A stretch of DNA of 64,000 bases, taken from Lophium mytilinum. Lineage: Eukaryota. The DNA lies in the NCBI GenBank assembly GCA_010093605.1, contig MU004189.1, positions 1,867,834 to 1,931,833 on the forward strand. Reading direction: 5' to 3'. The notes beneath the pieces were generated by a model, which saw only the letters and a list, made by a program, of their open reading frames with translations, did not search any database and had not been told where the DNA came from. The first letter of the stretch is position 1. Each line of letters starts with the position of its first letter. Positions 1 to 64,000 of the stretch are shown one piece after another. Position numbers and translations under genes: made by a program.

Positions 1-722
1 GTATGCGGTTCCGTATCTTCCTCGCATCTCCAACATCCTTCAAGAACAGCGCGTGCTCTTTGACTCCTGGTGTTCCGAAGGTCTGACTGTAGCACCCCAC
101 TGTGATAATCAACTTATCCCACGTCAGGTCAAATGTCTTCCCCTTCTTCGCTAGCGCTACTTTCTTCACGTCCGATTTGATCTCGTCCCAATTCCCTCTA
201 GAGAGCGCCAGGCCCTGACTCGGGTCATCCGCACTTTCCTCGATTGTGACCTTCTTATTCTTGAAATCCACCACGTCCGCCCATCCTTGGAAGTAATTGA
301 CGTTTGACCGCCGACTCCTCACCGGCTCGAGTGCCGTCCTAAACTCGAGTGTCCCGACGGAGGTAGAGGCCAAAAGGGGGGTAAAGGCGAAGTATGAACG
401 CGGCGAAACGACGACAGCTTGGTACTTCTTGGGGTTGAGCTGGCGAGCAACCGTGTATCCCGCCCAGCCAGAGCCCAGAATAACGACGCGTTCCCTATCT
501 GCACGATGTCTTAGCAGCCGCATGGTACCTCGGAATCGAAGAAAGCCTCTTACGATCTGAACTTTTGTCAAGCTGATTGACTGTTATATCTCGTCGCTGC
601 GTCGGTCTCCCATGTGAAAGGCGGGATGCGATCGCCCTCGAGGGCAAGCTTCTGCTAGCTAGGGCGTCGAGCAATCCGCTCGGCAATTGGCCGAGCTGCA
701 TGCGAGGGCTGGTGGCTTGCAT
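1..722 (-). CDS. Type II (alternative) NADH dehydrogenase, pyridine nucleotide-disulfide oxidoreductase family; 5' part only, runs off the window start
   Basis: ATG 722; Arg/Ser-rich presequence-like exon 1; GT-AG intron 553-499; then RERVVILGSGWAG (FAD Rossmann motif), SPRSYFAFTPLLASTSVGTLEFR and WDKLIITVGCYSQTFGTPGVKEHALFLKDVGDARKIRNRI, typical of NDH-2. Confidence 0.92.
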
Positions 723-1588
723 GCTGGTGTTCCTTCTGTCCTGGAACTAGAAGGTTTCCAGGGCATTTTTGTTGTTGATATATTTTGCTGATTAGAATAG
801 CGGCGGATGAGCGCGGCCTTGGTCAGTATGACGAGGTAGTGGGCCCGCGGATACCCCATTGAGCGTGTTAGTTTGCATCCTATGAGGCATAAGTACAGAC
901 ATATCGTATGGGAGCTGTGCGCTCAAGCGGAGGGCGTTCTAACGGTGGTGCTAAGATCGGGACAAAGGAGGATGGTTCGAGGTTCTCGAGCTGCGCCGTT
1001 CCGAGAACTTCACATGCTACGCCAGGAACTCCAGGATTCCATACGTACGAAATGCTAATTCAACAGATCGTCCGGATACAGTAGAGCTTGAGAAGTCATT
1101 CGCATGAGTCAGCCTGTTCATTCCGAGTAGTTCTCTGGCCGGTCTGCGATTGAGTGAGCTTGGTCTCAGAGCTGACCTCGTGACATCCCGCAATCTCCCG
1201 TCACTCCATTCATCCCTGTGAAACCCAAGCTGAATCCATATTCACTGTTCTGCCACTGCATGCGGTGCTCCAACATGTTCATCGAAAGCTGGAGCAATGA
1301 ACAGCACAGCGAAGTGTGTACTTCCATCAGCCACAACCTAGTGTCCCGGCAAGCTCACTGATTGTTGTATTCAACGGCCTCAGAACTTCGAAAATTCATC
1401 GAGGATATTCAAGCAGGTATACGCGCATCCGCGACGATTTGCTGTGCATTCACGAAGAAACCGCTTTATATACATGCCAGGCTCTTCCACAGATGACTCT
1501 TAAGTTACTTATTATCATTCTAGCCTACAATTACTCGCCGTTCCATCCCGTTCAACCCTTTCCACTGCGGTCTCTCCCACCTCCTCTC

Positions 1589-1970
1589 CTAACAGAAAAT
1601 CTGATAAGACTGCAACGCCTTCGAATGCCAACACACCTGCGTATTATAAACATCCGCAAAATACCCCTGACAATTATCCTTCTCAAACATAAAACTATAC
1701 CCAACAACATTAGCCCAGATCTCTCTCTCCCCCGGATATATCTAGCAATAAATCTGATACGACTCTATATTCCGTATCCCCCAGCAGACACCAAGCTTCG
1801 TAACATCAGCTTTATAGCCTTTGCTTTCTAAATCTGACCGATACCGGACTGACAGATATCGGACTGCATTCCAGCTGGGAGTAGATTAAGCCGTGAAGGA
1901 GGAGAGAGTGGATGAGAGAGAAGTCTGATGGTAGTGTGGTTGCAGTAGACGAGCAGTCCCGTACACTCAT
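1589..1970 (-). pseudogene. Decayed small Cys-rich protein sequence with two similar modules (possibly RIP-damaged)
   Basis: Minus strand reads LGVCWGIRNIESYQIYC* and then FMFEKDNCQGYFADVYNTQVCWHSKALQSYQIFC*; branch-point/acceptor-like GCTAAT...TAG ending at 1695; in-frame TAG (1742-1744) and TAA (1886-1888); TpA-rich. Confidence 0.35.
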
Positions 1971-2543
1971 GCACATTCCTCCTTCATATTCGAATGTTCA
2001 TTCAAGGACGCAGGAGTTCCTTGAACAAATTCTGTGTTGAGATGTGGTTTATGGTTGAGGCTGAGGCGGAGGCTGAATGCTTACTTCCAAGGCTCTATCA
2101 TGACTTCTGTGACCACAACTTCGGCGACGAGGGCGCACATTTCATATAAATGCAATCCATTACCCCGCCGACCACGTACTTCGCCGCACGCGCAGATTGA
2201 TGAGGTGGTCTTGAAGGAAATGAGAGGTTCAGACCTGTTCACTAAGCTGAATTCGAGCCCAATGCGACTTTTTTAAAGTACAGGGAATGCGAGACCGTTC
2301 AAAATAGGACGTCAATGGAGGTCAGAAGATTACTGCGTACTAGCCAATTTTCATACTAGCCAATTTGCAACTATGTGAAGTCGTTCCTAGAGATCCCCAC
2401 GTGATATCCCGCAATTTCCCGCCCCCTCATCCATTCATCCTCGTGAGAGTTAGGAAATTCGTCAAACCAAGTGATCCAGAATCTAGGTCGGGTATTCTAC
2501 GCTGTTCGAGCCCCATCACATGCTAACCGCCGAGGAAACACAC

Positions 2544-3669
2544 TCATAGCAGGGTATCACCCAAGGCGCAGCGAACGATCGAGCAACCTGCTCGGACCGT
2601 GTCGCTAGCTCCCTTGACGTCTAGACTGGGGTTGACTTCGACCAAATCTAGAGCAATAAGAGAGCCCGTCTCGGCAACGCACTCAGCGATGAAGTCGCCT
2701 TCACGAAGAGTCAGGCCGCCTCGGACTGGCGTTCCGGTGCTCGGAGCCCACATGGGGTCTATGGCGTCGACGTCGAAGGACAGATGGATGGGGGTATCGC
2801 TTCCGATCCAACCAAGGGCCATGTCCATGACTCTGCCAATGCCGTGCCTTTTGACTCGTTAATAACAAGGCGTAAGTGGACTTTGAGTTTCAAGCAACTT
2901 ACTTGTCGATATCATGCATCGAGAATGCTTTGATGCCATGTTCCTTCAAGATCTTCTTCTCTCCGCGGTCGATATCCCGGAGGCCAATGTAGACTAGCTT
3001 TTTGACATTGATGCGCTGGTTGTCCTGTATCCAGCCGAACATGTCTTCGTTCTTCTCCGTCGCCAGTCCGGTCAGGAACGCAACCGGCATGCCGTGAATG
3101 TTGCCGCTCTCAGACGTCTCAGGAGTGTTGATATCAGCATGTGCATCCACCCAGATGACAGCTATTTCCTTCCCCAGTCGTTCCCGCGCGGCCTTCGCGG
3201 TGCCGGCGACCGTTCCAATGGCAATTGAATGGTCTCCGCCCAGCGTTAGCACGAACTTGCCGCTCTTGGCGTGTTCGTAGACCTGTTCGCTTAAGGCGCG
3301 GGTGACGGCGCTGACAGTTCTCGGCTTCTTCATGCCGCGGTAATCGGGGTCCTCTTTGGGCATGATATCAGTGTAGGAGTGGACTTGACCATCGTAAGTC
3401 ACTTTGAAGTCGAGATCCTCTTCCAGTTGCTGGATCAAGCCTGCCTCGATGAGAGCCATGGGAGCGGCATCGACACCTGCTTTGGTCTGGCTTCATGTCA
3501 GCATTCGCGGTCCCTCGCTACGGAGATCTGACAAATGCCTCCAACTGGTCTCAATTGACTCGAGTGAGTGAGGGCGACTGACCTGGCCTCCAGAGAAGCC
3601 AACCGCGACAAGACCCAAGTCATGGCGGCTGGGCAGGAATTTCGGCTGCACGGTGGGTGCTGAAGTCAT
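2544..3669 (-). CDS. CAR1: Arginase
   Basis: 3 exons (introns ~3582-3487 and ~2902-2849); motifs [26 protein letters not shown] and SFDVDAIDP...TGTPVRGG (Mn-binding ureohydrolase). Confidence 0.97.
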
Positions 3670-3946
3670 TGTCCTGAATATGTGGTGTCGTGATAAGAGT
3701 GGTGAAGGTGTAGGTAAGGATGTCAGAGAGAAGGGAGTTGGCCGTAGGACACGGAGTGCGGAGGCCAGTGTGAGGTAGTTGGTAGGCTAAAGATATCGTC
3801 GAAGCGATAAAATCCCGGATTTGGACTGGAGATTCGGGCGGAGGTGAAAGGATGAAGAATTTGAGGGCGAAGAGGGCCGTATTTAAGCCCTTCCGAGTGT
3901 GCCATCTTTACGTAAATCGAGGCCTTTCGAATTTTCTCTACACGCC

Positions 3947-4004
3947 TGCTCCTGCACTTAGGGGACAGTGAGGGCAGACTGCGGTTGCTCCTGCACTTAG
4001 GGGA
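3947..4004. promoter_or_regulatory. 19-bp perfect direct repeat (TGCTCCTGCACTTAGGGGA x2) upstream of arginase, each copy containing an AGGGG (STRE-like) core
   Basis: Copies at 3947-3965 and 3986-4004 read directly from the sequence; function inferred. Confidence 0.5.
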
Positions 4005-4396
4005 AGAGGTGTTTATCTAGCCCTCTCCGCGACTCGAAACCCCCACTTGGCAGGCGCGACTTCGGCCCACGCTATCCCGCAATCGCCCCGTCAGTCAGGA
4101 GAGAACATCAACACTGCTATGCGAGCTGTATAAGCTATCACATCCTCTATAAGTAGCCGCCTCCTCTATAAGATCTGCTAGCAATATAGCGCTATTCTCG
4201 TATCGTTATATTTCAATTAGAAAGTAGATCAGAGCCGAGTCTCACTTAAACCACCTCCACGGCTCACGAACGCTTCCCGTCGGCTCCCATCACTGCTGTA
4301 CTCCTCCACCGCCTTTCATCTGAACTTTCATTCGCGGGTGCTCCTCAGTCATCACAAGGCCTGATAACCGGGAACCCCTGTTCAATCATTCTTACA

Positions 4397-4924
4397 ATGC
4401 TCCCCGCCATTCGCCTCATAGCATCCAAACCTCCCTCGCGCACCTACACCCTCCATCTCATTTGCCACGTGAAGCCCGGAGTGGCGTCGAAGCGTGAAGG
4501 AGTCTCGGCTGTAACCGCATCTGGTATTGAGCTGTGCGTAGCAGCGCAGGCGCGAGAGGGCCAGTCCAATCGTGCTGTAAGAGAGCTGATCGCTGAGGTA
4601 AGTCTATGTCTACTATTATACACAAAGGAGTTTTGTCACTCTGGGGCCATCCAAGGGCCATTAGTAATGATAATTCTTGGACGCTATCTTAGACATTCCG
4701 AGAGCTTCCTCAAGAGATTGGCCGAAGAGCCTGGGTGTGAAAAGGTAAGCCACTCTGACGCGTCTTAGGTCCTCCACGTGCCCAAATCCGACGTCGAGAT
4801 CGCAAAAGGGATGAAATCGCGCGAAAAGACAATCGTTGTATCAAACATAGCCATTGCTAAGAGCGGCATAGAGGAGACCATTGAGAGCATTAGGAATAAA
4901 ATTGAGCAAAGCGTGGCTACTTGA
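4397..4924 (+). CDS. DUF167/UPF0235 (YggU-like) protein
   Basis: Exon 1 4397-4597 (HVKPG...REG...VAAQAREGQSNRAV), intron 4598-4768, exon 2 VLHVPKSDVEIAKGMKSREKTIVV, stop at 4922-4924. Confidence 0.85.
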
Positions 4925-5066
4925 CACTGGCGGTTAGGGACCTTTCGAGTCCAAGCTCCTACCATCACCCCTTCATGATCGCAAAAACCCACTACCCCTT
5001 GATTCAAATCGTTTGCTCTACCTCTCTGCAGCATTCCCCCACTCCTAAAAGCATCCTTCGCCCCAT

Positions 5067-5668
5067 TCATGTGTACTGCCAAGCGCCCACTTCGGTGGCG
5101 TTAAGGGTGGCCGCGGTGAACCCCAAGCACTGGGGGTCGTAGTCAATGTTCGGCAAAAGGCCAAAGACCTGGTATCCCTTCCCCGCGACAGGGCATGCGA
5201 CCAAGCCACCCTCGAAGCTCAAGGTTCCGTAGTTCGGACTGTCCTCGACGCGGCTCCAGCCAATCTGAGTCGAGTTCTCGGGGATGTAGGCAGAATGGGC
5301 CTGTGTGAAAGACATGGCACCATCAGGACCAATGTACACTACTCAGGCGCATTAGCGTAGCTACGTGGTTGGCGGATTGGCGGTGCCAGCTTACCCTGTT
5401 GCCCTCCCGGAACTTCGACGTATAGACCGAGAGTAGTTGCGGAGTAGTCGCTGGAGAAGACCGTCTCGTCTCCCGTCGGGCATTCTGAAGGATTGAGGGG
5501 GCAGTACGATGAAGTTGGCGGTCCATTGAAGTAGAATTTCTGACCGGATGCGGCCAGGTTGGCGAAGTGGATTGGGGAACCGGACCTCAGAGCCATCACG
5601 GTAAAGGGCTGAACCTGGGCAAGCGCCGCGGTGGCCACGAAAGCGGAGATGGCGAGAGCGGCCTTCAT
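5067..5668 (-). CDS. Secreted IgE-binding-protein-like / cell-wall protein
   Basis: Signal peptide MKAALAISAFVATAALA; ALRSGSPIH, SYCP, VPGGQQ|VYI..DGAMSFTQAHS and terminal AWQY pattern; one intron of ~55 nt. Confidence 0.8.
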
Positions 5669-7626
5669 AGTGATGGTGGATTCGAGATTGATTGACGAAT
5701 GTGGGTTGATCGAAGAAGAATGGTGCGAATTGACTGATGAAGAATGGGTTGACTGGTTGATGAGGAACCTGGGAGTGAGAAGGGGAAGCCTTTATGTACT
5801 TGTCAGGACCGGGAAGTAGCGAGCATGAATCGAGACTGCGTTGATCTCTCGCCTTCCTATAGACCCTGTCTCTTTTTATATTTATCCCAATTGCCCGGCG
5901 CCTGCCGCTGTCATGGTTGGCATGGAGGTCGCAAGGCGATCATCGCGACGGCCAAATTTTGGGGAACGGGTCGGACCACCCCCAACGACGTCAATCATTA
6001 GTCGCACTCGACCGCCTGCTTCTCTCGGGAGCCGAGGTGAGGCTTAGGGAGGGGCAAGTCTGTGTGTAGGTCGCCGTGCGCCGCCCTAGTTCGTGTAGTG
6101 CCTGTGTACGAGCATTCGCCACTGTTTAGTTACTTCAATATCAAAGAGTGAGTAGTATGTACAACGCAGTTCCTTCCCAATGTTTGACTACGCGGCTTGG
6201 GGTGACCGGAAAGCCTACAGGATATTCTAGATGAAGTATCCACATCTCGTGTAAGTGTTGATTATTTGTGAGGCACTCTTGACGAAGAGTGTTCAGAGAT
6301 TGATGTCCTGATGAATTATCACCTCATTCGCGATCTCGTCCAGATTTCGAGGACTAGTGAGCATACCAAGGAGCAACTTACAAGTGTATTATGGAGTGCG
6401 CAACTATAGTGGATCTCGCCTTGCCACAGCTGTCCTCATGTGCCAGATGTGACGACAGTTCGGAGTGAAGCCGGCGAAGATTCACAATGTTGCATCGTGA
6501 GGAACCATGAGCATCAGTGCGTAGGCACAGGGGCCACCTGCATCACATCCCTCTTTTAGCGCACAAGCCCACTTACAGCTCAACGGTTGTCGATCGGGGA
6601 CTGCGAGGGTATTGCAAGTTACTTGCCGACGCTGCTTTCGGAATGGAATTGAGCGTACCTACCGCGATAGCTTCTTGAATGTGATGCAGTGCGACGACCA
6701 GTCCACAAACAACGTTGCTCCGCGCAATAATCGCATAGTCTAAACTTAAGGTTCCAGGTCACGAAGTCCCGGCATCTTGCTGCCGTATGTCCAAAATAGA
6801 GGAGACCATTCGGGCCGCCCACGGCCCCTGGAAAAGTGGTCATGAGGCCTGGAGAAAAAGTACAGTCGTCGTAGAGACGAATAGAACAGCCATCCATCGG
6901 ATCCGGGAGTTCTCGTATTTCTTCCAAATCGATAGCACGGTAGAGCCATATTAAGCTATATGCAGCCTCGGTATTGGATATTTCCAGGCTGAATCGTGGC
7001 GATCCTGCAACAAGGGTTGAACCATCTCGAATGCGTTGTCCAGTCACAGCCCGAAAGTGCCGGACGTCGCGGTTGTGACGAGCGCCAAGTGGCGGTTGTG
7101 GCTCTTTAAGCTTAAAACGGTTACTATTAATAGACTCCTTCTTTTGCTCGTGTCCACTTTCACTATACCGGAGTCATGTTGCCTCCCTCGTTTCTGCAGT
7201 GATCTGTGGGTACGAGGACAGCTGAAACGTGACGTCTGTAGAACATAGATAATGGACAGCAAGCGATAGGATATGCATAATCGATTTGGTAATGGAAATT
7301 GTCCTTTGGGTCACCTTCTGAACCCTCTCGATGCTCCGACGTCCCGAGGGAGCATTTAGCAAGGGGCAGCTACAATTGAAGGCCTGATTGCCTCACGCCC
7401 GCCTGGTTGATCGCATCCAACCTTGGGAACCCCAGCACTGCACCTCGTCGCCAAAGAGCCCCTTGTATACTGGAGTCTCGCGTTGCTTGTATGTCGGCAA
7501 GAAACTTGTGGTCAAACTAATGTGCGACTCTTGTACAATTGCAGCTGCCACCGCCACAACTAGCATTGTACCAAATGCTTTACGCTGAGTACAAAGGTTC
7601 ATCTCTAAAGACCGTATTCGTCGCAA

Positions 7627-9281
7627 CTACATCCACAGGCACAGCTTCCCGCTAGCTGTCCCTGCCGCAATCCAATCTTGCGATGGATGGAATTTGGCTA
7701 CAGCCGGCACCGCCGTGATGCCCTCGCCTCCTAGTTGTGCGAGCTGTTCGCCCTTGCTCGTGTAGATGTCAACGAAACGGTTCATGTTACCAATGCAGAA
7801 GCGTTGTATTCCATCCTGGGGTTGTTCTTGCCATTGGGCACGTAGACTGTTTGCAGTAAAGTTAGCAAATATGTCCTGTTTTTATCGAACTTCTGTGGTA
7901 TAATTCTGCGCTCTCAAGAAAGAAAAGCTTACATAGTAACCCATCTCCCAGTCTGGTTGTTATGCGGTATTATCGTAGCCGGTTCCATCTCGTCGTCGGT
8001 GAGAGTCGTCCCGGTTTTCCAGTCACCGCAGCCGCTAAAGTCGTGTATCTTGACAGTGTCATCGTACGAAGCCGTAGCTACCTGACCTACAGAATTCCAC
8101 GCCGCGTGCGAGACAGAAAGTCTGCTCTCGTGTTCACCAACTAATGCTGGTAGCCGCAATTCGCCCTTCCCACTGATCTTCCGCAAGTCCCAGATCTTCA
8201 TCGTGCGATCTAGAGACGCCGTCGCCACGAGGTGGGCTTGCTGTGGATGAAGAGAAAAACCTCCAATCTTCTTTTCCGACAGCTGGAAGATCTCCAGTCC
8301 TGCAGACTTTTGTGGCGATGTTCGCATATCGTACATCCCGAATGTACCCCCTAGCGTTGAGAAATACAGCATATTGGGATCCTTTGATGCGATCTCGACA
8401 CCAGACAGGGGGTCGTCGTCGCCCTTGTCTACCGGTGCATACACTTCCACAGCTACCCCCTTTGCCAAATCCAGTTTTCGAATAGAAGAATCGTATGAGG
8501 CCGAATATAGCGCGTTTGCGTCCGTTGGACTAAACTGAAACGTACAGATTGTCCGTGTGTGAAGCTTGAAAGTCGTGATCGCCGGTCCTTCCTTTTCGTC
8601 CTCTTCCTCGTCGTCCTCTTGCTTCACCTCGGAAGCCTTCTGCGAGCAGTCACAGATCCCCAAATTCCCCATTTTGTCTCCAGCAAACACCAGCGGCTTG
8701 TCCGCCGTGGGATGAAACCCCATGGAGTATATTCGCTCTGGCGTTATCTTGATCTCATTGGGCTCATAATCTTCCCAAAGCTCCAGCCCACTCATTTTCT
8801 CCCTCAGTGCTTTCAACTCCTTATCGCTCGTCTCCTTAACATCATCCGGGTCGAACGTCCGCTCATACGGTTTCGTCTCCCTCACGTTCCGTAAGAAGTT
8901 ACCCCCTTGGTCCCAGCTCCGCCCTGCAACCAAAATATCGCTGAGATTCAGGTCTCCACTAACACGCTGCCGCTTCGCGCGTTCCGCTTCCCTGAACGCG
9001 TCATGTTCGTCCTCCGCCTTGCGCTTCGCGACTTCGCTATCGGCGACTATACCACGCAGACGCGACGATGTGCGACGCGGGCCGGTGTCTTCTTCCTTGA
9101 TCTTCTTGGGCGCGGGTTTCTTCGACTTGGCCTTGGCTTTGGATGCGGCTTTCGAGGAGGGCGCAATGCCAGCTTGGGCGGCTTCGAGTTCGAGGGTGCG
9201 GAGGAGGGCTTGGGTTTTGGCTATGTTTTCTTGACGCTTTTGCTCGTATTCGCTGAGCTCGACTTTGGGGCCGCGTGCCAT
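7627..9281 (-). CDS. CMR1: WD40-repeat DNA damage-binding protein CMR1 (WDR76 homolog)
   Basis: N-terminal [13 protein letters not shown] and [11 protein letters not shown] repeats ([14 protein letters not shown]); HNNQTGRWV, then an intron and last exon LRAQW...[10 protein letters not shown]. Confidence 0.93.
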
Positions 9282-9443
9282 GGTGGAGTCGGGAAGGGTG
9301 GTGAATATGCTTGTGAATTAGAGCGACAAAACAATCAATGATGCGCGCAGTTTCTATAGCGTAGGTTGGGGTAGCCGGATGGTACGTTTCTCAAGCAGCG
9401 AGAAAGGAGGTTGGTTGAAGTCTGCGGGTCATGGTGGCGTCCG

Positions 9444-9472
9444 ACGCGTCAAAAAACGCGAAGCGGGAAAAA
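9444..9472. promoter_or_regulatory. MCB-like cell-cycle elements upstream of CMR1
   Basis: ACGCGT at 9444-9449, ACGCGAA at 9456-9462 and GCGGGAAA just after, ~165-190 nt upstream of the CMR1 ATG. Confidence 0.55.
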
Positions 9473-9675
9473 GTCACATGGGTTGGATTAAGTGGCCCGA
9501 CGATCGCGAAGCCACTCTCCACATTCACGTGAAGACTGAACATGATGCATGAGAGAATTGCATCACTCGCAGTGGTAGGGTTCAATCGTATTCAAAAGAA
9601 GAAGGATCAACTCATTCAAATTTTAACTGCATGCCTCTGCTCCCTCACTTTATATAGATACGTTAATTACTCCAA

Positions 9676-11742
9676 TCACACGCCTGAATCTTCCTCTTCC
9701 ACTCCCGATACCGCAGTGTACGCCTCCCAAGTTGCACAAGTCGAATTAAGAGTATCGTAGTCGACCAAAGCGGAGATCTCGGTCGAGCGCTCTACGAACT
9801 GCAACGCAAGACCCTCAGAAGTATGCCAGCCGATGTGGCAGTGCATAAGCCTGTGCATATTAGTAGTGCAAGTTGATTTACTTCAACAGGAAGAACTTAC
9901 CAAACTCCTGGGTTGTCCGTCAAAAAGGCAATAACCAAGTACCCGCTTGTCGGAAGAGTCGCCACGTCTCTGCGAGGCGGATTGTCCGTATTCAGCGTGA
10001 CAGAGTCGCTATAGGTTTCAGATTCGCCACTAGCGAGTATGAAAAAGTCGTGGCCTATATCAGGAAGGCTATATCAGCATCTTCTTCGTCTGCTTGGCTG
10101 GAATACTACTTACCGTGCAGGTGAATTGGATGTGGAACAGGAATAGTGGTCTCAATGACCCAGTAGACCCATTGCTCGCTAGTGCTCAGGTTGTACACGC
10201 ATTCCTCGTCACTCCAACTTGTCTCTCCGTTATACACTTGTAGAATGGTCGGGTCGGCCCACTCGACCTCGAAGCTATCGCTGCCAATCTGCCAACGGAA
10301 AAGATTGTTCGCGTTCTTTCCAACTGCAACGGTAAGATCGTCTCCAGTAGGACTGACGACGGTCTGTGAGAGGTATGGTACGAGGTCGGAGGCGTCCTCG
10401 TCAATACAGTCGTCAGCGTAATCGTAGGCAGTGGAGCTGGGGTCGTCGGTGGAGCTGGAATCGTAGCGGATGATAGCTCTTATGTTATCGCTATCGTCGT
10501 TATTACTGCACTCGGATTGCGGAATGGCTCGCATCCAGTAATCGGCAGTATCTTGGTCGGCGGTGACAATGACATCGTAACGCTGGCCTGCAAGGTTTTA
10601 GAGATGGTTCAATGATAAATCAGGACGCGCTGCAGAAGGCTCACCCATGGTGATGTCCAATACGTCCGTAGTATAAGGGACAATAGGAACAAAATCTGCT
10701 GCTATGACAGTCATAGTGTGACTGTCAATCGAAAATTTGAAATGAGTGTCGATTGCGCCATTGACGACGCGAAGGAGATAGCTGGTCCCAGATGCAAAAG
10801 TTCCCTCGAAACGAGTGCCGCTGCCATTATATGCGTTCAGTCCGTTGATGAGGCCCGTGGTCATCAATGGTGGGCCGGAGACCTGAGCGTAGGTGTACAA
10901 GGCATCGACGGTATCGTGACTCCAGTCGCTTAGGACTACAGCGCCGAAGTCTTCATCGTAATCTCCCGTAGCGGGTCCGTGAATAACGATAGGCCCTGTT
11001 CAGTTAGCTTGGATAACTGCGAAGGGTTGAAGCATTGAATGGTCGTACCGTAAACTCCCTCCCATGCCTGAAGCGAGAAGTGAGAATGATACCAAGAGGT
11101 TCCGTACTGAGTTGCTTTCCATGTGTAGGTCATTGATTCGCCGGGCTATTGGCCAGATATTAACATAGCCCCATACCAGCCCTAGAAAGACTTACAGCGA
11201 TAGGGCATTGAGTGATGCTAGGTACACCATCGTTCATGTTCGTATAGTTCTGACGAACACCGTGCCAGTGAATCCCGGTGCCATTGTTCGCAAGACTGTT
11301 AGTTACGTGAATAACTACGGTGTCTCCCTACTCCCATATCAGCACGGCTCAAAATATATGAATTAAGAAGGTAGCATACCCAATTGGCTTCAATAGTCGG
11401 ACCCGGAACAGTCCCATTGACAGCCAGAACAATCCTCTCGAAGCCATCAGGCGCCAATGTAGTGTTCGTAACTTCCAGCCAGTACTACACAGTTTAGACA
11501 TCACACTCTATAGACTCCGACGACTCAGATATTCATACCTCGACCGTTACTCCGGTAGTTGGTCCGTCAGTGTAGTAGTTGGTGCTCGTATCATAATCGC
11601 ACCAAACACTTCGGTCGCTGGCTGTATTTCCATCGCACGTAGCGACAGCTGCTGAAGCTGTAGAGACTGTTGTTGCTGCTTGAGGTGCAGGGATAGCAAA
11701 TGCGACGGCAATGAAAAGGCTGATTAACGGGAGGGTGATCAT
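9676..11742 (-). CDS. Laccase / multicopper oxidase (CAZy AA1), secreted
   Basis: Signal peptide; copper motifs IHWHG, WYHSHF, HPIHLHGH and HCHIGWH; C-terminal DSGV typical of ascomycete laccases; ~7 short introns. Confidence 0.95.
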
Positions 11743-13657
11743 CGTGAGCGCGGACAGTTTCGTGAAGGGAAGAGATATATTGGGAAACGTAAGCAAATCA
11801 AGTCGATGTCAAAACGAAACAAGCGAGAATCGAAATGAGGGCAATGGAATGGAGTCGAGGCTGTATGTTTGTTCGATATTGAAATTGAAGTTCCACACGG
11901 GTGTCTATAAACACTTCAGCCTAGTCGATAGATTTAGACACCATGTTCTCACGAGCTTCTGCTCTTGCATATCAATTTCCAAAAACGTTATCCTAGCTGA
12001 TTGAAACTGTGAAAGATGCATGATCTGCCCGCAACAATGTTTCACGTCAGCCCTTGGCGTGGACGTGGCGCAAGCGACTTTCCGGAAAGGGTCATGATAT
12101 ATACACGCGTTTACATGGTAGTGCGTGGCTGCATGAAGAATCAATAGCGGTTTGTCCAAATCGGAACTCTCCTCCCCGAGGAAGTAGCTGCGGGTTCGTA
12201 GTTAAGCTTGTCCCTCTGGTCCATGCACGTTGTTGTAGGGAGTTCGTAAGCGCTGTGCAGACCGGGCTCCATGCATGAAAGAGTCAGGGCGCAATTATCG
12301 CGACTTCTAGAGACTAGGTCTCATGAATCGTGTGTAGATCTAAGCTGATTGAGAACCGTATACATCTATAATTTAGAAGTTTCGTGCTCTACATCAGCAA
12401 CGGAAGCTCAACAGACGATGAGTTCGAGGCCAGAAGATGACGAAGAAGAAGGGAGCTGTTCTGTCAAAATAGCCCCACATGTAGTAATAGAAATGACTTG
12501 AAGAAGAGAGATATGCTGAGTAACGCTAGACACTTTCCAGAGAGTCGGCCCTTTGAAAATAGGTATTCTGATTCGCAGTTGACCAGGGCTACGACGGCGT
12601 GACGACAAACCCCCTGAGCTGAACCGGTGACGCTGTCCTGGGTCCCAATGGGCTTGCCTCCCCTCGGTGGGGCTTATGAGGAGGTTCTTTCTCAGAGATT
12701 GGTGACCGCAAGCGAGGACAATGTGACCTTGGTCCTTATTGCCTATTGAAGCCCTTCCTGCCGGCGAAGTCACGTCGATATGGACGTAAATGTAAGTGAA
12801 GGCGCTCAGACTATTGTTTGACGGAGAATAGTGCCCTCAGGGACCACGGGAGCCATGGGAGAGGCGTCAAAGGCTCCGGGAGAGTAGCGTGGAGGCGTAC
12901 GGTACGAGCCGAGAGATACCCGGTCTATATCGGGGTTGGTATTGCCCTTAGTTGCTATCTCGAGAGGAAACACAAGAAGAAGCAAGGCCAAGACTTGGCG
13001 GGTAGGGATGCAAAAGGCTTGGAGGACGCGTGTGGTTGATGAGGCTGTCGCTAGTGAATGTGAACGGGCCTCTCCCGAAGCCGAGACGCGAGATCCACCT
13101 CCAGGATTCAGCGGCCATCAACCCCAAATCGAACACCCTTACCGTCGAATTGCGTCGCCCTAGTCGCATAAACACCAACAGGTGGTACGACGACTCGTTG
13201 TTTCAATGCTTCTCTTGCCAAGCTCCGCCACGCCACGCGTCCACGGCTGCAGCTTTGTGGAGCATTTCCATTCATGCAGGAACAGAGATTCAATGAAACA
13301 TCTCCAATCTCCCCATCTAATCTTGATCATTGGCCGAAATAGTATGCCTGGGGGCGCGTGATAGGTGACGTTGTACCCTGACCCATGATCGTAGTTCCGC
13401 AGTGAAGTCGATGAACTTGAAGACATCTCAGCTGGACGAGGGCCGGGAAGTGAATCCGGGCACTGTGTGGTAGTCGTCAGCGCTTCCGAACAGAGACATA
13501 CAGGGGTATTAGGAGAGTATCGTAGCCGCTGTAAGAAGGAGTCTTGGTTAGAATTGAGGATATATCAATTATCGATGCCCTTTGAGTACAGAAATATCTC
13601 CACTTCTTACACTCTCTATTTTTTTTCACTTTCACATTGCAACTAGCACCTCTTACA

Positions 13658-14340
13658 ATGCTTCTCTGTCACATCACGTCCTTCTTGGCTTGCGCTGGCT
13701 TGGTGGCGTCGGCATCGACACTTGAACGCCGGGTTGATGATTCTAGCCACACTTTTAGTCTCTATGCATATGGAAAGAATATCACTCCAGGGCTTCCACT
13801 CTTCTACGGTGACGGTACGTTCTGATGCTGCCACCGCGGAGAAAGGACCAGCACTTACTTCGAGTCCGATCAGGCAAAGCATACATTGGTACTTCCACCC
13901 CTTCATGGGTGTCCGAAGGCGTGAACATAACCCGTAAGCCCTTCCTACATTTCAAGCTCCTGCCCTTCTGGATCTATCTAATACCCCCAGTGACCTCCAC
14001 GGACGACGACACTACCTTTGTCGCCGCTCCCGCTTCGACCTCTACCAACTGGACCACCACTCCAATGATGTACATCAACACCTCCTCTGACGCTTTCCAG
14101 CCCATCGGCTTCACTTCTACGAACTCTTCCCTCTCCGATGGTCAGGTAAGCAGCGGCTTCGGGCTCTACGGCGGCTGGGCGATGCACCTTGCCGACGACG
14201 GCACCGTGGAGATGAGTTTCTATGCTGTCGAAACGAATGTGACAGATGTCTACGAGGTTATGTGGAATGCGGCCACTGCAACGCCGACGACGGGCACAGC
14301 AATAGCATTGAGGACCATGGCGCCGGCTGTGGTAACTTGA
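13658..14340 (+). CDS. Uncharacterised secreted Ser/Thr-rich protein
   Basis: Signal peptide MLLCHITSFLACAGLVASA; FSLYAYG...GLPLFYGD|GKAYIG; GT-AG introns ~13815-13872 and ~13934-13990 give a continuous frame to the stop at 14340. Confidence 0.8.
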
Positions 14341-14683
14341 GTAGGTTCTGGCTGCACTATAACGTAGGGGTACGGAAACACGGCGTGGTTTTTGCTTGTA
14401 GTGGAGGAGAGAGAGTTTTTGGCTGTGTTTACTGGGGCGAAAATCGTGAGACTTTGGACTGATCTGCGAATTGGAACGGGCTGAACGCAAGCTGTCGACT
14501 TTTTGGCTAGACAGGTAATTAAAGTTGCCCGATTCCATATGAGGCCCTGACTCGGTGCGACATCCTCGAACAGAATTATGATTTGTGACCTCGGCCATTT
14601 CCTATTTCGTATATGTAGAGTTTCGACGAGGTTTGGCCCCAGTACTCTAAGCAATGTCAGACAAGCCATCCCTGGAGTCCACG

Positions 14684-15266
14684 GCCAGGTGGACCGGATT
14701 CATGAGCTCGGCCACCCCAACAAGGCAAGTATGAAGAAGATAAAAAGGCGGGAACGATGGGGACTGAGGTATTCGGAGGTTTTCTAGGAATCAAGGAAAA
14801 ACGATCCCAAACCAATAAACTCACGGTACCAGATATTGAAATCTCTCTCGAATTCTCTCTTGAAACGCAGCCTGCCACCCTTAGAAGATTGAAGACGGCA
14901 ACTCTTGGCACGACAGCAGTGCAGGTGTAGAAGGCAGAGAAGTGCATCTAGACTCTGTGAAATCCTTCCTTCGTCACAGACTGAGAGTCGAGACCGTTTT
15001 GCCGTAGAGGAAAAAGGAGCTCAGGCCAGCCTCGCCCCTGCCAACGGGCAACGATCACCTGTCAGGCGCGACAGCCGTGGCGTGGCCCAGACAGATCCTC
15101 GAGCTTAATCTTATCAGCACGTACGGCACGTGTGCTCCACTTTTCACTAGCGCGGTTCTGAAAAATCTTCTCTATACATCCTCCGTCCCCCGTCGTTTCT
15201 GCCTTTTTCTCTTCTTCATACTTACCTTGTTGGGGTGGCCGAGCTCATGAATCCGGTCCACCTGGC
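14684..15266. mobile_element. MITE-like non-autonomous DNA element with ~86-bp terminal inverted repeats
   Basis: 14684-14769 is the reverse complement of 15180-15266 (GCCAGGTGGACCGGATTCATGAGCTCGGCCACCCCAACAAGG... identical for ~40 nt, then a few mismatches); no transposase ORF inside. Confidence 0.8.
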
Positions 15267-16069
15267 AGACTGTCCTGCATTGCACACCGCGGCGACGGGC
15301 TGTTATGATTCTCCTTCGGGGGCATCACCGGCGTAATTTTTGCTGGTCCGCAGTCTTCTTGATTGACTTTTCATTGATTTTCTCGCCTTGTGCGGGAGGT
15401 TGAAGAAGAGCTGGCCTCTGGCCTCACTTCATGGTGGTGATGGAGCGAACGACACCCTTATTCCAGCGTCTTTTGCCAGCATCTCAGGTGCTGAGCGTCA
15501 GCGGAGAGCTTCATCTGCCAGCGCTGATGATGCTGCAAAGGTGGTGATGGCCACTGTCGTCAAGTGGTGAAGCTTCTCGTCAGCTTCATGTAAAGAAGTC
15601 TATCTGCACGGGTCCATCATCATCATAATCATCACAAGGGAGCGCTGCTAAGCTTCTGCATGAGGATCATCACAGTCTTGAATGCATGATAGATTATGGG
15701 ACGCGGGTATTAGGAATCGGGAGAGTTGCTGGCTCATGAGGAGTTAGATAGCTGTTCTGAAGACCTCGAGGAGGCTGATCAAAGTCCTACAACATCTTCG
15801 TCACCCTCTCAACTGTGAATGCCGTGAAAGAACTTCTCTTCTAAATCACTGTTGAACTCCTGCTTGAATGCAGTCCCATTCTCAACTCCTGCCTCGAGCA
15901 GCTCACGTGAAGTTCGGCGTACTCTTGGCACTTGACGCAGCGATGCGTGCCTAACGCGCGACACCTCTTGAAGCTCTCCCCAGCAGCCCCCAACCCACCA
16001 CATCAACCTCCTCTCACTTAGACGCCAAATCCTCTTTCCACTTCCATCCTCGAGCTTCAGATACCAAAG

Positions 16070-17100
16070 ATGGACACACTCGTCACGCAGTACAGCCGCC
16101 CGGCGTTCGAGAACGAGGGCTACTCGCAGGATGAACAACAGGAGCTATCACAGGTTGCGCCGTCGCTGTCGCTGAAGTTTGCGCTACCTCCAGTAGCTCA
16201 GGTGCGTGTCTTCCAGTTCTCCATAATCCTATTCCAGGACTCTGCTAATTGAAGTGGCCCCAATAGTCATCAGCCTGGCTTCGATCAATGACGGACGACT
16301 TCTCCAACCCAAACTGCCCCATCAAGATCGCTCACGGCACGACAACCCTAGCATTCAGGTTCAAGGGCGGCATCATCGTTGCGACAGACTCAAGGGCTAC
16401 GGCTGGAAACTGGATAGCCAGTCAGACGGTGAAGAAGGTTATTGAGATCAACAACTGCTTGCTCGGGACCATGGCTGGTGGCGCAGCTGTAAGACTACCT
16501 TTTATACTGGGACATATACGATCGGAATATCAGGGCTGATCATAGCATCTAGGACTGTCAATACTGGCTGGCGTATCTCGGCATGCAGTGCCGTCTACAC
16601 GAACTCCGACACAAACGCCGCATTTCTGTGGCCGCGGCCTCCAAGATCCTCGCCAACCTGGTCTACTCGTACAAGGGGATGGGCCTGAGCATGGTACGGT
16701 CTCTTCTACTTCATTCGAGATCTATCAATACTGACGAATCTAGGGCACCATGTGTGCTGGTGTGACCCCCCAAGAAGGCCCAGCCCTCTACTACATCGAC
16801 AGCGACGGCACCCGCCTCGCTGGAAACCTCTTCTGCGTTGGGTCCGGTCAGACATTCGCCTACGGCGTGCTAGACGCGGAATACAGCTACGACCTGAGCG
16901 ATGAGGCGGCGCTAGAGCTAGGCCGACGAAGCATCCTCGCCGCCACCCACAGGGACGCCTACTCGGGAGGCTTCATCAACCTGTATCATGTGAAGGAGGA
17001 TGGATGGGTCAAGCACGGCTTCAGCGACACGAACCCGATATTCTGGAAGACAAAGTTGGAGAAGGGCGAGTTCTCCAATGTCACTTCAGAATTGGTTTGA
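16070..17100 (+). CDS. PRE2: 20S proteasome subunit beta5 (chymotrypsin-like)
   Basis: Propeptide followed by catalytic [37 protein letters not shown] and RDAYSGG; 3 introns. Confidence 0.97.
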
Positions 17101-17409
17101 GGGCAGCCTTAGCATACATGTACAATGGCATTGAGCACTTTATCGGTCTAGATAACCAACTTGGAATGCAGCGACTGCTACTACTGTGTACTTTCTACCT
17201 TAATGTGATAATAGTTTCACTGGGGAAAGTTGGTAGCAAATGAAGTATTGTAGCTTCAAATAAGGTGCTCTGATATAAGCCCTTGTTCCCCTCGGCGGTT
17301 GGGATTCAAATGCAACAAAGGCCCATTTCCAGAGCAACCCACCTGCATTCTCGTTCCAAGTCGTGCCGTGGCGTCCGTGATATACATCCAATCATTCAAG
17401 ACCCCACGA

Positions 17410-19142
17410 TCAACCCAGCGCCTTGATCTTCTTCTCCTTCTGTATCTTCATAACATTAAGCACATCAGTCGCGCTATTCTTGTCCCCCTTCCTCTTCTTG
17501 GGGCCGCGCTTCCTCTTCTTGTCATCCTTCTTCCCATCTCCATCCTCATCATCGCCAGCTGCAGCACCCTTCCATTCGGATAACTTGATACGCTCGCCAC
17601 CCTCCAACTCTTCTGCATCATCGAACCGGGATGACCCAAAGCCCATGTCCATATCGTCCAAATCTCGATCAGCGCCGCCGAGCATGGCAGCTCGCTTCTT
17701 AAGGCGCACATCTTCCTCTGTGTTGATGAGTGCGGATTCGGGATCCATAGTTCGGACTTTGTTAAGGGCTGCAAGGATCGCGGGGTCGATTGCAGGTTTT
17801 TCGGATGCAGGTTTTAGTACCTTTGCAGTAGACGTGCTGGCGAAGTAGTCGCGGCGGGGAGCAGGAGGTGGTGGAGGTGGAGGCATTGCCACAGAGTCTA
17901 GTGATGGAGCTGAAGGATTCGGTGGTATAGAAGCCGATAGCTCTGGCTGAGTTTCCGGTACTCCTTCCGGCTCTGTAGATGGTGAAGAAGCTTTCGCTTT
18001 CTTCGATGGCTGTGCTTCTCCTTCTTCCTCTGACGAGGAATCGTCGTCCTCGTCCAGTCCAGCTAGGGGATTGTAATCGGCGCCTACGCCCGCGAAGATG
18101 TCCTCATCCGAGTCTTCTTCGGGCTCAGGTGGCGCAGCCGGTTTCTCTGGAACCTTGATACCGTGATCCAGCGTTCGCGTAGGTTTAATCGGCACAGGTT
18201 CATCTTCATTATCTTCCACTTTTGCCTTGCGAACCATGCGCTTCTCCTTGCCGTGCTCGTCTGTGATTATGAGGACCTCCCTACCCTTCTTATCAACCTC
18301 AACCCTAGTTTTGTCCATGTTCTCCGACACTCTTTGGAACCCTGTGTCCAAGGATGGGTACTTCTTCTCGTATTCGGCCGCCGCGGCCTCTGCAGCAGCC
18401 TTTCTCTGAGCCTTAAGCTCTGCCAAAATAGCGTCGCGGGACCTCTTGACACCAGCAACCGGCAGCGGTGGTGGCGCCATCTCATCCGGCAGCCTCTCCG
18501 CCTTCTCCTTCAGCAGCGGCGCCACCTCCTTCTCTTCCAGCTGCTCAAACTCATCGTCCACATCAGGCTCGGGCTCAGCCTCCGCCGACGGCGCTCCGCT
18601 AAGCACATCTTCGCCCCTCTTAACCCTCTCCAGCAGCTTCCAATCCAGTCCCTTGACCAAGTGTGTTGCGCTGATATCTCCACCCGTGATTTCCCCCACC
18701 ATCTGCTCGTATGTAGCTCGGTCAATCTCCCCCTCCTTCAGCTGCTCATCCAGCGCCTTGATGCGCTCCGCCTTATCATCTTCTTCATCCTCTACACGGT
18801 CTTTCGCGCGGTCTCGATAGCCCGCCGCGAGCTTGTAGCCCTTGGGCGCGGCCGAGGACCGGAACTTCTTCTGGGCTTTGCCGCCTCCGTTCCGCTCGGC
18901 GAGCTGGCGCGCGAATTCGTTGTTTACGGAGCCGCGGACGGAGCGCCTGTCATTACTCTGTCAATACTTTTATAGCAATCTCAGGGTTGGAGGGCTTACG
19001 GGGTCATGGGAATGCTGGAGCGGGCCCGCGAGCCCAGCGCCGCGCCGGGCGTTGCTCCAGCTTTGCTAGGAGGGCTACCGGCGCCGTTCTGAGTTCTCGC
19101 TGGGGTGTCGAGCACCAGGCGACGGAACTGCTGGTTGTTCAT
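17410..19142 (-). CDS. RED-like (IK/RED_N domain) spliceosome-associated protein
   Basis: Starts MNNQQFRRLV; intron ~18999-18947; GYRDRA and GGDISATHLVKGLDWKLLERVK (RED_N signature); acidic/basic low-complexity C-terminus. Confidence 0.85.
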
Positions 19143-19748
19143 GGTGTGGGAGTGGAGGGAGGTTGGTGGGCCAGATTTGTGGCGTAGGCGGAGGTGGTGC
19201 GGTCCGTACTGCGTTGGCCAAGATGTGTAGACGCGATTAGATGATTTGCGAGTCGTACGTGGGCAGTTGACAGGATGAGGTGCGATCCTGCGTCACGAAT
19301 GTTGAAGTGAAGACGCGACCTGGGTGTTCTGAACGACGTCCGTTAAAGCCGTCTTGGTGAAGAAGTTCCCTGGAAATGCTCCACATCAGGCTAGTGTCAA
19401 ATATTCTAGCCTGGAACCTCTTTCTCAGCCTCAGCCTCAGGGCGCATCAAAACATCACGAACCTGCCATTGTTGCTGCATAAAAACGGCTCAGTCAAGCA
19501 GCAATGGCCGCGCTACTTGCTTTCCGCGACTCATGTGCTTCGTATTGTGCCGATCGAGGAATTCCGGTGCATCCTCCTCCGTCCAAAGACTAACGTGCGG
19601 AGAAGATGTAACATCACGTAACCGGGGGAAAGATCTCCAGGAACAGCAGGACAGCCGTGATTTCAAGTCTTATGTAGATCCCTAAAGTTGATGTAGTATA
19701 CTCCATTACCCTCACGCCCTCTGTCACTTCACATTTTCAATTTGCAAG

Positions 19749-21120
19749 ATGGTCGCGACATCGCTTTATATTCTCGTCGCTTTGGTTCTCGGCCTCGCCA
19801 GTAGTCAGGTAAATGCTGCCAATACCACTGGATCCTTCACGAATCCTATACTGGACACCGGCGCCGACCCGTAAGTACATTCCCATATGTCGTTAACTCA
19901 ACTACAGTTCATTCGATTGCAATTCACAGACCAACATCTTCGTGATCTACTAACGCCTTCCCAGATGGGTAATTCGACACGATGATTACTATTATATGAC
20001 CTACACTACCAATGATAACATCACGCTTCTTCGAAGTCGGGGACTCACGGACTGGAAAAATGCCGATGCAAAGCTTCTCTTCAAACCTCCCGTAGGCATG
20101 AACTATTCCACCGACTTATGGGCCCCAGAAATCCACCAGATTGATGGCAGTTGGTATGTCATTTTCACGGCAGATCCCAATGGAGACTCGCCACCGCCTG
20201 AAGTCGACATGTACTGCGACATGAATTGTCCTGCTGTGTTCCATAGAATGTATGTGTTAGAGGGCCCCGGGTCCGACCTCTGGGCTGCGGACTTCACTCT
20301 CAAGAGCCAGCTGAACACGTACGATCAATTCGCAATCGATGGTACCTATTTCCAGCACTCTACTGGTCTGTATCACATCTACAGCTGTTGGTATCGTCAA
20401 TATGATGCCTGGCCATGTACGTAAAAACCTCCAGTCTCTATTTTGTTAGTTTTGCCGTCTTGCTAACCGACAAAAAGCCAATTTGTGTATCACAAAGGTG
20501 CGTAGAGCTACCTCCGAGGCTCTCCAAATCTGTGCTAACTCATTGAAAGATGACCGATCCATGGACAGTGAGCTCCAATTTTTCGGAGAGGCAAATCATC
20601 AGCGTACCATCTAACCCCTGGGAGAAAACGCCCTATGGAAGACCCTTCAATGATCGCTTAGCTTCAAATGAGGGGCCAGAGCAGCTCACTAATCCCAAAA
20701 CAGGCCAAACCTTTGTTATCTACTCTGCAGCTCGCTCCGACAATAGAAATTACTGCCTAGGCCAACTCGAGCTGGTTGGTGACGACCCAATGAATGTGCA
20801 AGGTGACTACGCCTTCAACTTCGCCACGGAAATAAGGCCCTAGCTAATACTCGCAAATCTCAGACTGGAAGAAGCACAGTGATGGCTGTGTTTTCTATCA
20901 AAACGCTCTCGAAGGTGCCTATGGGGTAGGCCATGCAAGCTTCACGACAAGCTCTGATGGCAGTGAAGACTGGATTGTCTACCATGGGATGCGAGACCCT
21001 ACGAATGGATGGTCTGCGAGGACAATTCGAGCACAGAAGTTCACCTGGAACACCGATGGTTCTCCTCGTTTCCCACGGCCGGGCTATGGTCCCTACGCCT
21101 TGCCATCGGGCCAGAATTGA
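19749..21120 (+). CDS. Secreted glycoside hydrolase family 43 (arabinofuranosidase/xylosidase-like)
   Basis: Signal peptide; NPIL..GADP|W, WAPEIH, AIDGT, NEGP and GVGHASF motifs; 4 introns including a 20-nt microexon at 20478-20497. Confidence 0.92.
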
Positions 21121-21940
21121 CGGCCTTCTGTACTTCCGAGGCCTCAGTGCCACTCGCAGTTAGCTTTTGAAGCGATTCGCAGCGGGGTTATGAGCACATA
21201 TGTCGGGTGTGAAACGCGGGAGGTACCCAAGGTAAATCATAGCGTATGATGACTCGTCATTCTTTCACAAAAATCTCATATAGGCTTCGATCTGCGTCGT
21301 GGTGGCCTTCCATTGCTCATTTCTAGAATGCTTGACGACGCCAGGTGGCCCTGGGACGTACATATTCCGCCTCACAAAGAACTTTAGGGTACCTTAAACC
21401 CGAACACCCCCTCTTTCCTTTCATCTCTACTTGTGTCTCTTGCCAAAGTGGCGCCTTTATCACGCAACGCGCTTAGCCCTACGGAGAATTTCCGCTGCGA
21501 ACAAAGAGCAAACTTATTCCCGTCTTTCATGAATACATGGCGCAATGCTTGCCTGGCCAAGCCCACGGGGTCTTCTCCCCTTTTCTTCTATCCGCTGTGC
21601 CGTTGTGAGCATCCGAAGAGCCACAGCTATACATTAATCATGTCATGAACAGGTGGGCCGCCACACTGACTAGATGTTGTGATAAACCCGAGGCGCTGGG
21701 CCTATATACATATCGCCCCTCGGTCTCGATGGCCCGCTAACATCCAGGCACTTCAAAGAGCAAGTCCATATAGAACCCCATGGTCTGCTTCTCTCTCCAT
21801 ATCAACATCACAATTCCGCCTCGCGATACTCTTCCATTTACCTTGCATCCAGCATCTTCGATGCTCGCCCCCCTACGCTGGCAGTAGGGTACCACCTGCA
21901 ATCTCAACACATAACCCATTGTTCGCCACCTCAGTCTCCT

Positions 21941-22478
21941 ATGTATCTGCGACCATTCCAGTGAGTTCCAGATTCTATCTCATGCCTATCTTCCCTCCGC
22001 TAATAGCAGTAGTGACAGCTCTTCCGCTACCACCCTCACAACCACCCAGCCCTACCGCACCTGCATCACCTGCGGCACCTACTACACCACCGACGGCCCG
22101 GCGGCCGCCTTCTACGACTCCATCGGCCGCCATGACCTCCCGCCGCTCCTGTGCAACTGCCCGCCGTGCGCGAAGGCGGAGCTCCACGACACCGTAGCGC
22201 TGTGGGATCGAGCGCAAAAACGAGGCGTCGGCCCAGCGCTGCTAGAGCGGAAGATCCTGCTGCGGGTGCAGTGGAATATGTACGAGAAGCGGAGGGAGTC
22301 GGTCGAGGTCGAGGAAGTCGATGAGGTGGATTGCGCGAAGGGGGTGTTGGTGCTAGAGCCAGAGCCGCCGTGTGGGAAGATAGAGTTGGGGATTCGACGG
22401 GTCCGGAGGAGAGCGGGGGGGTTGTGGAGTGGGTACTGGTGGAGGAGGACTGCGCCGTGTGCGTGTGTGTTCTTGTGA
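21941..22478 (+). CDS. Orphan ~159-aa protein with CxxC...CxCxxC motif and C-terminal CaaX (CACVFL)
   Basis: ATG 21941, exon 1 20 nt, intron GTGAGT(21961)...GCTAAT...CAG(22018), then an open frame to TGA 22478; TATATA at ~21703; codon skew like neighbouring genes. Confidence 0.65.
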
Positions 22479-23754
22479 GGACTGCGTATCATGTGGGAAC
22501 ACTGTATCATTATATGGGTGGGGTTTGCTAAGTGGTCGCTTTTCGGTGGTCCACGATTTCTGTGGTTGGTGGCTGTTTATAGACTTCTGAGCATACGATC
22601 TTTATGTCCGTCGTTCGTGTAATATGCCCTTCGTGCTTGTTGGGTCGTCGAGCTCGACCGTTCCCTCTTACCTACTCAATGTCGCGCAGTTGGTCCAAGC
22701 GTCTACTCAGCCGCCAACTCTCCGTTCCCTTTGAAAACGATACCCGCCACAACGTACTTGTGAGTAGTAAATATATACTAGATCACTCTAAGTGCTCTGC
22801 TGGTATTCATTAGCTATCTTTTATTGCTCGGAAACACTTCGTGGACGCGACGTTTTCATATAACTCCTCTTAAATCCTCGCCAAGCCACTTGATGCTCCA
22901 CAACCCAAGGTGTTTGAAAACCACGGCCGCCACGGCCCTTTCTAGCTAGTGCCGTCTACATGGTAGTATTTCGAAAGCTCTGTTTCGTCATACTGCTCTA
23001 TAATTTCCCAGGAAAAAAATTCTCCGCGCGTACGGTTTTCAAACGAAGCCTCTCAAGGCAGATGCCAAGCCTCGTTTTTACCCCTTCAGTGCTCTATATC
23101 AGGCCACCACAACACCCAGCTGTTTAGCGAACACATTGGCCTAGCTATTTGCTGTCCTGAGTATCTTGTATCAGGGTTTGGCGTAATTCCAAGACTGTCA
23201 ATGTCTTTACTCTATATCAGGTATTGATTCATGTGAACAACACACAGTTTGGGTATGTTATCAAGATGAAGAAGAATGATTGATACCTAAAGTGTATGTT
23301 TGGTATCAGTAGTATACTAGAAGCCATAGAGAAGCGTTATTCCTGCATGTAACGTCGCATAGTGTGTTTAGAGGGTGTTTTGATCTCAAGTGAGGCTGCT
23401 TTTGCGGGACCCGGGGAAGAGAGAAGGGATTAAAGCCAACGCCAACGTCGAGGATACCAGAATACCAAGCAAGGCCAAGGTATAAAGAAGCAGATGGAGC
23501 GAAAGTATTCATATATTTAATATAGGTATGTTATATATCGAGTGCTGGTCATGCACATATATCACCACCACGGAAACCCTATGCAGAAGGTGTACCATTC
23601 TCAATATGACTAAAGCCACACACCGTCGGCGCGCACGAAGAATCATCAAGAATATCAAGTAGTAAACGAGTCTATACAGTCTATACTCAACGCTGTCCCA
23701 GCGGAGCTACAAGAATGATCAACAGGAACGAATGAGTCCCGACAACACGCCGCC

Positions 23755-24600
23755 CTAATTTGGATCCGAGTGCGCACGGAAGCCCTTCAGCATCTCCTCA
23801 TCTAGCTTTACTCCAAGCTTCTGCGCCATAGTAAGGAAGCCGTCCTCCTCATTGGTAATCCAAAGATCGACCCAACCATCCCTCCTCGCCTGCTCAACCT
23901 CCTCCTTGCTCCAGTCCTCTTCCCGGGGCCTCTCAACATAAATGACCTGCATTCCATGCGACTTAGCAGCCTTGAGATCATTTAGATGGGCAGCTACCAT
24001 AGCGCAGTCGGATGGCTGTAGATGGAGGGCGGAAGCCGCACCAAGATAGACCGTCGGAGACGGCTTGTAGGCACCGAAGAGCTCCGCGCTGAAGATATGC
24101 GTGAACTTCATCTGAGCATGGGCGGTAAGATCGTTCAAGAGGCTGAAGTTGCCGTTGCTAAGCGTCGCCGTCTGGAAGAGTCTGTTGAGCTCCGTGATGC
24201 CGGGCGAGGAGTCCAGCCACGGGTTGAGTCTGTGCCAGATCAGGCTCAGGGCTCGAACCTCCTCGTCTGCCCACAAGCCCTCGAGCTTCCACTCTGCTAG
24301 GAGCTCCCGTATGGAGTCTAGGTGATGGTCGTCAATAGTCTTCCAGTGCAGTGACGGATCAGCGGCCAGCGTCTTCGTGAAACGCTTGTAGGTATTGCGC
24401 CATTCTTGAGCGAGGTTGCCCCAATCTTCGACTGTCATGTTGGATGCCTTGAGGCGCACAGCGCTTGAGAGTGACTTTTCAGCCGAATCCAACGCGCGGT
24501 GTGACCCGAGTTCGAGGGCATCAGTGACAGTGGTGCGCCAATCAACGCAGGTGCCGAAGACATCGAAGAAAAGAGCCTTTGGAGCCCGTGGGAGCACCAT
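23755..24600 (-). CDS. Haloacid dehalogenase type II (HAD superfamily hydrolase)
   Basis: KALFFDVFGTCVDWR (motif I), TLSNGN, YKPSP and MVAAHLNDLKAA; intronless; ATG 24600 preferred over the in-frame ATG at 24696. Confidence 0.92.
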   Translation of the reverse strand: MVLPRAPKALFFDVFGTCVDWRTTVTDALELGSHRALDSAEKSLSSAVRLKASNMTVEDWGNLAQEWRNTYKRFTKTLAADPSLHWKTIDDHHLDSIRELLAEWKLEGLWADEEVRALSLIWHRLNPWLDSSPGITELNRLFQTATLSNGNFSLLNDLTAHAQMKFTHIFSAELFGAYKPSPTVYLGAASALHLQPSDCAMVAAHLNDLKAAKSHGMQVIYVERPREEDWSKEEVEQARRDGWVDLWITNEEDGFLTMAQKLGVKLDEEMLKGFRAHSDPN

Positions 24601-24688
24601 GCTGACGTTGATGATTCTGGGACTGGGGAGTGGAATGACAGATCTAAGGTCGATGTCGATCGCGCGAGACCGCCGTTCCTTTATGATG

Positions 24689-25508
24689 TTGACCATGCTG
24701 GGTTAAAAATACCCGACGTAATCCGGATCCGGCGCAGCGGGGCGGAGGAGGGGTAGGAAGATCTATTGCACCCCTCGGACATCAGTCTGGAACGCTGCGA
24801 GGTGGATGTGAAGCTCGTCGCTAGAATTCCAAGGCCAGCTTGGATGTTCTGGTGATGAACTCACACTTCCCGAAGCTGTGACAATGACGAGTACTCCAAT
24901 CCAAAACGATGGGAAGACCGGGAAGACTGTTGACTTTGCGAGAGAGAATTCCTGCCCGCCATGCTGAAGCATACTTGACCTAAAGGTAGCGACTGCCTTT
25001 GTCCAGCAGCGACTGCTAGCTCATGTAACGTTGATGCTGGTGTTTCGACTGCCATTACGTTTCTAGCGGTCGTTGGTTCGCATGTGCCGGATGCAGCTAG
25101 TTGAAGCTGCCCGTCGTTCGGACATCACGAAGACCCTGAAAACATGCGAGACTGGTAGCGACTGTCTCATCATCAGGGTCTCGGTTGACGTGCTGGTGAT
25201 GGCCATCGGGAAGCCGTATCAAGGTTGCGTCGGGCCGTAAGCCACGAACACGTGATCTCAACCTCATGTCTTGGCGGTGAACGGCGACGGGAAGCGTTGG
25301 GCAGGGCGAGGGCGTGGTGGTACCTAGAAGGTTCTTGACTGCTTTAGGACACTATACAGAATCGTAAAAAGGTCTCTATGCGCCGATTGCCTGAGACCGA
25401 ACACCTAATACTCACACGGACCTCGAAGCACGGTTTCATAAGGCAGACGCGACGCGATGTTGTGATTTGCAGGACGCGTTCCCTGATGCAGTCATGGTCA
25501 AGCAAGGC
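24689..25508 (+). ncRNA. Candidate large structured non-coding RNA (identity unknown; telomerase-RNA-like 3' features)
   Basis: No coding frame; >12 mutually compatible helices, several needing G-U pairs on the + strand; terminal stem 24689-24700/25489-25501; ATAAGT at 25509-25514. Confidence 0.55.
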
Positions 25509-25714
25509 ATAAGTCACAAGCAGAAGAACAGAGGTTGATGTGGCAAGCGGATGATGGATTATTTGGTATCATTGTTCCATGATCCCGTCCCGAAAACTCC
25601 AAAGCCTATGATACAGCAGGCTAGCAAATCCCCATTGACCCAACCCATCCAGCTCCGCCTTGGACCCGAAGGCAGGCAAGTCATAACATTGAAAACATGA
25701 AGTAGAGAAAGCAA

Positions 25715-26161
<447 letters not shown>

Positions 26162-26636
26162 GATGATAGAGGTAGTGTGGAGTGAGGAGTCTTAGAGACT
26201 TGAAGTTGCTGGACGGTGATGGAGTTGTGGAGAGCGGTGGTTGTTGTTGAGCTGATGGTGTTGGAAGAGAGGAGGGGAGGGCGGTACTTGAAGAGGCGAG
26301 GGCCACGGCGGATCAACTTCGGATCACCAGTGGCCGGCTGGCACCTCGCGTATCGAAGTTGCAAAGTTGCCCGTGCGCCAGCAAACTCGCCTGCCCGAGT
26401 TTTGATGTTCCTGCGCGCGCTTTCCAGCGCTGCCACGGCCCGCCTGGAAACGCGCTAAAAATCACAACAAGCTGTGATCCAGTAGGCAGCTGCCGCCCCC
26501 GCCGTGCCCATAAGTACTCCGCCCGCCCACCTCGCTCCTCTTTCTTTCATCATCATCCACCAACCACCACTCCACAACAACTTCTCCATCAACTCAACAC
26601 CACAACCCATCTCTACAAGTCTCATCATCATTCGAG

Positions 26637-27277
<641 letters not shown>

Positions 27278-28836
27278 ATGGTTTCTCGGTGACCATCCGC
27301 CTTTGTTCCTGTCGACAACTTCTCTCAACATGGCAGGATATCTACGGTGATGGCAATGGTTGGGGATTGTTTTGGCGTTTGGGATTGAGGCTTATCAACG
27401 ACGGCTCTGGGGTTATGGGTCTTTCACGGTTCACTCAAGGGTGATACCAATGGTTATGCGATGTACATTACCCATAATCAGTCTACACTGGAATCATATG
27501 ACGAAAGTCATTAACTATACTCTGTTCTCTTTGCGATTGTGACTGCTCTTGAATTTGACTACCGTCTAATGTGAGCCTTGTTTGAGAATATGGCGACCCA
27601 GCCTCTCGGTCGCAATATATCCCGGGATTCCACGTCGTGACCTTGCCATCGCTATTTTCATACGCATCACGTTCGACGTTCTAATGCCTACCTCCCCTTG
27701 TTATCCATACATTGAAGAATGTCATGACTATCATGAGTATATCTCGTGATACGTCTCGTACCAACTCCACGCAACATCTCAGAGTCATCAATCTTTGCCA
27801 CCCAACCCCTCTATGTAGCCTAGATTGCGAAGGATCGAATGTCTTACTTGCGCTTCTCTATTATGAGTCACCACTTCATCACTCTTGTTGCGTTTGACCC
27901 GGTGATTAGAGGCTGAGAGGCAGAAGGCGGAAGTCCTGCGCAAATTTCGATGAGAACCTTGTGGAACATGCTGTCGCGATCTGGAAAATCCACAGGGATT
28001 GGGAGCTGTTCTTGGGCACGAGTTGGATCCTTTCAAATGCTTATGGGTCGTGTAGTAGAGGAAGCTGTGAAGTCGGAGGTGTACAGAGGTCATGAAGCGG
28101 CGGGATGAAAGTCCAATTTATGACGGTGAATAGTTGGCTCATATTCAGGTAACGGAGAATTTAGAGCATTCATGGTGAGGTTTGATGACGGTACGTGTGT
28201 CTAGGCTATAAGGTGATTACATATAAGAGATTCCTACCCAGCCTTCGACGCTGCATCCTCGTCTCAGCAATCGCCTCCAGGCTGCGAAGCTGGCTACACG
28301 TCTCCTACTAGCCCTTGCGTTTCTAAAGTAACTTGTTTAGCTGTGTTTCATTGTCGTGGACTGCTTTCTGCTATGATGATGGCAGCTGGTGATGAAGATG
28401 CAACTGGAATGGGTACATTTTTGAATCAACGCTATCGCTATGGACAAAGTGCACAGAGACTTTGAAACGATCTCAAGACGTGACAGAAGAAGTTTTTTCT
28501 TTTCGAGAAGTTGTAATATATGACATAGAGGAAATCGCGTGGACTTTTCCACCCACACTCTACAGAAAAGGATGCGCTGATGATTAGAGAACTATTGAAG
28601 ATATTCTCTGGCTTCGAATGCCGCCTTAGACAAACGAGCAGACCGGTAAATCGTTGACAAGCAGTAGGCAGGCGGCGCATACCTTTGCATGATGGAGAAA
28701 TAGTACCTCAAAGCTTCAACTTCCTCGGACCGATCTAGCACCCCGCTATGACGCGACGCTCACCCGGAGGGCCTTCCGTATGTAAAGTGAGAGAACCGTA
28801 GCTTTCAAATGCATCTATCCTGCATAATAGCACGAA

Positions 28837-29464
28837 ATGACTATCCAACAAGAACTCAATTCGCTGTGGGCGCCTACCAAGGTGGAAACTGGTCCAGTGC
28901 CAGCTCTTGGACAGCAGGCTCCGTCTACGGAGAGGCTGCCAATCCTAAGTTTCGGTGGTAAACCGACCGTGGTGACATTCCTGAGGCATTGCGGCTGTCC
29001 TTGTGAGTGCTACTGGGATGATGATAATGCGATGGTTGCGCTGACGTTCTACAGTCGCGGAAAAGACCTTCATCTCTTTGCGCAAGACCGCAGAAGATCA
29101 TCCAGATATGCGGTTCATCGCAGTATCGCACAGTGACCGGGAGTCTACGGACAAATGGCTGCGGGCTGTAGGAGGCGCTGATCAGGTCAGTGTCATTGTG
29201 GATTCAGATAGAGAGCTGTTCGGGCGCTGGGGCCTTGGAGTTTCCGGCTACTGGCATATGATGCATCCTGCTAGTATGTGGACGGCCGTTCGCTTGGGAA
29301 GGGAGGAGAATATCTGGAACAGGCCTACGGAGAGTGGGTCGAGATGGCAGACTTCTGGGAGCTTCGCTGTGGATGGAGAGGGGAAGGTGAAATGGGGAGG
29401 GGCAGCGCCACGGGCGGATTACATCCCTTCGTTTGAGGAGGCCGTGGAGTCAGTCTCGAAGTAG
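28837..29464 (+). CDS. Peroxiredoxin-like 2 / AhpC-TSA_2 thioredoxin-fold protein
   Basis: VVTFLRHCGCP|FAEKTF motif across an intron (~29003-29054); C-terminal GSRWQTSGSFAVD. Confidence 0.82.
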
Positions 29465-29621
29465 TCTAAATGTAAATTGGTCTAAGTCACTGATGGGAAA
29501 CGGCGAATTTGGGAATCTGCAGACTCGAAGTCATGTGTTGACGTGCAAGGGACGGCTTGGCCTGATTTGTAGGCGCGTTCTTCAATGACGCCCACTCCTC
29601 AGCATCAACGACCAGCATGGC

Positions 29622-31260
29622 ATGGCGCTCTCCGCAGCAACCGTGTTGATCAAAGGCTCGCAGAGCGACTATGGATCCGACTTTGACACGGAAGACGAAA
29701 GCACCCTCAGCGAACTGCTCTCCGAGCTCGAGGCCAACGCGCCGAAGCGCCTCCTTGTTGAGAGCATAGAAGATGAAGCCATCACTTCGCCCACGCGCGA
29801 TCTTGTCATGCCAAAGGGCCGGAAACAGAAGACCCCACATGGAGAATATGGGGAAGACGTCTTGGATGAAGACTTGCGTCGGCGTAGACTACGCAGCCCT
29901 TCTGTCGAGGTCGAATACGCAGAGCACTCGCGGACGTCTTTCGGTAGTAAGACACGCCTTCCTCATGATCTGTATCTATGGCTATGAACTGACTTGCTGA
30001 CAGCATTTAGTGGCGCGAGAAGAGTCGCCAGGACTACAGCGTTCTGCATCAGTTGAGCCTGAGTCGAAACCCGCCGGTGAAGATACCCGTTCCCCTCTCC
30101 AAAGATTCCGGACGAAACCCAAGAAGCCTCTGTCGGTGACCGATTTGGTCTCCCCAGCATGGTGTGAATTGCAGTACTGGTACAACCTGACAAAGTTTGG
30201 GCGCAAAAGGACCACTCCTGCAATGAAACAAGGGTCTGCGGTACACAAGGTGCTGGAAGAGCAGGTTCATGAGATTGTCCAAGTACGGCCACAAACTAAA
30301 GAAGATGTGTGGGGTCTCAAAATCTGGAATGTTATACAAGGGCTTCGCACTCTAAGAGCTACTGGTCTGACCCGCGAACTGGAGATATGGGGTGTGATAG
30401 ACGGGCAGATTGTCAATGGTATAATCGATGAGATTTCGTACTCTTGCCCGGACCAGGAGTTTGAGGAGAAGCTGGAGAAATCCAAAGCAGAGGCAGAGAA
30501 CCGCGCAAAGGCTACCCTTCCGTCCAACCAGACATCTATTGCGGATTTTCTACATAAACCCAACACCCCCAATCAAGAGTCCGGCCCGTGGCTCGGGAAC
30601 CCGACTCCACAGCGAAAGGTGTACCTTACCGACGTCAAAACGCGCGGCAGCAAATACGTACCCAAAGGCGTGTCTCTTCGTCCTACCTTCTACCAGCTGA
30701 TGCTCTATCGGATGCTGCTTGACGCCCTAGCAGCTAACACTGTTCCTGCGGACGTTATTTTCGCTCGATACAGCGTAATGCCTTTGAAACCGTTCACGCC
30801 TGCTTTCATCGAGGAGATTGAAGACCTTGACTCTTGGAAGGAGAATATACCATCGACCGACGATCTTTCAGACGTATCACGGGAATTCTACCATGAATTG
30901 AAGGTCCATAACAACGTCACAGCCCTCTGGAGCCTCATGGTCACCGAATTCGGTCTCGCAATGTCTGGGTCAGCTTCGATCAGCGACGTCCTGCATGCCG
31001 AATTTCGATGGTCCAAGACTGGAGAGATTATCGGGAGCGAACTCTTCGCATATGACGACGTCGTGCTGCAAAAGTACGTGGGCGAAGAGATGGAATGGTG
31101 GAAAGGGGAACGAGAAGCTAAGGGCGTTGACATTGAGGAGGCTTTCAAGTGTCGGATATGCGAGTTCGCGGACGAATGCACATGGCGGAAGACAAAGATC
31201 GAAGAGGCTATGGAGAAGCACAGGCTCAGGATGGCTGCAAGGGCTAAGTCTGCTGTGTGA
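29622..31260 (+). CDS. EXO5: Exonuclease V (Exo5/Dem1 family)
   Basis: SDYGSDFD N-terminus; LSVTDLVSPAWCELQY, GSAVHKVLE, GIIDE, DVKTR, QLMLY and C-terminal CRICEFADEC Fe-S cysteines; one intron ending 30010. Confidence 0.93.
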
Positions 31261-31975
31261 ATGGTGGGATGAGCGAAGCCATGCCGGTATCCCTTTGACT
31301 GGGGAGTTGTACTGTACGTAGCGAGCTCAGAGGGCTGGCGCCTACACTGCTTGATCACGACCATGGAACGGCCGCTATGGAGTCATCCTCACGCTTCGCT
31401 TGGGTCTGGAGCATTGCCTGGCAAGGAAGTCTAGTCTTATATACGATGAGGTCCTTTGCTTCATGATATAGCTGTATACTACTGCATTTCAATGTGGCCA
31501 ACACATCTTTAATCGCTATATTAACCTCGGTAACCACAATCAGAACGCATTCGTATTAGAGCTTCGTCTTCAGAGGCAACCTTCCGCATACCATGGCCTG
31601 ATGTTCTGGCTAAGGCGATATCAGCACCCCACCCAGTCCATCTCGCGGCGCGCTGTTCCAGTCAGATCACGTTCCCACCGTGTGGCAATCCAGGTGGGCG
31701 GCTAACCGAAACCTGGGGCCGACGTGCGGGCCTGCGGGGCTTCCTAAGCTTCATTGGAACATCATCAGCCTCAACCGTAGCCCCGATCCAGACCATCGCG
31801 CCTCGGAGCGTGACTGCCGCTAGTCCGAGTGTTTGCCGACGTCACTTCATAACGCACTGCTGCTTCTTCTCTTTGAACCCCGTCATCGGTCTTGCTCCAT
31901 CTCACTTTCATCAATCCCGCGTGTCCGGATCTCGAACAAAGCTACTTACGACAATTTGACTTCGATTGATGAATT

Positions 31976-34311
31976 ATGGCACAGTATATACAGGATCAGG
32001 TCTACCAAGACTCATTAGAGAACCCTGAGGAGTTTTGGAGCCGGCAGGCCAGCCAGCTAGCATGGCATCGGAAACCCACTAAGGCATTCCAGCGAACGAC
32101 GAAGAAACTCAAGAGCGGCGTTACACATGACCATTGGAGCTGGTTCCCCGGTGGGAAGATTTCAACAACATACAATTGTGTTGACAGACACGTCCTCAAC
32201 GGCAATGGCGACAAAGTTGCTATCTGTTGGGATAGTCCCGTGACTGGCTTGAAGGAGCAGTATACGTACAATGAGCTTCTCCATGAGGTGGAAACGCTCG
32301 CCGGGGTGCTGCGAGAGGAGGGCGTGAAGAAGTGTGACGTGGTTCTCATTTACAGTAAGATTCATTCGATACGCTATACAATATGTCAAAAAGAATCTGC
32401 TGACAGCCTTTGCAGTGCCCATGATCCCGGCAGCATTGTTTGCCATGCTCGCCATTGCTAGACTTGGAGCTATACACGCGGTAGTGTTTGGCGGCTTCTC
32501 CCCGCCATCTCTAGCCCAGCGGATGGAAGCCTCCAGGCCAAAAGCAATCATGACGGCCTCGTGTGGCATTGATGGAAGCAAGCCCCCGATGCCGTACAAG
32601 GGACTCATCCGAGAAGCCGTTGAGAAAAGTAGCTATAAGCCCCAAAAAATTATCATCTGGCAGCGCGAGCAGCTTCGATGGGACCCTATCAGCAGAGAAA
32701 CCGGGGAGAGGAATTGGAACAGACTGGTAAAGAGTGCAAGGAATAGGGGACTGAAGGCGGCCGCCGTGCCCGTGAAAAGCTCCGACGGTCTTTATATCAT
32801 CTATACTAGTGGTGCGTAACTACTATGAGGTTTGAAGTTTCAAGACTAATGAGAGCAACAGGAACCACTGGACTACCCAAAGGTGTTGTAAGAGAAGTTG
32901 GTGGGCACGCCGTTGGATTGAACTTTTCGATCAAGTATCTCTTCGGTGTTCACGGGCCTGGCGACGTAATGTTCTGTGCGTCTGATATTGGCTGGGTAGT
33001 AGGCCATTCTTACAGTAAGTAACATCCATTTCTTGATTTCAAACAGGTTCAAGGGCACTGCTAAATTAAGAATGTAGTTCTTTATGCTCCGCTCCTCGCT
33101 GGTGCGACGACTGTCCTATTCGAAGGCAAACCAGTCGGCACGCCAGATGCCAGTACCTTCTGGCGGATCATCGAAGAGTACAAAGTGACTACCATGTCCA
33201 CTGCGCCGACAGCTTTGCGTGCAATCCGAAGGGAAGATGGCGACAACGACTATTTCGAGCAGATATACGGTAGCCGGGGCGGTCTTCGAACACTGCGAGC
33301 GCTGTTCCTGGCCGGCGAGCGTAGCGAGCCAAGCATAGTTCAGATGTACGGAGAACTACTCAAAAGACATTGTGCTGGTGGAGCCGTCGTAGTGGACAAT
33401 TGGTGGTCCTCGGAATCTGGCAGCCCCATTTCCGGAATAGCTCTGAGCGCGGCCGCGGGAAAGGATTTTACCAGCAATCACCGCCATGCTCCACTGCCCA
33501 TCAAGCCGGGCTCGGCTGGAAAGGCAATGCCAGGGTTCGACGTGCGCGTAGTCGACGACGAGGGGGAAGAGGTTAAGCGCGGGACCATGGGCAATGTTGT
33601 AATGGCGATCCCTCTGGCCCCAACGGCTTTTACAACGCTTTGGGAGGACGAGGATCGCTTTTACCGCGGCTATCTTAAAAGGTTCAATGGTAGATGGCTC
33701 GATACAGGTGACGCGGGCATGATCGACGAGGACGGTTACATTTCCATCATGGCACGGTCAGACGATATCATCAACGTTGCGGCTCACCGGTTCAGCACAG
33801 GCAAGCATTCACATGAAGGCCAAACATGACTCGAGACTCGGTTGTTAACAGTTTTCTAGGTGCCATTGAGCAAGCAGTGACTTCGCACCCTGATATCGCA
33901 GAGTGCGCAGTGGTCGGTATTCCAGATGCACTGAAAGGGCACCTTCCCTTTGCGTTTGTGACGCTATCCACGCACCATCACCCTCATCCAGCCGTGCCTG
34001 ACGATAAGCTCTTCAAGGAGGTCCAGCAGAAGGTCCGCGAGCAGATTGGCGCGATTGCGAGCTTGGGGGGCATGATACAGGGCAAGGGCATGATCCCAAA
34101 GACAAGGAGCGGGAAGACGCTACGCCGGGTGCTTAAAGAGCTGGTGGAGAACGCGACGCACGATGAATTTGCTAAGGAAGTGCAGGTCCCGACGACGATT
34201 GAGGACATCGACGCCGTTGAGGTGGCCCGGGCGAAGATCAGGGAGTATTTCACGCACAAGGGCAGCGAGAAGCACAGAGCTCCCGAGGCGAGGGCCAAGG
34301 CAAAGCTGTGA
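31976..34311 (+). CDS. Propionyl-CoA synthetase-like short-chain acyl-CoA synthetase (ACSS3/PrpE type), C-terminal AKL
   Basis: YTSG|TTGLPKG AMP-binding motif, SDIGWVVGHSY, DNWWSSESG, DTGD and PKTRSGKTLRR; 4 introns. Confidence 0.92.
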
Positions 34312-37300
34312 GCAGACTGTGGTGTCAGATTCCTCAAAGGATTTTTTTTTAATCTTGAATTTTATCCATGGTTGGGATTGGTGACCCGTGTGCTTGGGAC
34401 CTGCGGAACCGGTTCGAGCCCGTGCTGTTGTTCCACGCCCGCCCGTCTCCTGCCTGTCATATCGCTGATCGTAGAACGTGGGCCAGGAGTGGTGAGTACC
34501 CCACTCTAACGGTTTGGGCGTGCTGTGGTGTTTATGATAGGCGCTGGTGCGGCCCGCAACGTACGACAAGTCCAAGGGGGGAGGTGAATAGTCAGAGTAG
34601 GAAAGCAGGCGTCTCACTTGCGTCTTGCTGCCGGGCTTGGTGCAGCCGGCTCAATTCTTTCATCTCAATGTTTGTCGCAACGGGCCGCCTCCCGCTTGGG
34701 CAGCAGCATTTGCATGCGGGGTCTCGCACAAGTCTGTTCACAAAATTGCAGCGTGGCAGAATAATGCCGTTTGAGGTAGCTCGGCAAGTTATCCAAACCG
34801 CTAAACTGGTGTCATTAAGGCTGCCAGTGGTGAGGTGTTGAGGCACGTTAGGCCGGTCGGAACACTGCAACGGACGAAGTCGCCGGGAGACTTTCAAGCT
34901 TCCAAAGTATATTTCTAGCGCTACGGTACATGATTTCGACCTGTCAGACTGCAGGCTCCCCTGGTAAATTACCGTTTGGCATGCAAGCACTGCATTACGC
35001 ACGAATAATACGAACACCTTCGTTTGACACTCGAGTCCTCCGGTACGCGTCAGGCTGGCGCCCCACTATCTTCACGTGTTCATCGTGTGCTGCGGGGGGC
35101 ACTTGGCGTGCTGCATGCGTGAGCTGTTCGCTCCCTACTGCGCGTTTGTGCAAGTGTATATGTATGGTTTGCTGGCGTGGCGTGGAGCTTGTACTGATAC
35201 TTTGCGGGAGCGTGGCTTGCAATGGCAGATCAAGTACTGGGTACGGGCACCGTTCCTAGCAGACAAGGGACATGTTTGGAGACAACTCTGCTCTTCTCCG
35301 CAGCTGCAGCAGCAGGGGAGGCTGCGGGTCTTGATAGCCGCGGAAAGCGTCTGTGTGAAGTGTGTCTTGGAAACGCGCACAGTCAACGGGAGGGGAACAT
35401 GCCGTGGCTTGTCTCCAGAGGGCACAGTGCTCCTCTGCATCCTTCCGTTCCAGGGTGGTGTCTGGGGTTGTTTCGAATGGTGAGCCACCTGCGTCCATCA
35501 CCACCCCCCACTCTATCGCGAGTTCTGGTGTTGCTCGATGCACCAGCAGCTGTAAGACACCTATATCAACACTACTCTCCAAGCGTCGGCCATCGAATCA
35601 TTCTAGAATCATGGACACCACCCACACATTGCCGGTCGGTGCCCGTCGGCGCGCTAGACAGGCCCGCAATCGACGGCTCACGTCTCATGCATTCGGAAGC
35701 TCGCCGCGCTCCCGCAGCGGTGGCAGAGGCACGAGCTCACAGCGCCGACGGGCACCGGGCTGCTGCTTTACGAATCAGCTACGGATGGGGAGGGCGGCCC
35801 GTGGTGAGGCTTCGGCGCACATGCTGAATCGTGTTGGCTCCATCCTAGCGCTGTCCCGGGCACAGGTTAAGGTGATCCCGCCGATTCCATGGCCGTGTGG
35901 GGCGCCGCTGCTCGCCATACCGCACCCGGACCGTGAACTTCGCCGCTGCGGCATCCAGTCGGCTGCATCAGCCTTGCTGCCATGCCGTACTTCCTGTGTG
36001 CGAGGGAGGCCGCTCGCAATCAACCGTAGCATCGCCGAGTGCCAGCGACGTGTGCCAGAGAGTTGTGCCAGCGAGTCTTGCCGTATCAACATAGTGTGCG
36101 GCGTTGCGCTGCCTCCTAACCGCACAACAACCCAGTGTGGACAGACTTACATACAAAAGGCGGCTGCACCGTGACGACCTGCAAGGCCTGGCGCCGCGGC
36201 AGAAACCGGCGACGAATTCCCGGGGGGCTATCACGATCCGTTCCGTGCGAAGATGTGATGCGCCATGGAAGGCGTGCGCGATGCTTTTGGTGTCGTGGAT
36301 TCAAAAGAAGTGAGATAGAGATGCTGATACGACGAACAGAACGCAGTGGCTCAGATCTGCCGAGCCGTGATATTGACTTTGGCACCACGGCCTGAGGCCT
36401 GCTGAGACGGATTCCCTGATTGATTCGGGAGGACTCACAGTCAAATTAGACCGTGCCCCTGACGACGGCCTTTGCAGCTGTGGGGAAGTGCGATTCGGGA
36501 CATAGCCGTCGGGCGTTCGCGAAACACGGCCTCTCTCGTCAATCAGGCTGCTGCCGGCTGTGGAGCAAGCAGACCCAGCGGATGCAGTGCTCGATGAGTG
36601 TGGCCGTGTATGGCCATGTATGCAGCCGCGCTGAGCACCGGCGTCGGCTACAAGGCTGCTCAGACGCCTGGACAAGGGACTTTGCGGTGCCGCGAGCGGG
36701 GCGGCCAGCGAGTCGAGTGCTTGAATCAGGCGCGGACTGGAGATGTTGTCGGGCGAGACAGCGATCTGACTCTCTGTATCGGTGTGTGGAACCGCCAGCA
36801 CGCCTAGAACCACCCGTCCTGCTGTCGCGACGAAATCGCTGGGAGTCTGGAGTCTGGAGTCTGTAGGGCAGCCGGAGAGTTTTAGACGACACCGACCGGG
36901 CGATGAAAGCGGTTAAAGTGCTGCCTACATTTTAGACGGCTCACAGGAGGGGCACACTCGAATTCAGCAACTGCGTAAGGAATGTTACCAAGCGATACGG
37001 TAGTCATTTTTAGCGGTACGAGGAGCACGTGACAGAGAGGCTTCTTAGTAATCAGACCCCTTAGCTCGCGCAGGCTCAATAGGGTAAGGAAGAAACACTA
37101 GTCCCCACAAGGTGATCGTTCTGGGCTATGCTATTGCTCTCTACTGCATATCCACACACTTATAGCTCCCGTGGTCGAGGAAAAGGCCCTGAGGCTGGCT
37201 CCACGGCGTCGAGACTGAGGCTATCATACGATATATGCCCCTCTACCTGAGCGTAACTAGTCAGCAGTCTACTGGCTAGACGCACAGCAGACTTTATTGG

Positions 37301-38839
37301 ATATCTCACATCAGAGACACCACTGGCGACGGTCTGTTGGAGCGCAGATTGACCCAACTGCGCACACTGACTTGTGCATGCCAAGCGATGTCAGTTTCCA
37401 GAGTCTCCCCAGGCCCCCCCGGCGCTGGAATGGATGCAGCAAGAGTACCAGCAACAGCCCAGGGAGGCCCGCTCTGCCAGAATTCAGGACTCAGAAACCT
37501 CCTTGAACAGCCCTGAAGCTGTGGTGCGTGCTGGCGGCGTGGGTGGACGTTAGCCTCGTTGGGGCAGGTCGCGGTCTCAGGCAGCATGGGCGCCACGTCC
37601 CTGGGGAGACGCAGAATCTCAGGCAGGCCGCCTAGTTGCGTCACAGCACAATACAAGAAGGCGAGAGTGCAGCGGGAAACCGTCGAGAGGGCGCAGGGCG
37701 GCGTCGAATGGTGGTGCCGCCACGGGCTGTGATGAGAAAGAAACAACGAGGCCGCTCGGCTAAGCGTCCCACCACGGCAAAGTCTGGGAGACAGCTTGGA
37801 CGTCGGGGACATGCAGACGGGGACTCGGGGGCGTTTGAGATGCGCAGGCGTGGTGCCCAGCGACGCACTCGGGGCGTTGGGTGCAGGCCAGCCGAAAATC
37901 GAGGGCCCGTCCAGTCGTCCAATAGTGCATCAGAGCCCGCTCGAGCAGCCCTCTCCTCTCATCCAAGGCCAGTTATCTTGCCGATTTGCTTCTTCTCTCT
38001 CTGCCCGCCTCCCCTCCCCCAAACCAGACACCTCCCCCACGCAGCCCGCTCGTCCCGACTCCCACGCCGCTGAAGGAGCTGTTGCAGCGATACTGCTTGC
38101 ACTGACGATATCCGCGCCGGGCGCACTGCTCAGCTAAAGGCTCTTCACGTGGAAACACGTGCCAGAAAGCGATCCGCACGCCTGAGAGCCCTCCTTCGGG
38201 CCATCCACCACCGCTCCACCACCTCAACTCTCCAACACCACAGTCTACCCGTCTCACTCCACTCCGCTCATTGACGCCAGTCGCCTCTGCTGCTCGACCT
38301 CATCCTTCTCCTCTGGCCTTGTACTTTTGTTGCTGCTGGTCCGCCCCGCTTTCCCGTCACTTCTCAGTCCTGCTTGGTGCATTGCGTCCTGTGCTACCTT
38401 CCGTCTCGTCTCGTCGAGCCGGTTCCCGCTTTTCCCACAGTCCTACGTGGAACTCAGATCGATCCTGAGTCGACTGCGTCTTGCTGCACGCCGCCGTTGC
38501 AGCACGCGCACCTTGTGCTCTCTCTGCCACACACGTTTTGGACGACCGCCACGTACTGCCTGCCTTCGTGTTTTGCATCATCCATTTCGCCCATCGCCGG
38601 CCAGCTGGCAGTCTGAGAAGGCCTGATCAGCTGCTCTTCGTACCCGTGCAAGGTCGCCTGTAACTACGTGGCCGTGGGATCTTGCTGCGGCTTGCGTCAC
38701 CTCAGCTATTTGTGTCGGTCGATCCGCCCATATTCTCGGTGCTGGCCCATCAGTTCAACACCTTTCCCAGACATCTGGTTCGCATATTCCCCACGACTCG
38801 AAACCAGAGTAGTAGCCTCCGGACGAACAGCTCTCCATC

Positions 38840-39641
38840 ATGGCGGGGAAAATGACTTTGTACAAGCTGGTGGTGCTCGGGGACGGTGGCGTCGGGAAGA
38901 CAGCTTTGACCATCCAGGTGGGTCCCTCCACACCCGTCAAAGGTCAACCGCTAATTGTACTTATAGCTATGCCTAAATCACTTCGTTGAAACATATGACC
39001 CGACCATCGAGGACTCGTACCGCAAGCAAGTGCAGATTGATACCCAGTCATGCATGCTGGAAGTGCTCGACACCGCAGGTCAAGAAGAATACATTGCGCT
39101 GAGAGATCAGTGGATACGGGACGGCGAGGGCTTTGTGCTGGTCTATAGCATCTCGTCTCGGTCGTCTTTTGCACGCATTCAGAAATTTCACCATCAAATT
39201 CAGCGAGTCAAGGAATCATCGCTATCCGGATCACCAACCTACCCCGGTTCGCCGTTGAGCGCATCGTCGAACGGCTCTGCTTTCGGCCCAGCACCAGTCA
39301 TGCTCGTAGGTAACAAGTGCGACAGGGTGACAGAGCGCGAAGTATCAACCCAGGAAGGCAGCGCACTTGCTCGCGAGCTAGGATGCGACTTTGTGGAAGC
39401 TTCTGCAAAGAATTGCGTGAACGTTGAGAAGGCATTTTACGATGTCGTCCGGCAACTGAGGCGGCAACGACAACAGTCATATGGCCAGGGCCACAAGTCA
39501 TCACGGGCAGACAAATCGGACAGGAAAACTCGAGGAGATGGTTATGGTAATCGCGACGCAAACAGATACCGGACCACACGCGCCGGTGGCTCACGGGGGA
39601 AGCTTGGGAGTGAGAAAAACACAAAGTGTGTGATTCTTTGA
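38840..39641 (+). CDS. RAS2: Ras2/RasB small GTPase
   Basis: YKLVVLGDGGVGKTALTIQ|LCLNHFVETYDPTIEDSY, DTAGQEE, NKCD, EASAK and CaaX CVIL; intron 38918-38966. Confidence 0.96.
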
Positions 39642-42600
39642 GCGACTGGGTCACCAGGCTGCGACAATTCAACTCCAAAGTGTAGAGTCGCCCTCAAGGG
39701 CAATCATCGGCTTTACTCTTCTGCACGCCGCTCCATTCTGAACAGCAGCACCGTCGTCGCTCTTGGCCCCCAGCCTCATCCACAGTCCTTACTCTACAAT
39801 TTCTGGTGCCCGAGCTCTCGCCCTCCTCAATCTACTGAGGCCTACATTCTTTCTGGTCGAGGACAACACGAACCCCCGGCTCGTTTCCATTTGAGTGAGC
39901 GAGCGAGGCGGCCACATAACGGGTTACACGGCCAGGCTGTCACTCACCGGTGGTCAGCGACGTATCGATAGATTACGGATGCACGCATGGTGGCGTTAGA
40001 CTACTTTAGGCAGAGCTGCAACTCTGGCCCTTTTGCATGATGAGGAAGGCGTTATGGGTGTTGGGAACATGTTCACGGAATTCATGGGCTTCTAGGTAGT
40101 CCTTTGGAACTGTACAGAGCTTGGAGCTAGGCGGGGGCGTGAATAGGTGCATGATGGTGGTATCTTGGGTTCTCTGGTCTTGGCAAAGGCCTGCTCTGGA
40201 GTTTCTCTCTGTTCCATCTTTCATTCCGTCCAAAAGTATCATGCCACATAGGAAAGCGTTTCTAAATCTGGTGCCACGACTTGGGCCGCAGCACAGATAC
40301 GGTTGTCGAATCTATTTCCAATATTCCTGCACACTTGGATTCTGACCGGGACTTCTTTTGATCACGGCAATACCCGGATAGGAAAACTTTGGAGGGCCGT
40401 TGGAAAACGTTTCCTTGGCATTATTTCGATTTCTGGAGGTGTAACATTCACCCTGTCTTTTTGAAATTCAATTCCTCCGCAATCCAATTGTGCATGTCCG
40501 ACGTTGTGCGACCTTCGGCTTGTTCAGTTTCTTTTTTCACCGTAAGTCTGCTAGGCCTGCAAGCGTATCGTTAGCGAGATCGGCTGTGGAGCTACTGCTT
40601 GTATCTCCCCATTTCTCACCTCATTCTTAAAAAGATGAGTCTGGATGCGGGCCAGACTCCCGCCGGCACCACGATGATCTGCATCCGTCAGCAACCACCG
40701 AGGTGCAGCATTAGGTGGGCCATGCGAGGTGTGGCTCCAGTGCCATGTATCTTTCTCAGGCGCCGAACCGTCCTGCTGGGACACCGTCTGCGGGTTCCGA
40801 CAGCTCAAAACGCGCATCGGAAAGCTACAACCTCAAGTCCTCCAATCCAGCAGCTTCCAAAAAACAAAAACTGCTGCTGCGCTGTCCACCCGCCGCTACA
40901 ATTCGTTACCCTTCTCAAAAGACAAGCAGGGCACTGCATGGCGCATTCAATGTGGCAAATGCTGATGCGATGGCGTTGGGTTCCTGCCTTGAATTCACTG
41001 TAGTCAAGCAGTGCGTCATCCCGCTGCCCTCAGCCTTGTTGCACGCTCGTGCCGCCAAAACCATATGCAGGCACACGCACCTGCTCGCGTCGTGGCCATA
41101 TAATCAGTCCTGAGTGGCCACTTTAATATAGCTCGATACCACGACGTTTCGGCATTTACTTTGTTTTTCTTCCTCATCAATCGCACCCAGATCAAATCGG
41201 CCGTAATCCACGTCGCCCTGCATCGAACACGCATCGCAGGAACATGCCGAACTCAAGCAGGGGAACCTTGGGCGTGTGCTCAGGTACGTGGAAGTACCTT
41301 GCATTAGCATGACTTGTCAAGGCCAGTTCTGCCGGCCGTCCGGGTATAGCAACTCAACCCACAGCCCAACCTCTTCATGGTTGCGATGCACGTGTCTGCT
41401 GTTCACTGGAGCGTGAATATGCCGGTGTTTCCGCGGAGCTTACGGCGGGATATGCAGCGGGCCGAGGAGACGGCCGCTATGCAAGACGTTTAAGGCCATA
41501 TGCACTTCGTGGCGGTGCCTGACTGGTGTGCCTGGTGCCGAGAGCCGTGTTCCTAGATCCTAGGATCTCGGGTGTCGGGCGAAACCGAGGATGAAGGAAG
41601 ACGTGGGTGGAGTGAGAATCGGGCGTCGGCATGCTGGGCTTGCTGACGCATTTTGATATGAATTGGCAGGGCGAAGTCATTCCAAATTGAGTTCGAAGAC
41701 TTGGCGGGGATACCCATATAATTCGAATATATCTTTTAGGGCTGCAGCTTGGGCCATCTACGCCTCACTTTGATAGCTCAACGGGCCTTTTAGCTTAGGA
41801 GACGGACGCTTGTACTTACGAAACTTAAGCTAATTCTGTTACCTGACTGGAGGCTGTGAAGATCATTTTAGTTGTGGAGTCGTCATCTTTATCATATATG
41901 GGCTCTTCATGGACCAATCATGTGCATACCGTACTTTATACATTTACAGCACACTATTAGTCTGCCTTATTGAATAGGCAGATATGGACCTGCTATTCGG
42001 ACCAATATGGCAAAGCTATTCTCAAGACGCTGACTGCATGGCCGACCCTCATTATTTCGATAGTCTATATTCCGAGAAAGACCGTCGTCTCTCATAGTCC
42101 CAATCCGGAAACTTGTCACGCGCGCTCTAGTCCATTCAATCCTGCTCCGAACCCATCCACTAGCACGAGCAACCTTGAACCTCAGAAGATCATCGACTCA
42201 CTACCTCCATCACATGTTTGCCCGAGAATGAACCAACGTCCCCGCCATTGCCATCAAGTAAAAGCATCTCCCAATCCTGCATCTCGCGGCCTCCGCAACC
42301 CTATCCGGCCATTGTAGAAAACCTTCAAAAGTGGGACCTTGCAGAAAACTCATGTTCCCTTTCCGTGCCACAACTTGAAGATCACATGGAAACACTTTCC
42401 GTTACCCCCCATCTTCGCCATGGGACACAAGACGGAATCCTTCTGTAATCTGACCTCTTGCGCATCCCCCACCTACTCCACTCCCTCAGGCCCAGGTTCG
42501 TGTTCATAGGTACTCCTAAGGCCAAGGACTAATGTAAGCAGTCAGCACTGCAGGTCACCACTAGTCATATCGGCTTTTGATCTTGATTCAGCAACGCTAC

Positions 42601-44296
42601 TCGACTGCTTCTAGTAAGTCAGCTACTTTCTGCCCCAAATCTGCATCTCAGATTCCAAATAGCCTAAAGGGCACTGCGGGAATTCTGCAATGATGACAGC
42701 GGCTGAAGGTACATGTACATGTACATTAGCGAACCAAATCCGCCGCTGTCAGACCGCAACGGGAGGGCGCCATGAAATCCTTCCTCAGAATCAACCACCT
42801 CCCATCCACTCCCATCCAACCAAACACCAACCTCCAAGCGTCCTAACTACACGCCGTACACCTGCATATCTGCCAACTTGTCCTACCCGGTCCCCGTCTC
42901 CCTTTCCTCGCTAAGTAAGCCACCCACCTAGCACACCGCATCCCTCCCAACCTCACCGTTCCGCTCGAACTAGCTTCCTCAGCACCACCACCACGCAGCA
43001 GAGTCAGCGCCGGCCCCGATCTACAAAGATCGCCGGCCCGAGGCATGTCCCCAGTCGAAATGCACGCCAGGAACCCTGGCCTCGCTCGTTGATGTGGCAC
43101 ATGTAGTGTACAGTAGCACAGTAAGTACCTTCGGCAAAGCTTGATGCCCTGAACTGCCTTGCCTTGCTATGCCAGACACCGCCTCTTCCCCCTTCGCGCC
43201 TCGCAGCTCCCCATCGAGCACACACCAACCCCCTCCTGCATGTACCTACCTCCCCGCCCCGGCCCTCTCACGCCGCTAATTGGCCCCGCGCGCGCCTGCA
43301 TCGGGTCGTCGGCGGCAGAACCAGGATCGCGGGCTCGCGGGAAGAACTCGACCAGAGATTCGACGGCTCGTGGTCTATGCTCGTTGCTCGTGGTTTGTGC
43401 TTGTGCTCGTTGCTTCCCCGGCGATCGGCAATATCTGCATATCTCGAAAGACAATTCTCGCTCCCCCGGCCCTCCCTTTTGTATACCGTAGAGATGTCGG
43501 GTTCTCGGCTTGTGCGCCGCCGCCGCCGTGTGGTTATGCACATCTCGGTTCCTCGTAGGATTTGAGGCGTGGTGGGGTATGGATCCTCTCGTGTTCGGAG
43601 TAGTGGTGTGATGTGAGCTGTTTGGCTGGTCTAGCTGCCTATCCATCCATTCACCGATCAGACAATATGCCGATTGCGGGGCAGGAAAGGGGGGGAGGCG
43701 GGCTGTGGGGCCACCACCGCCATCGCCGGCGGGGAATTTATTCCATTATCACGGGGTATGTGTTATTTGCTAAAGGCTTGAGATTAGGCTTTCAGAGATC
43801 GAGGTGGTGCGTAGGGCTGGGCTACCCACACACGTACCCCCAGGTTGGGGGTTATCAGATTAGGGGGTTGATAAGGTTGGCAGCCGGATCCGCGGTGTGT
43901 GTGTTGGGGAGATAGATAGCTGCGGATTTTGAGACGAGGCGAGAGGCTTTGATGAAACGGGGGCTGTTGGTTTCTGATACGGGGTTGGAGGGGCTTGGCG
44001 TGTTTGGAGATTTGAATGTTGGCGGGGAGTTTTGGGATTTGTCGGGCTGGGTGAGGATGGTGGGGGATGAAACGGGGGATTTGCGTGATCGGCTGGGGTT
44101 AGTGGGTTGGTTTGGGGGTCTGATTGTACGCACACGTGATGGAGTCGAGGAAAAGCTTCAGCATTGACGGTAAGTTACTGATAATGAGAGAGTTATGCTG
44201 ATATGAGTAAGTGGGAGCCACATCTATATGGTCACTTCGGTCCAAAATATGGTGCTGAAAACACTCGCATTTTGAGATGCAAAAGCTAGGACGCTC

Positions 44297-44530
44297 TATA
44301 TCAGGCCATGGATTTAGGGCAAGTTTACAGTGTGTTAAGATGTACTAACCAGAGCCAGTCCGTGCGATTTGCACTCGGTTTCGACATATTATTGTCGGAG
44401 GCCGTAAATCAGGTCAGTAGATGGAGGTATCATTACAATGTGTTGAGACATATGAACGAAAGCCAGTCTGTGCGATTTGCACCCATTTTTGATATACTGT
44501 TGCCGAACACTATAGATCGGACCATAGCTC
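44297..44530. repeat. Diverged tandem repeat, 108-bp unit (~2.2 copies)
   Basis: Units start at 44297, 44405 and 44513; shared AGCCAGTCYGTGCGATTTGCAC core; differences mostly transitions. Confidence 0.75.
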
Positions 44531-44707
44531 TGGATCGGCGTCCTCCAGACAGCAACTTAGACTATGGAATCAGGAGAGATCATAGTGCTGCTGAGATGTA
44601 TAAACGGGCGATACTCCGCCGAAAGTGCTTTACCCTGGAAGCATTTGCCCTGTTACTGGTTGAGTCTCCGAAGCGGAATACGCGGCGATGCGTAATCTAA
44701 ATCAACA

Positions 44708-47170
44708 TCAAGCCCTCTCCTTCACAAGCGCTCTAACCCTCTTCCTTTCCTCCATATCCATAACCCACGCAACACCACTTTCCTTCCCAGGTTCTTCATG
44801 CACAACCTCTTCCCACTCATCCTCCTCCATATTCATGATCATCGTCATCTGCGTACACTTGACAAACGAGTCGCGAAGCCCGTACTTTCCGCCTGCAACG
44901 GCCGCGCTCACGATGCCAGCGATGTCGCGTTCCAAACGAACTGCGCCTAATTCGTTGATGCGGCCGTAGTAACTTCGAATGCGCTTCTCTAAAGCGCCGC
45001 TTAGGTGTCTATCCATGGCATATGTGAGCAGGCGGTCAAAGTTGGCGGGCGTCAAAATGCGCTTGATAGGGCGGATCAAGGCGCCCCAGCCGCGGTCGAA
45101 TCGTGATTTTACTACATCAGCATCGTCGCCGTCGGGGGTCTCGTCTTCATTTCGGTTGTCTTGAAGATTTTCTCCAGCACTCGGTGCGTAGTCGATATCG
45201 CGGAATGCCTCGGCGAGGATGGGTCGGATGCGAGGCTTGAGAACCTGGTGGAATGTAACTTGAATGCTGTCATGGAGGAGTTCGCCGGCCTTGAGGGAGA
45301 AAGTCTGCTCCATGGACCGGAGCGTGTGCTCAACGAATGTCGCGTCGTGACCAAAGGGGAAAAGGTCATCCAGCGGGGAACTCGACTTTTCGGCGGAGTT
45401 ATCTGCAGGACCTTGAGAGGACCCTACCTGTTGGTCTACAATTCGCTTGATATAGTCTATTGCGATGTCAACATTGTTGGCTAGTATAAGAAAAGCTATC
45501 ACTTTATCCTCCGGGGGCAGAGCGCCTTGTATCACAGCCTTTGGGTAGCTTTCATCTCGCATTTTTCGCTGGATCATGCCCACAAAGTCGGACCCTAGAA
45601 CGCGTCCAATAGTAGGCACGACGCTAGCGACGACTGAGCGTTGAGAAGTAGCCAGAGTTCGCTGCAAGACTTGATTGACGATGTACATAACATCGTCCAC
45701 GGCCGATGTGATGAACGGTGGATTCGACCCTAGAGGCTTGTTCGGGTTCAGGTTGAGATCGGAGGGAGATTCATCGAGCTGGAAAGCCTTCTCAACAGAA
45801 CGTCGGAAGAAGAAAGTCGTCATGATATTGAAGGGCTCTACGAGATGGGTGGACACCTTTTTGTAGAGATTGCTAGTCGAGAGAAAGGGGGGTATTTTGA
45901 GGCCATGTGGGTCACTGCCAGGCGTGATGTCGGATGCAGGAGTCTAAAGAAATGAGCACACATCGGCTGTCGTGTTGAATAGTAGTACACTTACAGCACA
46001 TTTCGAGGCAAGGAATCGAGAGTAAAGAGCCCAGCGCCCTAGCATCAGTGCTGTTTCGCCTAGAATGCTATCGACTTCTTTCATATCTACACCCTCATCT
46101 TCGCTCGAGCGACCGGCAGCATTTGCAGGTGAATTAGACCGAGGGGTTCCTGCGGATGGCTTGGGCGCAGGCAGAAAACTCTGCACAAGGAACGAGAAAG
46201 CGTACGATTTGATGTCAGTCAGCTTCCTATCGATTATCTTCTCATCGTGCCAGGTATCAAGAACAATGCCGCCCTGGATGTCTGCTTCAATCTGGAGCCG
46301 CTCAATGACTTTTACCATCATTCCAGTTCCGTAGTGGCGCTCTACTAGGGGCTCATGGCCGTCGACTATCTGAGCAATGTGCTCGAATAACTTTGTTAGT
46401 GTGTTCCCGTAGAAGTAGCCTTCTCTTCTTTGTGCAGCGCTGCCAGAGTTCAAGTTCGTCCGGGCTCTTGACGCTACTCCATGGCAGACATAACGGCCAT
46501 AGGCATCGAGACCTACATCAGATCTCCCAATCAAAGGAAACAGCTTGAAGAACCTGGTGACTCTAGCACCGTCTGCCTCATTGGCCGCTTTTTCGAATTC
46601 ACGCAGGAAGAGGCCACATAGAGATTCTGCAGCAGCGTCTAGGGTGACACGCGGAGGGTCGGGCACCTCTGCAGTGGGAACTATTTCTTCGGCAAAACTG
46701 CCATTGATGACTTCTGGAGGGATCTTGGAGGCTCGACTCAGGTACCCGGCGGCAGTCTCCCAGTCCTGGGGAGCCCCCATTGAGCCATTGACGCCAAGAA
46801 CACACGACTTCAGCTCGGCCACCTGCTCGACGACTTCCAGCGTGGCCTTGACGTTGGATTGCTCGTGGTCGAGGCGCTTCACAGCACCAGAGATGCGGTT
46901 GGCGGTCGAGGCAGCATCAGAGAGCATGCCATTGCTAATGGCCCTGGTGTTGACGGCCTGGGCACCGAGGTGAGCGCGCAGCAGGTCGAGGCGGCCGAGC
47001 TCGCGCGACAGGTCCTTCTGCGACGCGATCAAATTGTTGAGGCGCTCGGCGACAGAGGCCTCCTGGCGCGTGAGGTGGGCCAACGTCTGGTGGATATCGG
47101 CGATGGAGCTGGCGGCGAAGATGTCGGAGCCATGGTGGCGGGTGTCAGGGTCAATCGCGGCGGGAGCCAT
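44708..47170 (-). CDS. COG4: Conserved oligomeric Golgi complex subunit 4
   Basis: RELGRLDLLRAHLG, RFFKLFPLIGR, FFFRRSVEKAFQLDE, SAVDDVMYIV and NELGAVRLERDI; one intron ~45994-45945 joins the two long ORFs. Confidence 0.92.
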
Positions 47171-48015
47171 TGACGTTGAAGGTGGGCGGCTGCGCGAGGG
47201 ATTGGCTCTCTGTGCCCGGCGTCTGTTTGATGGCGATGGTGTCTGTTTCTTTACTCCCGCTGGCCTCCCGCCGTCGAAGCGGCGTACGTATCAATTCTTG
47301 GCTGACGCGCAACTTCGAGGTCTGCATCCCTGGCGCAGGGGCCGAACGTTGCACTGTTTCCTCGTAGCAACCAGTCGAGCACACAGGCCCTTGGCCATCC
47401 TGGAACACTCTCCCTCCGAGTAATCAAATCCTGTTCTGCCTCTTTCGCCCCAATATCTCCACCTCACACCCTCGCTGCTGCATCGACTGTGCCCTTTTCG
47501 CCTCCTGCACCTCTATCGCCGCCAACACCCGCCTGCATACTGCTGCGCCTCGTCCCCGCGACAGCCCCCACGAGTCTCGACCACCACGACTTACGAGCCC
47601 TTCTGAGCTGACACCAGCCGGAAGCAGCGGTGCATTCGAATTGCCTCCTCCTGTATCCTCTGCCTCGCCATCCTCTGCGCTCCTCCAGCTCGATTTCTCT
47701 GCCGTAAACACCAACACCGCTGTTGCCAGGTCTATACATTCCCAAAACAAGTTCCAACCTAATCTACAAAGCTTGGCTGGCGTTACCCATATACGCCACC
47801 TCGCACTCCTCTTTTCAGCTGAAGCCTTGCCAATTTCCACTCATGCCTCCGCCGCGGTTGGCCCTTTCTTGATTGCATTCTATCCGTCTTTGTCACTCGC
47901 TTTACGGTTACATTAAGCTTTTCTCGACCTTCCATCTAGATCCGAACCCCCTCTCCCTTAGACTCGAGCCTTGCCGATCCTCCTCCTCCTCCGAGCGCCC
48001 AACGCTCTCCCCACA

Positions 48016-50130
48016 ATGGAGACCACGGCGCACCTAGTCGCCCTGGCTGCGCGGGCATCTGACAGCGCTCCGCGGCCCCCCGTCTACAAAGTCATAGGAT
48101 TAATACTAGCCGTATGCTCTGGCCTGTTCATCGGTGTATCTTTTGTGCTGAAGAAGATGGGCCTGTTGAAAGCAAATGTCAAATACAATGAGGAGGCAGG
48201 AGAGGGCTATGGATATCTCAAGAACGCCTGGTGGTGGTCTGGCATGACGTTGATGATAATCGGAGAGTTGTGCAATTTCGCTGCGTACGCCTTCGTGGAT
48301 GCCATATTGGTCACACCTCTCGGAGCCTTGTCGGTCGTGGTCACGACCATACTGTCCGCCATATTTCTGAAAGAGCGCCTGAGTTTCGTAGGCAAGGTTG
48401 GCTGTTTCAACTGCATCATTGGGTCCGTCGTCATCGTTGTCAACGCCCCGGAAGAGTCGGCAGTCTCCGACATCCAGGACATGAAGAAGCTTGTCATTAC
48501 TCCGGGATTTCTAAGCTATGCCGGAGTTGTTATCGTGGCGTGCGTCATAATAGCCTTATGGCTGGGACCGAAATACGGGAAGAAGTCTATGATGGTATAT
48601 CTTAGCATCTGCAGTCTTATTGGAGGCTTGAGCGTTGTGGCCACCCAAGGGCTTGGGGCTGCTATTGTTGCGCAAGCTGGCGGGAAAGCCCAGTTCAACC
48701 AGTGGTTCATCTACGTCCTCCTTGTGTTTGTGATTTCAACCCTGGTCACGGAAATCATATTTCTGAACGTAGGTCCTTCATATCTCTCTTATCTTGTCAA
48801 CACCTTGCTAAATATAAAATAGAAAGCACTGAATCTGTTCAATGCTGCCCTTGTTACCCCAACATACTACGTCTTTTTCACCAGCTCAACCATAGTCACC
48901 TCGGCGGTCTTATTCCAGGGCTTCCATGGCACGGCAGCGAGTATCTCTACCGTAATCATGGGGTTCCTACAGATCTGCGCCGGAGTTGTATTACTCCAAC
49001 TCTCCAAGTCTGCCAAAGATGTCCCTGACGCGGCTGTCTTCAAGGGTGATCTTGATCAAGTCCGAACTGTTGCCGAGCAAGAAGAGCCTGAGTATGAGCC
49101 CAGAGCTGACACTATCCGTGGAGGAGGCGCTCTTCTTCGCTCATTCTCAGTGGCGAGACAAGAGAAACAAGTCAAGGAGGCCAAGAAAATTCAAGAAGAC
49201 CGCATGGCGCCAATTGGTGAAAACGAACAAGTTGAATGGGACGGGCTGAGGAGACGCAAGACCGTTCTTGAGCCCGGACAATCACCTTTGCAGCGCCGGA
49301 AGACTATCCATCCGCCTTTGGGCATGTCCCAGTTCCCCCACGACAACGAGTCTGTTATGAGTGACGAAGACGACGTTCATCCCGGTTTCTTCACCCGGTT
49401 ACGATCTAAGGGGAAATCTTCATCGCATCAGCCTATATCTCCTCTTCCACTGGAGGGTTTACATTTCCCTAAGGATGAGGACCGCACCCCAGGGTCCGCC
49501 GATATTGCGGCTCCTATAGCCCACACGTATGGACTACCAGCCGGGTTGCAAAGAGACATGCAGCAAGACACCAGCTACAAGCCACATGAACCAGCAATTC
49601 ATTGGGCTCCTGTTGTTCAGGAGGACCAAGGAAAATCAAAGGATAGCTTAGCTCCTCCAAAACCACCTCCACATACTGCCAAAAGACAATTCTCCTTCCA
49701 GAACGTCTTTCATCGAACTAGGGCGGAAAGCGTCGGAGAAGGAAGTGGGTCAGCTCGACCTGCATCTAGAGGCGCATTGAGTTTCTCGTCCAGAAGGTCT
49801 GGCAGCAAGGACCATACGCCACGCACGGATGGGACGACAGAGGAGGAACGCCTTGGTCTGGTCAAGGGCGACTCTCAGAATTTACTCGGCGTTCCAGACT
49901 ATGGTGGTTCGCCACCAGACTACTCAGACACAGAAGAAGGTTTCGCAGACCTAAGAGGCCATCGGCTAGAAACTGTACCATCGGGGGCAAGTTTACCACA
50001 ATTTGCGTTCGACCCACGACCACGCACACAAAAGAAAGACGACGACACTGACGATGATGACCGATATGACGACACACACGGCAAAGACATTGAGAAGAGT
50101 GGACGTCGGAGTCCAGGAGCGTTCATGTAA
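48016..50130 (+). CDS. NIPA-family (DUF803) Mg2+ transporter with long disordered C-terminus
   Basis: GYLKNAWWWSGMTLMIIGELCNFAAYAFVDAILVTPLGALSV; multiple TM helices; intron 48769-48822; KALNLFNAALVTPTYYV. Confidence 0.93.
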
Positions 50131-51859
50131 ATGTTGTTTTGTACGAATCTATTCCTTGCGGTTTTGCAGCGTTGGAAAGCGTGCTTTTGGATCTCTTCCA
50201 CCTTTTCTCGGTTGTAATAATCTTTAGGGTTGTATTCTATAACAGAGATACCCAGAGGGACTTGGAGAGTGGGTTGCGTGGAGCATGGAACCTGTATATG
50301 CAAGGCTCCCGCATTCGTAGATATTATTAAGACAACGAGGGTCATTAGCTTTAATCGATGAGCTCAAAATCAAAGTAATAGCCACAGCTTTCGTATCGCT
50401 TGATCAACGATGAATTCTCGATACAACGAGATGCTGCGAATACCCAAATCCGCCATCAGCCAGCAATAGTATCACGTTCCGCACTTATCAACGAAGATTG
50501 GGGGCGGTGTCTGCAAGTACACCAAACGACACCATGCTGAAACAGCCGCTCCGACACTGCCTTCCAAGGCGGATAAGGGCTGCAAGTGTGCAATGTCTGC
50601 CTTATCCCCCGGGACGAAACGATTGCCATGTCTCAAACTGTTGTGCATCTTGAAGCAACCCGCCCTGCCATGGTGCTGCCATGTTTGCGTGCCTCTCGAG
50701 TCTAGGGGCGAGCAGCTTCGCCTCTCTCCAGCATTCTCCCACTCCCACCACCAACTCCACTGCCAACGCATTTATCGCAATGATCATTCAACGCGCGCGC
50801 TTAGATATGTTGGTGAGTTTCTGATGCGTATGCTGCATATCTTGAAGATGCATATCAGAAAAACGCACTCCTGCGGCACAGCGTCCAATCTGAGGACCGG
50901 GCTCAAGCGCTCGCTGCACCCGACTACCACGAATGAGGACACACCTAACGCTGCTTCGGCTGAGAACTCCTTCTAGAGATACCGAAACGCCTCAAGCCTA
51001 ACTAGTAAAAACATGGGAAGACTTCGTACCAGCAAGTAAAACTCGTCTGTGAAAGAGGATTCAAGATTCAAAGCGGCAGCCTGTGTTAACACCGGCCGAG
51101 GTGGCCCAAAGAGCGAGCAGGCTTGCCAAAAGTGTGGTTTTCCAGTTCTTAACGACGTATGGGGGTATCTTAAGCGGTGGTAGACAAGTGTACATGCTGT
51201 AGTCGTATCCAAAGAAAAAACGGATACACTGCACCATTTCGGCAGCAAGTCTCCGAATCTCAGGGTCCTCCCGATCCGCCCCCATGCCTCAGGGAATGCT
51301 CAGCCATGCGTCCTGGGCATGCACCATCAGTTTGAAGTCGGCCCAGGGCAGTGCCCCTCTGCACCTCTGTTGCTAACAAGACCCTGTGATGCATGGTCTT
51401 CGCCTCAGGCGTTTGTAGCAACTTGCATCCTCCAGCTTACCTATTTACCGTTCTGGAGCTAGCCCCGGCTTCTTGAGACGTGGAACAGCTTACCGCGCTC
51501 CCCCGCGGCTGAGTCTATCAAAGGCTGGGCATATGAATGTGTTTGAGGCGCTGAGATGAGGAAGAAAGAAGAAGGCGTGCGATGCTGTGCCGTATGGGGG
51601 ATGGGGTTGATATGTACAGCTTACCGGTAGGGTTTTCTTGCCTCAAAGTCTGAACTTACTCTTGTGTATCTGCATTACGGCGCGCTTCCAGGTTTCTTAT
51701 CATCGTTTCTATTGCATTCTAGCGTTCATACTTCAATTTCTTGATCGTATACGTACTTCCCATCCGTCCCTATTACGCCCGGTCGAGACTCTCTTTAGTT
51801 CCCTCACTGTTCTCAATTTGCGTTGAGAGAAGCACCCTCTCTGCAACGGTTACTGAGCC

Positions 51860-54144
51860 ATGCCGAGTTCAACATTGAGAGCCTTATTGTTACTCTTTCT
51901 TTCATTATTCACACCTTGTGGCGTATTCGCAACACCATCGCCAATACAAGCAGAACCGTACTCTCCGCGAGGACACTCTAGCCCACCTTCCCGGCAACTA
52001 AAGGCGGTATCACGAAGATCGGATATTTCTAGGCGAGATCACCAGATCCAAAGGAGATTCACAGCAGAGCTCCGGTATGGTGAACGTAAGCAAAGCGCAA
52101 ATTTCAGTTTCACGACGATCTAACAGTTACGCAGGAGAGAATCATTATGGAGACTCAGCCTTCGTGTCGTCCGTTCAAATCATATCCCAAGCCTCAATCC
52201 TAGTCCTAGAAGACATCGAACAATTTCTTAGCCATGTTCATTGCACCGAGTCAACGATTGAGCTACGCTTCGATTCGCCCAAAGACGCTGAAGCTACCAA
52301 ACATGCATGTCATCACGAAGACGGTGCTTATGCCGTCACATCTCACTTTACATGCAATGCTGAAGGAGAGCGCTCTGTATACAAGTAAGCTAGTATACCT
52401 CTTACATACATTCCCAGCTGATCAAAGGCCCTCTGCGAGTAGGATACATAGCTCGACGGTATCGGAGGACGGCTTATCACTCGTGATGGAAATCACACGA
52501 ACTCCATTCAAAGAGGCCTTCCAAACGTTCGAGATCGAGTTCGGAAATACCAACGAGCCTCATCTGTTCCGTCGCCACGATCGTGTACTCCGCCGGGAGT
52601 CTCCATTTAGCACTACCACAGAGAGCCATGTAGACCGAACTATCCATATAACTTCCACGCGTCTTCATACGATTACGTCGACCATCACTTCAGCACCAAA
52701 CATTACCTCTATGTCCTCCATCGTAGTGCCCTCCACGGCAGCATCAACAGCTACTTCCGCTGCCATAAACCTCTCCTTCCAAGAACTTGATACTACGTTC
52801 CCGACGATTCCAAACAACCCATTGAGTCAATTGCCCTTCACGATAGGGTGTAAGAACTGCACCACCAACGGATTCCTGGTTCTTTCTTCTGGAAAGTTCG
52901 CGTTTGATTTTAATGTCCTCGATGGCGACGGGGGCCCTTTTGATATAATCCAAGCAGGAACAATTACGCTTCAACTCAACGACTTCTTTGCTCATGTCGA
53001 GCTCAGCTCGCAGCCATCACATTCTGCGGCTTTCCAGCACTCGCTTTTTACGGCACCTGTCGTAGGGTTTGTTGTGAGTACCGGTTCTCTACTCTAGCTA
53101 GGTCGAATGTGCAGGACTAATTTCACATAGATTCCAGGAATCGGACAAGCTGGCATAGCTTTCGAAGCGTTGGTTGCTATAGAGTTCAAAATCACCGGTG
53201 CAGTCGAGCTCACTTACGGCTTTGACCTCGAAGCAAGTCTTCTCCCCTGGTTATAATTGTATCCATACTAACCGTACTACCAGGTCCCAACCGGCTCCTC
53301 AATTCAAATCGACTTCGGTAACTTAACTCAATCTAGCATGAAAGGCTTGTGCGTACTGTCCCCCTCCCGCCTCCGCACTCCTCTAACACCACCCAGCGAA
53401 GCGACCACCACCCTCCTCCCCTTCTCCTTCAACACCACCGACATCTCCCTCTCCGTCACCGCCGCCTTCCGCCCCACCATCCCCATCGGCTTCTCCTTCT
53501 CCCAACCCACCATCGGCGACCTCACCGCCGAAGTCTCCGCCTTCATAGACCTCCCCTCCCTCTCCGCCACCATCTCCACCCTCTCCACCAACTCCACCGA
53601 CGCCGCCTGCAACCCCTTCAACACCACCAACTCCACCACCCCGGCTGCCTACAGCAACAGCACCCTCCCCGCCTCCACCATCAACGACGTCCTGCACAAC
53701 CTCGGCCCGCTCATCCTCATCGAGCCCGCCGTCGGGCTCGACCTCATCGTCGGCGCAGACTTCGAGGCGCAACTGGGCAAGCTGGCCGTGCCGCCTGTGC
53801 AGACGGCGCTGACGGTGTTTGCGACCAGCTTCGCGCTGCCGACGGCGTGTTTGGCGGGCGCGGCGGGGTTTTCGCCTGCGGCGGCGGTTTTCGCGGCCGC
53901 GACGAGGAGTATTGTGGCGAGTGAGGCGGCGAAGGCGAGCGCGTGTAGTGTGAGTGCGAGTCTGGCGGCGGCGGCGAGTGCGAGTGAGAAGCAGAAGGGG
54001 CAGGCGACGGGTGCGGCGAGCCCGACGCAGTCGGGGTCTGGGGGAGAGAGGGCGGTGGGTGGGTGGGTTAGGGGGGAGGTGAGGGTAGGGGATGTTGCGT
54101 TGTTGTCGTTGATGGGGGTTGCGGTGGGGATGGTGCTGTTATAG
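51860..54144 (+). CDS. Secreted, probably GPI-anchored uncharacterised protein
   Basis: Signal peptide; TSHFTCN and CKNCTTNG motifs; Ser/Thr/Ala-rich stalk and hydrophobic C-terminal tail (VALLSLMGVAVGMVLL); 5 introns, one GC-AG. Confidence 0.8.
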
Positions 54145-54414
54145 AATTGGATATAGATACTCTGGGATGGGGCATGAAAATGTGACGAATGGGATAGCGA
54201 TCTAGTGTCCGGGAATGTTGCGTTAGGAAGTCGGAAATCTGGAGTCTGGGGTGTTCAAAAGGGGCTTGAAGGCATGGGTATACCATAGGTTCGGTGTTTG
54301 CGTGAGGAGACAAGCCCACGGTTTAGTATGTATCATGCTGTTCGATAGAAGATTTCATGCGTCAAATATATTACGATTGAATGATATTCAGAATTATGGT
54401 AAGTGAGTCACTCT

Positions 54415-56073
54415 CTACGAGCTCGCTTTCGCACAGGCGCCTAGATCCATCTTCTTCGCCGGCTTATCGGGCGAAATATCAAAGTCGAAGATATCGATTG
54501 GCAGACCCATGGTCGTGCACGCATTTGGAATCTAATACAACATCAGCGATATCCATTTCTCGGTAGAAAGGAAGCGGTCTCTTACATCGACAATCCCAGC
54601 CACATGTCCCTGAACCGGTGCGCAAGAGAGAAGGAGGTATATCTGATAGTCATCGTAGCCTGCATCCCACGTCAGTACTTTATAATCGATCCGCTTTCCA
54701 CAGCAAGAACATACCATATCGCCTCAAATACTCAATCACCCGCAAACTCGTCTGCCGATACGCCACCGTCGCGTCCATGTAATGCTGCTTCCCGTTCTCG
54801 TCCACACTGAAGCCCTCGAAGTAGATGTACCGGCCAGGTCCGAACTGCGGCTCCACAGGGCCGGGGACGTAGATAGGGGATTTCATGCCGAGCTGCGCCA
54901 TACCGTCTTTCATTACGGAGAACTTGATCGTTATAACGCCCGCCATCTCGATAGCACCGCAGACTGTGATGATTGCAACATTAGCCTTCTCTCAAATAGA
55001 GAGGGTCCTTGTGGTTTGTTTTCTTTCTGGAACTTACAAGATATCTCTCCATCGCCCTGCGAGAAATGCAAATCCCCTACGCTAAACTTCGCCCCCTTAA
55101 CATGCACAGGCAGGTACACCTTACTCCCGCGACTCAGATTCTTGATATCGCAGTTCCCGCCATGCTCCGGGCGTCCAGGGACAGTCCGCGCCCCCTCCTT
55201 TCCTACCTTCTCCTTAATCGACGCGTCCGCGCTGCCCGCATGTACATTTGTCGGGTTCGGCGGCAGCGCGACGTCGCGGTCCAAGTGCGCGTGTGCGGTG
55301 ATGAGCTCGCCCTCGCGGCGGTTCCATTCAGCGAGGATCTCGGGCGACGGCGCGCAGCCTAGGATGCCGGGGTGGATGAGGCCGGCGAAGCGGACGCCGG
55401 GGATGTGGCGCGAGGAGCAGAAAATGCCTTCGAAGTCCCATATGGCTTTTGCTCTAAAAGGGGATAATTTGTGTCAACGATGGCTCCCCCGTGCATTCGA
55501 TTGCTTGCTAGGTATATCCTCTTTTTCTCAACGCCACAACCCTCCTATTCTGATCCTGAATAATGGAAACATAACCTACGCTTTTGGATACAACTCATCC
55601 AAAAACCCTCCTCCGTTCGCCTTCTCGAAAACGCCCGTGAACCCCCACGGCTGGTCTTCGAACGGCTGTACGTCCTGGATCTCCACGACTAGTACGTCAC
55701 CAGGCTCCGCGGTCTCGATGTCAAATGGCCCGGTCAGGTAGTGTATCTTTGTCAGGTCGACGTTCTTGACGTCGTCGGCGGAGTCGTTGTTCCCGATCTG
55801 GCCACCGGTCCAGTCGACGCATTCGATCTTGACGACCTCGTTGTTGGCGATGGTACCGGCGGAAGGGACTGGGAAAGGTTAGATGAGTGAGAGAGTGGGA
55901 GAGAGGATGAAAAGCGAACCGTCAGGGTGCCAGCGATTCTAAAAGCAGAGGGTTAGTTTAGGGAATTGGCTTTGGGGGATTAGGGAGAGAGCACACACGT
56001 GTAGACATGCTTGTTCTGCTGCTGGTATGTCCAGAGAGACTTTCGCGGCGGTGCGGAGGCCTTTCTTTCCCAT
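54415..56073 (-). CDS. fmdS: Formamidase (acetamidase/formamidase family)
   Basis: LH|NRWHPD, ECVDWTGGQI, HYLTGP, PEHGGNCDIKNL, GDLHFSQGDGEI|.CGAIEM and IPNACTT; 6 introns including a 19-nt microexon ~55920-55938. Confidence 0.95.
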
Positions 56074-56176
56074 GATGAAGGTTAGAAGCGGGTATAATTA
56101 TATGGAAAGTACGAGAAGAACACTAAAAGATCAATGGAAGAGAAATAGCAGAATTAGATAACGGGGATTGCTCAAT

Positions 56177-56490
56177 TGATATAGCAGATGCGGGGAACGT
56201 TCAAAGCCCGCTTGGTGTAGAAATAAGCCCATGGTGGAGCTGGTCCTCCGTGGAGACGGGACAATCTGGCCAGGAGGGGAAGCTATCGTGCACGGGAGCT
56301 CCGATAAGCTCCAGTGATAAAGAACTCTTACGTAGCGTGCAGTGGTGCATTGTTTTGGGACCCTAGGACGCAAATAAGAGAGCGAGGAATGCTACCCCGC
56401 TAGCCTGAGCGGGGTATCAGAGCGTTTGATATCTGCTCCATGATGCCGGCAGTTCATATTAGCTCAGTCCTCGTCTTTGCTTTTGATACA
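56177..56490. promoter_or_regulatory. Cluster of GATA cores upstream of formamidase (candidate AreA/Nit2 sites)
   Basis: GATA/TATC at ~56178, 56284, 56303, 56316, 56415, 56428 and 56485. Confidence 0.55.
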
Positions 56491-56639
56491 TCGTAGAGCC
56501 AGCGTAATTTCCAATTAGTTATGTATGGAGTTTTACCTACCCTCCTGTACCAAAACTATTCATAAGTCAAAACGCCATATCCATTTTGTATGCCAATGAT
56601 CACTCGTCCATCATTTCTAGGTTCCAAACGCGTCAACAA

Positions 56640-57948
56640 TCAGCTGAACTCCTGTCTTGGCATAGCCTTCTGCGCCGGAAAGTGTTCCTTTTCGCTAATG
56701 GCCACATTATGCGCGTCTAACATACTCAGCGGTAGGTTCAAGAACTCATGCTTGTTCTTCCAGCGGACATCTCTCTCCTTGAACTGCTCCGCTTGAGACG
56801 CAGGTGGCGGAGGTTCCGTGATCTTGGTGATGAGATACGCGGTTGATGCTTCAGCGATGCCGTAGATGAGGACGCCAACAAGCGGGATCTTGACGAAGAT
56901 GAAGAAGCCGACGCCGAAGCCGAAGAGGACCCCCTCACGGTCACGGAACCATTGCTTCTTCTGCTCTTTTGTGTAACGCACGCGTGAGAAGTACGGTTCC
57001 AACTAAAGCCTGTTAGAGCCACAATTTGTCGCAAGATTGAAGATTCCCTACCAATTCGCGCATGAGACTCCTTGAGGAAAAGTACGACTGGAGAAACATC
57101 ACAATGTAACGTTTAGGGAGGAAAACCGAGCTACCGAATATCACCAAAGCAGGTGTAAGACCCACAGCGTTGTTGAAAGTGTAGAAACTTGCAGCTGGAA
57201 GGACGAAGCGGCCCACGTATGGTAGGAACGAAAGCGCGTAGATGGCTAACGATATGCCTGCTCGTCTCCCGTATCTGATCACAAATGTTATTGCAGCGTC
57301 CTTGTAGCTCCTCTTTACATGTGTATCGCCGTGCGTGGAGTACGCGATGAGGTTGGGGTAGTACATCGCTCGAAGGCTCTGGGGGTTCTCTGATTTGTGC
57401 TTTTGGGTATAGGTTTGGTCAACCCATTGCAAGGAATCCATGAACCTAGACTTAATTAAACGTGTGCTTGCTAGGAGGGAGGCTTGCAGCTTACATCCGG
57501 TCCAGGGTAGGAGTAACGTATCGCATCATCGACATGAGGAAGAACGGCACCTGAAGCACGCTGTGCTCTAGGAAGTACAATCCATCAACAACATAGTTGT
57601 CCCAAGATACGGCGTCCATATTTATGAAGAAGGAAAGAGTCCATAGTAGTATTCTGACGCCAATGACCTACCCAGGCCAGGCACGTCAGCCGCGTTGTGA
57701 ATGTGATCATGGGAGGAGTCGTACCGGAATCGCGATAATCATGCGTATAGCAATGCCACCAGCTACAGCAATTGCAGCTTGTCGGTAATGGTCGGAGGTG
57801 AATAGGCCCGGATTTTGGAGGGCTCGATGTGCTGAATTACGTCTTGTTAGGAAACGTCGGAGCTGAGCGGAGTCTTGAAGTATCACATACCTCCGACTAA
57901 TGTGAGCTGGGCACCCCGAAGGATGGCATTCGGGTCGAAATTGGACAT
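56640..57948 (-). CDS. usgS: Transmembrane protein UsgS-like
   Basis: MSNFDPNAILRGAQLTLVG|AHRALQNPGLFTSDHYRQAAIAV..., FMDSLQWVDQTY, REL|LEPYFSR and WFRDREGVLFGF; 4 introns; directly upstream of and co-oriented with formamidase, as recalled for A. nidulans. Confidence 0.85.
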
Positions 57949-58754
57949 GTCGTGTGCCGCCTTTGAGGATGTTGTTGCGATGGTGGAAGGCTGCCTCAGC
58001 TTGGACAAGCGGACATGTGAGATTCTGGTAGCCAATGACGTCGCCAGACTGTCGCGTTGGTGAAACAACGTCCCCTATACGAAGTATCTGACATGCACTC
58101 TCACATTGTCTATTTCTTCAGTACACAACTCGTATAGTACTGAGCATTACTGCGTACATATAAAACTATATATACGAAGATACCACTCCACGGGTAGCTT
58201 CAACGCATCGTCATTATTTATACTGGACGCCATCATCTCCTGCATAGAACTACGACTTAGATTTTCTGCAAAACATGTACATGAAGCTTCACTGAAACAT
58301 CCCAAGCAGTAACGAAAGAGCTTACACAAACAATTGGCACACCACTGACCCGCTAATCATAAGAAAAGAGCATCTCCCCGGATCAGCTCGTCTATCAAGA
58401 CCCTGGCGTAGCTCTATCTCAACTTCCGGATGGAGCTAGTGGCATGTTGATGTCATCCCACATACCACAACCTCTGCATAGTATCAACAAGCGAAGACCT
58501 GTCGATCTGGAGGGTTCGGCTGCCATACTATCGCTCGTACCGTCCCGTGTCTCGATGCCGTCAGAGATGCATGTTCCAGAAACTAGGGTTGGGTGTGTCT
58601 TATCACGTCTCCTCGCATGAACTACCGCAACGTCGTACCACGGTTGCGCAAGTGAGTGAGTGGATAAGTAGATGAATCTTCCTTGCCGCCTCTTTTCAAC
58701 CTCTCAGATTCTCTGTTAGCTTCATCAATCGAGTCTTCATTCAACTATTCTACC

Positions 58755-60748
58755 ATGGACCCTGAAATCGAGAAACCCCGCATCAACAGCGACGTCGAAA
58801 AAGATGTTGGGCCTTTCTCTAGTATATCCGAAGGGGCAATCCGCACCGGGAGTGTCGTTCCCGAGACGATTCTAAAGCACTCACACGATGCGGATGCGGC
58901 TTTGAAGGCTTTCCGAGGGTTTGAAGGGCAGGTGCTGGAGATTGATGAGGCAACAAACAAGCGGTTGCTGTGGAAGATTGACTGTCATCTGATGCCCGTA
59001 TGTTCACGCGCAAAACTCAAGTGGAATTGGGGGCTCGAAAACGAGTGTGGAGACAGTAAAGGCAGAGCTGATATTAGAAAACAGATCATGTGCCTAGTAT
59101 ATGGCCTCAACTACCTGGACAAGACTACACTTAGTTACGCTTCTATCATGGGAATCAAGTTACCGCATTCCGACAATATCTTGAAAAGCGGAATCGACAT
59201 CTCCGGCCCTCAGTACTCGTGGCTCGGGTCCATGTTTTACTTTGGCTACTTGGCGTGGGAGTATCCGACGAATCGGCTTTTGCAAAGACTACCGCTTGGG
59301 AAGTACTGTAGGCTCTGAAATTTTCTCATGAAATCGTTTTAATATTGGAAAAGGAATGAGCTGACGGTGCACAGCTGCTTTCAACATAATCATGTGGGGC
59401 ATCGTTCTCTCATGCTTCGCAGCCGTCGAGAACTACGCCGGCGCCATCGCAATCCGCTTCTTCCTCGGACTATTCGAGGCCGCAGTGACACCTGGCTTCA
59501 TGCTCTTCACGAGCCAGTGGTACACCAAGAAAGAACAAGGAGCTCGAACGGGCATCTGGTTCTCCTTCAATGGCTTCGCGCAGATATTCGGTGGCCTCGT
59601 CGCCTACGGCATCGCGGTCGGCACCGAGAAACACGGCTCCAGCATCGAGCCATGGAAAATCGTCTTTCTCGTCACCGGCATCATGACCGTCTGCATGGGC
59701 GTCGTCTTCCTCTTCATTATCCCAGACAACCAGATGAACGCGCGCTGGCTGAGCAAGGAAGACCGCCTGCTCGCCATCGAGCGGATCCGGGTGAATCAGC
59801 AGGGCGTGGGCAACAAGCACTTCAAGTGGTATCAGCTGAAAGAAGCGCTACTCGATCCGCTGAGCTGGGCCTTCTTCTTCTATGCTCTCGTTGCCGATAT
59901 CCCGAACGGCGGGCTTAGTAACTTCTTCTCGCAGCTTATTGTCGGATTCGGGTATACACCCCAGCAATCCCTCCTCTACGGGACACCCGGCGGCGCTGTC
60001 GAGGTTGTTTTCCTGATCGTGTCGGGATACCTTGGGGATCGGTTCGGCCACCGCATCTTGATCTCTTCCTTCGGCCTCGTCACCGCGATCATCGGGATGG
60101 TGTTAATCGTAGCGCTCCCTTTGAGCAACAACAAGGGTCGACTTGCTGGCTACTATCTCACCCAAGGTACGCACAGTCGCAGCAGAAAGAAGGAGACGCT
60201 CTTCCTAACCCCACCACAGCCAGCCCAACCCCCTTCGTAGCTCTCCTGAGCCTGATCTCAACAAACGTAGCCGGCTACACCAAGAAAACCACCGTGGCGG
60301 CCATGTATCTGCTCGCTTATTGCGCGGGCAATATCATCGGACCTCAAACCTTCCGCGCAAAGGACGCACCGTACGTAATCACTCATCCACCCATGCATCT
60401 AGCATCTTCATCTTTCTGTCTTTCCCTATGCATCTAGCATATTTCTCTTTCCTTCTTTCCTCTTACATCTAGTATCTTCCTCTTTGCTCTTTTTCCATTC
60501 CCCCATCTTTCCCGTTCAAGAACGCGCCACTAACCAAGCCCACCAGCCGCTACGTCCCCGCCGAAGTCACCATCATCGTGTGCTGGGGCGTATGCCTCTT
60601 CGACCTCGCCTTCATCTACCTGTACTGCGTCTACCAGAACAAGAAAAAGGCGACCGTCCGCCGCGCGCCAGGGTACGAGAAGCTGGAGAACCAAGAGTGG
60701 CTCGATCTCACAGACAAGGAGAACCCGGAGTTCGTGTACACGACCTAA
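58755..60748 (+). CDS. MFS anion:cation symporter, allantoate permease (DAL5)-like
   Basis: LLWKIDCHLMP, YLDKTTLSYA, YSWLGSMFYFGYL, RFFLGLFEA, WYTKKEQGAR, NVAGYTKK, GNIIGPQTF and DLTDKENPEFVY; 4 introns. Confidence 0.93.
60391..60496 (+). repeat. 35-bp pyrimidine-rich tandem repeat (3 copies) inside the last permease intron
   Basis: CATCTAG at 60396, 60431 and 60466 within intron 60371-60546. Confidence 0.75.
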
Positions 60749-61157
60749 TGCGTGCATACCTATTACGAGTCGAACGGTAGGTGGAATTGAGAAACGAAAG
60801 AGAACAAGAAAAATCAGATTGCTATGCCACTGATCATCAGACGAAGTAAGGTATATTGCTCTAAAGTATCCACAAAATCCATACCCGCGTAAATGCAGCC
60901 TTGAAAGCGCAAGATGAAATCCAAAAAAAAAGCAATCCGTTCATGCTCATGTATGCTCATGCTCACATCTCCTTTCATCTCATCTCATCCAGACACCTCC
61001 ATTTCTCAGCCAATCCCATAAATCGTAAACATAAATCCCCGTCGCCTCCCCGCGCGCGCGAAAGTCGAGGTTGTTTCCTGAAAAAAGGGTATCATCGCAC
61101 AAGCAACAAAACGCCGTTCCTATGCCTTGTCTGTCTGTCTGTCATCTGTCATGGATC

Positions 61158-62117
61158 TCAAAAACAAGCCCACCGCTTCACCGCCTTCTTCGTCTTCTCA
61201 CCCCTCAACCCCACCATGCTCCCGCTCCCACTGCCCCCTCCATCCTCTTCTTTCTTCTCAAACCCTCGCTCATCCTCGTCGTCTTCTGCTTCGTCTTCGT
61301 CTTCGTCTTCCTCGGGCAGATCCATCCGATACCGCCGCACACTCCCCTTGTCACTCGCCGCGTCGTCATAAAACCGCGCCGGCTTCGACCCCGCGCCGCG
61401 CAGCTTGCCCAGCAGCCCGCGCAGCCCGCGGCACGAGCGGTCGATCTCCGCGTACTCGCGGCGGCGCGTGCTGGGGGATGTCCAGTGGATCGTCGTCGGC
61501 GCGACCTGCAAGTTCTCCGCGTCCTCGTTAGCAGAGCGCGCGAGGCTGACGGCCGACGCGGAGACCATGCCTGTCGTGGGCGGCGCGGCTGCGCCGGCGG
61601 TGGAGAAGCTGCGGAAGAGGGTGCAGCTGCGGTGATGCAGGGCAAGGACGTCGTCGACGTCGCGGGTGGGTAGAGGGGGCATGGTTTGGGAGCCGCGGAG
61701 CTTGGGGCGGGCTTGGTGGATGACGAGGGTGTGGCGGGTGGATTTGTGCGAGCTGGGCCGCGAGCGGTGGCGGGATTTCGGGGCAGTGGCGGAGGTGGTG
61801 GTGGAGGTGGAGACGACGGACGGCCTGCGTCCTTCTGACTTGCGGCGGCTGCTGGGATGGGGGCTGGCTTTCATTGATGCGTCTTTGGAGGTTTGGAGGA
61901 GTTGGGCGAGTTTGTCGGGGGATGGGGTGGTTGGGAGAGAGCGTTCGTAGGATGGGCGTTTCCAGTCGTTGGAAAAACTCGTGCGGGTGGTTTCTGTGGA
62001 TTGGCGGTGGGTGGTGGAGTCGACGAAGCCGCTGTCTGCTCGATCCATTCTGGAACGGTGGCGGTTGGCCTTCTTGGGCTTCTGGGGAAGAGAGGGATTG
62101 GGAATAGGACCGGCCAT
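61158..62117 (-). CDS. Conserved hypothetical fungal protein (low complexity with short conserved-looking motifs)
   Basis: Intronless 319-aa ORF with codon bias; motifs DSGF, ALHHRSCTLF, TIHWTSPSTRRREYAEIDR and SDKGSVRRYRMDL. Confidence 0.8.
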   Translation of the reverse strand: MAGPIPNPSLPQKPKKANRHRSRMDRADSGFVDSTTHRQSTETTRTSFSNDWKRPSYERSLPTTPSPDKLAQLLQTSKDASMKASPHPSSRRKSEGRRPSVVSTSTTTSATAPKSRHRSRPSSHKSTRHTLVIHQARPKLRGSQTMPPLPTRDVDDVLALHHRSCTLFRSFSTAGAAAPPTTGMVSASAVSLARSANEDAENLQVAPTTIHWTSPSTRRREYAEIDRSCRGLRGLLGKLRGAGSKPARFYDDAASDKGSVRRYRMDLPEEDEDEDEAEDDEDERGFEKKEEDGGGSGSGSMVGLRGEKTKKAVKRWACF

Positions 62118-64000
62118 GATGGTAGATTCTTCACTATCGTGTCATTACTGTTGGAAGGTTAGATTTTGTATGCTCTTGACAGGTGTGCTCTTTCTCTACT
62201 GCTTGTGGGGCATTAAAAGTTCCATGGTTCAGAATGAATCATAACCTCGGACTCTTGAATATAACTCAACGCACCACAAGCAGTGACAAACAAACATACG
62301 CAGACGGATGTCACTCGACAGTATAAGCACAAGTGTAGAGACAACTTACAATATTCGCAACGAAAAGATTGGACAGGGTCTGGCCCTTGTCGAAACACAA
62401 GCAACGTCGTTCGCCGGGCAGGTCCACTATATAGGATATGCCCAACGACTCGCCAAAGTACGGCAGTAGTCCTTAGCAAGCGGGCACGCGTGACGCCAAG
62501 GGCTGCAGTGGGATAGAGACAAGGCCGATCGTGAAGCGGCGCGGTGCTAGGAATGCTCTACGCGCAGCGTGGTTGGTCGAGTAGTGGCGGCTGGACCCTT
62601 TTACACTGGCCTTCTTTTCACCGCCAGCGCTTGCGCTATATTATTCAACACCACAGTCGTGCAGTTGAGCCGACGCTACGAGAGTGCCCGGAAGAATTGT
62701 TGAGGATCGCGGTGCGGAGACAAGTGCGAGAACGAGCGGAGGCAGAAATGGGGAGACAAGCTGGTGACCAAGTGAGGTAGTGAGTAGATATGATGTAGGA
62801 GGTCCGTCTTCACATGCGAGGCATGCAACATGGCCTTGATCTGGTGACGAGGGTGGATGGGCAGCGCTGTTGCAGTAGAAGGGGCGCCTTCAATAACAGC
62901 AGACCACAGACCAGCGCCGTGGCTTGACTTGCAGCAGGTAGGTAGATGCAGCATTGGACGTGCGGCAGACGGCACTGGGCATGTCTCTTTTCGGTCTTCC
63001 TCACCGCCACCAGCCCGCCAACCGACTTCGGCGACGAGAGCAGATGGAGTCTGTCAGGGCCGCTGCATCGTGACGCCCGGCCAATCGTGAGCCGGCCGGG
63101 TGCGCAGTGGCAGCAGTGGGCACTGCAACGTGGAGACGGGCGAACCGACACGCCTGGGCTGCGAATGTTTCGGCGGCCTTCCCCCCTCGGCCCAGCGGTG
63201 GCGATGTCTGCAGCAGAAGGCGGGTTGCATCTCTTGACAGCTGGCACCGCCGATCTGAAACGGGACGGGAGGCGAATGTGAAGATGGGAAAGACGCCCCT
63301 CACGCAATCGCGACTCTCGTGGATGGAGGACGGGATAGGAGGGTGTCCAGCGCGCCAGCATGACAGCACCATCCAGCTCGGTACCTCGATAGCTATCCGC
63401 CGACGCCACTATGTAGCCAAGCATTTCGTATCCCTTGGCCATGCACCTCGTGAAACAGTTGGCGAATGACTGACCTCACGCGGTGCCGAGTCCCGTCTAA
63501 ACCTGGCTGCGAATGAGCATCGCGTGCTGGCCCTGCTCCCTGCTGTCATGCGGAGACGGCCTTCTGGAAGAAGCTGTAGAGAGGAAGGTTTCCTTTTCCA
63601 GCATGCCCATGCCTGCCCAGCTCTGGGGAATGTCTATTCTTAACATTAGAGAGTACGGAAAGACACCACTCTGGCACAGAGAGAGTAGGCGTATCAATAT
63701 ATCTTTTCTGCAGAGACCGCCTAGAAATTAGGTTAAGCATTCTTAGGCCTCAAACCCCTCAGAATTAGCCAATCTTGCGTGGATCAGATTGCGTCCAAAC
63801 CTCTAGACGATGCTGATGCCTCCAAGCTTCAACACTTCTAGACTGTACTGTCCATATACTTTCCATAAAACTTGCATTGTTGGTATACTCCCCCTGGAAT
63901 CCAGACACGGTCCATGGGCGGATGTATGCAGACATCTATCCGCGAGATCGCAAGTAGCATGTAGAAGGATGTAGTAACAGTTCATACCGATAACCTCATA

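Follow-up and report, generated by a model that had tools for sequence, protein, structure and literature searches.

Strand-biased folding in a hairpin-rich spacer between a HAD-type hydrolase gene and histone H4 of Lophium mytilinum

The DNA analyzed here is a stretch of 64,000 nucleotides from Lophium mytilinum (NCBI GenBank assembly GCA_010093605.1, contig MU004189.1, positions 1,867,834 to 1,931,833 of the forward strand), hereafter the window, and all coordinates are counted from its first letter. The region of interest lies between a gene for a HAD-type hydrolase and a histone H4 gene (Table 1), and the latter is divergent from a histone H3 gene starting at 26637 on the + strand. As both HAD and H4 are encoded on the − strand, the spacer between them (24697–25714) contains the 3′ flank of H4 together with the region upstream of HAD. 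The HAD ORF extends to 24696, while the database copy of this same protein has 281 amino acids, which places the start codon at 24600; the long form (313 aa) has 32 extra codons upstream (24598–24696). Since the Pfam domain of the long form does not begin before residue 40, the first 96 nt of the ORF are probably 5′ leader. All relatives of the HAD protein that carry names are Dothideomycetes (e.g., Lepidopterella, Amniculicola, and Melanomma, 61–67% identity) and the best non-self match is 72% identical, meaning that the collection searched contains no close sequenced relative. The spacer had been described as free of ORFs, and indeed each of the six frames of 24697–25714 is interrupted by 7 to 16 stops. 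Over 24500–25800 the + strand is devoid of T runs of four or more and has seven A runs of four or five (i.e., T runs on the − strand), with T5 present on the − strand at 24705–24709 and at 25366–25370.

Table 1 Features of the HAD–H4 locus (positions within the window)
Feature	Position	Strand	Remark
HAD-type hydrolase gene (2-haloacid dehalogenase-like)	23755–24600	−	PF00702, E 5e−15, from residue 40
Interval of the original prediction	24689–25508	+	Beats folding controls on + only
TATA-like TTAAAAATA	24703–24711		Read from sequence; putative promoter element
Folding core, 525 nt	24711–25235	+	−221.7 kcal/mol
Hairpin A, 83-nt imperfect hairpin, 34 pairs	24794–24876	+	Present in all fold contexts tried
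Hairpin B, 13-bp stem closing a smaller hairpin	25007–25075	+	One copy of AGCGACTG inside
Hairpin C, 9-bp Watson-Crick stem plus inner stem	25125–25188		DNA-level palindrome
Unstructured part of the spacer, probably H4 3′ flank	25301–25714		z +1.29 on +, +2.69 on −
Histone H4 gene, two introns	25715–26161	−	Splice sites read from sequence

The original prediction had taken 24689–25508 for one large structured RNA transcribed from the + strand. The minimum free energy (MFE) of this interval on the + strand is −322.17 kcal/mol, corresponding to z −4.8 with 20 shuffles and to z −4.0 with 180 dinucleotide shuffles, none of which folded as well (mean −287.1, sd 8.8, best −309.9). A compositional artefact caused by the alternation of G-rich and C-rich blocks was ruled out, as z stays at −4.7 when the shuffling is confined to 41-nt blocks (0 of 60 as good). 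The − strand is ordinary, with z −0.83 (5 of 20 shuffles as good) and, after block shuffling, z −1.05 (9 of 60 as good), and the comparison with shuffled controls that had been suggested for this interval was consequently passed on the + strand only (z −4.0 to −4.8, vs. −0.8 to −1.05 on the − strand).

Two genomic backgrounds were compiled from the window, both with 6–10 shuffles per window placed and with sd fixed at 8.5 and 7.0, respectively, which makes their individual values rough. The first consisted of 820-nt windows placed every 1600 nt (77 of the 78 planned window-strands, reduced to 73 by removing the four at the target locus) and gave a mean z of +0.45 (sd 1.09, range −2.85 to +2.76). 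The second was restricted to 525-nt windows in 19 other gaps lacking any ORF of at least 110 aa (102 window-strands; mean z +0.28, sd 1.02, range −3.03 to +2.65), and on its scale the target (24703–25227) scored −4.44 on the + strand and −1.88 on the − strand, being the most extreme among 108 ORF-poor window-strands. The next most negative values in the window were found on the + strand at 14700–15224 (−3.03) and 6801–7620 (−2.85). The excess folding of the + strand is real.

The signal is narrower than the 820 nt that had been assigned to it. In a 200-nt scan, it was present on the + strand only within 24701–25000 (z −4.45, −2.81, and −4.05) and partly on both strands within 24951–25300 (z −2 to −2.8), and z was positive from 25301 onward, so that the final 200–270 nt of the predicted interval are not structured and the claimed extent shrinks to 24711–25235, with positive z on both strands throughout 25301–25714. 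This core reaches z −5.37 on the + strand, where none of 40 shuffles folded as well, and −2.15 on the − strand. Much of the folding signal is carried by three local hairpins of 64–83 nt, designated A, B, and C. Hairpin A folds with −40.7 kcal/mol on the + strand (z −5.79, 0 of 200 shuffles) and −28.3 kcal/mol on the − strand (z −2.93), and its pairs include 5 G-U among the 34, along with one C-A mismatch and small bulges. For hairpin B the values are z −4.18 on the + and −1.80 on the − strand, and hairpin C is equally stable on both (z −2.69 on +, −2.90 on −).

The architecture proposed for the interval, a nested set of long-range helices enclosing local hairpins, was less robust than its individual elements. 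All 15 helices that had been listed proved to be complementary at their coordinates (two of them with the bulge already assigned to them), and in the partition function of the + strand of 24689–25508 seven of the 15, namely the outer helix and six local hairpins, had a mean pair probability of at least 0.66. Among the remaining ones, one was found at 0.22 and seven at 0.01 or lower, leaving five of the six proposed long-range helices without ensemble support, and the MFE fold prefers other long-range helices instead (24713–23/25223–33 and 24727–40/25078–92). The sequence was also refolded within three alternative boundaries. In 24401–25714, 9 of the 10 core helices were kept, including hairpin B and the long-range helices other than the outer one; in 24201–25900 five of the 10 were gone, as were four of the nine testable ones in 24601–25400. 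The outer helix disappeared in both larger contexts (24401–25714 and 24201–25900). Lost from both 24201–25900 and 24601–25400 were the two long-range MFE helices, hairpin B, and the hairpin at 24982–25000, and therefore the long-range helices and hairpin B occur in just one of the three contexts (hairpin B being absent from the other two), whereas hairpin A, 24748–76, 25093–110, and hairpin C persist in all three. Given this dependence on the boundaries, the nested long-range helices are one among several near-equivalent pairings and do not amount to a defined architecture, and this part of the prediction was not borne out.

Stems continuous only with G-U pairs on the + strand, and thus broken by A-C mismatches on the − strand, had been put forward as pointing to a + strand RNA. 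The description is true of the MFE structure (37 G-U among 282 pairs), but MFE folding itself selects G-U pairs. The fold of the core has 22 G-U pairs vs. 5 symmetric A-C mismatches. When only Watson-Crick pairs were allowed, the symmetric mismatches of the core comprised 8 would-be G-U pairs on the + strand vs. 4 on the − strand, and the mirror fold of the − strand gave 7 and 3 for the same count; this unselected measure shows a weak 2:1 lean, which is not significant. With G-U pairs forbidden, the core still had z −3.09 on the + strand and −1.53 on the − strand, and simple complementarity of the DNA therefore explains some of the excess. Between the strands, z(+) minus z(−) amounted to −2.56 at 525 nt, where one of the 51 background windows was as negative (−2.76; the next −2.52), and to −3.29 at 820 nt, with a background sd of 0.99 and a minimum of −1.97 in 36 windows. 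Hairpins A and B are more stable on the + than on the − strand by 12 and 11 kcal/mol, respectively. The strand bias is real but moderate.

A positive control is available 1 kb away, at the divergent promoter of H4 and H3. The stretch 26001–26820 scored z −5.19 on the + strand and −4.44 on the − strand, and −4.39 after block shuffling. Upstream of H4, the G/T-rich segment 26096–26268 mirrors the C/A-rich H3 leader (26543–26591) as an imperfect inverted repeat (71–87% complementary), and these DNA-level mirror repeats account for the z-scores of the promoter. The leaders of H4 and H3 have mirrored motifs of the CAACAAC/CCACCA type in common. Like the target, this promoter is intergenic and promoter-proximal, with single strands folding 4–5 sd better than shuffles, and it follows that a z of −4 to −5 at this locus can come about from mirror repeats in the DNA without any RNA gene. 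The two differ in that the strands of the H4–H3 promoter score alike while the + strand is clearly stronger at the target, in that the promoter repeats are of low complexity while the target arms are complex sequence, and in that the first 525 nt of the promoter have no signal once G-U pairs are forbidden.

Known RNA families were searched for by several approaches. With Rfam 15, none of the 4227 families, among them RNase P/MRP, SRP, U1–U6, U3, snR30, telomerase RNAs, group I/II introns, and ribozymes, reached its gathering score anywhere in the 64-kb window, and a lax scan of 24400–25900 returned four matches only (E 1.8–9.5, 12–14.9 bits vs. gathering scores of 37–46). Large fungal ncRNAs (RNase P, MRP, telomerase RNA, U3, snR30, and SRP) likewise span several hundred nt and contain many helices, but none of their Rfam models matches the interval even at E up to 10. 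To our knowledge, large structured ncRNAs beyond this universal set are almost unknown in fungi. In C/D box snoRNAs, a C box (RUGAUGA) and a D box (CUGA) are joined by a terminal stem. A GUGAUGA is present at 24851–24857, within the 3′ arm of hairpin A, with no terminal stem seen by eye, and at 24848–24901 the models sR7 and sR42 score 14.9 and 12 bits, below their gathering scores of 37 and 38, respectively, so that this segment does not qualify as a member of that class. The template of telomerase RNA corresponds to about 1.5 telomere repeats; no template 9-mer of the TTAGGG type with at most one mismatch was detected in or near the interval, and the whole window has two one-mismatch matches (at 47902 and 50224; 6.4 expected). 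ARAGORN found no tRNA genes in 22000–29000, which speaks against a tRNA or a tRNA-derived SINE in that region.

What defines a milRNA family is a set of small RNAs that depend on Dicer or Argonaute; these are discrete, about 19–25 nt long, and derived from one arm of the precursor. Hairpin A has the size and shape of a candidate precursor (an imperfect hairpin of about 60–150 nt): it is intergenic and imperfect, spans 83 nt with 34 pairs, and in this resembles fungal milRNA precursor hairpins (e.g., PMC4425646). An RNA from the HAD–H4 spacer was not met in a limited search of the literature on introner-like elements, Dothideomycetes ncRNA/RNAz, and milRNA hairpins.

Homologous loci were sought in metagenomes. 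The HAD protein produced 115 pattern matches among metagenome contigs, none of which was confirmed, and a 21-nt pattern of the H4 3′ end yielded 100 metagenome loci from mixed eukaryotes, which were used for the homology searches. Against these 100 loci, blastn of 23755–25714 had no match at E 0.01 or less, a wider blastn query matched only at the coding parts of H4 and H3, the lowest E value of a tblastn search with HAD was 2.1, and nhmmer of 24601–25714 had no match at E 10 or less. The closest H4 gene in this set was located at 2122–2521 of a 597,593-base metagenome contig (L022), with 83% identity over 405 nt, intron-containing sequence included; the contig is probably a fungal genome assembled from metagenome, and the HAD neighbour is absent from it. 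Downstream of this H4 gene, no folding signal was found (z −0.86 to +2.45 in 16 window-strands), although this is a weak comparison because the gene next to H4 is a different one. Shared words were counted in 16 sequencing runs, of which a single one contained most of the stretch (share 0.80); this run is not recorded as RNA, and as its 33 million letters would suit a fungal genome as well as a transcriptome, it has no bearing on expression. The 11 runs recorded as RNA contained 0.07–0.12 of the query words, about the size of the H4 exon within the query, which is no evidence on the expression of the spacer.

The core begins 15 nt from the first ATG of the HAD ORF, its distance to the start codon of the database copy being about 110 nt, and its 5′ edge adjoins the TATA-like element, about 100 nt upstream of that start codon, all of which would suit a putative HAD promoter. 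A + strand gene at this place would need its own promoter inside the HAD 5′ end. Short motifs recur in the spacer as well: CGGGAAG is found at 24919, 25207, and 25288 on the + strand and at 24866 on the − strand (4 of the 16 copies in the window), the latter forming at 24865–24874 the sequence TTCCCGAA, a TTCnnGAA palindrome, and AGCGACTG is found at 24988, 25008, and 25157 (three of the six copies in the window). These enrichments were spotted post hoc and would fail a correction for all k-mers.

The interval is probably not one ornate RNA of 820 nt: the boundary-dependent fold, the unstructured 3′ end, the mismatch count of 8 vs. 4, and the H4–H3 control all weaken the claim of a nested RNA. 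Instead, we tentatively favour a reading in which the signal stems from the DNA itself, its source being imperfect inverted repeats and recurrent motifs in the spacer upstream of HAD. The stretch of about 525–600 nt (24711 to 25235 or 25300) is a patch of unusually high self-complementarity just upstream of HAD, composed of three imperfect hairpins (64–83 nt) and of short motifs in both orientations, and these repeats and motif clusters may have a cis-regulatory role or may be neutral remnants of sequence that was duplicated and inverted locally. Strong folding on the + strand would then be a by-product, with most transition differences between the arms happening to yield G-U pairs on this strand, and its cause would lie in the DNA rather than in an RNA. 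Several observations are consistent with such an origin. The core follows right after the TATA-like box, a place in which one would look for the HAD promoter, and the signal is partly symmetric, as seen from the G-U-free z on both strands, the equal stability of hairpin C, the z of −2.93 that hairpin A retains on the − strand, and the values of −2 to −2.8 reached on both strands by 200-nt windows in 25001–25300. The lean toward the + strand is weak in the count that is not selected for G-U pairs, the long-range helices change with the fold boundaries, short motifs (CGGGAAG and AGCGACTG) recur, no known RNA family fits, and the promoter of the histone genes provides a positive control nearby. 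Arguing against it, the + strand was the stronger one in every test, with an advantage of 12 and 11 kcal/mol in hairpins A and B, and the lack of + strand T runs of at least four over 24500–25800 suits an uninterrupted + strand transcript. Moreover, the helix arms do not have one common palindromic motif, unlike a simple array of binding sites, a hairpin of 34 pairs exceeds the usual protein-binding palindromes, and the motif enrichments are post hoc.

The first alternative to this DNA-level origin is a lineage-restricted + strand ncRNA of about 0.5–0.65 kb, divergent from HAD, converging on the 3′ end of H4, and built from hairpins A, B, and C, of which hairpin A could possibly give rise to a small (milRNA-like) RNA. 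What recommends it is the z of −4.0 to −5.4 on the + strand relative to full and block-wise shuffles and to both genomic backgrounds, set against just −0.8 to −2.2 on the − strand, as well as hairpin A, with its z of −5.79, five G-U pairs, and a single C-A mismatch. The absence of an ORF in any frame and of + strand T runs of at least four is also in line with it, and as no known family matches, such an RNA would be new. However, the overall fold varies with the boundaries chosen, mismatches counted without bias number only 8 vs. 4, the site is the expected place of the HAD promoter, the H4–H3 promoter equals its z-scores without an RNA gene, and the region downstream of the nearest H4 relative found (on contig L022) lacks a folding signal (a weak argument, as HAD is not the neighbour there). 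We therefore consider it rather unlikely, if not to be set aside lightly, that the core (perhaps extended to about 25400) is an uncatalogued + strand RNA that could act as a precursor of small RNAs with a cluster of hairpins, or as a structured transcript whose synthesis would link the activity of the HAD promoter to H4 3′-end formation.

It is improbable that the interval represents chance, i.e., an outlier within the ordinary variation of folding energies that was singled out by eye during a very extensive scan. Very many windows had been read beforehand, the long-range helices change with the boundaries, and helices of 11–14 bp including G-U pairs are expected in 525 nt (by our estimate about three of 11 bp, with about 38% of base pairs able to pair). 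Against this, the target falls short of the mean of the 102 ORF-poor window-strands by 4.6 background sd, with none close to it, its native energy was reached by 0 of 180, 0 of 60, and 0 of 40 shuffles, and hairpin A alone has a z of −5.79.

A decayed structured repeat, either a foldback/MITE-like or an introner-like element, was evaluated as well. The interval is similar to MITE/foldback elements in its imperfect inverted repeats, in DNA that can form hairpins, and in the short inverted repeat of 9+3 bp at its termini (24689–24700/25489–25501), the left arm of which falls on the first ATG of the HAD ORF, and its hairpin arms differ mostly by transitions. It departs from these elements in that no target-site duplication surrounds the terminal repeat (the flanking bases differ), in that this repeat measures just 9+3 bp, about two inverted repeats of 9 bp being expected by chance in 1 kb (estimate), and in that it is not repeated within the 64-kb window: blastn returned no second copy of the interval there, only the self-match and one 14-nt match (E 0.72). 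An ancient tandem duplication of 344 nt was also tried and discarded, since the two repeat pairs suggesting it, spaced by 343 and 344 nt, were at chance level and blastn gave no internal match, and the G+C content of 54% gives no sign of heavy RIP in the region.

Introner-like elements (ILEs; Collemare et al. 2013, PMC3609843) are spliceosomal introns inside genes, present in hundreds of near-identical copies in Dothideomycetes and other fungi, longer than ordinary introns and of low predicted folding energy, and ILEs of Dothideomycetes with stable predicted structures are also reported in PMC4457414. The HAD relatives belong to this class, in which such stably folded multicopy elements have been reported (PMC3609843, PMC4457414), and the interval is like ILEs in having an unusually low, strand-specific folding energy, lower than that of ordinary sequence. 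Yet ILEs are intragenic, while HAD and H4 are both on the − strand and no + strand ORF flanks or spans the interval, and ILEs come in hundreds of copies where the interval is found once within 64 kb. An intron in the 5′ UTR on the − strand, from GTGAGT at 25414 to CAG at 24698, was rejected as well, its branch-like TTAAC being too near the AG and the fold being on the other strand. With imperfect arms, a minimal terminal repeat, and the fungal class in its favour, and with the single copy in the window, the missing target-site duplication, the intergenic position, and the unremarkable G+C content against it, a decayed repeat seems the least credible origin of the spacer.

The spacer is thus statistically real, unexplained, hairpin-rich intergenic DNA, of a kind that is familiar. 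If the + strand RNA were real, a poorly sampled lineage of Dothideomycetes would have a structured RNA of about 0.5 kb that is not yet catalogued, which would be of moderate interest and would not on its own open a long-standing question. If the DNA-level reading is true, the value of the locus is methodological, as it would mean that in this genome a promoter-type spacer can fold 4–5 sd beyond its shuffles without an RNA gene, and strong folding of this sort without an RNA gene is directly demonstrated by the histone promoter next door.
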